From Eledone cirrhosa (taxonomy: Eukaryota), in assembly GCA_964016885.1 (NCBI GenBank), contig CAXHJY010001379.1:1-64000 (forward strand): a stretch of 64,000 bases of DNA, written 5' to 3'. This document shows, piece by piece, positions 1-64,000 of this stretch (the first letter of the stretch is position 1; every line of letters begins with the position of its first letter). Both the position numbers and the translations under genes were made by a program. A model generated the notes under the pieces. That model was not told the origin of the DNA and searched no databases. It worked only from the letters and a program-made list of their open reading frames with translations.

Positions 1-57
1 AAACAACACAATATAACTATTCCATTACCCACGGTTTCACGAACTTAGACGATTCTA

Positions 58-145
58 ACAGAAACGTCTGATATCGCTCACCGGAAGGAATCTTTATTTG
101 GATATATCCAAATAAAGATTCCTTCCGGTGAGCGATATCAGACGT

Positions 146-151
<6 letters not shown>
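58..151. repeat. Perfect 94-bp palindrome with no spacer
   Basis: acagaaacgtctgatatcgctcaccggaaggaatctttatttggata|tatccaaataaagattcc...gacgtttctgt; centre between 104 and 105. Confidence 0.95.
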
Positions 152-203
<52 letters not shown>

Positions 204-448
204 AGCGAAACAATTGTAAACGGACATTATTATTATTAATATTATTCTTTCGACTTTATTCTATCGACCCCGGAATAAAGTACCAGTAATGCATTGGGTA
301 ATTGCTGGCCTTGTGCCAAAAGTAGAAACAATTATTATTAATATTATTATTTTATTCTCTACATTCGTTACATCAAACTAAAATATGTTGACAACCTTTA
401 ATAATGTCTTCTTTGTGAAATTTGTGGTCTCTTGTTTTGCTTAACTAA

Positions 449-546
<98 letters not shown>

Positions 547-547
547 A

Positions 548-780
548 TATACGTCACACACAAGAGATGTCAACATGAATGGACCTGTTATTTTTATCTA
601 AAGACATTTTTTCCAATTCCAACCCGCTCGTCCCTTCAATCTATCTTATTTCTTATTCTTTCTTCTGATAAAGGACTAGCGTCAGAAACGTCAAGACCCT
701 CTTCCTGCTATTTCAAGCGTTAATCTAATATATTCCTTTCATAAACTGTACCGATTGTGTTGTTATTCTTGCTTACCTTT

Positions 781-790
<10 letters not shown>
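548..790 (+). mobile_element. Short Penelope-like/non-autonomous repeat carrying a hammerhead-like motif (copy 1; others at 16128-16357 + and 22480-22670 -)
   Basis: Three dispersed copies of about 240 bp (caagagatgtcaacatgaa...ccttttacataca(ta)n) with a central CTGATGA..GAAAC motif. Confidence 0.7.
661..696 (+). ncRNA. Minimal hammerhead ribozyme motif (core mutated to CTGATAA, GUC site intact)
   Basis: TCTT-CTGATAA-A-GGAC-TAGC-GTCA-GAAA-CG-TC-AAGA. Confidence 0.55.
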
Positions 791-878
<88 letters not shown>

Positions 879-955
879 GTGTATGTTTGTGTGTGTGTGA
901 ATGCATTGGCGTGTATGTCTATATGTAAATGTACAAACACACATATATATATGCA

Positions 956-1087
<132 letters not shown>

Positions 1088-1536
1088 ATGGAATATAAAT
1101 CGTTTGCCGACATATATTCTACTTCACAACAACGACGGCCTTCTACATTACATTCTCTTTAATTTCTCTTTCACCAACCTCCGTTGCTCTATCGATCGTA
1201 ACAACAACAACAAAAACAAAAACAACTACCCAAAAAAAAAATACTAAACAATAAAAAAACGACTATAAAGACATAAAGTAAATCTGTTGTATGTAGATAT
1301 TATTATGTAGATTTACGATGAGGTTTTTTTATGTTTGTGTTTGTGTGTGTTGTTGTTGTTGGTGGTGGTGATGTCGTTTTTCTATCTCAGCTATAGAAGA
1401 GCAGACCTATTTCTAGGAGAGGTGATGTGATGTGGATCAAATAGTCATTAGTTATGGAAACAGTTTGTGTGGATCTCAGAGATCAATGATGCTGTTGTCT
1501 GTACTAGTACAGTAATAACCAATGCCATCGTCGTCG

Positions 1537-1583
<47 letters not shown>

Positions 1584-1690
1584 AGCAGCATCGTCGTCGT
1601 CGTCGTCATCATCAATAACAACCACATCAACAATGGCATTAGCAACAACACCAACGACATCAATACCAACAGCAACGATCACAGCTACAG

Positions 1691-2175
1691 CACCAGCACT
1701 ATCATCTTATAGAGTAGACTGGATGTTCTTTGTTGAGGCACCAGCACTATCATCTTAGAGAGTGGACTGGGTATTCTTTGTTGAGGCACCAGCACTATCA
1801 TCTTACAGAGTGGACTGGGTATTCTTTGTTGTGGCACCAGCACTATCATCTTATAGAGTGGACTGGGTGTTCTTTGTTGTGGCACCAACACTATCATCTT
1901 ACAGAGTGGACTGAGTGTTCTTTGTTGAGGCACCAGCACTATCATCTTATAGAGTGGACCGGGTGTTCTTTGTTGTGGCACCAGCACTATCATCTTACAA
2001 AGAGGACTGGGTGTTCTTTGTTGAGGCACCAGCACTATCATCTTATAGAGTGGACTGGGTGTTCTTTGTTGTGGCTCCAGCACTACCATATTAGAGAGTG
2101 GCCTTTTGTTACAAAACCAGCACTGCCATATTACAGGGTGGACTGGGTGCTTTTGTCGCAACACCAGAGCACTTG
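1691..2175. repeat. 48-bp minisatellite, about 10 copies
   Basis: Unit caccagcactatcatcttatagagtggactgggtgttctttgttgagg. Confidence 0.92.
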
Positions 2176-2330
2176 GCCCTAGGGTTACCTCCCTTCTTAC
2201 CACCATAGGCGTTGAGCTGGCTAGCCGCAGGTGTTGTGAGCCTCGCGAGATGGAATGGCTCTTCCAGCGCAGCTCCCTTACCATCCTCCGGGGAAACGCC
2301 TTCTCCATTCTGTCCGCTGGGGCCGTGGGG
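2165..2330 (+). mobile_element. 3' fragment of an RLE-type (CRE-like) non-LTR retrotransposon
   Basis: The translation LGPRVTSLLTTIG...EPREMEWLFQRSSLTILRGNAFSIL resembles the QRLS.A.QRGNA C-terminal motif of restriction-like-endonuclease elements. Confidence 0.65.
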
Positions 2331-2562
2331 CGGCCAGCGCATGGGACCCCTTTTGCTCATAATACAGAAAGATGGGGAGGGCGTGAGAGATGGAGGCGAT
2401 GACAGTGGGAGTTCGGCTCTTCCGTGTTTGGACACATTTATCAATTCTATGTTGCTGTTGATAATCTCCAAAAGAAGACTATTCGACTATGTAGATGGTT
2501 GTGATACACCAATAAAACATACGAGTATTCCATTGTGAGTGACTTTTTTATTTTTTATTGTA

Positions 2563-3107
2563 CAGGGTGGTCCGAAAGTCTTGTGACCCCTTGTCACATA
2601 TTGTTTTAAATTTCATTATTTTTTGTTTTAATAATATAATATATATCATCATTAATTGGTGGCTTGGCAGTATCGGTAGAGGATCAGACGCCATGCTTTG
2701 ACGCATAGAGTTACGGCCCTTGCCATTCTGAGTTCAAATCCCGCCGAGGTTAACTTTGCCTTTCATCCTTACGGGTTCGATAAAATAAAGTACCAGTAAT
2801 ACACTGGGATAATTGCTGGCCTTGTGCCAAATATAGAAACAATTAATTATAATATATAATAGCAATAATATAATTTTCTATTTCAGATGGCTGACACGAG
2901 CTCCTAAAGTTTGGAAGAGAGGCTGCTTGCAAGTGTATGGACACATGATCGTATGCATTGTGGCAAGAGCATGGAGGATGTATGACATGACTTCACTGCA
3001 AGATTCGGCAAAACCAGCTCCTCGGAAGAGGACGACACTGCGATGGGAACATCAACTGTTTTTCATTACTTTTTGGTAGTGGGTGACAAGACTTTCGGAC
3101 CACCCTG
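2563..3107 (+). mobile_element. Non-autonomous Tc1/mariner element with a nested SINE
   Basis: TA flanks; about 25-bp TIR CAGGGTGGTCCGAAAGTCTTGT; internal decayed transposase-like N-terminus near 2887-3050; SINE at 2658-2845. Confidence 0.85.
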
Positions 3108-3749
3108 TAGTTGAAATATTAAGCATGGCGAGACCATCACAAATCTCACCAGCCTCTCTTTATTGTCTCTTAAAGTATTTCTGCATTATCAGTTCGTTTA
3201 GTTTATTAATACACGTGTAAAGTTAAGGCTATATTTGTTGGGAATGAGGATAGGGTGGGATGAGGTGGGGTCGGGTGGGGGTGAGGTGAGTGGGGTGGGT
3301 GGGCGTTTAAATAAATTCATTTGTTAATTTTTTATTTTTTATTCATTAAGCTTTTGTTTCTGTATATCGATTTTATGCGTGATGGAGCAATGTTTCGTAT
3401 TATCGATCCGCGTGAATACTTACATTTTTTTTTTTTGCTGCTTCGTATTTCATTTTTTTTTTTTTTTTTTGCTGCTTCGTATTTCATTTTTTTTTTTTTT
3501 TTTTTTTTTTTTTACTCCTATAATTAAAATATGTTCTAATGAGTCGATCAATGAAGGAGCGTTTCCGTGCTCATGGTTGCCAGATCAAGTTCATAATAAA
3601 AAAAAAATGAATGGCACATTTTTTTTCTTTTTCAAAAGTGTCGCAGATTGCGTTAGAAAATAACTTTCATTTTAAAACTTTTTTCTAGTAAAATAAAACA
3701 ATAAGCGCACCCACACCACACCCAACACCCGTCGTAGCTCTTTTTACAT

Positions 3750-3800
<51 letters not shown>

Positions 3801-3862
3801 ATATATATATATATATTATGAAATACTGTTGGCTTCACGCTCACAACAATTTCTATACTTTA

Positions 3863-3967
<105 letters not shown>

Positions 3968-6900
3968 GGGGATTAACAACAGTTAAAAAAAGGTACTCAA
4001 TACATTAGTAGAGTGTAAGCATTATTGTTTGGTACTTTACGTTCTGAGTTCAAATCCTGCCGATGTTAGCTTTGTCTTTCGTCCTTACGGGGTCAGTAAA
4101 ATAAAGTACCAGTAACGTACTGGGGTCGATTTAGTCAACTTTCCTCTTCTCTTCAAATTGATGGCTTTGTGCCAAATGTAGAAACAATTATTGTTTAATA
4201 CAGAAATGGCTTCTACTATTTGCGTCAAAGTGAGCCGTGAGAAAAAAGAAAAAAAAAAACCTCTTCTATCAAGAACATTAAACGCTTCAAAATATGTAAG
4301 AGTTATGTCCCCTGCAAATTCCTATCATATGGGCCACCGTCGTTTTAACGATGAGTGTTCCAGTTGTTTAATCATCAGAACTGTCTGCTCATGATATTAA
4401 CGTGTACGTGGCTGAGTATTCTACGGACACGAGTATTCTACGGACACATTAACGTTATTCTCGAGGAGATTCAGCACGACAAACGTGTGTAACAAGGTTG
4501 GCTCTTTGAATTAAAGGTAGAGGAATCCATTCGATGCGCTTCGAAACCTAACTTCCGTCTACCTAACTTCACTCACATGGATCGACCTTGGAATAAAATA
4601 AATGACACTTGTCCAAGATGCCCTACAATGAGCTAATCGAACCTAGGACCATATAATTTGGGATGCGAATATCTTAGCCTTTTGGCCGTGTTGTGTCCCC
4701 TGATTTATATCATATATTTAACAAAACCTGAACGGGTTTACGAGGATCGACTAAAAGGTTCATAGCGCATTTTTCTTAAAAACCTAGCAGAGTCCATCTT
4801 CTCTTCAGGTCTGAATACAGCAGATTTATTACAGTGAAGGATAGAGAGAGAGAATGAGAGAATAGAAATGAGGAAGAGATATAGAGGAGCAATCGACTCC
4901 AGTACTAGACTGGTTCCTTTTATTTTTATTTTTTTTTTTTTTGTCGAGCTTGAATGGATTAAAGGCTAAGTTTACCTCGGCAGAGAGCGGAGAGCTGAAA
5001 CGAATACCTTAAAGCATTCTATCGGACGTTCTAACGGATCTTCCAATTCGCTGCCTAAAGTCAACTATATACCCACTCAAAATTGATATCCTTCTGTCTA
5101 AACTGATGTCACAACAAAAACACCTAAACCACCCCAAAAAAGTGGTAGTGTTGACAATACAACAAGTGCACCATGTCAACTCTGTAAAATAGTAGTGTTG
5201 ATGCTACAACAAAAACCACTCTCTACTTTGTAAGGTAGGTGCCATGAAATAGGACCCAGTAAGATGGTAGTGATGGTGGCATGACAAAGAGTGCTTAGTC
5301 CACTCTGTAAAATGGTTGGCGTTAAGAAGGGTATCCAACCGTACAAAAGATGGTCACCTTCGGAACTCCATCGATAACGTCTGCTGAATTAGAACTGGCT
5401 AGTAGTTAAACAGTAACACTTACTCGAATAGTTTAACACAAGGGTGGGCAAAATTTTGGATTGGGTACCACATTGACTGGGTCATGAACACTAGATTTAT
5501 TATTGGATAAAGTATACCAGTAACCTTATCTTTTTTCAGTAAGAGTTTAGAAAATATAAAATATAAACTGGATCATTATAATACATAAATTAATAAAATT
5601 GTTAAATACAGAATGTTTTCTTTTAATTTGTGTCAGTACATCACAAAACATACCAGAACAAGCAATTTAATTAGACAAATGCAACTGATCACAATTTGTT
5701 ACAATTTTTTATTAAGCTGGCACAAGGTTGCTGATAGAAATTAGCACTGCATGCAGGTTTATGTCTGAAATCATGGATCTGTTCTTGAACTTGTTTATTT
5801 TAAGACAGGAAAAACTGTTCACAGATGTAAGTTGACCCAAAAATAGAAAACAATCTGGCAGCAAATCTTCCCAAACATGGAAATTTTCATCTGAAAGAGA
5901 CTTGAAATGGCACAGAATGAAACATTTGCTTGCATGTCAATTAGTTCAAGCTGTATTTCCTTTTTTTTTTTTTTTTAATTCGCCAAATGCTTTCACATTT
6001 GTAGTTTGCTCACTCCTGGTTTAGCATATATTAGATTGAACTCGCAAGGGAGACCACTCTTCGTGGAAAGCTTTAACCACGGGAAACAACTCTTTGCTAT
6101 CGTCTGCTACTTCGATTTTTTTCCCTCTAATTTTTTATAATATTCTTCCGATATATGTACATAAATGGTTTCTAAAACCACAATATTTGACTAGTATTTT
6201 GTTTTATCGAACCCAAACGGATGAAAGGCAAAGTTGACCATGGCATAAAAGGTTTTAGCTGTGTGTGTAGACGTGGGTACGCGCAACAAAACTGATGTCA
6301 CAACAAAAACACCTAAACCACCCCAAAAAAGTGGTAGTGTTGGCAATACAACAAAAGCACCATGTCAACTCTGTAAAATAGTAGTGTTGATGCTACAACA
6401 AAAACCACTCTCTACTTTGTAATGGCACAGAATGAAAAATTTGATTCTACTTGCATGTCAATTAGTTCAAGCTGTATTTCATTTTTTTTTTTTTTTTAAT
6501 TCGCCAAATGCTTTCACGGACCGTAGTTTGCCCACTCCTGGTTTAGCATATATTAGATTGAACTCTCAAGAGAGACCACTCTTCGTGGAAAGCTTTAACC
6601 AAGGGAGACCACTCTTCATAGAAAGCTTTAAGCACGGGAGACAACTCTTTGCTATCGTCTGCTACTTCGATTTTTTTTTCCTTCCAACTTTTTATAATAT
6701 TCTTCCGATATATGTACATAAATGGTTTCTAAAACCACAATATTTGACTAGTATTTTGTTTTATCGACACCAAACGGATGAAAGGCAAAGTTGACCATGG
6801 CATCAAAGGCCGTAACTAAATACAATACATTTTATCAAAGGCTCTGGGGTCAGAATCAGTAAAGCGTCAGACAAATTGTTGCGCCATTTAATTACCTTCC

Positions 6901-6985
6901 TTTATGTTCTCAGTTCATATCCTGCCGTGGTAAACTTGGCTTTTCATTCTTTCGTGGTTCTGGATATTCAATATATCCCCCGACA

Positions 6986-7016
<31 letters not shown>

Positions 7017-8220
7017 CACACAGGGTGTACCAGCAGTTGACAATGATGCTGCTGCGCCAATCATTTGGTATGACACCATCTAGTATTACTTGGTTTACAA
7101 TGTGTGTGGTTATGGTTAACCTACCAACCCAGATGCTTTCAGCATCTCAGCAACTATTCCAGATGAACTGGATACAGTAAGAAATTGGTTAGACCATTAC
7201 TTACCTGAGTACTCGATACTTAGAGCAGTAGAGTATGGTTATATGAAAGGGTCAGGACCCCGACGGCTGAGCTCTTGTTGTTTCAGCAGCTAATTCCAGA
7301 CTCAAACTAGCTGTTGAAACAGCAAGAGCTCAGCCGTCGGAGTCCTGGCCATTTCATTCATATATGTGTGTGTGAGTGAGTGTGGGTTCAATCAGAGATA
7401 ACCACAGTAAGGTACTCAATACATAGTAGAGTACATACAATATTTAAAATAGAAATGGCTTCTACAGGACTGGAACTATTTCATTCGAAGGAAATCATCA
7501 GGGCTTTCCTGATGATTTCCTTCGAATGAAACAGTTCCAGTCTTGCAGAAGCCATTTCTATGATTTCATGATTCATGCACTGTTCATTTTCCTGACATTT
7601 GAACATTATTCTATGTATTATACATGCACCTTTGATGAGTAGTGCACCTGAGCACTGTACACAATTTCATTATTATCATCATCTCAAATCAGTGAAGCTC
7701 ACTGCACCTATATCATCGTTTAACGTCTATCTTCCACACTAGCATTGGTTAGACAGGAATTGTCCCACTTGAGGCAAGATTGATCGGGTGACTGTGTTTC
7801 GCTCACATAAGGAGGTATGTGGCAGGTTTTCTGCAACTTGATGCCCTTCCTAACACCTATATATACACCCCACCCCATGTCTCCATGTTGTACCAACATA
7901 ACTTTACAGAGAAAGCCCAAACTAAAGAGGTTGTGTAGTTATCACAACAAAAAAAAAAAAAACACCGTCCACACTGTAAAGTGGGCATGTAGGAGACACG
8001 GTAAAAAGGCTCCCAGTCCACACTGTAAATGTGGTTGGTGTTAGGAAGGGCATCAAGCCGTAGAAAACCTGCCAGATACAGTCCTATATGAGCGAGACAG
8101 TCACCCGATCAATCTTGCCTCAAGTGGGACAATTCCCGTCTAACCCATGCTAGCATGGAAGATAGACATTAAACAATGATGATGATATAGGTGCAGTGAG
8201 CTTCACTGATTTGAGATAAT

Positions 8221-8408
8221 AATTGTTTCTACTTTAGGCACAAGGCCAGCAATTGCCCAGTACATTACTGGTACTTTATTTTATCGACCCCATAACGATG
8301 AAAGGCAAAGTTAACCTCGGCGGGATTTGAACTCAGACTGTAAAGAGACGTAACTATGCTAGAAAACATGGCGTCCAACCCTCTACCGATACTGCAATTC
8401 ACCGCCCT
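8221..8408 (-). mobile_element. SINE family A copy (further minus-strand copies at about 9315-9500, 16826-17300 cluster and 21628-21800)
   Basis: Reverse complement of family A, flanked by the direct repeat atttgagataataat. Confidence 0.85.
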
Positions 8409-8416
8409 AATTTGAG

Positions 8417-8447
<31 letters not shown>

Positions 8448-9539
8448 AATTATTGTGTACAGTACTCAGGTGCACTACAACTCATCAAAGGTGCATGTAT
8501 AATACATAGAATAATGTTCAAATGTCAGGAAAATGAACAGTGCATAAATCATGAAATACATGTGTGCGTGTGTATGGAGGGGGGGGGGGGCATAGCAATG
8601 GTCAAAACAATGATAATGAAGATGTAGATAATAATGGTTATGGCAATGATAATGAAAGAAGATGACAGTTTGTAAAAATAACGACCAGAAGTTGACCAAA
8701 TGACCAATCCTGACACATGGATTTATTAATATCTCATTTTTTTTTTTTTTTTTTTCAAATACTTCAGATTCCTGGAAGAATTTTCTCTCAATAGATGAGA
8801 GAATGGAGATAGAGAGGAATATTTCAGTCTTGGATTTTTTTTGTTTTGTTTTGTTTTATTTTATTTGTTATTTGATATTTTTCTTAGTTTTATTTTTTTA
8901 TTTTTTCAACCCAATGTCAAATATAAGAAAATGTTTTGGCTTCAAATTTTTTTTTTTTTTTTTTTTTCTTTTCATTTATTTTTCATTTCTTATAATTTTA
9001 TCTCGCTCCTTTTAATTTCATTTCTCGTTTCTATCAATAATTGTTCTGCTGATTTCACTTAGATTTACTTGACTTAAATTTTAAGTTTTTCATCAAATTA
9101 TATATATGTCTTTCAGCAAAGCTTTCTTAAAAGAAAAAGAAATAATTCTCCACTCAAATGTAACAGTTTTGATTTGGTTGTTGTTTTCATCATTGTTGTT
9201 GTTATTTGCTGCAGTTAAAATAGAAGTTATATTCCTAAAAAAAAATATTTAAAAAAAATAAATAAAAAAATCCAATAGATTAGGAAATCATACAACTAAT
9301 ACTACCACCACAAATAATTATTTTTTCTTTTGGCACAAGGCCAGCAATTACCCTAGTGTATTACTGGTGCTTTATTTATTCGACCCCGTAAGGATGAAAG
9401 GCAAAGTTAACCTTGGCGGGATCTGAACTCAGAACGTAAAGGGCCATTACTCTATGCTGCAAAGCATGGTGTCTGACGCTCTACCGATTCTGCCAATCAA
9501 CCATGCCACAAATAATGTGTCAGCTTCAGCACTCGGTTA

Positions 9540-10015
9540 TCAGAAGGAAGGTAGGTGTCAAAGCCAAACTTGTTATCTTGGTGCTCATGTTCATGCCTCA
9601 CCTTACCTATGGTCATGGTTATGACCAAAAGAATACAACCGTGAATACAAGCAGCTGAAATGATGTTCCTCCAATGGGTCTTTGGAATAACATTTATTCG
9701 ATAAGATCCATAGTTCATAGAAACAGGGTGTCATGTCAAGTGGAGCCTACTTCTCCACACCAAGCGATCACAGCACCAGTACTACAGACATATGGTCAAA
9801 ATATCTAAGGAAAGAATTCGAGGACAGACCTTACCAGCAAAATCAACTGGCAGGAGGAGACCTAGAGGAAGACAAATAAAATGGTTGGATAACATTCATA
9901 AGCTCAGTTGGTTGTGCTTGGGGTTCCAGCCAGATCGTTTGGAGAGGGTTGCTTCTAATTGGACCCTCTGGAAGGCATGTCTGAGGACTCTGCCTCTGCA
10001 GCCTTCACACTAATG
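9540..10015 (+). mobile_element. Decayed RTE-like LINE 3' fragment, antisense and just downstream of the DRG1 stop
   Basis: LTYG, IQAAEMMFL and GRRRPRGRQIKWLDNI motifs typical of RTE C-termini. Confidence 0.7.
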
Positions 10016-10115
10016 AGCAGGGTAAAAATAAGATATTACCCACCACAGTAGCCCACCTACATGAAGACAACTTACCATTTAGAAAGTGGTGGTGATGGTG
10101 GCACTAGAGGTATTT

Positions 10116-10215
10116 TTATTTCTTCACAATCTGAACAACATCTTCATCACACAGGATATGGTCTTTACCAACCTTTTGAGGTTGGTGTTTCACAGATGAG
10201 CCCCACACCAAGGCA
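10116..10215 (-). CDS. DRG1: DRG1 exon 9, terminal ([32 protein letters not shown])
   Basis: Acceptor ccccag|T; conserved DRG C-terminus ending in TAA at 10118-10116. Confidence 0.95.
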
Positions 10216-10354
10216 CTGGGGGACGAGGAGAAAAAAGAAAAGAAAAAAAAAATAACAATATGAGTTGAGCAGCTGTTGTATAACACTGGAAGGAGGGAGA
10301 GGAGAAACAGTACTTGTCGTTACTGTTATTGTTGCTGTTGTTGATACTGTTGTT

Positions 10355-10990
10355 AATAGTGGTGGTGATGGTGGTGAGTGGTAGGGGTAGTGGTGATGGT
10401 GGTGAGTGGTAGGGGTAGTGGTGATGGTGGTAGTAGTGATGGTGGTAGTGAGGGTGGCAGTGGTAGTGAGGGTAGCAGCGGTAGTGGTGGTGATGGCAGT
10501 GGAAGCTGTGGCAATGGTGGTGGTGGTGATGGCAGTGGAAGCTGTGGCAATGGTGGTGGTGATGGTGGCAGTGGTGGTGGTGGTGGTGGTGATTGTGGCA
10601 GTGGTAGTGGTAGTGGTGTTGGCAGCAGTGGTAGTGGTGATGGTGGCAGTGGTGATGGTGATGGTGGCAGTGGTGATGATAGCAGTGGTAGTGGTAGTGG
10701 TGGTGATGGTGACAGTGGTGGTGGTGGTGATGGTGACAGTGGTGGTGGTGGTGATTGTGGCAGTGGTAGTGGTGATGGCAGCAGTGGTAGTGGTGTTGGC
10801 AGCAGTGGTAGTGGTGATGGTGGCAGTGGTGATGATAGCAGTGGTAGTGGTAGTGGTGATGGTGGCAGTGGTAGTGGTGATAGTGGTAGTGGTGTTGGCA
10901 ACAGCGGTAGTGGTGATGGTGGAAGCTGTGGCAATGATGTTAGTAGTGGTAGTAGTAGTGGTGGTGGTGGTGGTGGTGGTGGTAATGGTC
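10355..10990. repeat. Compound (GGT/GAT/AGT/GGC)n trinucleotide tract filling DRG1 intron 8
   Basis: Directly visible; produces the poly-Thr, Val, Gly and Pro ORFs. Confidence 0.95.
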
Positions 10991-11018
10991 ATAGCGGTAT
11001 CATTGTTAATATACTTAC

Positions 11019-11141
11019 TGTTTAAATTCTCTCATGATGTTCCGATGAATTTTGTCACAGAAATCTTCTACACTGCTTTTGCCTTGTTTCAGTACAACAG
11101 GGGAACGATAATCAGGGAGCTGGCCTTTCGGTTTGGTATAG
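11019..11141 (-). CDS. DRG1: DRG1 exon 8 ([17 protein letters not shown]...[16 protein letters not shown])
   Basis: Acceptor ccacag|C, donor CA|GTAAGT; start of the TGS domain. Confidence 0.95.
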
Positions 11142-11164
11142 CTGTGGAGTCAATAAAGAGATAG

Positions 11165-11166
<2 letters not shown>

Positions 11167-11195
<29 letters not shown>

Positions 11196-11672
11196 ACGTT
11201 TAACGTCCGTGTTCCACGCTTGCATGGGTTTGGACGGGGGTAGTCCCACTTGAGGCAAGAGTGATTGTCTTGCTCGCATAGGACTGTCTGGCAGGTTTTC
11301 CACAGTTGGATGCCCTTCCTAACACCAACCACATTTACAGTGTGGGTCTGGGAGGTTTTTACCGTGTTGCCTACACGGCCACATTACAGCGTGGACTGTG
11401 TGTTTTTTTGTCGTGACACCTACACGATCTCATTTGTTTCGGCCTCGATGGCGCGGCACCAACATAACTTTACATAGAACGGGGTGGTGTGGATCGGGTG
11501 GGGGTGGTGGTGGTGGGACGGGGTGTATTTTGTTAGAGATGCCTACTGGCTGGAGTAGGTTTTACTATATATTTAGGTAAGGCGGGTCTTCTCTGTTACT
11601 GAGTACCGCCAAAGGTCTCGGTCCAGTGACATTGTCTTGGAGAGGTGTAAGTGTGTGATGTCGGAGTTTATC
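11167..11672 (-). mobile_element. Retroposed element with the RTE-type 3' tail and (GAT)n end, inserted between the array and the true exon 8 acceptor
   Basis: The plus strand shows (CAT)n, then gtttaacgtccgt..ccacgcttgcatgggtt and ggatgcccttcctaacaccaacc, the tail shared by many copies in the window. Removing it rejoins a normal array unit. Confidence 0.75.
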
Positions 11673-13440
11673 AGATGAATATAGAAAAGAGGTAGGTAGG
11701 GAGTTGGTCCTTCTGGTTTGGTGTAGCTGTAGGGTTCATGAAAGCAGACACATGACTATGGAAGAGAGAGAGAGAGAGGGAGGGAGAGAGAGAGAGAGAG
11801 AGGGAGGTGGTTCTTTTTGGTTTTGTGTAGCTGTAGGGTTCATGAAAGCAGACACATGACTATGGAAGAGAGAGAGAGAGATAGGGAGGTGGTCCTTTTG
11901 GTTTAGTATAGCTGTAGGGTTCATGAAAGCAGACACGTGACTATGGAAGAGAGAGAGAGAGATAGGGAGGTGGTCCTTTTGGTTTGGTGTAGCTGTAGGG
12001 TTCATGAAAGCAGACACATGACTATGGAAGAGAGAGATATAGGGAGAGAGAGAGATAGGGAGGTGGTCCTTTTGGTTTGGTATAGCTGTAGGGCTGATGA
12101 AGAGATAGATGAATATAGAAGAGAGAGAGAAGTAGGTAAGGAGTTGGTCCTTATAAATTGATATAGCTCTAGGGCTGATAAAGACAGACCCATGAATATA
12201 GGAGAGAGAAGTAGTAGGGAGTTGGTCATCTTGGTTTGGTACAGTTGTAGGGTTCATAAAGACAGACCCATGAATATAGGAGAGAGGTAGAAAGCGAGTT
12301 GGTCTTTTGGGCTTGGTATAACTGTAGGGCTGAAGAAGAGATAGATGAATACAGGAGAGAGAGAGAAGTAGTAAGGAGTTAATCCTTTTGGTTTGGTATA
12401 GCTGTAGGGTTCATAAAGACAGACAGATGAATATGGGAGAGAGAGAAGTAGTAGGGAGTTAGTCCTTTTGGTTTGGTATAGCTGTAGGGTTCATAAAAAC
12501 AGACAGATGAATATGGGAGAGAGAGAGAAGTAGTAGGGAGTTAGTCCTTTTAGTTTGGTATAGCTGTAGGGTTCATAAAGACAGACAGATGAATATGGGA
12601 GAGAGAGAGAGAAGTAGTAGGGAGTTAGTCCTTTTGGTTTGGTATAGCTGTAGGGTTCATAAAGACAGACAGATGAATATGGGAGAGAGAGAGAGAAGTA
12701 GTAGGGAGTTAGTCCTTTTGGTTTGGTATAGCTGTAGGGTTCATAAAGACAGACAGATGAATATGGGAGAGAGAGAGAAGTAGTAGGGAGTTAGTCCTTT
12801 TAGTTTGGTATAGCTGTAGGGTTCATAAAGACAGACAGATGAATATGGGAGAGAGAGAGAGAGAGAGAAGTAGTATGGAGTTAGTCCTTTTGGTTTGGTA
12901 TAGCTGTAGGGTTCATAAAGACAGACAGATGAATATGGGAGAGAGAGAGAGAAGTAGTAGGGAGTTAGTCCTTTTGGTTTGGTATAGCTGTATGGTTCAT
13001 AAAGACAGACAGATGAATATGGGAGAGAGAGAGAAGTAGTAGGGAGTTAGTCCTTTTAGTTTGGTATAGCTGTAGGGTTCATAAAGACAGACAGATGAAT
13101 ATAGGAGAGAGAGAGAAGTAGTAGGGAGTTAGTCCTTTTAGTTTGGTATAGCTGTAGGGCTGATAGAGATAGATGAATATAGGAGTGAGAGAGGTTGGGA
13201 GTTAGTCCTTCTGGTTTAGTACAGCTGTAGGGCTGATAAAGAGATAGATGAATATACGAGGGAAAGAGAGAGAGAAAGGTAGGTAGGTGGTGATTTGGTC
13301 CTTTTGGTTTGGTATAACAGTAGGGCTGATAAAGACAGACAGATGAATATGAGAGATGAAGAGGTAGGTAGGGAGGTAGGGAGGTGGTCCTTTTGGTTTG
13401 GTATAGCTGTAGGGCTAATAGAGATAGATGAAGGTAGATG
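11673..13440. repeat. Tandem array of 21 units (mostly 80-84 bp, range 73-104) derived from the DRG1 intron 7/exon 8 acceptor junction
   Basis: Unit core on the minus strand is CCCTACAG|CTATACCAAACCAAAAGGAC, versus the true junction CTCCACAG|CTATACCAAACCGAAAGGCC. Units differ mainly in (GA)n length. Confidence 0.93.
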
Positions 13441-13471
13441 TAGATAGAGAGAGAGGTAGGTAATAACTTAC

Positions 13472-13584
13472 ATTCGAACCAGCTGTAAATATTCCCAGAG
13501 TCTCTCAAGAAGGTCATCAAAATTCCATTTGTGGTGAGCAGATAATGGTACACAATGGGGGATTTTGTATATAATGTCTAACTC
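13472..13584 (-). CDS. DRG1: DRG1 exon 7 ([38 protein letters not shown])
   Basis: Acceptor ttcag|, donor AT|GTAAGT; G5-region SA motif. Confidence 0.95.
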
Positions 13585-13599
13585 CTGAAATAGAAGAAT

Positions 13600-14030
13600 G
13601 GAAACAATAATATTTAAAAAGAGTAAAAATTATTTTCAAATCCAACATCAATGCGAGAAATCTTGTCACTGCAATGAATATCTAGGCAGTTGCAGAGGTT
13701 AGATATAGTGCATCCATTCTCAGGTCGACTGAACAAAAAATAGCCAAGATGGAGAAAAAGACGAGAAAGTTAATGGCATTGTATGGAGCTTTAAACCCCA
13801 AAGCAAATATAAACAAAGAATGGTGGTAGAGGTTTCATCAATGTGGATTGTTGTATAAAGAATGAAAGGAGAACGCTTGCAGAATTTGGTAAACAATGAC
13901 GAAGAGTTGTTGCAATATGCAGCAGAAGATATGGGTATAAAATGCAGATGAAATGGTTGGTAAGGAAGAGTTTAATCAAAGAATTGAAGAGAAAAGAAAT
14001 GAAGACCTTCTGGAAATGAGAATCGTTGGA
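13600..14030 (+). mobile_element. Decayed R4/Dong-like LINE fragment filling DRG1 intron 6
   Basis: [46 protein letters not shown] and GGRG motifs, with stops and frameshifts. Confidence 0.65.
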
Positions 14031-14060
14031 AATTTCCCTGTAAAATGGTAGTTAACTTAC

Positions 14061-14246
14061 CTCCACTGATATCTGATCAATTTTATTGAGTACATAGATA
14101 CAAGGGATATAGACACGGTTGCCCTCGACGACATCAATCAAATCTTCTGCCGTTGCATCGTAGCGCAACACAATATCAGCGTTGTGGATTCGATATTCTC
14201 CGAGGATCGTCTTTACTGTATCCAAGTCCAGTTCAGACTGGGAAGC
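14061..14246 (-). CDS. DRG1: DRG1 exon 6 ([15 protein letters not shown]...[11 protein letters not shown])
   Basis: Acceptor ccag|, donor GAG|GTAAGT; contains [22 protein letters not shown] and G4 NKID. Not represented in the ORF track. Confidence 0.96.
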
Positions 14247-14511
14247 CTGGAAAACAAATCAGACAAAACAGTGTAGGAAGACTAGAGACGAAATGTTACT
14301 GTTGTTGTTAATGTAATCATTGTTTAGCTCCATAGTGGGCCAGACAGAGCTATTATGAAAGTCATTCAAGCCACAACCAACCCACTTTACAGGGCGAACT
14401 GGATTATCTATATATATATCCACCTGTGTACATATTTTTCTATAGAATAGGTATTTGGTATATATACAATATACTGTGTTTCTTATACGATAAATGGCTC
14501 TTTCTCTCCCT

Positions 14512-14849
14512 ATCATCATCATCATTTCATTTTACGTCCGCTTTTCCCCTGCTTGCAAGGGTGGGACGGGAACTGGTTCTGGCTTGATTTCTACAGCTGG
14601 ATGCCCTTCCTAACACCAACCTCATTTACAGTAAGTGCTTTTTTGCCGTGGCGCCTCCACGACCACTTTGCAGTGGAATGATAGGGACCGCAATCCCTAT
14701 CATCTCATTTCTACAGCTGAGTAAACTGGAGCAATGTGAAATAAAGTGTCTTGCTCAAGGAAACAACACATCACCCGGTCTGAGAATTGAACTCACAACC
14801 TTTCGATTGCAAGGCCAATGCTCTAACCACTAAGCCATGTGCCTCCATA
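14512..14849 (-). mobile_element. SINE family B copy (near-identical copy at 22118-22459 -)
   Basis: The two copies give the same spurious ORF (..ISFLQLSKLEQCEIKCLAQGNNTSPG..) in the ORF track. Confidence 0.82.
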
Positions 14850-15097
14850 TATATATATACATATATTAAACGATGATGATGATGATGGTATGCACATCTT
14901 TATGGGACACTGTATAAGTATATATATATATATATATATATATAGTCCAAGGCAAAAAGAAGACACACATGAAGAACAATAACACAAAATCTATTAATTT
15001 CATGCTTTATAGAAAAGGAAAAAGAGCATGTTTCGACAGGAATGATACCATACCACAGAAGAGATAACCATTTCTCTGGAGCTAGATAGACACTCAC

Positions 15098-15267
15098 CGT
15101 AAATGTGAGGTTAATGCCACCTTTGTCTTTCCGTCGGAAATGGATGTTTGGTGGAGACTTGTTCAATCGGATTCCGAACCCTTCCAGTTCGTATTCTATA
15201 AGCTTCTTATGTTGTAAAGGTTTTAATACATCCAGGACGATGAAGATCAAGCTGCAGGTTCGGGCAA
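15098..15267 (-). CDS. DRG1: DRG1 exon 5 ([13 protein letters not shown]...KGGINLTFT)
   Basis: Acceptor catag|, donor ACG|GTGAGT; conserved [15 protein letters not shown]. Confidence 0.96.
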
Positions 15268-15819
15268 CTATGGAAGAGATAAGTAAATAAATTAATATAC
15301 AGGAAAGGACGGTGAGTTGGATCCGGAGTATCGAGACTAATAATGATTAGTTGCATAACCACTATCAGTTAGTCAATATATTGATTTATCATGATCAAAA
15401 TCAACCTTCTGAAATGATCATAAAACAATGAATTGATTAAGCATCAATCCTCGCCTTTTGTTTTCATTATTCAATACACACACACACACATATATATATA
15501 TATAAATATATATATATAACAATGAAAACAAAAGCGAAGACTGGTGGAATCCCCTAGGTGGCGCTGGCCTTGAACTTTCTATTAATAGCTGTGCTTTCAA
15601 AATGTTTATTTATTAAACATACCATATATCTTTAGAAATACGAAATTCACATACATATATGTATACAGCTATGCCGAAGCTAAATTTTAATTCTACTTTT
15701 AATTCGAGCAAGCTTGTACAGCTTCGTATGCAAAATGAAGCTAATCAGCCCACCTACACAGGCAAAAAAAAATTTATATTTTCGCCTGACTCAAATTCCA
15801 GCAGTAAACAACGGAAAGC

Positions 15820-15860
15820 ATTGTCCTGATGAGAACCAAAGTTCGAAATGCACAGACAAT
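15820..15860 (+). ncRNA. Second-family minimal type I hammerhead motif
   Basis: ATTGTC-CTGATGA-GAAC-CAAA-GTTC-GAAA-TGCA-CA-GACAAT: perfect 6-bp stem I and 4-bp stem II; cleavage-site U replaced by C. Lies between about 65-bp direct repeats (15587-15656 and 15922-15988). Confidence 0.68.
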
Positions 15861-16227
15861 TATCCTCCGCTGCTTCTACTAGAATCTGCTAGACAGCGTT
15901 GGTCATCAGCCTTCTACTTTCAGCTGGGCTTTCAAAATGTTTATTAATTAAACACCGTATATCTTTAGATATACGAAATTCACATACACACACACAGACA
16001 CATTCACGTGCTCAAGTATAGCTCTTTTTTACAAAACGTTTTTTTTTTCCATTTCAGGTAGACGCGCGCCATCATCCACTTTTCTAAAAGACAAATCATA
16101 CACAAAATGCCAGCACCAACAGTTTGGCAAGAGATGTCAACATGAATAGACCTACTATTTTTATCTACAGACATTTTTTCCAATTCCATCCCGCCCGTCC
16201 CCTTAATATATTTTATTTCTCATTCTT

Positions 16228-16263
16228 TCTTCTGATGAAGGACTAGCGTCTGAAACGTTAAGA
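16228..16263 (+). ncRNA. Minimal type I hammerhead ribozyme motif (slightly degenerate)
   Basis: TCTT-CTGATGA-A-GGAC-TAGC-GTCT-GAAA-CG-TT-AAGA: stem I TCTT/AAGA, stem II, conserved core, palindromic mini stem III. Confidence 0.7.
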
Positions 16264-16724
16264 CCCTCTTCCTGCTATATCAAGTGTTAACCTAATATAT
16301 ACCTTCCATATACTGTACCGATTGTGTTGTTATTTCTGTTTACCTTTTACATACATATATATATATATATCAATCAATACATAAATAAGTCAATATTATC
16401 ATCATCAACATCAATTAACGTCCGCATTCCCTGCTAGCAAGGGTGGGATGAGTCTTCACAGACCGAGTCAGTGCTGAAGTGGGGGTACAGACCTAGCAGA
16501 CAGGCAGAAGGGTCTACATCTCACTTACATACAGTTCCACACTCTACTGAGTGTATTTTATGCTGGCACTAGCACAAGAGAAGTTGTCTTGTTTTTGACA
16601 CAACTGAAGGTCCTCCCAACCCTTTGTTTGGTAAGCATTCTACACCTGGAAACCCTTCCTATCACCAACCACTTTACAGAGATTTTAAATAGATTGTAAA
16701 AATAAAATAAAACTTTGCAGTTAC

Positions 16725-16794
16725 CTGCGATAACTTGTTTTCCTCTTCCTTTACCATCCTTGGCACCCTCAATAATACCAGGTAAATCTAATAA
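16725..16794 (-). CDS. DRG1: DRG1 exon 4 ([23 protein letters not shown])
   Basis: Acceptor ttcag|, donor G|GTAACT; G3 motif DLPG. Confidence 0.96.
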
Positions 16795-17649
16795 CTGAAA
16801 TAACAGAAACAATAATAATAATAATGGTTTCTTATATAGGCACAAGGCCAGCAATTTAAAGGAGAAGGGAAAGTTGATTAAATCGACCCCAGTGCATTAC
16901 TGGTGCTTTAATATTAATGATTTCTAGTAGAGGCACAAGGCCAGTAATTTGGGGGGAGGAGAAAGTCGATTAAATCAACCCCAGTATGTTACTGGTACTT
17001 TATTTTATCGACCCCGTCCCATAAAAATGAAAGGCAAAGTTAACCTCAGCGGGATTTGAACCCAGACCGTAAAGGACCGTAACTATGCTGCCAATCCACT
17101 GCCCTTGGTGCTTTAATAAAAAATGTTTCTATTTTTTGTACAAGGCCAGCAATTATCAGTGCATCACTGGTACTTTATTTTATTGACTCCGTAAGGATGA
17201 AAGGCCAAGTTAACCTCAGCAGGATTTGAACTCAGATCGCAAAGGGTCGTAACTCTGTGCGACAAAGCATGGCGTCCGACCCTCTACCGATACTGCCAAT
17301 GAAACTGAAAAGTCCATTTGCAAGTGGGTTATATTGCCAAAGTAATAATCAGAGGTGAAAGAAAGGACAAATGATTGAAAGTTCCCATAGATATTTATTA
17401 TTCCTAAAATCTTTCAGATTAACCATCCATAATTGGCAGGGAGCTTCGGAGAAAAAAAAACCAAGAATTCTCTTCTTGGTGGCCATATATTTTTTTATTT
17501 TTGAATAACGGTTTGTGTTAGGTTTCAATTGCACAGGTACAAAATAAGCATGTGTTGTTAATGTTTATATGTATCGGTTTGACTATGTATGCAAAAGAGT
17601 ATGTAAGTATGTATATGACATGGGTGTGCATATGTATATGACATGGGTG

Positions 17650-19951
17650 CACCATATATTTTTATCATCTGCCTCGACTATGTATTGAGAAAAGCCCTGG
17701 ACGAAAACTTAGAGCTTGGTTTCACTCTCACAAAGCGAAAGTGTAGGCACCATACAGCTCAGAAAATCACTGATGCTGACTATGCGGATGATTTAGCGGT
17801 CCTCGCTGACTACCTTAACCCTTTAGCATTCACATTGAATTGCCAAATGTCATGTTCATCTATTCGCATTATTTTCACTTAATTATACTCAAGAGGGTTA
17901 TCAATTTTATTTGTTTGTAAATTTTATTTGTTTGAAATTTTGTCAGTAGATGTTTAAATAACTATAATATACAATTATATATTTTTACCTTATTTTTTTT
18001 GTTAAATTTGACTTTTATGGGCAGGTGAAATTAATTAACAGGTGTAAAAGTAATAGCTTTATGGATAAACACAAAAATTTAAACTTTATCTGCCTTATCT
18101 GTTAGATTTGTTGCAAAAAAATCCAATAATGATCTAGATGCTGATTTCCATCAATTCTAGCAGTTTTCCGAACAGGTGAATTAATTAAAAATGCAGGTGT
18201 AATCAGTACAAGGTTTTAGTCTTTCTCTACATTCCAGGCAAATATTTTCATTGAAAAAAATGTATAAAATTTTTTCACCAGTCAAAATAATATTGGCAAT
18301 GCACTCTGTAAATGTACGGTGTAAAATTACGTAACAGAAAGTTCCCAATATATAAGTTTATATACACTTTTAAATTTTTCTGACATTTCAATTAATGGTC
18401 GTGTAGAGTGGGTCGTAATTTGATTCATTTCTACCAGGGGCATTTGAAGTATCAACCAGGTGCAAATACTGGTTTAATTTGATGAATCTTGTTTTTGCCA
18501 TAATACTAGATATATAGGGGTCACCAAACCTTATATCAGTGCTCCAATAATTCCAGTCGTGGAAATTGTTTAATACCAAACATAATATTTATGGTAAAAA
18601 ACGCTTTCATTTCGGCAGAATCTGTCGGACGCCATAACAGATCGGGTTTTCCGATATTAGAAATTTGTTGTTGTGCATAGCGATTTGCCACAACTTCGAA
18701 GAAAGTTTGTGGTAAAAATAAAAAATAATAATCCAGTGCTTTAGCATCGGGTGGTAATGTGTGTTGTGGTCCAATATTTTCAGTAAAATCCAAAACATGT
18801 ATCGATGTTGTTTCTTTCAACCACGTTGGTGTTTTTTCAATGGTGTCAGTCAAATCTTCTCTTTCACTTTCAAAGTGACTATCAGATATATCAGAAATAA
18901 ATATATCTGATTCGTTTGAAGATAAATCACTGATATTATCTTCTGTTTCTTTTTGATCTCGAATGTCGTCGGACGTAAAACCTTCAAATTCGTTGTCGCT
19001 ACTTTCGGAAGCCATGTTACACTTTCAACGTTAAAAACACATGTTTTCGCAAGTTCTTTAACTATACTAAGAGTTAATTTTCGTGCGTAAGGACTTTATC
19101 TCGCAGTAATCTCGAATTAACGAGATTTCGATGATGTCAATGTTTATTTTTAGAAGATCTCCGTGTGTTATTAAATGTCGGTTTTTGTCGGTTTGAATAA
19201 ATGAAAGGGGACATAATCTTGTCGGTTTGAATGCTAAAGGGTTAAGGATGTAACATCACTACTTCATAGCATCGAATCAGTTGCAAAGGAAATCGGACTC
19301 TATGTCAACGCAGGCAAAACAGAATATATTTGCCTGAACCAAGACTCCACAGTTGGTATGCAAAGTCTAAACGGCGATACAATCAAGCAAGTTGACGACT
19401 TCAAATACCTGGGTAGCTATATCGCCTCCACAGAACATGATGTTAACATCAGACTGGGAAAAGCCTGGGGAGCATTGAATGCAATGGAAAAGATATGGAA
19501 ATCAAACCTGCCGGCCAAACTGAAAAGGAATTTCTTCAGAGCTGCTGTGGAGTCTGTGCTTGTTTATGGCTCTATCACTTGGACGCTAACGTCGAAACTG
19601 GAGAAAAAGCTAGACGGGGCATACACACGTATGCTCTGCGCTGCTTTAAACATGTCTTGGAGGGAACACCCAACAAATAAGGATCTCTATGGCAATATAC
19701 CACCTATCAGCAGGTCAATACGTGGACAGAGATTTGCTGGCCACTGTTGGCGCAGTAAGGAAGAAATAGTAGGTGATGTGTTGTTATGGAGTCCATCTCA
19801 TGGAGCAAGAAACGCTGGTCGTCCCAAGAAGACATACGTCAAGCAACTTGAGGACGATACTGGATGCACTGCGGAAGAACTGGCAAACGCTATGAGAGAC
19901 AGAGATGGGTGGAGGAAACATGTCGTAGAAAGCCGAGCAAGCTCGACCTGA
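17650..19951 (+). mobile_element. 5'-truncated RTE-clade LINE (RT fragment), split by the piggyBac insertion
   Basis: APYIFIICLDYVLR and DADYADDL (17650-17814) continue in frame at 19246 through KTEY, FKYLGS, ESVLVYG, FAGHCWR and GRPKKTY. Confidence 0.9.
17819..19241 (-). mobile_element. Defective piggyBac DNA transposon
   Basis: TTAA at 17815-17818 and 19242-19245; 14-bp TIR CCCTTTAGCATTCA. Frameshifted and deleted transposase (ORFs 18536..19015 and 18388..18579: acidic N-terminus, W.PTDSAEMKAFF, YWSTD, MAKTRFIKLNQYLHL, DPLY). Confidence 0.92.
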
Positions 19952-20049
19952 TGTGCATATGAATATAGGAAATGTCTGTGTGAGTATATAAATGCTTATG
20001 TATGTGTGTAAATGCAGTGACATATGTAGAATGGATCAGGCTAGATCAG

Positions 20050-20368
20050 CCACAGTGCTTCATTCCTTTCCATTCTATTATTAATGGAGGGTTCAAGTTG
20101 TTTAACCAAGAAAGCCTCTTTGATTCTCAGGATGACTACACTGCATTTAGTAGCCAAGATGATGGTGGCTATTTTTTTTTATCCTTGTTTTTTGCATTTG
20201 AGGATATGTTTGCAGAACGATGGGGAATTAGTGGTGACGTATTCTTTTATTGAGGTGCAAGGATTGAATAGTGTTGCCAATGTAGAATTAGCTGCACTTA
20301 CCATATTTCAACCTGTACACCACGTAGGCACACAGGCGATAATTAGTGCTGTGGATGGGGCAATTGCT
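20050..20368 (-). mobile_element. Penelope-like element GIY-YIG endonuclease remnant
   Basis: The minus strand reads VVYRLKYGKCS*FYIGNTIQSL and KEAFLVKQLEPSINNRME. Confidence 0.72.
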
Positions 20369-20758
20369 TAGGGATTAAATTGATCCCAATACTTGACCAG
20401 TACTATTTTATTGCTCTCAGTAGGATGAGGGGCAAAGTTGACCTGGGCAATGTTTGAACTCAGAATGTTAAGAGGCAAAATTGGGTGAGGGGAAATAAAT
20501 ATAGAAAGGAGGGGGCAGAAGATAATAGAGTGAGAAAGGGAGAGAATGAGAGAGAAAAAGTAAATGGTGGAAAGAGAGAGAGAAAGAGATTGTTGGAGAG
20601 AGAGGATGGTAAGAGAGAGAGTAAATGATTCTTTCTGATTTAGGCACAAGGCCAACAATTTGGGGAAAGAGGAAAGTTGATTAAATGACCCCACTGTTAC
20701 TGGTACTTTATTTTATCGACCCCATAGAGATGAAAGGAGACTAAATAATAAAACCTAC

Positions 20759-20889
20759 CTGAATTTTGGCTCCTTTGTAACGAATGACACCTGGCACTGT
20801 AGTTAGAGTGGTGAACTCGTAAGCTGCTACCTCTGAGTAGACACCAGCTAGGTTACTTAGTAGGGTGGACTTCCCAACTGAAGGAAAAC
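20759..20889 (-). CDS. DRG1: DRG1 exon 3 (G1 P-loop GFPSVGKST...KGAKIQ)
   Basis: Acceptor ttctag|GT, donor CAG|GTAGGT; encodes the P-loop and switch I YEFTT. Confidence 0.96.
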
Positions 20890-21049
20890 CTAGAAAGGAA
20901 GAGGTGAGAGTGAGTGTGTGATGAAAGTGTGTATAAGAGTGAGTGTGAGAAAACAGAGTGGACTTCAGAAACATGAGGAACACCTAGAGAGAAAGAGAAA
21001 GTGTGAGTGACAGTGAGAGAAGAGTAAACTACCAAATTATTTGGCAGTT

Positions 21050-21412
21050 CACTCTTTCTTTAGAAATATGGTAATGAAAGGGTTAAAGACACAGGGAGTC
21101 CAGTCTTTCATTAGAAATATGGTAATGAAAGGATTAAAGACATAAGCAGTGTCTTTCATTAGAAATATAGTAATGGAAGGGTTAATGACATAAGTAGTGT
21201 CTTTCATTAGAAATGTGATAACAAAAGGGTTAAAGACATAGAGTAACATTAGAAATACAGTAACAAAAGGGTTGAAGACATAAACAATGTCTTTTATTAG
21301 AAATATGGTAATGAAAAGGTTAATGACGTAGACATTAGAATTATGGTGAGAAAAGAGTTAAAGACATCGGCAGTCCTGTCTTTCATTAGAAATATGGTGA
21401 TGAAGGGGTTAA
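21050..21412. repeat. About 35-45-bp minisatellite in DRG1 intron 2, about 9 copies
   Basis: Unit tctttcattagaaatatggtaatgaaagggttaaagaca; ends about 10 nt from the exon 2 donor. Confidence 0.88.
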
Positions 21413-21423
21413 AAAATACCAAC

Positions 21424-21589
21424 CTACGAAACCAATCCGGGCATCTCCAGTCTTGGCAACATCAAATCCCTCGCCACCTCCTCCACCGCCACCTTTTGGT
21501 TCAATAAGCTCTCGTCTCAGTTTAGCTAGACGGGCTTTCAATAGACCCAAATGACCCATGGTTGCTTTGTTCCTCTGAGTCCTGGCCAT
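21424..21589 (-). CDS. DRG1: DRG1 exon 2 ([10 protein letters not shown]...DARIGFV)
   Basis: Acceptor tag|ATG, donor G|GTTGGT; highly conserved DRG sequence. Confidence 0.96.
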
Positions 21590-22554
21590 CTAAATAACAA
21601 ACAAGCATAATATTAATCATAATAAGTGTTTCTACTTTTGGCAATTACCCAGTACATTACTGGTACTTTATTTTATCGACCCCGTAAGGATGAAAGGCAA
21701 AGTTAACCCCCACGGGATTTGAACTCTGACCATAAAGGGACGTAGCTATGCTAGAAAGCATGGCGTCCGACCCTCTACCGATACTGCCAGTTCACCGCCC
21801 TTAATAATAATCATAATAATAATAATGGTTTCTACTATAGGCACAAGGCTAGCAATTACCCAAGTGCATTACTGGTGCTTTATTTTATCAACCCCGAATG
21901 GATGAACGGCAAAGTTATAATAATAATAATAATTTCAACATTGTTGACCACATAAACTTTTAAATTTAGCACTTGAGCACCCAGATAACCCATGCCAGCA
22001 TAGAAATGTCAACATAAAAGCAAAATATGTATGTACATATATATATGTGTGTGCGTATGTACATATATATCTGTATATATATATACATGTATAATAATAT
22101 ATATATATATATTATTTCATCATCATCATTTCATTTTATGTCCGCTTTTTCCCTGCTTGCAAGGGTGGGACAGGAACTGATTCTGGCTTGATTTCTACAG
22201 CTGGATGCCCTTCCTAACACCAACCTCATTTACAGTGAGTGCTGGGTGCTGTTTTGCCGTGGGCACCTCCACGACCACTTTGCAGTGGAATGATAGGGAC
22301 CCCAGTCCCTATCATCTCATTTCTACAGCTGAGTAAACTGGAGCAATGTGAAATAAAGTGTCTTGCTCAAGGAAACAACACATCACCCGGTCTGAGAATT
22401 GAACTCACAACCTTTCGATTGCAAGGCCAATGCTCTAACCACTAAGCCATGTGCCTCCATATATATATATATATATACACAGAAATAACAACACAAGCGG
22501 TACAGTATATAGAGGGAATATATTAATTTAACTCTTGAAATAGCAGGAAGAGGG

Positions 22555-22589
22555 TATAATGTTTCGGACGCTAGTCCTTCATCAGAAGA
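22555..22589 (-). ncRNA. Minimal hammerhead ribozyme motif (core and stem II perfect, stems III and I decayed)
   Basis: Minus strand TCTT-CTGATGA-A-GGAC-TAGC-GTCC-GAAAC-ATT. Confidence 0.6.
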
Positions 22590-22667
22590 AAGAAGGAATG
22601 GGCAGGGTGGAATCAGAAAAAATGTTTTTAGAGAAAAATAACAGGTCCATTTATGTTGCCATCTCTT

Positions 22668-22723
<56 letters not shown>

Positions 22724-23319
22724 TGTGATTGTTTCATGTGTTTATTTTAAATATATGTATGTCAATCAATTTCTAGTTGATATAAAATGCTCGGATCTAT
22801 TCATTGGAATCTTTGAGCTTATTCTACGGTGGATATGGCGCATGTCTCGGACGTGACTCCCTTAATTTAATTTAATTAAATTAATTTTAGATATATAAAC
22901 GGCTCCTTAATTGTAGAGCTTACTCAGTTGAAAGGACCCGGCTGCTATTTATAGCTGTCGATCACCCTATTCACGCCAATGTGGTGACGCTAGCATGTTG
23001 TTAGTAGTTTTAGAAATGGAACACATGCGATGGCTCACTCGCAGATTTGCATTAGATGTGTAAGCACAGATCGTTAAATCTTCCCCCTTGCCGAAGATCC
23101 AAGATTTGACTACTGTGACTTTACGGATTAACGGTGAAATGTATTTCTTTAATGAAATATACACGAGGAGGATTAATCAGTTTTTAAAAAGGTAATATTT
23201 GAAGCTTAGTTACCTACATAACTATGTGTGATGATTACACACTCTACAAATTATCCCCTGTGATTGTTTCATGTGTTTATTTTAAATATATGTATGTCAA
23301 TCAATTTCTAGTTGATATG

Positions 23320-23925
23320 AACGACAAAGCATAAATGAATTGAGAGAGAGATTGAGCATAAGAGGAATCAAATGCTGTGTGCAGGAGAGGCGGTTGCGCT
23401 GGTATGGACATGTGATGCGTATGAAGGATGACAGCTGCATAAAAAGGTGCAGAGCACTAGAAGTTGATGGAAACCGCGGAGTGGGGAGACCCAAGATGAC
23501 CTGGGATGAGGTGATAAAAGCCGACCTTACCCAACTACACCTCTCAAAGACAATGACACACGACCGTGACTTCTGGCGTCACGCAGTAATACAGAGTACC
23601 CGATCTCCCATGGGTACATGCTGAAGCATATAAACAATATGCCTCCACACCCCCCACCGCAAGGTGGTCGTGGAGGTGCCACGGCAAAAAAGCACCCAGC
23701 CCACACTGTAAAGTGGACGTGTAGGCGCCACGAAAAAGCACCCAGCACTCACTGTAAATGAGGTTGGTGTTAGGAAGGGCATCCAGCTGTAGAAATCAAG
23801 CCAGATCAGTTCCTGTATGAGCAAGGCATGGTCAGCCGACCAGACACTGCACACAACAGGACAACCCGTCTAACCCATGCTAGCGTGGAAGAACGGACGT
23901 AAAACGGTGATGATGATGATGATGA

Positions 23926-23930
<5 letters not shown>
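23320..23930 (+). mobile_element. RTE-like LINE 3' fragment followed by a SINE-type tail ending in (GAT)n
   Basis: ORF 23340..23624 contains RRLRWYGHVMR, GVGRPKMTW and DRDFWR; tail acccatgctagcgtgg..ggacgtaaaac(gat)n. Confidence 0.85.
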
Positions 23931-23971
<41 letters not shown>

Positions 23972-24549
23972 GAACAACACAAAATATAACTACCCCATTA
24001 TCAAAAGTTTCTGGACCACACAGACGATAATAATATACATCTGGATCGGTCGTCAGACAAAGATGTTATAGCCGAGATTTAACTTTGCCTTTCATCCGAT
24101 AAGATAACGCACCAGTAACGTACTGTGGTTGATTTAATCGACTTTCCCCTCCCCCCCAAATTACTGGCCTTGTGCCTATACTAGAAATCATTATATTGTC
24201 CACTGTGTCATTTTTTTTTTTTTTTTAGAGTTTAGGGAATGGTTTTAGGGAGATTTGACTGTTATTTCTAGTAGGTCGAACGACCGACTAAAACAGTTTC
24301 CACCGTTGACTCAATGTTGACACGTTTTTGTTTAGCAATCAAATTAGCGTTGAAAAAGTAGAATTATGTCCAAAGGCATTCCAATTGTGATTGTCCCGCC
24401 TTCTTTGGGATGTCTACTACGTCATTATGTCCTCCATTTTTTAAAACGGTAGGGTCTGATTTGAGGCAAGATTTGGCTGCTATTTCTAAAGCAAATGACC
24501 ATATTTTAAAGATGTTAACACAAGACACACTCATACGTGTATCTATCTA

Positions 24550-24582
<33 letters not shown>

Positions 24583-24813
24583 CAGAGCAATGCGAGAATA
24601 CTGTGTTGCGTTGGAATACAAAATAAATCAAATTTAATGACACGAGTGGAAAATGGGACAAAAACACGAACAAACGCAACGAAAGAGAAACGGACGAAAA
24701 AAGTAGAGAACGTGCGACACACACACACACATATATATTTATACACACACGTTAGGTAGCATTTTGTGCATGAACATACATAATATATATATGTTATATT
24801 ATATTATATATAT

Positions 24814-25307
24814 CTAGGGCGGGTAAAATTCCTGAGATCCATGGACGAGTTCTCTCCAGCGGTCTCTGTCCCTCATTATCGCTGCCATGTCCTGCGTCTC
24901 CAACAGACCAGTGTCTGTCCTTAAGGCATCAACATACGTTAACCTTGGTCTTCCTCTTCCAGTGTGTCCATGTAGGGGCTCCCACAGGAGCACTGAGTGC
25001 AATGTCAACTCTGGATGTCGGTGCCACAGCTTGAGATCGGTGTGGAAGTCGGACCTTCGTAAAGACCTGAAAATCAGCCTCTTCATTGCTGTAGTGGAGT
25101 CTGTGCTGCTGTACGAGTCTGAGACTTGGACACTGACCAAGAAACTCACTCAGATGGTGAATGGGTGCTACATGAGAATGCTGAGGATGGCTCTGAACAT
25201 TAATCAGTACACACTGAGGATGAAAAACTCAGAGCTGTATGGGAGCCTCCCAAAAGTGACACAGAGGAGACTGAGGTTAGCTGGACATGCTCACCGACAT
25301 CCAGAGT
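24814..25307 (-). mobile_element. RTE LINE insertion with an inverted 5' part
   Basis: The 3' half reads on the minus strand (HRHPE..GRGRPRLTY..DRDRWR) and the 5' half on the plus strand (ESVLLYESETWTL..RRLRLAGHAHRHPE). Confidence 0.88.
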
Positions 25308-26006
25308 ATATTATATATATATATGAAAATAGTCAGGACCCCGACGGCTGAGCTCCAGCCGTTTCGATAGCTAGTTCCGAACGATATATATATATGTGTG
25401 TGTGTGTATGTATACACACACGTGTGTGTATGAAGACATGCAGGTATATGTTTGTATAAATAAATATATATATATATATATATATAAATCTGTGTGATGG
25501 TGGATGTGCGAATGAGTACTCAATACCGAAGTAGAGTTTAATAATATTCTTTAATATGTCTAAGTGGTGGGTCTTCTTGTTACACAGGATCATCAGATAT
25601 GACTATATTAATTGATGATCCTATATGGACGTAGGTGAAACTCCACAGTAATAAGACTTCCCTCCCCCACTTAGACAATAATAAAGAATAATTATCTCTA
25701 ATTTTGTTACAAAGCCACCAATTTTGACGATTATATAAACCCTTAACTGGTACTTTGTAATAAAGAATTTTATATATATATAAACACATACATACACACA
25801 CATATATATATATAAACACACATGTATATATATATAAACACACATGTATATATATATAAACACACATATATATATATACGCATAAACATATATATACGCA
25901 TAAACGTATATATATATAAACACACACGTATATATATAAACACACACATATATATAAACACATATATAAACACACACATATATAAACACGCACACACATA
26001 AACACG

Positions 26007-26043
<37 letters not shown>

Positions 26044-26097
26044 ACACATATATATATATATAAACACACACACATATATATATATACACATACACAC

Positions 26098-26143
<46 letters not shown>

Positions 26144-26348
26144 ATAGAGAGAGAGACAATCTCCGAGATCCGATAATTTGGAAGTTAACGAACGATATGA
26201 CAAGCTAAAGGTGCTACACAATAGAATAACATCCCTATATTCTTATAGGCAACCCTAAAAGACGAAAAAGTATTAGTGATAAGAAGAAAGATAAAAAGTT
26301 TTATGATGAAAGAAAATTTCGGGAAATAAAAAAAGGAAAAAAAGTCAC

Positions 26349-26387
26349 CTCATTTTCAATTTCGCCGATTTTCTCTAGTACACCCAT
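26349..26387 (-). CDS. DRG1: DRG1 exon 1 (MGVLEKIGEIENE)
   Basis: ATG at 26387, donor GAG|GTGACT; matches the DRG N-terminus (..KIAEIEAE) and joins exon 2 in phase 0. Confidence 0.9.
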
Positions 26388-26504
26388 ATTGAAAGATTTT
26401 TAAAAATAGTTAATTCTTCGTGATGAGAGTCTGTTAATAAATTAATATGTGTTTTCTTTTTGTTTCTCGAAGACGAATATTAAAAAACTGCATGGATGAA
26501 GCAC

Positions 26505-26580
26505 CACCATATGCCGGGAGAAGTATTTTACAGGAAGTCTTCATACACTAAAGAGTTACTTCCGTTGTAGGTTTTAGGGA
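26505..26580 (-). promoter_or_regulatory. Candidate DRG1 core promoter with ETS-type motifs
   Basis: ACAGGAAGT (26530-26538) and ACTTCCG (26558-26564) lie 140-180 nt upstream of the ATG. Motif evidence only. Confidence 0.4.
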
Positions 26581-29500
26581 TAATTTGAAGTTAATGACTG
26601 TCAACATGTACATAAATATTTGTTATTTATTTGAAAATCATAATATTTGTAAATGTTAAAAAAATTATAATGTTTCTGGTTGTATAAAAATCTATCTTTA
26701 AAAATAGCGAGTGTGTATATGAGAGAGATGGAAAGATTTCTTTTTTGTTTATGTTTGATGTTCTCAGAGCTCGTATAGAATGAAAATATGAGAAGGAATA
26801 CACACTTATCGCTACCACCCCAATGATATGAGCCCCGACGGGGTGGAAGAATGCTCTCTTGTGTGTCGTCAGAATCCCAGGCGCAATCCATCTTGTGGTC
26901 CCTGCGGGGGAGAGAATGTAAAGAGTACTGCCCAGGAGGACAGCGTGTTGATATAGTCATTCTAACTAGCGGGGGTTCACTTCTGCGGGTGGCCAACTCC
27001 AACCCCAGTGACTAAAGAGGTAGTAAGGGAACCCAAGGCATCAGAAGTCTCCACCGCTATAGGCTAGACGAGAAGCCAGTTTATTTCGTAAGGCTTACTC
27101 TAGCGGTTGGCCAACTCCGCTTAATAGCAGTATGTAGGGAGGTGAAGTCTTTACTGCTATAGGTTTGATAAGAATGCAGTCCATTTCATGGGACTCACTC
27201 CTGCGGGTGGCTGACTCCATCCCGATAACAGTCAAACATGTGCGAGAGTCCAACTAAAACATGTTTTCCGATCCGACGACGAGTGCTCCGTGTGATTTAA
27301 TTAACGGGGCTGACTGCTCATGAAATTAACGTTTAAGTGGCTGAGCATTCCACAGACACGTGCAGCCTTAACGTAGTTCTCAATGAGATTCGGTGTGATA
27401 AGGACCGCCTCCTAGAATTTACAAATACAACTAAGTTTTTTAATTAATATTAAGGTTAGCGTTTCTTTCAATTTTAAATGCAGGGCAATAACCATGAAAC
27501 TGCCTTTAAACAATAATAAAATATATTGTTTTCTTTTTATATAAATTCTCTCCAAAACATCTTCATTCCCTGACTAAACAAACAAACAAAAAAAGAATAA
27601 AGAACTGTTTCTACAACTCATACATGAAACTGTTGCCTTATCTGATAGAAATAGCAGCCAAATCTATCTCCTATCACACACACCCTCTACTGTTTTCGGG
27701 AAGGACACATTGAATATCGTAGTCCTGGGTTCCCTGTAAATAAGAAAAAGATAAGATGGTTACGGCTGGAATGTCTGCTAAAAAAAAGCAATTAAGATCA
27801 GTCCCAAACCCGGAGGTTCTTCGTGTTGGTGCTCACCCCGGTTTTCTCGACGTTAAGTGACTGAAGGTTTGAGACTCACCCCACACTAGACAGGACACCA
27901 CCCAGTCTTTTATATTCTTCTAAACATAGTTTATTCAATGTTACATTATCCAATGTATCCTTCCCTTTATTATTATTATTATTATTTTATGATGGTAAGA
28001 TCGTTTAGGTTCGATTTCTGGACTGGGTGTTTATCCAATGTTTTGATCGAATCTGAACTTCAAAAGTGTTCGTTTTTATTTTTTTAAGATAAATTGATGG
28101 GTGGGATCCTCGGAGTTTTCGGATTTTGGAGGTGTGACGCATATTTTACTTGAAACATATTCGTCGCCGAAATTATTTACATTTGTATAATGAAAGAACG
28201 AAAATATTTGATAAAACGAAAGTACATTCGATAAAACGATAGTCTTCGATTATATCCCTGATATTCCTCCTTACTTAAGTTTCATGACCGTCAATCTACG
28301 ACACTTATATTCGTCAGTTCTAGCATTAAAATAAAAACAAAACACCGAAAAATCGAAACCTTTATTAAATCATCAACGTTAGCAAATTAAAATATATATA
28401 TATATTTTTAAAGAAAAGAAGGGAAAATATTAAATTGCCAAAGTAAGGGGGGGGATAGAAGGGAGTAACAGATTCTACACTCGGTCTAGTTAGTATGTAT
28501 ATATATATATATATATTTTTTTTTTTTAAAAGGATTAACATAAGACAACACAAAATAATGTAACAAGTGTCGCAAAATGGGTTGAATTGGGAATTCGAAA
28601 CCGGGTCATCAAGTTTGGTTTGCCGGAAGTTCTCTAAAGGAATTGTCAGCATGTCATAAAAGGCTATGGCGAATTTTATTTCGTAACATTTCTCTCGTCA
28701 TTTAATTTCAATTTATTATTATTGTTTTCGATTTTTAAAGAAATGATTTATATTTGTAAATAAAATAAAAGAAAACCAATTCAAAATTCTTTCTAACATT
28801 AGTACAAATTAATAAATAATAATAATAATGGTTTCAGGAAAATAGCCTTGTTTTTTTGTTGAAAATATAAATAAATTATTTTGTTTTTAATTTATTTACT
28901 GCCAAAAAAGTTATATACAATGAACGTATATACGTTGCCTAGGAATAATATAATATACACATGTATGTATATAAATATATAAAAGGGATTATATATATAA
29001 ATAAATAAATATATATATATATATATTGTCAGGTAAACTGTTGATAATTATTATTCATAAACATAGGCACAAAACCAGAAATGTGTTAGAAGAATATAAA
29101 TCGATTATAGTAATTATTTAATCGACTGATTTCCCTAGAAGGAGGGAAACTAAAGACGGCTTCGATTGTGATTTGAACTCGTTACGTAAAGATATGTAAC
29201 AAGGCATTGTGATAATACGACGCTCTGTCGAAGGACAAAGTAATTTTCTTAAAGAAAATGAAAAATTTAATGAAAACCATTTGTAGATATATTTAACAGG
29301 GGTTAATATTTATATGAACAGATTGTTATAAATAAATTGATCATATGAATCTTGGGGAGGAAAGAAAAAAATAGCAGAGAAAGAATTAGAAATGTCAACT
29401 ACGAAACTGATATTTCATATATGTTTTACATGAAAATGCAAATGACTCGGGTCATGTTTTTTTTCTTTTTGGCTGCGGGACTATAACAAATTGAAGGATA

Positions 29501-30249
29501 CAAAGAAAGAAGAAAAGAGAAAGGGGTTTATATAGGGGAAAATGTGGAGGTAAATAAGTGTAATGAAGAGAATAAATAATATTTAAAAAATTAAATCAAA
29601 TAATAGAAAAGACCGTAGATTAGTAATGACTGAAATATAATTATTACAAAAAATATCCCTGTAAATAATTTCATAAAAATTTACATAAAAAAATACTACA
29701 ACAGAAAAACAAACATTTTGTTTTATTTGTCCTCAGAATGGATAAAAAATATCTAAAACATATTTTTAAATCATGAAACAAAAAGAAAACGATAGTAATT
29801 CTAATTCTGATATTATTAATCATTATTATTGTAATTTTATAATCGATTTGGTGTTTAGTGGTTATTTATTATTATTATGCAAATGAGTTAGGTCAGTGTT
29901 TTGGTTGCGCATGTTAAGATCCGGGTCGTTGTGTTCGTGTCCCCCTAGTATGTGTGTTGTGTGTGTGTCAGGTCCGTGCCAAACCAAAATCAAAAATTCT
30001 ACCATATAAGCAAGCAAATATTAGATATATATACATATATATAAAAGGAAACAAAATAGACAAAAGCAACAACAAATCCATTGGAATAATAATTATTATT
30101 ATTATCAATTATCATCATCATTATCATATGAAGAAGACCAACAGCTAGTAACAACAGTACCAATATTATTATTTAAAAGACCAGTAGCAGCAATACCAAC
30201 AGCAACCAAGTTAGTTTTTTTTTTATCTCTCTATTTTATATATTATATT

Positions 30250-30289
<40 letters not shown>

Positions 30290-30787
30290 ATAATATATAT
30301 ATTTATATAATGTGTATGTATATCTGGTATCTATTATGTTATGTGTGTATATATTTGATGTATAATATGTTATACGTGTATAAATTTGATGTATTATGTA
30401 TATATTTAGTATATATGTATATATATATATATATATAAATCCACCAATATCAAAACTCTTTGCACCAGAGCTAACCTCTATTCTCAACACTACATATACA
30501 CACACAATTTTTTTTTTTTTAGATGTATTTTGTATATCTTTTCTCATCGTCTTTAGCTAATTTCCTCTAGGTTTGTCTAAACCTCACTTTCTCTCCTCCT
30601 TCACTACAACAGTTTGTTGAAAACATTAACTTCTATAATTACAAACTGCCAGATTTAATTTTACTGTTATCACTATTAACATTATTGAACCGTTTAGGGT
30701 TTTAATATCACTTAATATACCATTAGCATCGCCACAAATATTGTTTATAATTAAGAATATAAACCAAAGCAAACTAGACCAGCAAGA

Positions 30788-30829
<42 letters not shown>

Positions 30830-31680
30830 TAACCAGTTATTTGTTTTTAGTCGACGATATTTAAATATATTTGTAAAATAGCTTCACACACAAAGACAAA
30901 AGCCAGCAGTCTGTTATTTTTATTATTTTGTTTTTCCTGTGTATAAAATGTCTGTTTTATTATCCAGCCGGCTTATGTGTGTATTGTTACATCAGTTGTT
31001 GTTGTTTTTTTTAAGTATATATTTATTTAAAAGTAAAACGGTAAATGGATGCTTATAATAAATTATATTGAAATGTACATTTCAATACAATGTGGGTGTG
31101 TATACATGTGTGGGTGTATATACATATATTTGTATACGCAAAAGAACAACAAATTCGTACATAATACAAATAGTGATGATATATACACAAATATAGACCA
31201 ATTACTTTTTAAAATATACATATTATATATACACATATAGATATGGTTTAAACTGATGTTTTGTATACACTATAAAGCTAGCCGGTTTATATATATATAT
31301 ATATGTGCGTTAATATATATCCACAGTAAGATAGCAACAATTAAAATTATTTACAAGAATAGTTTAAAATTCCAATCTAACTGCTTCTGTGCGAACGTTG
31401 TTTTATTTTAATCTACAAGACAATGGCTAGTTTTTATGTTGTGGCTTGCTGAGCCATGTTTGTTGAGGTCCTTGCAAATTGTAGACAATGACGCCACAGT
31501 CATGTATGTGTGTATATATAATATATATATGTATATTATAGACGATGCTAACTCTGTATATTATATGTATATATATATATGTATATTTGTTTCTACTTTA
31601 GGCACAAGGCCAGCAATTACTCAGTTCATTACTGGTACTTTATTTTATCGACCCCGTAATGTGTATATATATATATATAT

Positions 31681-31712
<32 letters not shown>

Positions 31713-33396
31713 TACGTTGACTTTGTACCGTTTTCGTTTACGACACTCGTTTCTGATATATAAAAACACTTGTGTATATATAACCGTTATCTATCCATAT
31801 ATATATATATATATATATATATATGGTTACGAAATACCCATATACTTATTACAGCCAAGCACGAATTATGTGTATATGTGTTTGTTTGTGTGTTTATATT
31901 TATGTATATATTTATACTCGTTTATTTAGAATACTCGTAATTTTTATACAGTGGAAATATAGGTTAGCTAAGGTTTAAGTACACAAACATGTGTAACTGG
32001 ACATACCTATATATAATATATATATATATATATAATCATTCAGCGACTCATATTATTCTCAACTAAACCTTATTGAATGAATATATATATATTTAACTGA
32101 ACAATATTATATTTGTGAAAGAAAACATAATGAACGGATTTAAAATTTAAGACAAAACTAAAACAAAGGTTGGTTAAAAATCATACACAGACCATCTTTT
32201 ATTTTAATTATTTTAAATGAAAACAATTTTAGTTAAATAAAACTCAATAATATTCAACAAGAATTCCACCAGCACAATAACAATAACACCAACTGCTTGT
32301 GTGGTCACCAACTTTGCTAGAAATAATAGCGAAATCCTCCTCAAATCACATGAGTTGAAACAAATTTCCCCCTCCAACGCAAGACGGGCGTGATTGTAAA
32401 AAATTTACCATCTCATTCTTTTTTTAATTTTTTTTTTTTTTTTTTTTTTTAAGGGAAACCCCACATTGATATATTTGATATAGATGGACTAGAATAGAGA
32501 AGTGGGGAATGGTCATAGCAGGATTGGTTTTGATCATAGGGCTGAACTACAAGATCTGACCTAGGGTTAAATAGCAAGAAACAAACAAGACACTTATCCG
32601 TTTCTGTAATTTCAGGTTTTAAATAAAAGAAACATGGAAAGGAGAATGGTAGATGTAGCATTAAGCGAAGGAGGGGGGGGGGGGGGGGGGGGTTACTAAC
32701 ATGGTTATGCATGGTTATGTGTGTTATTCGTGCAGAGGGCATCCCTGGGAAAGATTTCCCATGTCATTAGGTAACATTAGGCACACACAGGTCTCTCTCT
32801 CTACAGTCTGTCTCTCTAGTCTGTGTGCCTCTCTCTATATATACACACACACACACCTTTCCTCTCTCTCTACCGACCGAAATCAAATGTTAATGTATTG
32901 TTTTATTCCACTTAATGTCCTTGAGAAAGCATGAACGTCACCGAATCACTTCACCTCACTACCCTATCAGTGGTCAGTTTTTAGCCAACAAAATTAGCCG
33001 CTCGTCCACGTATGACTCCATGTTCGTTTTGTACTTTTACTCCATCTTAAATATTTGTATGTGTTTGTGTGTGTGTTTTAGGGCTTGAAATTGAGAATTA
33101 AACATAAGGTTGGCTTTTAAATTAAATCTCTAAAGCACAATTATGACAATTTGGTTTACAACTAAATCTGCCCCTACCTCTCCCCTACCTCCCTCACCCT
33201 ACCTACCTCTCCCCTACCTCCCTCTCTTTCTCTCTCTCTGTACCGTTTTGTTAAGACAGCAGTATCGATGAAACTTCGAAGTAAACTGTCAGCATTATAA
33301 TAGTAAATATTTTGACTATATAAAATATACAAACATGATTGCATCCTTCATTCATTGCATGTTTAGTTTATGTAAACACACTCCTACACAAGCGTG

Positions 33397-33473
<77 letters not shown>

Positions 33474-33549
33474 TTTGAAATTTGATTACTCAGTCATGTT
33501 TGTATACTAACAAATCTATTTCCCCTTTAAATATGTCCATAAACATTGA

Positions 33550-33599
<50 letters not shown>

Positions 33600-33917
33600 C
33601 TCAATAAACGTAATGAAGACATAAATCGTCCTTTTTATCACACACACACACACACACACACACACCCTCTGATGCCCGTTATCCCCATGCCAATAATTAG
33701 TAGAGGGTCGTAGTTCTGTTCTGTCGGGTGGATTTGTATATCGGGGGGACAGTTTTCGAAGGATGTGTGTGGTTTAAACTCATCATTGATCGGTCTGAGT
33801 GAGGTCGAATGTGGGTTTATGGATTGTTTGCTATCACCTCGGACTTGGTGGCTGTTAGCTTTGGTTTGATATGGATGGATTTAAGTTAAGTAAAGAAAAT
33901 TGACAGCCTTAGTTACA

Positions 33918-33952
<35 letters not shown>

Positions 33953-36900
33953 TATACACAAGGTGAGCAATTACATAAGTATAAGTGTAATTTTAGGTAT
34001 TCAATAAATAAAAACTGATATTCACTTTTCATTTTTTTTATTTCGTGGTGTCAGAGGTCAGGTCGCAAGGGCTGCGAGGTAAATTTTGACACTTAGCTTC
34101 CAAAAAAATGTCTTATTCCACGGTGTAATTGCTTTAGTTTTCAACACACTTGCCAATCATGTGGTCATTAGACTTATTAATGATTTAACAATGTAATTAC
34201 TTAAGGAGGGTGGGCAGTTTTTTTGTCTCGCGTTGAACCTCGATGAGAATTGCATTGAGTACACGTGTCTGTGGAATGCTCAGCCCACATGCACGTTAAT
34301 TTCGTGAGTAAGCTCCGTACCGTTGATCGAGCTACTTGACAACTACTCATCGTAGAAACAGACTGAGGTCCCGAGAGGCCAAGTCTATCTATTACCAGGG
34401 GATGGGGATGCAGTTATTTATAAATCAACAGAATCCATCAAATATTTTGCTCTGATACTTTATTTTTATTGACTGCTTGGAGATAATGACGAATCGTTAT
34501 AATCGATATCTGAAGGTGATAGATTTTGTATAAAAACAATGTTTATATATATGTATTATTCGATTTTTGTAGTTTTCTCTCGCTCTTTCCCCTTGTGTTA
34601 GTATTTCATTTGGAGAAAAAAAGGCGGTTACGTTTCATCCACCATTTCCTGTCCGAATATTTTTTAAAAAATACCTTGCAGTACTTACTTCAGTTGCGTC
34701 CCTTTACGTTTTTAAGTTCAAACTCTGTCATCGTAGACTTTGGCCGTCATCCTTCAGTAGTGGATAAAATAAAGTACCAGTTAAGTACTGGATGTGTGGG
34801 GGGGGGGGTCGATCTAATTGACTATAATAACCTTCTCCAAGACACCTGGCCTGGTGCCAATGTTATTGTGTGTGTGTGTGTGTTATGCAGATATATATTT
34901 TATATTTTAAATACCATTCTTAGTTTTTAAATATATTTCAAAATTTATTAGTTTTGGCGAATCGCCAAAGACTAATTTTTTTTTTTACTATACTTGTACT
35001 GCTGCCTGAAACATTTTATCTGGATTAGACTTAAACAAGTAATTTTAAATTTCCTGGGGGTTTTATTTTTGGGTGGGAGGGTGTTCTTTTCAGATTTTAG
35101 TGAAATGGTAGGGTTTAGGAAAATATGGTGTTCATGTATTTCGTGAGGATGTTTAGCAAAGTAGATTATATTACAGCCCCTAACAAATAGATTTATTTAT
35201 TTCAATGGCTACTATATTCAAATTATTTTATAATCAAACGACTGACTTTCTTCTTAAACTGTTTTTTTTTTATTTTTTTTATTCAAGACTTCATTGCGTT
35301 ATTGAAGGTACACGTACGTATATGCATGCACACACACACGTATGTATATGTGTATATGTATGCATGGATATATATATATATATATGAATGTATATATGTA
35401 TGTCTCTGATGACACTTTCTAATTGATCATTCACTATTCAATACTGTTTTGTTTTTCGTAGTTGGAAGTTTTATAGAAGCGTCTTGGAATATTCTAATTT
35501 CTTCCTTCAGAATCAAACTTTTTCTTTCGTTCATTCCATTTTAAGTCCTTTTACTACAAGACTTTCTACTGGTTATGATACGAAAACTATCCATTTTAAA
35601 CCCGTTTGATAACCAAACCGCATGAGACCGTCTCTAGTTCTGACCGACCGTCCCAGATTTCATACAGACATTGTGTATTGTATCTCTAGAAATACATTAT
35701 CTAATGTATCTTTCGTTTTTTCTTTTTTTTTTAACGTAGTGTGGTGTCAGGTTGGAGAGATTTGGTTGTCTCTAGCAAGTCGAATAACAGTATAGACCAG
35801 GTCTCAAACACAGTGGATCATTTCTTGTTGTTTGGACGCACGCCCCCATATGGGGCAATTTGAAAATGATGTTAATGAGAACAAACTTCAGGTTTTACCT
35901 TATTACTTTTACACCAAGGCAAGTTTGGTATACATTACTGTCAGAAACTCCTGTCTCACATTCTCCTCCACACGTTATTGTACATCTAGCACTACCTATA
36001 GTTTCGGATTTAGGACAAATGAGAGCCCCCTTCCTGGCCAATGGGGACCTGTGCTTGAGCACACAAGTACAAAGGTAAATTCAGCACTGCAGTTGCTGTT
36101 TTTATATCAAAGGGTCGGGGGTATTACAATGTTTGGTATGTTGAGGTGGGGCATGGTACACAAAAGATTGGGAACTACTGTTCTATACACTCAACCATGA
36201 ATTAGAAATAGGTTTGTTTAGCCCCTGGTCACTTTGGATCAGTTGTTCCAGAATTTATTTTATACGATTCTCCAAAAATTGAGACACCCATGTTTATGAG
36301 TTTGCTAAAAAGTTCATGAACTGACCAAGAGACTCTCATGGAATGTCCAAATGAGATTTATTTTTCAACATAGTCCCAAGAAAGATACAATGCAGTTATT
36401 ACTAAGGTTTGAAATTAATGCCACACAAGATTTCACAACTGTAGCAACACTCCTTCATAGTCAGCCTATGAACTTCTCAGCATACCCTTTTATTTTATGG
36501 AGAATCTCCATCACCCTAATTAAGGTAAGGTAATGTAAATGGCCCTTTAACGCCTGATAGTCGTAAGGGTGGCATGTCTAACATTTTAAGTCTGGTAGAG
36601 CCCACCTCTCTCAAGGTCAGAATACAGTCAATTTCTTCTGGAGAAAGAGGAAGAATTTGCCCCAATACTGTACTGCTACTTTATTGACCTTGAAAGAATG
36701 AAAGGCAAAAGTGACCTTGGTTGGATTTGAACTCAGAATATAAAGTGCTGTGAAATGGAACAAAGACCACAGTATTTTAGAATCCAGCTTTTTCTTTTGT
36801 ATTTAAGACATTTATTAGATATATCCTTCACTTTCTAAGGCAATAGTTATGAGGGAGGCATTAGCTGTTATTTCTTGCAATCTACACGACTGTGCAGAAG

Positions 36901-38077
36901 ATCTTTGTGAAGTTTAGTTCTAGGTTAGTCTAGGGCTACATTATCCCAATGTCTTTACTCTTCTAATATTATATAAATAGGATTTGCAGGAAATTTTCGT
37001 TTTCATTTCTAGCTGATTGAGTACCCATATAGTTTCTGAGTAATTCATCATCATCATCATTGATGGGTTGGATGGGTAATCATCAGATCAAGTTGGTACT
37101 CAGAGCAGACTGCAACCATACTTAGTGCTTAAATAGGCTGCTGGCCCAAGATTTGCTTACATACAATCCCATGCACTACTGAGTACATTTTATTGTAACA
37201 CTGGCACCAGGGAGGTTATCATGTTCTTGATATAGCTGAAGAGTCTTCTCAATCCTTTGTATAGCAGGTTTTTCTATGGCTGGATACGCCTCCATTTACC
37301 AACCACTTTACAGAGTGTACTGGGTGTGTTTATGGTGTAAATCACCAACACTAGGGAGGATAGGTGAAGTCCTTCAAACCCTTTGTTTGACATTTTTTTT
37401 TCTATCGCTGGATACTCCTCCATTTACCAACCAGTTTAGTGTACTGGGTGTGTTTATCATGTAAATCATCAACACTAGGGAGGTTAGGTGAAAGCCTCCC
37501 AACCCTTTGTTTAGCAGGTTTTTCTATGGCTGGATACTTTTCCATTTACCAACCACTTTACAGAGTGTACTGGGTGAGTTTATTGTATAAATCACCAACA
37601 CTAGTGAGATAAGATAAAGAGTCCATCTGACCCTGGAGAAGTCCAGCAGCCTTGCTCAAGTAAAAAAGAATAAAATAAAATCAGTGACAATAATTGTGAC
37701 GGTTGATCTCCCAACCCTAACCATGTGTACAATAGTCCAGTATTTCAACCATGCAGCTATTATACCACTTGTCATACCTAAAAATATTAATCAACAATTG
37801 ATATGTAGAGAAAGATAAATTGCTGTTATTCCATTGATAATTTCTTATCTTAGAAAAAGAATTGTTCTGTTTTGTGCTATTTTTGTGGCATTATTTCATT
37901 TAAAGGTGGTGGGTTGTCAGTATCAGTAGAGCGTCGGATACCATGCTTTGCAGCATAGTTATGGCCCTTTGCCTTCTGAGTTCAAATCGCGCCGAGGTTA
38001 ACTTTGCCTTTCATCCTTACAGGGTCGATAAAACAAAGTACCAGTAACGAACTGGGGTTGATTTATTTAACTTTCCC

Positions 38078-38560
38078 CTGCAGTTTGTATTTCTGTTGTG
38101 GTCTAGAACTATGCAAGGAACACCGGAGGTCTGCAGTTTGTATTTCTGTTGTGGTCTAGAACTATGCAAGGAACACCGGAGGTCTGCAGTTTGTATTTCT
38201 GTTGTGGTCTAGAACTATGCAAGGAACACCGGAGGTCTGCAGTTTGTATTTCTGTTGTGGTCTAGAACTATGCAAGGAACACCGGAGGTCTGCAGTTTGT
38301 ATTTCTGTTGTGGTCTAGAACTATGCAGTGAATACCAGAGGTCTGCAGCTTATATATGTCATGATCTAGAACAGGCATGGCTATCTCATCATATGGCGGG
38401 CTGCACTACTAAAAAATTCAAGGCAGTTTTGAAATTAGGCATGCCATTCAGAAAGCCAAACGAGCTGCAGTTTGCCCATGACTGGTCTAGAACTATGCAG
38501 GGAATACCAGAGGTTTACAGTCTGTATTTGTCGTAGACTAGAACTATGCAAGGAACCCCA
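38078..38560. repeat. 53-bp minisatellite (4 identical copies plus degenerate ones)
   Basis: Unit ctgcagtttgtatttctgttgtggtctagaactatgcaaggaacaccggaggt at 38078, 38131, 38184, 38237 and 38290. Confidence 0.92.
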
Positions 38561-38703
38561 ACTCAGTAATTGCATACTGTCAGAACACCAACTAATTATG
38601 CAGTGTTTGAAGGAATTTAATAGAATAACTTTACTATTATTAAGCTGGTGTTTAGAATGTAAGTGTTTGGAGAATTTTACTAAAAGAGCTTTACCATTAT
38701 TAA

Positions 38704-38903
38704 CTCTTTAGCATTTAAATCAGCCATATCCGGCCAGAATTCTCTCACCTCTTTCTGTTCAAACCAGCTGTAACCAGCTGCTCTTACTTAAGTTAAGGTA
38801 TTATAAAAATGAATAACAAAATCTCAGACTCAATGTTATGTGAGGTAAAGCCTTTACCACGAAAATACAATAGTACATATAGAGTAACGTAAATGCTAAA
38901 GGG
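38704..38903. mobile_element. piggyBac-type MITE (200 bp)
   Basis: TTAA at both ends; TIRs CTCTTTAGCATTTA / TAAATGCTAAAGGG, nearly identical to those of the 17819 element. Confidence 0.8.
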
Positions 38904-39372
38904 TTAAACTGGTGTTTTGAGGGATTTAATAGAATAGCTTTACTATTATTAAACTGGTGTCAAGGGCAGTGGATTGGTACCAGTGTCAGACACCATGCTT
39001 TGTGGCAGGTGGCTATGTTCCTTTACATTCTGAATTCAAATCCTGCTGAGGTTAACCCCAATGACTGGCTGCACCAGCCGAGGGAAGTTAGTTGATTGGG
39101 TGATTTAATATAAGTATTATCATTTTAAAACTGGCTATTTTTTTTTTATCATAGAATCAAACGTTTTTGTTTTTTTGGGGGCTGGTTTGCATTGAAATGG
39201 GTACCCTACACAAGTACATGAATTTAATGTCAAGGTTTTCTATATTTGTGCATAGATAATCAAGTAATGCACTATTTCTTCTACAGCATGGCAAATTGGT
39301 AGTTGCCAGAATGCTTTGTTATGTTCTGGTTCACTGCACTGAGTTCAAATCTGCTGATACAATGATATACAC

Positions 39373-39408
<36 letters not shown>

Positions 39409-39867
39409 ATATGCAGTGAAGTACTCAGCAATAAGCGCTATTTGCGAGGAAGTGTATCCAGCCATAGAAAAACTGCCTCACAAAGTATCTTGTCCAGCCC
39501 ATGCTGGCATGGAAAAGCTGACAAGTTGTGTTTGTGGAAACGGTAAAAAGCTTCTTATCTGGCTTTATCTAATAGGTATTATCTCGATGACTGTACTCAG
39601 AGTAGATGTATCATGTATAATGCTAGAAATGATGTCAGCTTGTATTTATAACTATATTTAGTTGTTGCATTTGGTTAGTTTATTCACACACATTCGGTGT
39701 ACAATAAAACCAAACTTATTCAACGTATATAGTATTTTGATGATTCATTTGCTGACACACTACACACTAGTTTGGTAATCAAAATCAAATGGACACAGTC
39801 TAGTCTTGCATGTGGCAATCTCTTTAGTGCTAATGCTGCAATAAAATGCCCCCAGTATACCCTATCT

Positions 39868-40250
39868 ATCCATGGACAAGTTCTCTATCAGTCTCTGTCC
39901 TTTATCAGGGCTGCTATGTCCCGCGTCTCCTGGAGACCAGTGTCTGTCCTTAGGGTATCAACATGTCATCTTCGGTCCCCCTTTTCCAGTGGGTCTGTAT
40001 AGAGGCTCCCAGAGTACCACTGAATGTCGGTGAGCATGTCCAGCTAACCTTAGTCTCCTCTGTGTCACTTTCGAGCTGACTCTTGGGAGGCTACTGTATA
40101 GCTCTGACTTCTTCATCCTCAATGAGTACAGGTTAATGTCCAGAGCCATCCTCAGCATTCTCGTGTAACACCCATCCACCTAACCCTTTTGAGTGAGTCT
40201 CTTGTTAAATTACCAAGTCTCAGATCCATACAGCAGCACAGACTCCATAC
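39868..40250 (-). mobile_element. RTE LINE 3' fragment (same family as 24814-25307, non-inverted)
   Basis: DGCYTRMLRMAL...QRRLRLAGHAHRH; near-identical to the inverted copy. Confidence 0.85.
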
Positions 40251-41208
40251 AATAGAGCCCTTTTGATGCCAAATCACCTGAAACTGTTCTTGGTTCAATG
40301 ATGCAAAACTTTTAGCATGTTTATCTAAAAACCTTCCATCATAATTTTATATTAGAAACTTGTTCCAAACACCATATAAGTAAGAAAATTAGTTATATTA
40401 CTAAATTCCTTCTAAATGTTTGATTATTTTTAAAATGATTTGAAAATTATGGGCAGTGTCTGTCATTAGAAATTTGTGCAGGTTTAAAGCCCAAGGAACT
40501 GCATATGAGATATAATCTCATAGAATGTTGGCTGAACCTGCACAGGTGTGAGTTGTAGGAATTGAATAGATTTGAACAAATGATATCAACTCCTTAGCAA
40601 AGGTTTCTATTTCTTTAATCAGACATTTGATATCAACTGCTGCCACACTGACTTCATCTAGTCTATGGTGATGTACTGAATGACAGCACAAAGTTCAAAA
40701 TGAATTGAAATTTGCCTTTTAGTTAGGGAAAGAAAACAAGCACCTTGTAACAACTGCTAGTAAACTCTTTCAAGAAAGTAAAGATTGAATTTTTGTGTTA
40801 AGTGGAAAAGTCTATTCAATGCATTTGAATATCTATCTAGTGATAAGAGAAAACATTAAAACCAATATTTTCTGAATGCAAAAAGAGAAAACACACCAAA
40901 AGACAAAAAAGCAGAGCATTTCATGTCATTGTTTAATCTATGCTATTTAAATAGTTTTATTAGTCCTGTCATGTGTTAGAAATATTCTATTTTTCTTCTG
41001 TTTGTGCATCTAGCTTATGTTATGTTAATAGTATTTGCTTTAATTAATGATCAAATGTATTATTCCATGCTGTTAACAAATTCATTTCACAACTGTTTGA
41101 TTCCTGGTTCCAACTCCAACTGCGTCACACCTTGGGCATGGGCTAACCTGAATCTTGTCAGTGAATTTGGTAGGGCCACTATGGAAGCCAATCATGTGTT
41201 TATCTGTA

Positions 41209-41241
<33 letters not shown>

Positions 41242-41330
41242 GTGTGTGTGTAGTTGTTGTAAGGTTGCAATAAATGTGTCTGTAGGCGGTATGCCGTTTG
41301 AGCACTCGATGCTTATGCGGAGCAGAGTAT

Positions 41331-41636
41331 ATTATTATAGATAACGAGGAATCAGTGATGCATTAAAACACAATTTATTAACATATTACATATGTTTCTC
41401 CAATCAGCTCAAGGCTATTATAGATCGAACCCGACTCTGCACTTGCAAGCTCCTCAGATGTGTTTATCATTTTCAAGGCATTTCTTCAACTGACAATATT
41501 CAGTCCGTTTCATCCCCATCACTTGAGTCAGGTTCGATCTATAATAGATCCTGCCTTGAGCTGATCGTCGGAGAAACATGTAATGTGTAATAAATTGTGT
41601 TTTAATGCATTACTGATTCCTCGTTATCTATAATAT
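41331..41636. repeat. Inverted repeat (arms about 105-110 bp), Penelope pLTR-like
   Basis: attatagataacgaggaatcagt...gaacccgactc is mirrored by gagtcaggttc...actgattcctcgttatctataat; contains GAAACATGTA. Confidence 0.8.
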
Positions 41637-42059
41637 CACCTTGACCGACCAGTCTGTCAGGTGCCGCTGGTCACAGCACGTTGTGCTGTTTTAGCCATAA
41701 GATAACGCCATCCCACTGGCTAGGCGGGCAGGCCGGTACTCATTTCTACAGCTGAGTAAACTGGAACAACGTGAAATAAAGCGTCTTGCTCAAGGAAACA
41801 ACACATCACCCGGTCCGAGAATTGAACTCGCAACCTTTCGAGTGCAAGCCCAATACCCATGCTAGCATGGAAGATGGACATTAAACGATTATATATATAT
41901 ATAGAGAGAGAGAGAGATTCGTATATACTTTGTATATAGTGCAACAAATTGGCAGTTGTTAGAATGTCAGATAGAATGCTTTGTGGTATTCTTTTCAACT
42001 CTCTACACTCTCTGAATTCAAATCCTGCAGAGGTCAACTTTGCTTCTCATCCTTTTGAC

Positions 42060-43430
42060 ATCATCGTTTTTATGTCTGTTTCTCCATGCTGGCATGGGTA
42101 GGGCAGGTCCTTTTCAGCACAGCATCTCTCCATTAGCCATGTTCCTTCATCATCTCCTTTGTGAGTCTCAGCAATTTGAGATCAGCTCCCACCTCCTCTG
42201 TTCAACTCTTCCTTGGTCTACCTCTACTGCAGCTTTCTTCCACTTGGATTTCCTAACACTTCTTCATCCAGCAATCATCATTCATGCACATCACATGTCT
42301 GTACCAATGCAGGCTTCTCTCTTGTACACCACTTTGGATTCCTCTTAAACCCAGTTTCTCGCTCTGCTCATCCAAGCTCTGCCTTTCTCTCACACTTACA
42401 TTGCATATCCAACAAAGCCTGGGTGCTTCATTTCTCTCCAGTCTATGCATGTCCTCTGTCGTCACTGCTCATATTTCACTACCATTCAGCATTGCACTTT
42501 GCACACAGGTGTCATAGTTGTCCTTTTGTACATAGGGAGAAACCTTGTGCTGTCAATTGGTAATAGTTCTATAAACTTCCATCCTATCCTTATTTTAGCT
42601 ATTATGCTCTCAGAGGACCCTCTCCCTGCTAATTAAGTTACCTAGTTAGCAGGAGCTATCAGTAACTTCTATGGATCCTTCCTGTGATTGTGAAAGGTTT
42701 ATATCACTGACACGCTTTCCCTCGGTTACCCCTGTGCATCTTCTACATCGTCTTCCCTTCCTATTAGTCTGTACCTGTCATCCCACTAGATCTCTTGTGT
42801 AACCAAGATTTACATTGTATACATCATATAGAGGTTATGCCTAATCCTTTTCTACAGGGCCACTTCCCTGAGGGAATCGGTCTAATCTTTCTTACTTAGT
42901 AGCGCTTTAGTTTTTGTTAAGTTTACTCAGACCTTTTGATTCCAAATTGTTTCCATAGTTAGAACTTATTCTGTTTTTTTCTTTTTCTATGGATTCAGCT
43001 ATAGGGAGCAGATCACCTGCATAGATTAGTCCCTATGGACAGCCAGTCTTAAATTCCTCTGTTATGACCTGCAGAAAGAACTCTTAGTAGTAGGCTAAAA
43101 GCAAGTCACAATTAACTACCTGTACCTTGAATTCCTCACTAAACTCACTTCCTACTCTCACTTTACTGACAGATCCTCTGTACATGGCTTCCACTGTTCT
43201 CAAAAGCCATTCTTCTACACCTAATCGCCTTAGGGACCACCAGATAATACATTGAGATACTGTCAAAGGCCTTCTCAAGATCAACAAAAGCTAAATATAG
43301 CAGCTTTTTCTTGACTAGGAACTTCTCTTGTAGTTGCCTCACTAAAAAGAGTGCTTCTGTAAGTACTTTTTTTCAAGCATGAAACCAAATTGCATCTCTT
43401 CTGATTTGACTCTTTCCCTAATTAGCTATG
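42060..43430 (-). mobile_element. Decayed RTE-like LINE with RT region and 3' tail
   Basis: FVDLEKAFD, IWWSLRRLGVEEWL..EAMY, CW..TEDMHRLERNE and LHWY.HV motifs; ends in acccatgccagcatgg..aaaacgatga. Confidence 0.82.
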
Positions 43431-44823
43431 CTCTAACTTTGTCAGAAATAAGTCCAGTACTGAGGTTGATCTTTCTATATCTTATTTTCACTCTCTCTTA
43501 CCTCTGAAAGAAATCAGCTGTGTTCAGACCTAGAGGTTTGGGGCTCTATCATTGGAATAGCAAGTGAATCGAAATTCTTTCTCATGTGTTTGTTGTATAT
43601 ACATACTCACTGTTGTAATTGTTTACATTATTTACATTTATGTGATGAAGAGCTGAAATAAAATAATTTCTAAATGAAACCTGCCTAACCATTGGCTCAG
43701 ACAGGTTCTGTCTTGTCTTGAGTATGGCTTTTGTTTGGAAACAAAGAAGGTGGGACGGACAGTAAGCTGATGATGATTTAACTCCCTCCTTTTTTGGTGT
43801 CTGTCACTGTTGTTTTGTGTGACAGACACTTTGACCTGCTCCTTGGACAATAATGACAGTCTAATATTTTAAAAAAAAAAGGCTTTAGAAATGAATGTTA
43901 CTTCTCCTTTTCCCCTGTCTGTCTAGCTCACTCATTTTTCTCCATCTTCTCTCTCTCCACCCTCTCATTCTTTCTCCCTCTATCTCGCTCACTCTTGATT
44001 ATTTTTCAAAATTATTTGAATATCATAAAGTCTCTCTCTTCGGTCTTCAGAAATGTTAAAATCTGGCCAGCAGGTATAAAGTCAATACCTGTAATTTCAC
44101 CTGTTTCATTCATTTAAACAGCTACAAACTGTGTGTGTCTAACTATAAGATCGATGGATGGTATATCGATAAAAATGACATATGTAAGGTTGATCGACGA
44201 GGAATGCCTATGCTGACCTCTGATTTATAACATTATGCAATGTATAAATCTAGATTAAATGATTGTCTGAGTGAGATAGTGTGACGGCGTGTGAATATAA
44301 GGGTTAGCCTGTTGATCTTTGGAGCCTAAATCGTGGGTTCGATTCCAGGTTCGGGCAGTGCGTTGTGTTCTTGAACAATAGGCATAATTGTACATTGCTT
44401 TTGGTGATACAGACTGTCCCTTCCCTCTCCATCCTTATCGTTAACCCTTTCATTAACCAATGCCTATTGCTCAAGAGCACTACGCCCATTCTGGAATTGA
44501 ACCCACCACGAGTTTATGCTCGTTAGTTCATAGGGAGATGCGCGGATACACCGTATGTAAATAAATGTCTTTGTGTGATATTCGATTTGTAGCCGCTGCA
44601 AATAAATTCAATTGAATTCAGTTCAGTCGATCAGTGATGTGTTGTTATAATTCCTGGTATTTCCCCTTATCAGCTCTGATGCTGTTGTCGTCGTTCTCGT
44701 TTGTTTTTCTTTCTTTATTGCTCTCTCTCTGTCTCTCTCACTTCCTACTTGCTGGTGCTTTCTCTCTCTCTTTCATTAAACTTAGTACCCGATACTCTGT
44801 ATGTATGTATGTATGTATTGTAT

Positions 44824-44854
<31 letters not shown>

Positions 44855-44926
44855 AATATATAAATGAAGTATTTCCGTAGGAAAACCACTGGTAAATGAA
44901 ATAATTATCTTATGTTGTTTATTACA

Positions 44927-44961
<35 letters not shown>

Positions 44962-45056
44962 ATAATAAAAAATTGAAGACTAAAATCCAAAGAGGGCTCA
45001 AGATCCCGTTAAGGGTGAAAGCAGCGATTCTTTGCTTAAACTTTAATGTTATTTTA

Positions 45057-45095
<39 letters not shown>

Positions 45096-45509
45096 GTGTG
45101 TGTACACATACGTCGTTGCTCGATCATCTCGTCTAGAAATCTTGAAATTCACCCGAAGAATTTGATAATGTAGTCAAGTATGACGTCGTCTGAAAGTCAG
45201 ATGAGATGGTCACTTTGTTGGAAGATCTTTTCGTAGCAGAAATAGATAACTGACGTTCCTTCAGCAATGGCCTTCTGTTTATCGCCCCAGTTTCTTGTTC
45301 CTTGTTTTTTCTTATTTTTTTCTTCCGTCTTACCACCTCCCACACATTCGTCCTTCACTCTCTTTATCTCCCTCTTTATTTATCTCACTCTCTCTATTTG
45401 TTTCTATTTCTTCTCCCTCTTTTACTCTTGACTCTCTAGCACCTCACCTCCCCTATTATTCATTTCTCTTTCTCTCTCTGCTTCTTCTTCGTCTCCACCT
45501 GCCATCGTC

Positions 45510-45694
45510 TGATTGGCAGTATCGGTAGAGGGTCGGACGCCATGCTTTGACGCATTGAGTTACGGCCCTTGCCATTCTGAGTTCAAATCCCGCCGAGGTT
45601 AACTTTGCCTTTCATCCTTACGGGGTCGATAAAATAAAGTACCAGTAATACACTGGGTAATTGCTGGCCTTGTGTCAAAAGTAGAAACAATTAT
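45510..45694 (+). mobile_element. tRNA-derived SINE family A (representative copy; others at about 2658-2845, 4005-4191, 37906-38078 and 54266-54478 on +)
   Basis: A box TGGCAGTATCGG, B box GAGTTCAAATCC, CORE-like ctttgcctttcatcc..gtcgataaaataaagtaccagt, tail gccttgtgccaaaagtagaaacaatta. Confidence 0.85.
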
Positions 45695-46595
45695 TTCCCC
45701 TTCACCCTTCTTTTCTCTCCTTCGTCTGCTTTTATCTTCCTTTTCGATTTAATTACTCCTGATTTTTTTTTTTTTTTTTCCACTAATTTATCCTCCCTAC
45801 GTCTCTTTACTACATCTTACCATCCACTCCTCCCTTCATTGCTCTCTCCCGTTACTCTGTTGCTGTTTCCTCAAGCCTCTTTTTAATTTCTTTACCCTAT
45901 CCCTTTCACTCTCTTTCTCCCTTGCTTATCGTCTTTCTCTCTCTCCCCCTTCATCTAACCATTCCCCCTCTCTTTTTTCACCATTAATTCACTCTGCGTC
46001 TCTTACCTCTCTCCCTATTTCTTCCTCCTCCGTCTCTCTTTCATTCTCTCAGTCTTTCCCTCACTCTGCTGTGTATATATATATTTATACACTGTATGTA
46101 TATATATACTCTGCTACTGTGCCTCTTTTACTGTGGCCAGCTACTACCACTACTACTAGTTCGTCCCTCCTACCACCATTGTCAGTTTACCTTCCTCTGT
46201 AGTGAGAAGCAGTAGCAGTAGTGAGAGTAGACTTTAGTGTTGTGGTAGTGCTGTGTCTGTCCCGCAGTAAACATAACACATTACACCTCAGTCTCTGTTA
46301 GTTTTATTTTTTATTTAGATTCACTTGAATTTCGTTTAATTTCTGTGGGTTTTTTTGTCGTTTTTCGTGTGTTTTGTGTGTATTTAATGCAGGCCTCAGC
46401 TTAAGTTGAAGCTAAGGTAAGTAATATTGACTCAAATTATCTCTAGGTACTAACAATGATAACGGTGTATCTTTCTGACACAATACTGTGAATATGTACA
46501 CACACACAAACATGACTATAGATATATATATACGCACACACACACACACACAAATATTTTATATATGTATATACATACAAACATGAATATATATT

Positions 46596-46632
<37 letters not shown>

Positions 46633-46971
46633 CACAATCTCAATACATTGTATATACATACGCACGTGAGCTTGAGATACTACATGGTCGCTCAACTTGC
46701 TAGAAATAGCAGTCATATCTCTCGCCTTATTGTCTTAAAGTAAGGATATATTAGATAATGTTGTCCTGGACGAATAATACTTATAAAATTAATAATTAGA
46801 CGAAGAGTTACTGTGGAGACAGCATTGGTAACAAGCTTCTTCACAATTACAGCCGACAGCAATATATGGTGGCTATTCTAGTTTGTTTTTAATTTGGGTT
46901 TTTTCAGTTCTTTAGGCTAAGATTTAAAAAAAAAATTTTTGGTGAGCGCCGAACAACTGTTATCGCAGTCG

Positions 46972-47013
<42 letters not shown>

Positions 47014-47528
47014 CTTTTTAAATGGAAAAACAAAAACATAACACGTGTTTGTGTGTGTTATATATATATAATATATATTAGTTTTCTCGATAGTTAATCT
47101 AAACTTGCCTGGAATTACGAATGAAAAAGTTTGTTAGCATGAATTTATTATGCTTTAATGTATTGGAGTTGGACGTGATAATGACCAGCTCTTTTTACTC
47201 TTGGTATTTCTAAAAAGTCTCACAAGCAAATAATACACACACACACGTATGTATATATATATATATATATTTATATATCTGTACGCACATACTGTACATG
47301 TATGCATATGTGTATACACACACACACACACACAGCTGGTAGAAAGTATAGGTCTATGTTGAATGTAGACGTGGACGTTGGATAGTTAATATAAACAGAA
47401 AGAAACTAGAGCCTTATTATTTGCTTGTCCTTTATCTATTATGTACCGTATCCAATGTCCATATTTACGTTCACTATATTCCATCAAACACTTTAGCCGA
47501 ATAATGTCGGACGAACGGTATAGCTAAA

Positions 47529-47560
<32 letters not shown>

Positions 47561-49031
47561 CACATACACTCTGCTGTTATGTTTGTATATTTCTTGTTGT
47601 CTGAAAGTTTTTACGACACATTTATTACTAGAGCTAGCTGGACAAGATATATGTGTATATACACATACATACATGTCACATAATCTGAATAATATAGAAA
47701 AGTAAAAGAAACTTTCCGTTAGCGAATTATGTTGAAGAATGTTAATATATTTCGAAATTTCAATGTTCTTTCTATCTGAATACCTTGTACTTTAGAAATT
47801 CATTTTTTAACTTACTTACAAACAACTCCCACAAGAATTATATATATATATATATATATAGTTTCTTTCGATCCGTTTTGAGCAGAGATTTCGGTTTTAA
47901 TTTGGTTCGTTATCATTAAATAGACCGAAGACATAACTGGGACGGTGATTATTTTGTTTGGTTGTTTACGTGTTTCATTTCTCCATTTGTGTCTATTTCA
48001 ATCTCTATTTCTGTCTCTCTCTGACTCTCTGTGTGTGTGTATATAATCAGTGAATGTGTGGTGCTTTATTTGGTAAATTTACAGAACACCCTTTCTCCCG
48101 TTCAGTAGGAAATTGTGGGGAGGAGGTTTAGCCTGTCCCCTACCCCCCCCCCTTTTTACCCTATATTTTTTTTTTTATATTCAAGCTGGTGTTGAAGACA
48201 TAAGCTAACTAACTAAACACACTCTCTCTCTATATATATATTTTTTTTTTTTTGCTTGTTTACAACGAACGCCATTTCTTCTTCCACCAACCAACCATTC
48301 TCTATCTCTACATACATACATACCTTATTCGAGATACCATATATATTTTGTTGGTGACATTGACAATGTCTTTCCCTGCTTTTCTTTTTAGCTTTATAAG
48401 TTTTGCATCTCTAAGCAGGATACTGGTTGACATTTTTGCGAACCCTTTTTTTTTTCTCTAATCTAATTTTTCTTTATTTATACTAAACGTGTGTGTACAC
48501 AAACACGCACGCACTTAAGTGTCTGCAGTGATGTATACGTAAACACGCACATCTCTAGCACCATTTTCTCACACATTCATGTGTGTGTGTATATGTACAT
48601 ATCTACACACATACATAGGTAAACAGTATAAACAGCTGAATATATGTATGTTATACTCTCTAACTGCTGGCGGAGTGATTTGATGTAATGTGTGTAGGCT
48701 TCTGCCATCTTTTAAAATTTGCCAGGTAACACGAGCATAAGTTATTTCGCTAACTGGTTCTAATCAAACTGTGACCCTTTTTCTAAAAACAAAAGTCCCC
48801 CAGCCCCATCACCCCAAAAAAGTATACCGTTTGTCCCAACACACCTGCCATCACCCTTCTCGTGTTCGTTTGATTGATTGGAGTGAAGAAAACTCCAGCT
48901 GGAAGACACCATTAAACACAAGTAACAAGTGACTATTAATAGTAATATATCATTAAGCAGTGTTGTTTTTTTTTCTTTTTTGTAAAAATTAGTTATGTGG
49001 ATTTGTTTGTGTTTTCATGTTAGAGCTCAAA

Positions 49032-49079
<48 letters not shown>

Positions 49080-51534
49080 ATGTGTATACACACACACACA
49101 AATATCCCGTCATATTCACAGAATTCCTTGCGTATACACGTTAAGGTTATGGGCCCCGTTAGCTCCGTGTGTGTGTGTGTGTGTATTCCTGGTGATTACA
49201 AACGAATGAAACGGTTCCAGTACTGTAGAAGTCGTTTCTATATTAAATATGTACCTTCACTACTAATGTATCCAGTACCTTTAACTGCAGTTTCCTTCGG
49301 GAAACCGTTCTGCATTTTACATGTGAAATGAGTCTGGTAAATTTTCACGAAATATTTTCGTTTTCTTATTTCGAGTCCTTTTGTCAATGATACCCGTCAT
49401 TGAGCTTGGACGTCATGTCGTAAATTTGTTGTTTGGCCCCTTGTAATCCCCGATCAATCAGACCTCGCTATGATCAATGACGTACCCGTTCTATTAGTGA
49501 CACAGCTTTTAATCCTGCCGTCGTTACATGGGACCACATTATCAATTATTTCACTTTTCTAAAAGACGGGGATCCCCGAACTATTTAGACAATCGACCTT
49601 TTCATAAAATCCTTGACACCTCGTCAACCCCATACATATCCAAAAATAACTTTAAAAATCAAATAGAATAAACAATAGAAACAAATTATATATAAACCAG
49701 AAACCTGTACAAGCAAGTTGTATTTTCATTTCTTGTACAAATGTCAGATTTTGGTCCAAAAATTCAATCGACTTCTTGGGTAGGTCACATGGACTCCTAG
49801 GGGGTTATTAACTGGTTCACTGCATTTCAGGCGATGAGAGAATCAAGGGAGTGTCTGTGCAACCTGAGTACGAATAGAATGTATTTTTGTTTCAACCAAC
49901 TGGTTTGTTTTTATCAGTGGTTTTCTTTTAGGCTGATATAAAATACACCACACATACACAATGTGAATGTAAGTATGTATGTATGTGATATATATTTATA
50001 AAAATCATTTAACGTCCACTTTCCTTGCTGACTGGGTTGGATGAGTCTACATAGACTAAATCAGTACTGAATCGGGGTCATAGACGTCCCAGACAGGCTG
50101 AGGAGGCCTGTATCCCTCTTACATATGGTCATATCGAGTGCAGAGGAGTTGTCTTTTGACATACTGAAGGGTCCTGCCAACATTTTGTTTGCCAAGCTTT
50201 CTATGATTTTCTATCACCAACCACTTTACAGCATTGGCAATAATTGGGTAGGTCGTCACAGGCCAGTCAGCACTCAAGCAACGCTACTGGTTTCTCAGAT
50301 GTGCCGAGGGGCCTGCATCTTGCTTAATCCTGTGCCTGAACCAGATGCATTTTATCATGACACCAGCACTAGGGAGGTTATATCTTCAACACAACTGAAG
50401 TCTTCCCAACATTTTGTTTAGCAGGTTTACTATGGCTGGATGCCCTTCCTATCACCAGCCACTTTAGTGTACTGGGTATTTATAATGTAGATCACTATAT
50501 ATGCACACACACAATTTTGTAGCACCTTGGTTAACGTTGTTCTAGCCATGGGGCTTCCACATTTTTCAGACAGTTTATCTAAAACTATCCGATATCTTTT
50601 CTGTTGATGTGGTATGGTGTGATGGAGATTTGATTGGTATTTCTAGCAGGTCAAGAGACCACATTGAAGCTCACCCATCTTTACTTTACATCCGCCATAG
50701 CTGTCTTGTTTTGGCATCTTTTCATGCATTTGGTTGGATTTTTTTTTGGCATTTCTGGCTCTGCTACAAATGTTCTGATAACTGGACAGGTTTTTAAAAT
50801 CCTACTTCGCCACAATTACTTAACTTCCAATAACAACCACCAGGTCTTCTGGCAATGTTATATATATATATATATATATATACCAAGTAGATTGGCTGAG
50901 CCAATGAAAGCACCTCTGTGGTTTTTCAACCTTCCAGAAATACCAACCAAATCTCCTTTTGCCCCTTTTGTTACTGTATTTTCTAATGACACTGGTGTTT
51001 CAATTTTGAAAACAAAAAATTTTAATGAGATTCAGTAATGTTTTTTATTAAGGTATTTGGAACATTAGTCAATAAGAAATTCTTACATAAGATTAAGATG
51101 GAAGATTTTAATGTCAATATGAACACTTTCAAATGGGGATTGATTTTTGTAGTATAGACATAAATGTAGCACTATAGAATTTGTCTGAAAATGGTATGGG
51201 TAGTTATGTATTGAATATCTTTGCTCATATGTCTGACTGGAGCATCAAGTTGTACTGTGCTATATGCTCTGGCTTATTGTTTTCATTTGAGGTTCAGTAA
51301 TATACAATAGGGCTGGGCCCCCTCCAAAAGAATATCATGTACAGGTATGAGCTATAACAAAACCTACAAACACAGATGAGTGAAATTAAATTATACCAGA
51401 AGGTATTTAGTTCAGTTACTCTACCTTAATAGCTCACATTGATTTAATGCCACATATTGTAGAGTGGATATAGTTAGACCTAAGTATATGACAGGTATTT
51501 TTTTTTTTTTTTTTAATAACAACCCTGGATAAAT

Positions 51535-51720
51535 AATTGTTTCTACGTTTGGCACAAGGCCAGCAATTACCCAGTGTATTACTGGTACTTTATTTTATCG
51601 ACCCCGTAAGGATGAAAGGCAAAGTTAACCTCAGCGGGATTTGAACTCAGAAAGGCAAAGGCCATAACTCTATACGTCAAAGCATGGCGTCCGACCGTCA
51701 ACCGATACTGCCAATCCACC
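51535..51720 (-). mobile_element. SINE family A copy with target-site duplication
   Basis: Full-length copy flanked by accctggataaat (51522-51534 and 51721-51733). Confidence 0.88.
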
Positions 51721-52023
51721 ACCCTGGATAAATGATAATTAAATATAATTTCAACAAGATTTGAATTCTTGGACTAATGGATATCAAAATATTTTGTCTG
51801 GTGCCATTCTACTGTAGTGTTAACCTTCTTGGTAGCACCTGAAACCACTTCTCATCCTGTGTTAAAAAAAGTTTTTAAATGTCTAATGAAGGTGCATGGC
51901 ATGATTGTTAGGGCTTTGTAATCACAATCATAGTTGTGGTTTAAATGTAGTTTAAAATACCTGAATCAAAATTTAAAGCTTTTAATTATCGAAATATTTC
52001 TCTTTCAGTTCCCATCGGTGGGT

Positions 52024-52104
52024 ATGATGGAAGGACGGAATGCTGAAACTAAGAAGACTGAGGAAAATGTCCAACCTGCATCTCCAATCCATCAGTATAG
52101 CAGG
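52024..52104 (+). CDS. EIF4ENIF1: EIF4ENIF1 first coding exon (MMEGRNAETKKTEENVQPASPIHQYSR); exon begins at 52009 with 5'UTR
   Basis: Acceptor tttcag|52009, ATG at 52024, donor AGG|GTGAGT; supplies YSR of the eIF4E-binding motif. Confidence 0.85.
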
Positions 52105-52852
52105 GTGAGTGTTTGTATATTTATATTCATATCTGTCTGTAACATGATGCATTTCCTATTTCAGTGTGGTTGCTAAAATAAGTTCACTTTCCAATCACAA
52201 ATAGAAATTATGAGATCCAGATTTGCACCTGGAATGTTCCTGTGTGTGTGCAAGCCTTCAAGCTTCCTCTCTCCACACCACTGATGTTTTCCTAGGGTAA
52301 AACAAGAGCTGATTCAGCTTGACATCAGTGACATTGAAGGGGGTTCCAGGGCGTAAAGAGCTGGAGCAAATATCACAAGGCATCTCATCTAAAAATTCCA
52401 CTATTCCACTACCCTGAACAGGTATTAATACTTTGATTGACACTGAAAGGAAGAGAGGCAAAGTCAAATTATGTTCTAGTATGATGAAAAATCATATTTC
52501 TCATGGTGTCCTTTCTTTGAGGCAATGATTTATGCTGGATGTCCTTGGCTCCAACCTTTGTGTCTCTATTCTAAACCGGATACACATGGATGATCATCAT
52601 TGCTGTTTTACATCTATTTTCCATGCTTGGATATGTTAGATGTATTGTCATACTCTGAGGCGAGACAGACAGGCAGGTCAGATGCTGTCTTGCTCACGTG
52701 TTCCATTTTTGTCATGGTTTCTGTGGATAAATATCCTTCCTAACACCAATCACACCTGGGTTCACTTTGCTGTGGCACTACCACTATCACCTAACAAAGT
52801 GAACTGGGTGCATTTCATTGTAGCACCACCACTACATGATTTTATCCCAGAA

Positions 52853-53226
52853 GGCGCATGGCTTAGTAGTTAAAGCATTGGGCTTGCAATCGAAAGGTTG
52901 CGAGTTAAATTCACGGACTGGGTGATGTTTCCTTGAGCAAGATACTTTATTTCACATTGCTCCAGTTTACTCAGCTGTAGAAATGAGATGATAGGACTGG
53001 GGTCCCTATCATTCCACTGCAAAGTGGTCATGGCGGTGCCATGCCAAAAAAGCACCCAGCACTCACTGTAAATTAAGTTGGTGTTAGGAAGGGCATGCAG
53101 CTGTAGAAATCAAGCCAGAATCAGTTCCCGTATGAGCAAGAGAAGGTCAGCCGACCGGACACTGTCCACAACAGGACAAGTCCCACCCTTGCAAGCAGGG
53201 AAAAGCGGACGTAAAATGATGATGAA
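52853..53226 (+). mobile_element. tRNA-derived SINE family B with RTE-type tail
   Basis: Head ggcgcatggcttagtagttaaagcattgggcttgcaatcgaaaggttgcgagtt, body ccttgagcaagatactttatttcac, tail ..ggacgtaaaat(gat)n. Confidence 0.82.
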
Positions 53227-53541
53227 TGAATGACTCTTCCACCAAATTATATTACATGAGAAATCATACTTGATTAGAATTATGCAAAATGTTATTTTGC
53301 TGAGAATGCAAATTCTTATTTTTCAAAATTAATTGAAACATTTGCATAAAACATGAGGTGATCTCCTGTGGGAATAGGGTTGTTATAGAGCTTTATTTTG
53401 GGGGATAAGATTTGAATTTCGCATAGCTAAGTTTATTCATGTATTTTTCTGCTGTTTTTAAGTTAAATGAATAACCTAGTGAGCAGTGAATTATTAAATT
53501 ATTTCCAGCATTTATTAAAACTGAACTTTCTTTAATTTCAG

Positions 53542-53615
53542 GAAAGACTTCTAGAGTTGAAAAAGGTCCCTGCTGCCAGGAGCAAGCCATTAGGTCTTTC
53601 GAAAGAATTTTACAC
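53542..53615 (+). CDS. EIF4ENIF1: EIF4ENIF1 coding exon 2 (ERLLELKKVPAARSKPLGLSKEFYT)
   Basis: Acceptor tttcag|, donor AC|GTGAGT; completes YSRERLL. Confidence 0.9.
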
Positions 53616-55349
53616 GTGAGTTTATTATTCATATAATATCATGGGTATTTGACTTAGTAAAATAGAACTACAGAATTCCTTCCAAAAAATACATGCTTTT
53701 CCTGTGAAACCTACTCATTTCAATAATTTAAATTTGAGTAGATACACATACTCTAATTTCGTTACAGGTTTTAATAATTTTAATAGTGTACTAGGTGCAT
53801 TTATTTTGTGGTACCAGCACTAGAGGTTGTCTTATGCTTAACCAGACTCAAAAGTCCTCTCAAATTCTATACTATCTCCATTTGATCACCATACACTCTA
53901 GCCTCCAGTCTCTCATTATCTTTACTTTGTGTGTATGATAGTTATTTTTTAAATGATAGATTTGTTTAAAGATGTGTAGGCTGTTGTGGTGTGGGACTCG
54001 TGGCAAAACTAATTTTTCACTCTCTCTTTTCTTTTTTGCCCCTCAAAATTCTTTCCAAATGCAAAGAAGCATTCGGTTGTTGTTACATGCAGTGTCTGAG
54101 TTTGAATTTATTGTAGGTGGTGGGTTGGGAGAATCATTAGCACATATAAGCTGAAATACCTTGCAGTCTCTGTTCCAGCTCTCTATGCTTTGTGTTAAAA
54201 TCCTGATATGGTCAACTTGCATCCATGCCAATATAAGATATTGATACTGTGATATACAGCGGTAGATCGGCAGTATCAGTATAGCATCAGGCAACATGCA
54301 GTGTGGCGTATAGTTATGTCCCTTTACGTTCTGAGTTCAAATCCTGTCGAGCATAGCTTTGCCTTTCTTCCTTAAAGGGTTGATAAAATAAGCAGCAGTG
54401 ATCCACTTTGGTCAATTTAATCAACTTTCCTCGCCCCAAAAAATCGTTAGCCTCTTTCCTAAATCAGAAACCATTATTAATACTGAGGTAACATTACAAC
54501 AGAAGTGTTAACCATTTCTTTTCCCCAACTGACCTCTTAGTCATAAGAAACCTAAATACAAGGTTAATATTTGTGCTTTCTGCATGTATGTAGACAATGT
54601 ACACCTCTTACTGATTTCCAAATCAATCCTTAACCTCCAAATTCCATTAATTCTAATATATATATCATCATTATTGTCGTTTAACATCCGTTTTCTCTGA
54701 TAGCAAGGGTTGGACATGTCACAGATCGGCCACTATTCAAGCTGAGTCTCTGACCTCCAGGTAGACTGGGAGCTCAACATGTGATCCCTTGCCCTACCTT
54801 GTGCATTTTATCATGGAGCCACCACTGGGGAAGTTAGTATAGCTGGATAACCCTCCTGTCGCCAACATCACAGTATATATATATGATCATAGTTTAAAAT
54901 CCATTTTCCATGCTAGCAAGACGTGCTGTCCCATTGAGACAAGTCATATCAGGTGACTGTATCTTGCTCATACAAAACTGTTTCTAGCTTGGTTTCTATG
55001 GCTGGATGCCCTTTACGCCAAACAAATTTACAGCATGTACTGTGCTTTTTATCATGTCGCCAAAACAACCACCTTGTTATAGCAATTATTGCTGTCTGAT
55101 TTAGTTCTCTTTTAAAGGATGTAGTTTCAGGCTTAGTTATGCTCTGTGACAATTTGGGCCTGTCTTCTATAGCCTCAGGCTGACCAATTGTATAGATGGG
55201 AACTGTGAAAGCCCATCGTTTGTATGTAACAATGTGTGTTTGTGTATGTCTTAGCTTCCAAAACACCATAAGTCGGTAAATCTACCACACTGAAAAGTGT
55301 GCTGGCGTCAGGAAGGGCATCCAGCTGTGGAAATTTGGCATGGATGAAG

Positions 55350-55416
<67 letters not shown>

Positions 55417-55967
55417 TCTGTGTGTGTGCTTTCTACATGTCTCTCTCTTTATCTATCTCCTATAGATATATATATATAAACAACCCTAGGGCAGAATATA
55501 TATCTACACTACTTCTTATCAAGTATAGAGTACTAAGTTGATTAATATATATCGTGATAGTGTCAAAATTCTATATGCTTGATCTATATCGTTGCTATTT
55601 ACTGCTAGAATTATCTCAACTTGATTTAGCTGACAATGTGGAAAAAAAAAAACGCCTCAAAACATAGACGTGGAAGTTTAATTTTATTTATTATTTTCAA
55701 TTTTATTTAGAAACTATTTCTATATTCCACCTAGAATCGATTAAAAGGGGTGTCTTAACGAATATCTTGTATTAATTGTATGTTTTTGTTTACATCGCTG
55801 TGCGGCCATGTTTGTTTTCTCATTTTTCTTCACTGTCGCCATCTTTGCCTCGTTCTGGTTAACCCGTTGTTTTTAATTGCTTTTAATTATTACCAAATAT
55901 ATTATTACTATTACTCTCTCTCGTTTTTCTTCTTCCAACACTTCTATCCACCGTCTTTCTCTCTATT

Positions 55968-56111
<144 letters not shown>

Positions 56112-56876
56112 TCTCTCTCCCTTCCGTTAAATTCTCGCCGATTTTGTTTTGTTTATTTCTAACTAGGTTTGCTTTTGCCCCCTCCCCCTCTCTCTCTCTA
56201 TCTAATCTTCTCTCCTAGTTTCTTCTCCCTCTTGTTCTTACCTATCTGAATATTCCGGAGGAGGAGGTCACACTTTAATTTTTAATATCTTGCAGTTACT
56301 TATTTCCTATCCTTGTTCGTAATAGCTCGGTGTCTAGATTTGTTGTTTTTTTTTTTCCCTCTTGATATGCTCGGCTTCATTAATTCTGTTTACATCGACA
56401 TTAAACTGTGTGTGACCGTTGTTTTGTGAACCGTATCCATACACACACATATATATGTTCGTCGATACATACACATATATATATATATAATGAATTATTG
56501 AATACAGTGCTCAGGTGCATATATATATATATATATATATATGGCTTTTTGCTACAATATTTTCTATACCTTTTATATATATATATATATCGAACACGGG
56601 GATACAACGTCTTGTTAGTTTCACATATATTAAAATGAAATTGTCTACGTCTCTTTAGTGCCCCCCCCCCCCTTCCCTCCCTCATGTTTCTTTCAATGTC
56701 ACTTTCTTCTCTACTTCCTCCCTGTTCTCTCGTTTTCTTCTCGTCTCGTAATGTCACTTTCTTACACTTCCAAGTGACACTTACTCTTTGTTTAACCCAA
56801 TGTCAACACACCTTTTTTAATAACTGTCGGCGTTGTTTTGCCTAGTGTCAACTCTGGTCGAGCAAACCTATCGACT

Positions 56877-56926
<50 letters not shown>

Positions 56927-57606
56927 TCTAGGAACGGTCGACTTTCGTCAAATCGGACCGTCGGAACAATGTTTCCGTTGGTCTTTCCAATTGCTAATGC
57001 TATCTATCGGTCGCAACTCCAGGTAGAAGGAGCAACGTGAAATAAAGTGTCTTGCTCAAGGACATAACGCATCGCCTGGTCCAGGAATCGAACTCACAAC
57101 CTTACGATTGCGAATCCAATTCCCTAACCACTCAGCCACACGCCTTCACGTATATATATATATGCGCGCGCGCGGTATCCCCAAAAATGTATACACAGTT
57201 CAAAAGCATTCTAATAAATAGTGCTTGTACAAGTATTCAGTGTGCATACAATTTTTGGGACACCCTCTATATATATCTCTACAGTTTCTAATGTGCCTTT
57301 TATTTAAGGCAGATATGGTGTGAATTAAGAGAATTAGTTTGCTATTTCTAGCATGTCGTATTTAATTTCTCTTATATAGAGATAGTTTGACACAATGCGG
57401 CTTAACTAAAGGATTTGTATTGAGACAAAAACAATTAATGGGACGTATGTATGTATGTATATATATATATATATAGCAAGGGTGGCTACGTCCAGGTGTT
57501 ATTTGGTTGTTTAACTCTAGGTCAGCTCTGGTTGAACGAGCAGACCAACGATCAAAACTATGCCGCTTGTGAACATACCTAGCAGCGTTTTATTTCGTTA
57601 TAAATA

Positions 57607-57670
<64 letters not shown>

Positions 57671-58509
57671 AGTAGTAAACCTACATAAGATATCATTGAT
57701 TAACGTGTATGTTCCATGCTTGCCTGGGTTAGACTGGTTTTCTCGTTCTAAGACTAGACTAGTCAGGTAACCGGGTCTTATTCCTTCCGTTTTGTGTTTG
57801 TTTTCTACAATAGGATCCCTTCCCTCACACCAACCATTTAAGTGTGTACTGGGAGCGTGGTCTCTACGGCTGGATGCCTATCCTAACACCAGCCACTTTA
57901 GTGTGTACTGGGAGCATGGTTTCTGTAGCTGATTGCCCTTCCTAACCCCAACCACTTTACAGTGTGTGTTGGGAGAATGGTTTCTGTAGCTGGTTGCTCT
58001 TTCCTAACACCAACCACTTTACAGCAGAGATTTGAGGGAGTTTTGCTTGCTATTTTTCTAGTGGGTTGAAAGTTCAATCACACATTCCTTCTTTGGTGCC
58101 TAACATATAAGGCAATAAGATTTTCTGTATTTGCTCAACCTACTAGAAATAACTGCCAAATGTCCTTGAAGGGGAAGGTCATGTTAAAATATTCAGAAGA
58201 TGACAGGGTGGTCATGGCTAGAATGCCTCTATGTATGCTTGATCAGGGTTCACCTAGAGTTAATTAACAGTAGACAATAGTTGTTAGCCTTTTCATAACT
58301 GTATATTGAATGAAATACACCGTTTCAATTAACTAAGGAAGAATTTTGAGGGATTTACTAGAATTATTTTATTGAGAGTAACTTAACAAATGGTTCATTT
58401 ATAAAATAAGTTACATTATTAAAGTGCTGGAGTCTATAAAATCAACTATACTCCTCCTGCAAATTCAAGGCTATATGATTGTTTAGAATAGATTAGTAAA
58501 AAATATGCA

Positions 58510-58725
58510 CTAAAAGGTGCTGCAAAATGCCAGTGGAAGGAAGTTGTAGTAAAGGGAGACCAAGGAAGATCCGATCTGAGCAGAAGTTGTGAGAGCTGAT
58601 TTCAAATTGCTGAATATCACAGTGGAGATATCAAAGGACCACAATGAATGGGTGGACTTTGTGCTGGAAAAGACCTGTCCAACCCATGCAAGTATGGAAA
58701 ACTGGACATAAAACGATGATGATGA
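58510..58725 (+). mobile_element. RTE-like LINE 3' end
   Basis: GRPRK-type coding remnant, then acccatgcaagtatgg..aaaac(gat)n tail. Confidence 0.7.
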
Positions 58726-60102
58726 CAGCAGATATATGACAGTTAATCTGTTAATGATGGTTCTGTGGTGAATAACAGCAGCAGCAGAAACCATCACCAA
58801 CCATTGCTGCTGCAGCTAATGACCTGCTCACAGCTGTCAAAGAATGTTTATGTTTTAGAATTACTTTAGCATAACAAATCCACCAATGTTATCTGTTGAA
58901 CTGTCAATACATGAATAAAACCTGCTTGCTATTTACTGTCACATCATACATACAACATCAATGTTAATATAACAAATATAACTGCTTTCTCGTGGCAGCT
59001 TTTCAATAAAACCATTTCACCTAGCCTCTTCTCTCTTCTTACTTTGAGTTTATCTATATGAATTCCAGCCATTATTTAATCCCCCACCCTCCGAGATACT
59101 TCTAATTTTGACTAATATGAAAATCATCAGTTTTCTCTGTTTGAAATTTCAAACTATTTTTTTGTGCCTTGTATCATTGTAATCATTTTTGCATCAACTT
59201 TTCCTTGTTGGTATGGGTTGGACAGGATTTTTTGCAGACAATGTCTTGTAGCTAGATGTCCTTCCTGACACCAACCCATTTAGTCACTTCTTACAACATT
59301 CAATGTAAAAACTCTGGCCTATTACTTACCTAATTGGACCTACAAGACCTCAATTCAAAATATATGGTGCATTGTAAAATCTATTTAAAGTAGAAGTGTT
59401 CCTTTTACTCAAGTATATACATAGTTTAACTATAAAAAGGGACTTGGTATGTTCATTACTCATTGACAGTTTAATTTTGAACACAGATGAAATCACTTGT
59501 CAGACATATACATCCTTTAAGACACTCATGCTTCCCGAAATACGCCAAAACTACACCTGATGTACCCCTTCCATACACATGCACACATGTGTGTATCATG
59601 ACTCGTGCACTGTTCATTTTACTGATGTTTGTGCATTGCCCTATGTACTGTACATGCACTTTTTTGATGAGTTGTGGTGCACCTGGGCACTGTACACAAT
59701 ATTTCATTATTGTTATTATATCATGACTCATACACTGTTCATTTTCCTGACATTTGTACATTATTCTATGTACTATACATGCACCTTTGATGAGTTGTAG
59801 TGCACCTGAGCACTGTACACAATAATTTCATTATTATTATTATATCTTGTTTTAATAGACCTTTCAGTTTGTGTCAAAAGATACTTCTCCTGTGCACTCG
59901 ATAAAACATGACCATACGTAAGCGATATACAGAACCCCCCAGTCTGTCTAGAGGTCAGTAGCACCGCTTCAATACTGACGAGAAAAGGGGCCATTAAACG
60001 ATGATGATACAATTACTGTTGTAGTTCCATTTGTTTTAATGATTGTAGCTAAAAAAGAAACCCAACTCTATAATGACCTTTATACATCAATTATTTCTCT
60101 AG

Positions 60103-60248
60103 CTCTGATGGTGTTTGGGACCCAGAGAAATGGTTCAAGGCTTTCATAGCTTCACCCGAGGGCTCGCCCCTTACAATCAGTGATGGTCGAGAACGACGGC
60201 GACCTTTGGAGATTGATAGAGATTTTATCTTCCGCCGCCGCTTGTCGG
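60103..60248 (+). CDS. EIF4ENIF1: EIF4ENIF1 coding exon 3 (SDGVWDPEKWFKAF...IFRRRLS)
   Basis: Acceptor ctctag|, donor G|GTAAGA; conserved DGVWDPEKW. Confidence 0.93.
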
Positions 60249-60346
60249 GTAAGACAGTCTTATCTTCTTTTTTTTAGTTTGTGAATGTTTTCATTTCCAA
60301 TGTTAGCATGTATGGGAGGATCAGTGTGTGTATTGTGTTGATTTGG

Positions 60347-60390
<44 letters not shown>

Positions 60391-60655
60391 TGACTTGGGG
60401 TTGTATGTGATTGTTGATTTGGATGTGTGTGTGTGTGTGTGATGACTTGGGGTTGTATGTGTATGATTGTGTTGACTTGGGCATGGTGTAATTGTGTAGG
60501 GCACCAACGAACACTTGAGTGGATGTCAGGTCATAAACACAACTGAAGTTTTTCTGACCCTGGATGTGTACTCGTGTTGACTTGGGTGGTTCTATACATT
60601 TGAGTTTTAGAAAATAATGTATTTTCTACAGAGGTTGTTGTTGTTGTTGTTTCAG

Positions 60656-60794
60656 ATCCTAAGGAACGGTTGAGGGATGATTGTATTGTGTTAAGCCCTC
60701 AGCGTAGAAGCTTTGGAACAGGGTGCCATGTAACACTTTCGGGCATCGGGAGACAAGTTAGTTGTCCTCCTGATTTCAAAGAGTCTGCTCAAAG
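60656..60794 (+). CDS. EIF4ENIF1: EIF4ENIF1 coding exon 4 (DPKERLRDDCIVLSPQRRSFGTGCHV...AQR)
   Basis: Acceptor tttcag|, donor AG|GTAATT; conserved VLSPQRRSF motif. Confidence 0.93.
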
Positions 60795-60967
60795 GTAATT
60801 CATTTTTCCATATTATTAATATGATCACTTTAAAACAAACAATTTTGTATCGTAGAACCAGGGGTGGTTTGGTATCAAAAAGGTTAAATTAATTTTAATT
60901 TTCTTTTTCTTTTTTTGACACTATTCTTCATTTTTACTAATATTTTTTTCTTTCCATTTTTCTGTAG

Positions 60968-61103
60968 AGAGCGAACTCGAAGAATTGGGAGTGGCCGAAT
61001 TCAACTCGAGAAGGATTACAACTGTAGATACGATAACCGTGATGATCGCTTTGAAAGAAGTGATAATGGACGTGGTGATAACTTTAGGAACAGCTATGAT
61101 AGG
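60968..61103 (+). CDS. EIF4ENIF1: EIF4ENIF1 coding exon 5 (ERTRRIGSGRIQ...NSYDR)
   Basis: Acceptor tctgtag|, donor AGG|GTATGT; RRIGSGRI motif. Confidence 0.92.
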
Positions 61104-61703
61104 GTATGTCCTGTTATCACTTGACTGCTTTTTAAGATGTCATTCTAAACTGTTTTGGGATGCAAAAGCCATTTTTCTCTAGTAAAGTAGGGGTTAGGCT
61201 TATATGGTCTCTTAATAAGCTTCACAAGCATCATAGGGTTTTTTTTAGAAGTAATGTTTTAAAACCAAGTACTCTTCTTGTTGCCTACTTTTATGATACA
61301 TTACTTCTACTTTTCCATGGGTTGCATGGGTCCTTTCCCCACATAGCCTCCCTCCACTCGTAACATTTCTTCAGCATTTTGAGAATGTGAGCAGAAGGTT
61401 AATGAAAACCTGTTGCTTGTTCAGTGTTAAAATTGTAATAGAAAGAAATTATTGGCAGAAATTTCGTGTTTTACAATAGCAATGCTCAGTCATTGCTTAA
61501 TCAGTACAGGAATTCTGGTTCACTTTCAGCACCGTCAATTTGATAACATTCGCACACTCGTAGCTATTTCATTTGATGAGAGCAACCAAACTATAAATTA
61601 ATTGATTATTAACAAATGTAAAAGTCTTCTGATGAGTATTTAAAGTTTTATAATGAATGCTGTATAGAGCCATGTATTGATATTCTTATTTTCTTTCTTA
61701 CAG

Positions 61704-61734
61704 CGAGACATAAATCCACGTAGAATGAATACTC
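61704..61734 (+). CDS. EIF4ENIF1: EIF4ENIF1 coding exon 6, 31-nt microexon (RDINPRRMNT)
   Basis: Strong acceptor ttctttcttacag| and donor C|GTAAGT; needed to bridge phase 0 (exon 5) to phase 1 (exon 7). Confidence 0.85.
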
Positions 61735-62476
61735 GTAAGTTATATATAACCTTGTTGTTGTTTTAATTCATGCTTTTTAGATTTTCAAATTAGATCTTGT
61801 TGATTAGTTATTGTACGTGACACTAGATTGAATAAGCTCATTTTTTAGCCTCTTGTTAAACCGTATAGAGCTTCTGTTTTTTTTTTGGGGGGGGGGGGGG
61901 GGTTAGGGGTATTTAAGATAACATTATACATTTTCTCTTTTAAAATGATGGAGCATGATTTGAGATAAATTTTGACTATTTTCAATAAGCCAATTGACCA
62001 TGCAGAGGCTTGTGATCTGGTTGTGTGGTTGGTTTATGTGTTGTTAACTGTAAGGAGGACGGACAGCAAGTTGCTGGAAAATAAACCCCTAAAATACCAC
62101 TCAACCATCCACTATTCAGTTTTCTATCCATCAGTTCACCTTTGCTATCATGGGAAAATATGAAAACATATAAAAATTTGGGAATGATTTAGTTATATAA
62201 CTTTAAGCTAGTGTTTGGAACCTAACTTAAAGGTTCTTACATAAAAGTATGATGGAAGATTTTCAAATGAATATAAACACTTTACAATAAACAGATTTGT
62301 ATCATAGAACCAGGGGTTGTTAGGTGTCAGAAGCATAACTTAAAAGTTTTTAGATAAAATTATGAAAGAAGGTTTTCAAATAAGTATAAACACTTTTGAA
62401 ATAAAGTTTGTATCTTAGAACCAGAGACTGTTTAGTATTAAAAGGATTAATTATCTTTCTCTTCTTTGTTGTGTAG

Positions 62477-62680
62477 CCAACCGACGACGAAATATGCGTC
62501 GGCATGACGACGACCCGGCTCCAGAGTGGTTCACTGATGGACCAAACAGCAAAACAGACACCATTGAACTACGTGGTTTTGAAACCACTGGAGAACAAGC
62601 AGAAGAAGATATGGATGAAGTTAACATGCCTGTTGTGAACAGGAAGGAGTATCTCTCACACATAAATGAAGAGGACATTG
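62477..62680 (+). CDS. EIF4ENIF1: EIF4ENIF1 coding exon 7 (Cup-homology domain PEWFTDGPNSKTDTIELRGFE)
   Basis: Acceptor gtgtag|, donor G|GTATGG. Confidence 0.93.
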
Positions 62681-63386
62681 GTATGGCTTTGCTTAGTCTT
62701 GTTGTGTAAAATTGGTGGCAACATGGCAGTTGTAATAGCATAGGACAGAATGCGTTGCAGCATTTGTTCCAGCTTTCTGCTCTCTGTCATGCTCAACACT
62801 GCTTTTCATCCTTTTAGGATTGATAAAGTACCGGTCAAAAATCTGGTGAATTGGCAGCATTGTTAGAGCATCAAGTTAGATGCTGTGTGGTATTTGTTCC
62901 AGCTCTTTCCATTCTGACTTCAAATCTCGCTGTGGCCTAAATGGGTGGCAGACTTCATCTCACACCCTGTTTAATACATCTTAGCACCTTGGGTGCCTTT
63001 AACAGTCTGCTCTATTGCAATCCTTTCATCCAGGTCTCCGGTTTGAGTATATCTTCCTAATAGTCTCAGAAGCCCTGCTCTCGTGAGTTTAAATCTGTAG
63101 TGGTCAACATTGCTTTTCATCTTTTCAGGATCGATAAAGTACCAATGAAAAATCTGGGGAATTGTCTGGCCTCATTACACGATAGTCTGTTTAATCCATG
63201 TAAGCATGGGAAGTAGTTGTTAAATTATGGTGACATTTTGTTTCATAGATGCAAAGGTGATTTTTGGTCATCAAAAAGATTAATTTATAATTCATTGTAA
63301 TTATCCCTGTAGGTCCTAGTAATTCAATGTGTTGTATGGATTTGTTGAGTGTATTACAATGTTGAATTGATGTTCTCTCTTTTCAG

Positions 63387-63553
63387 CTAACATCAGTGTG
63401 TCTGAGAGAAATGGCAGCTTGGAAACTAATGAATCCAGTTCTCCAGAGGACTCTCCTCCCTCAGACAACGTACATGGCACACCACCTCAAACCTCGCCTT
63501 TCTTTGATCTTGATGAATTTTTCAAAATCAATATACCAATACTTGGCATGATG
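63387..63553 (+). CDS. EIF4ENIF1: EIF4ENIF1 coding exon 8 (NISVSERNG...FFDLDEFFKINIPILGMM)
   Basis: Acceptor tttcag|, donor ATG|GTAAGT; FD-hydrophobic-x-EFF motif. Confidence 0.9.
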
Positions 63554-63818
63554 GTAAGTTCAATTGCAAATTGTCACGTGCCTTCTTGAGTCGTTAGAAA
63601 GTCGGATAGAATGCTTTGCAGTATTCATTACGGCTCTCTGTGCTCGGAGTACAAAATTTTCCGAGGTCATCTTTGCCTTCCATCCTCTGTCAATAAAAAA
63701 AAAGTACCAGTCAAGTACTGGGGTTGACTTTTCCTCTATATCTCTTTCTCACTTCATCTGATTCTCAATCTTTCTTTTTTAATGGTCATATTTTAAATAT
63801 TTTTTTTTTTTGTTTCAG

Positions 63819-63945
63819 GATGGTAGTTTGGAAGAATCTGATGTAACACAAGGTAGCAGGTTTAGCCGCTGGTTCAGTCAAACTGCCAACCATGACAGTA
63901 ACAGCAGGCGTTCCTCGATTGTTGAGGAAACTGGCTGTATTCGAG
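63819..63945 (+). CDS. EIF4ENIF1: EIF4ENIF1 coding exon 9 (DGSLEESDVTQGSRFSRWFSQ...GCIR)
   Basis: Acceptor tgtttcag|, donor G|GTAGGT; SRFSRWF motif. Confidence 0.9.
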
Positions 63946-64000
63946 GTAGGTCTACTATAATGTCTCTCTTAGATGGGCTGGGGGTAACTGGCTGTATACA

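Follow-up and report, generated by a model that had tools for sequence, protein, structure and literature searches.

Intron 7 of the DRG1 gene of the octopod Eledone cirrhosa contains a tandem array of 21 copies of the gene's own exon 8 acceptor junction. In our assessment, this array is probably a mirage minisatellite that the spliced DRG1 transcript skips, likely because the last copy alone has a donor at exon distance, and it is likely to be neutral. In one sequencing run, exon 7 is joined to the true, 22nd acceptor, and regular splicing is undisturbed at the contig level.

The window analyzed here is the whole stretch of 64,000 nucleotides from positions 1-64,000 of contig CAXHJY010001379.1 of the E. 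cirrhosa assembly GCA_964016885.1, with DRG1 on the minus strand (Table 1). Judged by its translation, the gene is a full-length, intact-frame DRG1, a GTPase of the OBG family. The predicted protein aligns without gaps to an Argonauta hians protein (P0001; 97.5% identity, the best of 572 matches) and to C. elegans DRG1 (P0073; 80.8% identity), and the best PDB match of the exon 8 translation is human DRG1 (2eki). Genome searches with exon 6 and exon 8 returned one strong match apiece in the 3.0-Gb assembly, and no second intact DRG1 copy that might serve as a backup was found in these searches; a weak match, C8 (47%), is likely a DRG2 candidate. The sole DRG1 copy sits on a small unplaced contig (C1406), and the window begins at the first base of this contig.

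Two further introns of the gene also contain repeats. Most of intron 2 is filled by a 48-nt tandem array (21053-21413, 7.7 copies) that begins about 10 nt past the donor; judged by eye, its unit is a copy of intron rather than exon sequence. In intron 8, a degenerate (ACC/ACT)n tract of 620 nt (10357-10983) takes up most of the length, so that exon 8 has repeats on both flanks. Further minisatellites with periods of 48-125 nt lie elsewhere in the window (1690-2101, 37250-37608, 38078-38355, 59594-59846, and 62223-62424). ApeKI alone among the 12 common restriction enzymes checked cuts within 10500-14400.

Table 1. Features of the DRG1 locus, in positions of the window
Feature	Position	Strand	Description
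DRG1 gene	10116..26387	-	nine coding exons, 365 aa, no internal stops
DRG1 exons 1-9	26349-26387, 21424-21589, 20759-20889, 16725-16794, 15098-15267, 14061-14246, 13472-13584, 11019-11141, 10116-10215	-	
DRG1 exon 7	13472..13584	-	donor at 13471
DRG1 intron 7	11142..13471	-	2330 nt filled, 1820 nt empty
Mirage array (probable)	11677..13461	-	21 units, 73-104 nt spacing
Homogeneous central block, units 4/5-13	12322..13151	-	CTAAC branch-point-like word ~60 nt before each AG
Second homogenized block, units 18-21	11677..11992	-	main acceptors 2.2; CATAG 29 nt upstream, 7.5-8.1
5'-truncated LINE end	11167..11676	-	510 nt, DRG1 sense, in the true acceptor's pyrimidine tract
Two donor-like GT sites in LINE	11329..11362	-	scores 5.2 and 6.2
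True exon 8 acceptor	11142..11166	-	score 7.7; terminal unit, among the most diverged
DRG1 exon 8	11019..11141	-	123 nt, start of TGS-domain region

Each unit of the array consists of the 3' ~55 nt of intron 7 and ~29 nt of exon 8, and begins ~10 nt past the exon 7 donor, which means that the donor is not included. An earlier note, made from the sequence alone, had placed 21 pseudo-exon starts at 11726, 11830, 11911, 11992, 12085, 12166, 12244, 12321, 12401, 12481, 12563, 12647, 12731, 12813, 12903, 12987, 13069, 13151, 13224, 13317, and 13406, and each was found exactly there. Its tally of 18 units with CAG, one with GAG (12166) and two that have lost the AG (CTG at 13317, CAA at 12244) was reproduced, with AG kept in 19 of the 21 units, as was the distance of 65 nt between the exon 7 donor and the first decoy. 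A fuzzy search for the unit core returned 22 matches, namely, the 21 decoys and the true exon at 11141, and TRF reported a period of 82, 18.2 copies, 85% matches, and a score of 1773. The origin of the unit from the gene's own acceptor, also proposed in that note, is upheld by alignment of the 55-nt true junction with a central unit, which scores 25.5, far above the genome null (maximum 13.5 in 524 other 1.8-kb genome stretches). The possibility that a dispersed satellite landed in intron 7 was considered and rejected: all nine matches obtained in a genome search with two units, which skips common words, lie inside intron 7, and the unit matched nowhere else in the genome. The copy number of 21 is that of the assembly, and the contigs from sequencing runs matched the two ends of the array only.

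The array has a homogeneous center and diverged edges. Units 5-13 show 0-2 differences per 31 core nt, with a C/T site that recurs every three units; divergence is greatest in the edge units and at the true junction, and the true unit shows 6-13 differences from every decoy. Three exonic substitutions distinguish the central units from exon 8, each of them in the third position of a codon; a one-base indel adjoins them. In a run from a relative (X6), the exon 8 orthologue differs at 15 of 135 letters, and the eight differences listed are all at third positions. In a by-eye comparison, the acceptor of this relative (about 30-33 of 161 upstream letters seen) has TTCAT, TGTCTGT, and TGAAC-N4-CAG in common with the central units, and of the four acceptor positions that distinguish the true site from the central units, the relative agrees with the units at three. 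These comparisons suggest that much of the ancestral acceptor is preserved in the units and that the working copy has changed since, in numbers too small to speak of selection. Among the other runs from relatives, X5 yielded matches to intron 6 repeats only, and X7, X8, and X17 yielded no match.

A plausible history begins with slippage or unequal crossing-over that would have copied nearly the whole of a then-short intron, from about +11 through exon base 29; duplications including the donor would have produced extra 29-nt exons. Later unequal exchange may have amplified and homogenized the inner units, with the coding terminal unit and the edges diverging. A very young LINE has since landed between unit 21 and the true AG.

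The choice of acceptor can be read from run X4, which is taken as RNA from its spliced joint and whose allele of origin was not assigned. One 1540-nt spliced contig (depth 65.5) joins exon 6 to exon 7, skipping intron 6, and its loose end at 13472 corresponds to 11112-11141, where the true exon 8 begins, and shows the letters diagnostic of it. Among the 15 of 31 joints listed, no decoy branch that survived assembly was found in X4, and the depth of exon 7 is that of the single contig; this evidence pertains to the main form only, given that contigs drop rare variants and forms removed by nonsense-mediated decay (NMD) are invisible. At position 14202, in exon 6, a letter of X4 differs from the assembly (depth 65.5/65.5), reflecting either an allele or another individual. 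The prediction in the earlier note that decoy use usually leads to a premature stop agrees with translation of the decoy paths: on the filled allele, all 21 stop before exon 8, and on the computed empty allele, 20 stop before exon 8 and one inside it. Because they stop early, the decoy products are likely NMD targets and hidden from steady-state RNA.

To score splice sites, we used matrices trained on 203 acceptors and 246 donors of the same genome, with junctions called heuristically. The true acceptor, at 7.7, is near the 5th percentile of 216 sampled acceptors (genome median 12.1). Decoy acceptors score 4.7 in the central units, 2.2 in units 18-21, 8.9 in unit 3, and 8.7 in unit 14. When the inner TCAG/TTAG and CATAG sites are included, 16 AG sites in the array score at least 5 and nine exceed the 7.7 of the true site; the earlier count of 21 decoys thus holds for unit starts and falls short of the total of acceptor-like AGs. 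With nine array AGs outscoring the true site, local strength cannot explain the choice. The central units additionally have the CTAAC word and a 61-71 nt AG-free zone, and a near-perfect branch-point word is present in ten central units.

Donor sites show a different picture. The previously noted lack of a strong donor in the units was confirmed on the genome-trained donor matrix, where no GT of the array scores 5 or more. This lack is explained by unit composition, with just 3% of unit shuffles holding a donor of at least 5, and selection against array donors was accordingly rejected. Nor was selection on AG seen, as 19 of 21 are kept vs 18.8 expected from per-site divergence, in units that are not independent. 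An acceptor with its own donor in the array, the mark of a regulated poison exon, was likewise not found, donors of at least 5 being located solely in the young LINE. Recursive (ratchet) splice sites were rejected as well: there is no AG followed by GT, all 21 units continuing with CT or TT after the AG position. Under exon definition, the true acceptor would pair with the exon 8 donor 123 nt downstream, and the array would offer no such partner. In any decoy product that leaks through, a premature stop would precede the last junction and lead to removal by NMD, in which case selection against the array would be weak.

The array is separated from the true acceptor by an insert that includes the last codons of an open reading frame, a 3' untranslated region, and a (GAT)n tail. 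Among 40 scored matches in a genome search, six other copies are 99-100% identical, and longer copies have, further upstream, an open frame that includes a reverse-transcriptase-like stretch. Given these identical copies and the frame upstream, the insert is, by sequence, the 5'-truncated end of a very young LINE (non-LTR retrotransposon); its short frame did not align pairwise with a second LINE frame of the window. Four letters are repeated at the flanks and could represent a target duplication or microhomology, since the element supplies them too. The earlier note had recognized a retro-insertion at 11167-11672; the insertion stands, with a net size of 510 nt instead of 506. A young LINE family at loci L154-L160 includes several copies that are 99-100% identical over 477 nt, with (GAT)n tails and long open frames; several of these copies adjoin (TA)n tracts, and the family is likely still active.

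Removal of the insert makes the real acceptor the terminal unit of the array, as had been claimed, and a contig with the empty site in DNA run X1 agrees. In this run, two contigs end on the same 30-32 acceptor bases, both meeting a third; one, the filled contig (depth 5), continues into the tail of the element, and the other, the empty one (depth 4.5), into that of unit 21, its loose end being equal to 11677-11706. The empty site is represented by a single contig with 30 letters on one side, one below the 31-letter bridging rule, and X1 may be the source sample of the assembly. Most simply, the LINE is likely heterozygous, present on one of two chromosome copies. On the empty allele, decoy 21 is just 75 nt upstream of the true acceptor and would make a 198-nt exon, which is of normal size; distance alone does not exclude this decoy, and its low score of 2.2 must help. 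On the filled allele, the nearest decoy is shifted from 75 to 585 nt. There, and only there, the LINE donors together with the decoy at 11726 would bound a stop-containing pseudo-exon of 364-397 nt.

The earlier note implied that such an array is rare, which was not borne out: mirages are a named class (partial source, PMC3087553), and further cases occur in the same genome. Our sample comprised 280 of the 433 exon matches listed for the kinase, myosin, kinesin, and Ras families and was not random. After scoring and de-duplication, 216 acceptors and 226 donors were kept, and 700 nt of adjacent intron were searched for junction-spanning copies. At least one local copy was present at 4 of the 216 acceptors and 6 of the 226 donors, compared with 20/180 and 21/203 of the respective intronic controls (Fisher p 0.0002 and 0.0004); among the four acceptor hits, two belong to paralogues of a single kinesin gene, L255 is weak, and the donor hit L233 is of low complexity. 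Three or more copies were found at one acceptor and one donor, that is, multi-copy arrays are present at 2 of 442 junctions (95% interval 0.05-1.6%), and the DRG1 array is the longest seen in the survey. Because real junctions carry such copies about one-fifth as often as controls do, junction arrays are probably often disfavored by selection, and the survival of one with 21 units does not prove that it is free of cost. An apparent asymmetry between acceptors and donors in the first 160 matches (0/126 genuine acceptors, L093 having been miscalled, vs 5/135 donors; Fisher p 0.06) vanished at 280 matches, with p = 1.0 once one low-complexity donor hit is left out.

The acceptor-side case is a kinesin mirage (L180:1746-2261; also L178, L183, and L184) with 120-nt units and 4, 1, 4, and 2 extra copies at four paralogous loci. 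A branch-like word, CTAAC/CTGAC, is present in its decoys, which score 8.4-10.2 compared with 8.1-9.4 for the real site; the same kinesin intron has a second array, of 91-96 nt, that also repeats CAG-AGCTGT. On the donor side, a MAPK (ERK-like) gene (L118:1950-2360) has a decayed array that starts ~250 nt into the intron and repeats the exon end plus GTATGT at least five times. In a Rab-like gene (L273), the acceptor and the beginning of the exon recur as a diverged copy 112 nt upstream of the matched exon; a strong donor-like site (9.0) follows 47 nt later, and the copy may be a young cassette exon. Single or double local copies of an exon end or donor junction were observed at L050, L052, L095, L097, L140, and L277, in myosin, PKG-like, Chk1-like, and Ras-family genes.

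Could the array, or most of its copies, be an artefact of assembly? The small unplaced contig, the copy number taken from the assembly, and the near identity of the central units would fit such an explanation. However, the units differ by many substitutions and microsatellite lengths, contigs of X1 (perhaps the source sample, hence no independent individual) are identical to the assembly over 13387-13694 and, on the exon 8 side, extend as far as unit 21, and three runs of sample S1 contain 0.59-0.68 of the words of 11000-14300, which makes an artefact exceedingly improbable. Of the two options left in the earlier note, neutral debris tolerated under exon definition is the one that persists, with X4 showing the true junction; a sink for U2AF or poison splicing does not. 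A selected device of this kind, that is, a copy-number-tuned U2AF/SF1 sink or a regulated DRG1 poison-splicing switch, might be read from the intact AGs of 19 units and from the central CTAAC word with its AG-free zone. Against it, AG retention is the neutral expectation, the most recently amplified units score below the typical acceptor (4.7 vs the median 12.1), a poison exon could be closed only by a donor in the young, segregating LINE, the same structure is found in unrelated genes, and there is no demonstrable conservation in another species. There is no sign of a regulatory role, and we regard such a device as very unlikely.

Two further explanations, which we consider unlikely but to a lesser degree, attach a cost or a conflict to the array. 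In one, the array is a leaky, mildly harmful load: decoys would be noticeably used, NMD would destroy their products, and DRG1 output would differ between haplotypes according to the length of the array or the LINE allele, with no adaptation involved. The nine array AGs that score above the true acceptor, the early stops on all decoy paths, by which such products would escape steady-state RNA, the depletion of junction copies relative to intronic controls, and the LINE that moves the nearest decoy and brings two donor-like sites are all compatible with leakage, as is the use of some pseudo-sites in human donor-side arrays in IFI6 (6-16) and CBS, described in the accessible part of PMC1557585. 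Yet X4 lacks a decoy branch, AG loss is not in excess, and the amphioxus mirages are reported, in the portions available of PMC3087553 and PMC3902484, not to disturb splicing. In the other, to which we likewise give little credence, a live conflict pits the splice site against the copies made from it. About six changes would have taken the functional acceptor and the start of the exon away from the array, those in the exon being without exception synonymous and in the direction of G/C. The segregating LINE would make splicing differ between alleles, either by shielding exon 8 (nearest decoy moved from 75 to 585 nt) or by creating a poison exon from the donors that it carries. The skipped and probably neutral mirage remains the preferred reading.

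Several aspects of the DRG1 mirage are of broader interest. New here is a young LINE at the true acceptor of a mirage, with filled and empty contigs in one DNA run. Filled and empty alleles in one animal would amount to a natural, construct-free test of the effects of decoy distance and of a new donor on splice choice. That a single-copy, conserved housekeeping gene passes 19 AG-bearing copies argues against simple choice of the first AG, and for exon definition, in a cephalopod. Our small survey suggests that junction-derived repeats are regular in this genome (~2% of junctions with a copy) and depleted compared to intron interiors. If the sample is typical, arrays at ~0.5% of junctions would provide hundreds of natural splice-choice experiments per octopod genome.

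A literature search for cephalopod mirages found none, subscription papers being mostly outside its coverage, and a search for human VNTR genes with effects on splicing gave no match. The insert resembles the active RTE-clade LINEs of Octopus genomes (PMC9115989, as far as its available text goes) in being a young non-LTR element in an octopod genome with a reverse-transcriptase-like frame in longer copies; we claim neither a clade nor identity with RTE-2_OV. Among human genes, the accessible portion of PMC1557585 describes donor-side junction VNTRs in F7 IVS7, IFI6 (6-16), CBS IVS13, LMNB2, and PDGF intron 4, with up to 25 reiterated sites, where the site beside the real exon is mainly used, and 6-16 and CBS also use two pseudo-sites. 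In DRG1, as in these VNTRs, the repeated unit straddles an exon/intron border and a splice site is thereby reiterated, but the DRG1 array is their mirror image, located on the acceptor side with the decoys met first in transcript order. The human CBS 844ins68 insertion, which is skipped according to the part of PMC1334203 at hand, is one extra copy, whereas DRG1 has an array.

The closest counterparts are the mirages of amphioxus, described in the globin genes BflGb6 and BflGb9 as tandem, minisatellite-like copies of intron/exon borders with units of 10-160 bp (Ebner et al., PMC3087553, available part). The BflGb6 mirages are on the acceptor side, with 6 and 3 units, of which many but not all keep the splice signal, and splicing is undisturbed; amphioxus mirages have homogenized centers from which the edges are excluded (same source), and their copy number is reported to vary between haplotypes. 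Further cases are Adh (Adh3), troponin C, and PGBD5 (PMC3902484, in part). The DRG1 unit, like that of BflGb6, combines the 3' end of an intron with the 5' part of an exon, and the array has five features of mirages: a border-spanning tandem unit, minisatellite size, partial AG retention, undisturbed splicing (in one contig-level run), and a concerted center with excluded edges. It differs from BflGb6 in having 21 units vs 6 and 3, an 82-nt unit vs one of 150-160, and an octopod vs a lancelet host, and it is unlike the amphioxus mirages in that its units are separated from the real acceptor by a LINE that is young and apparently segregating. The DRG1 array is thus likely a harmless octopod example of a class known from lancelets.
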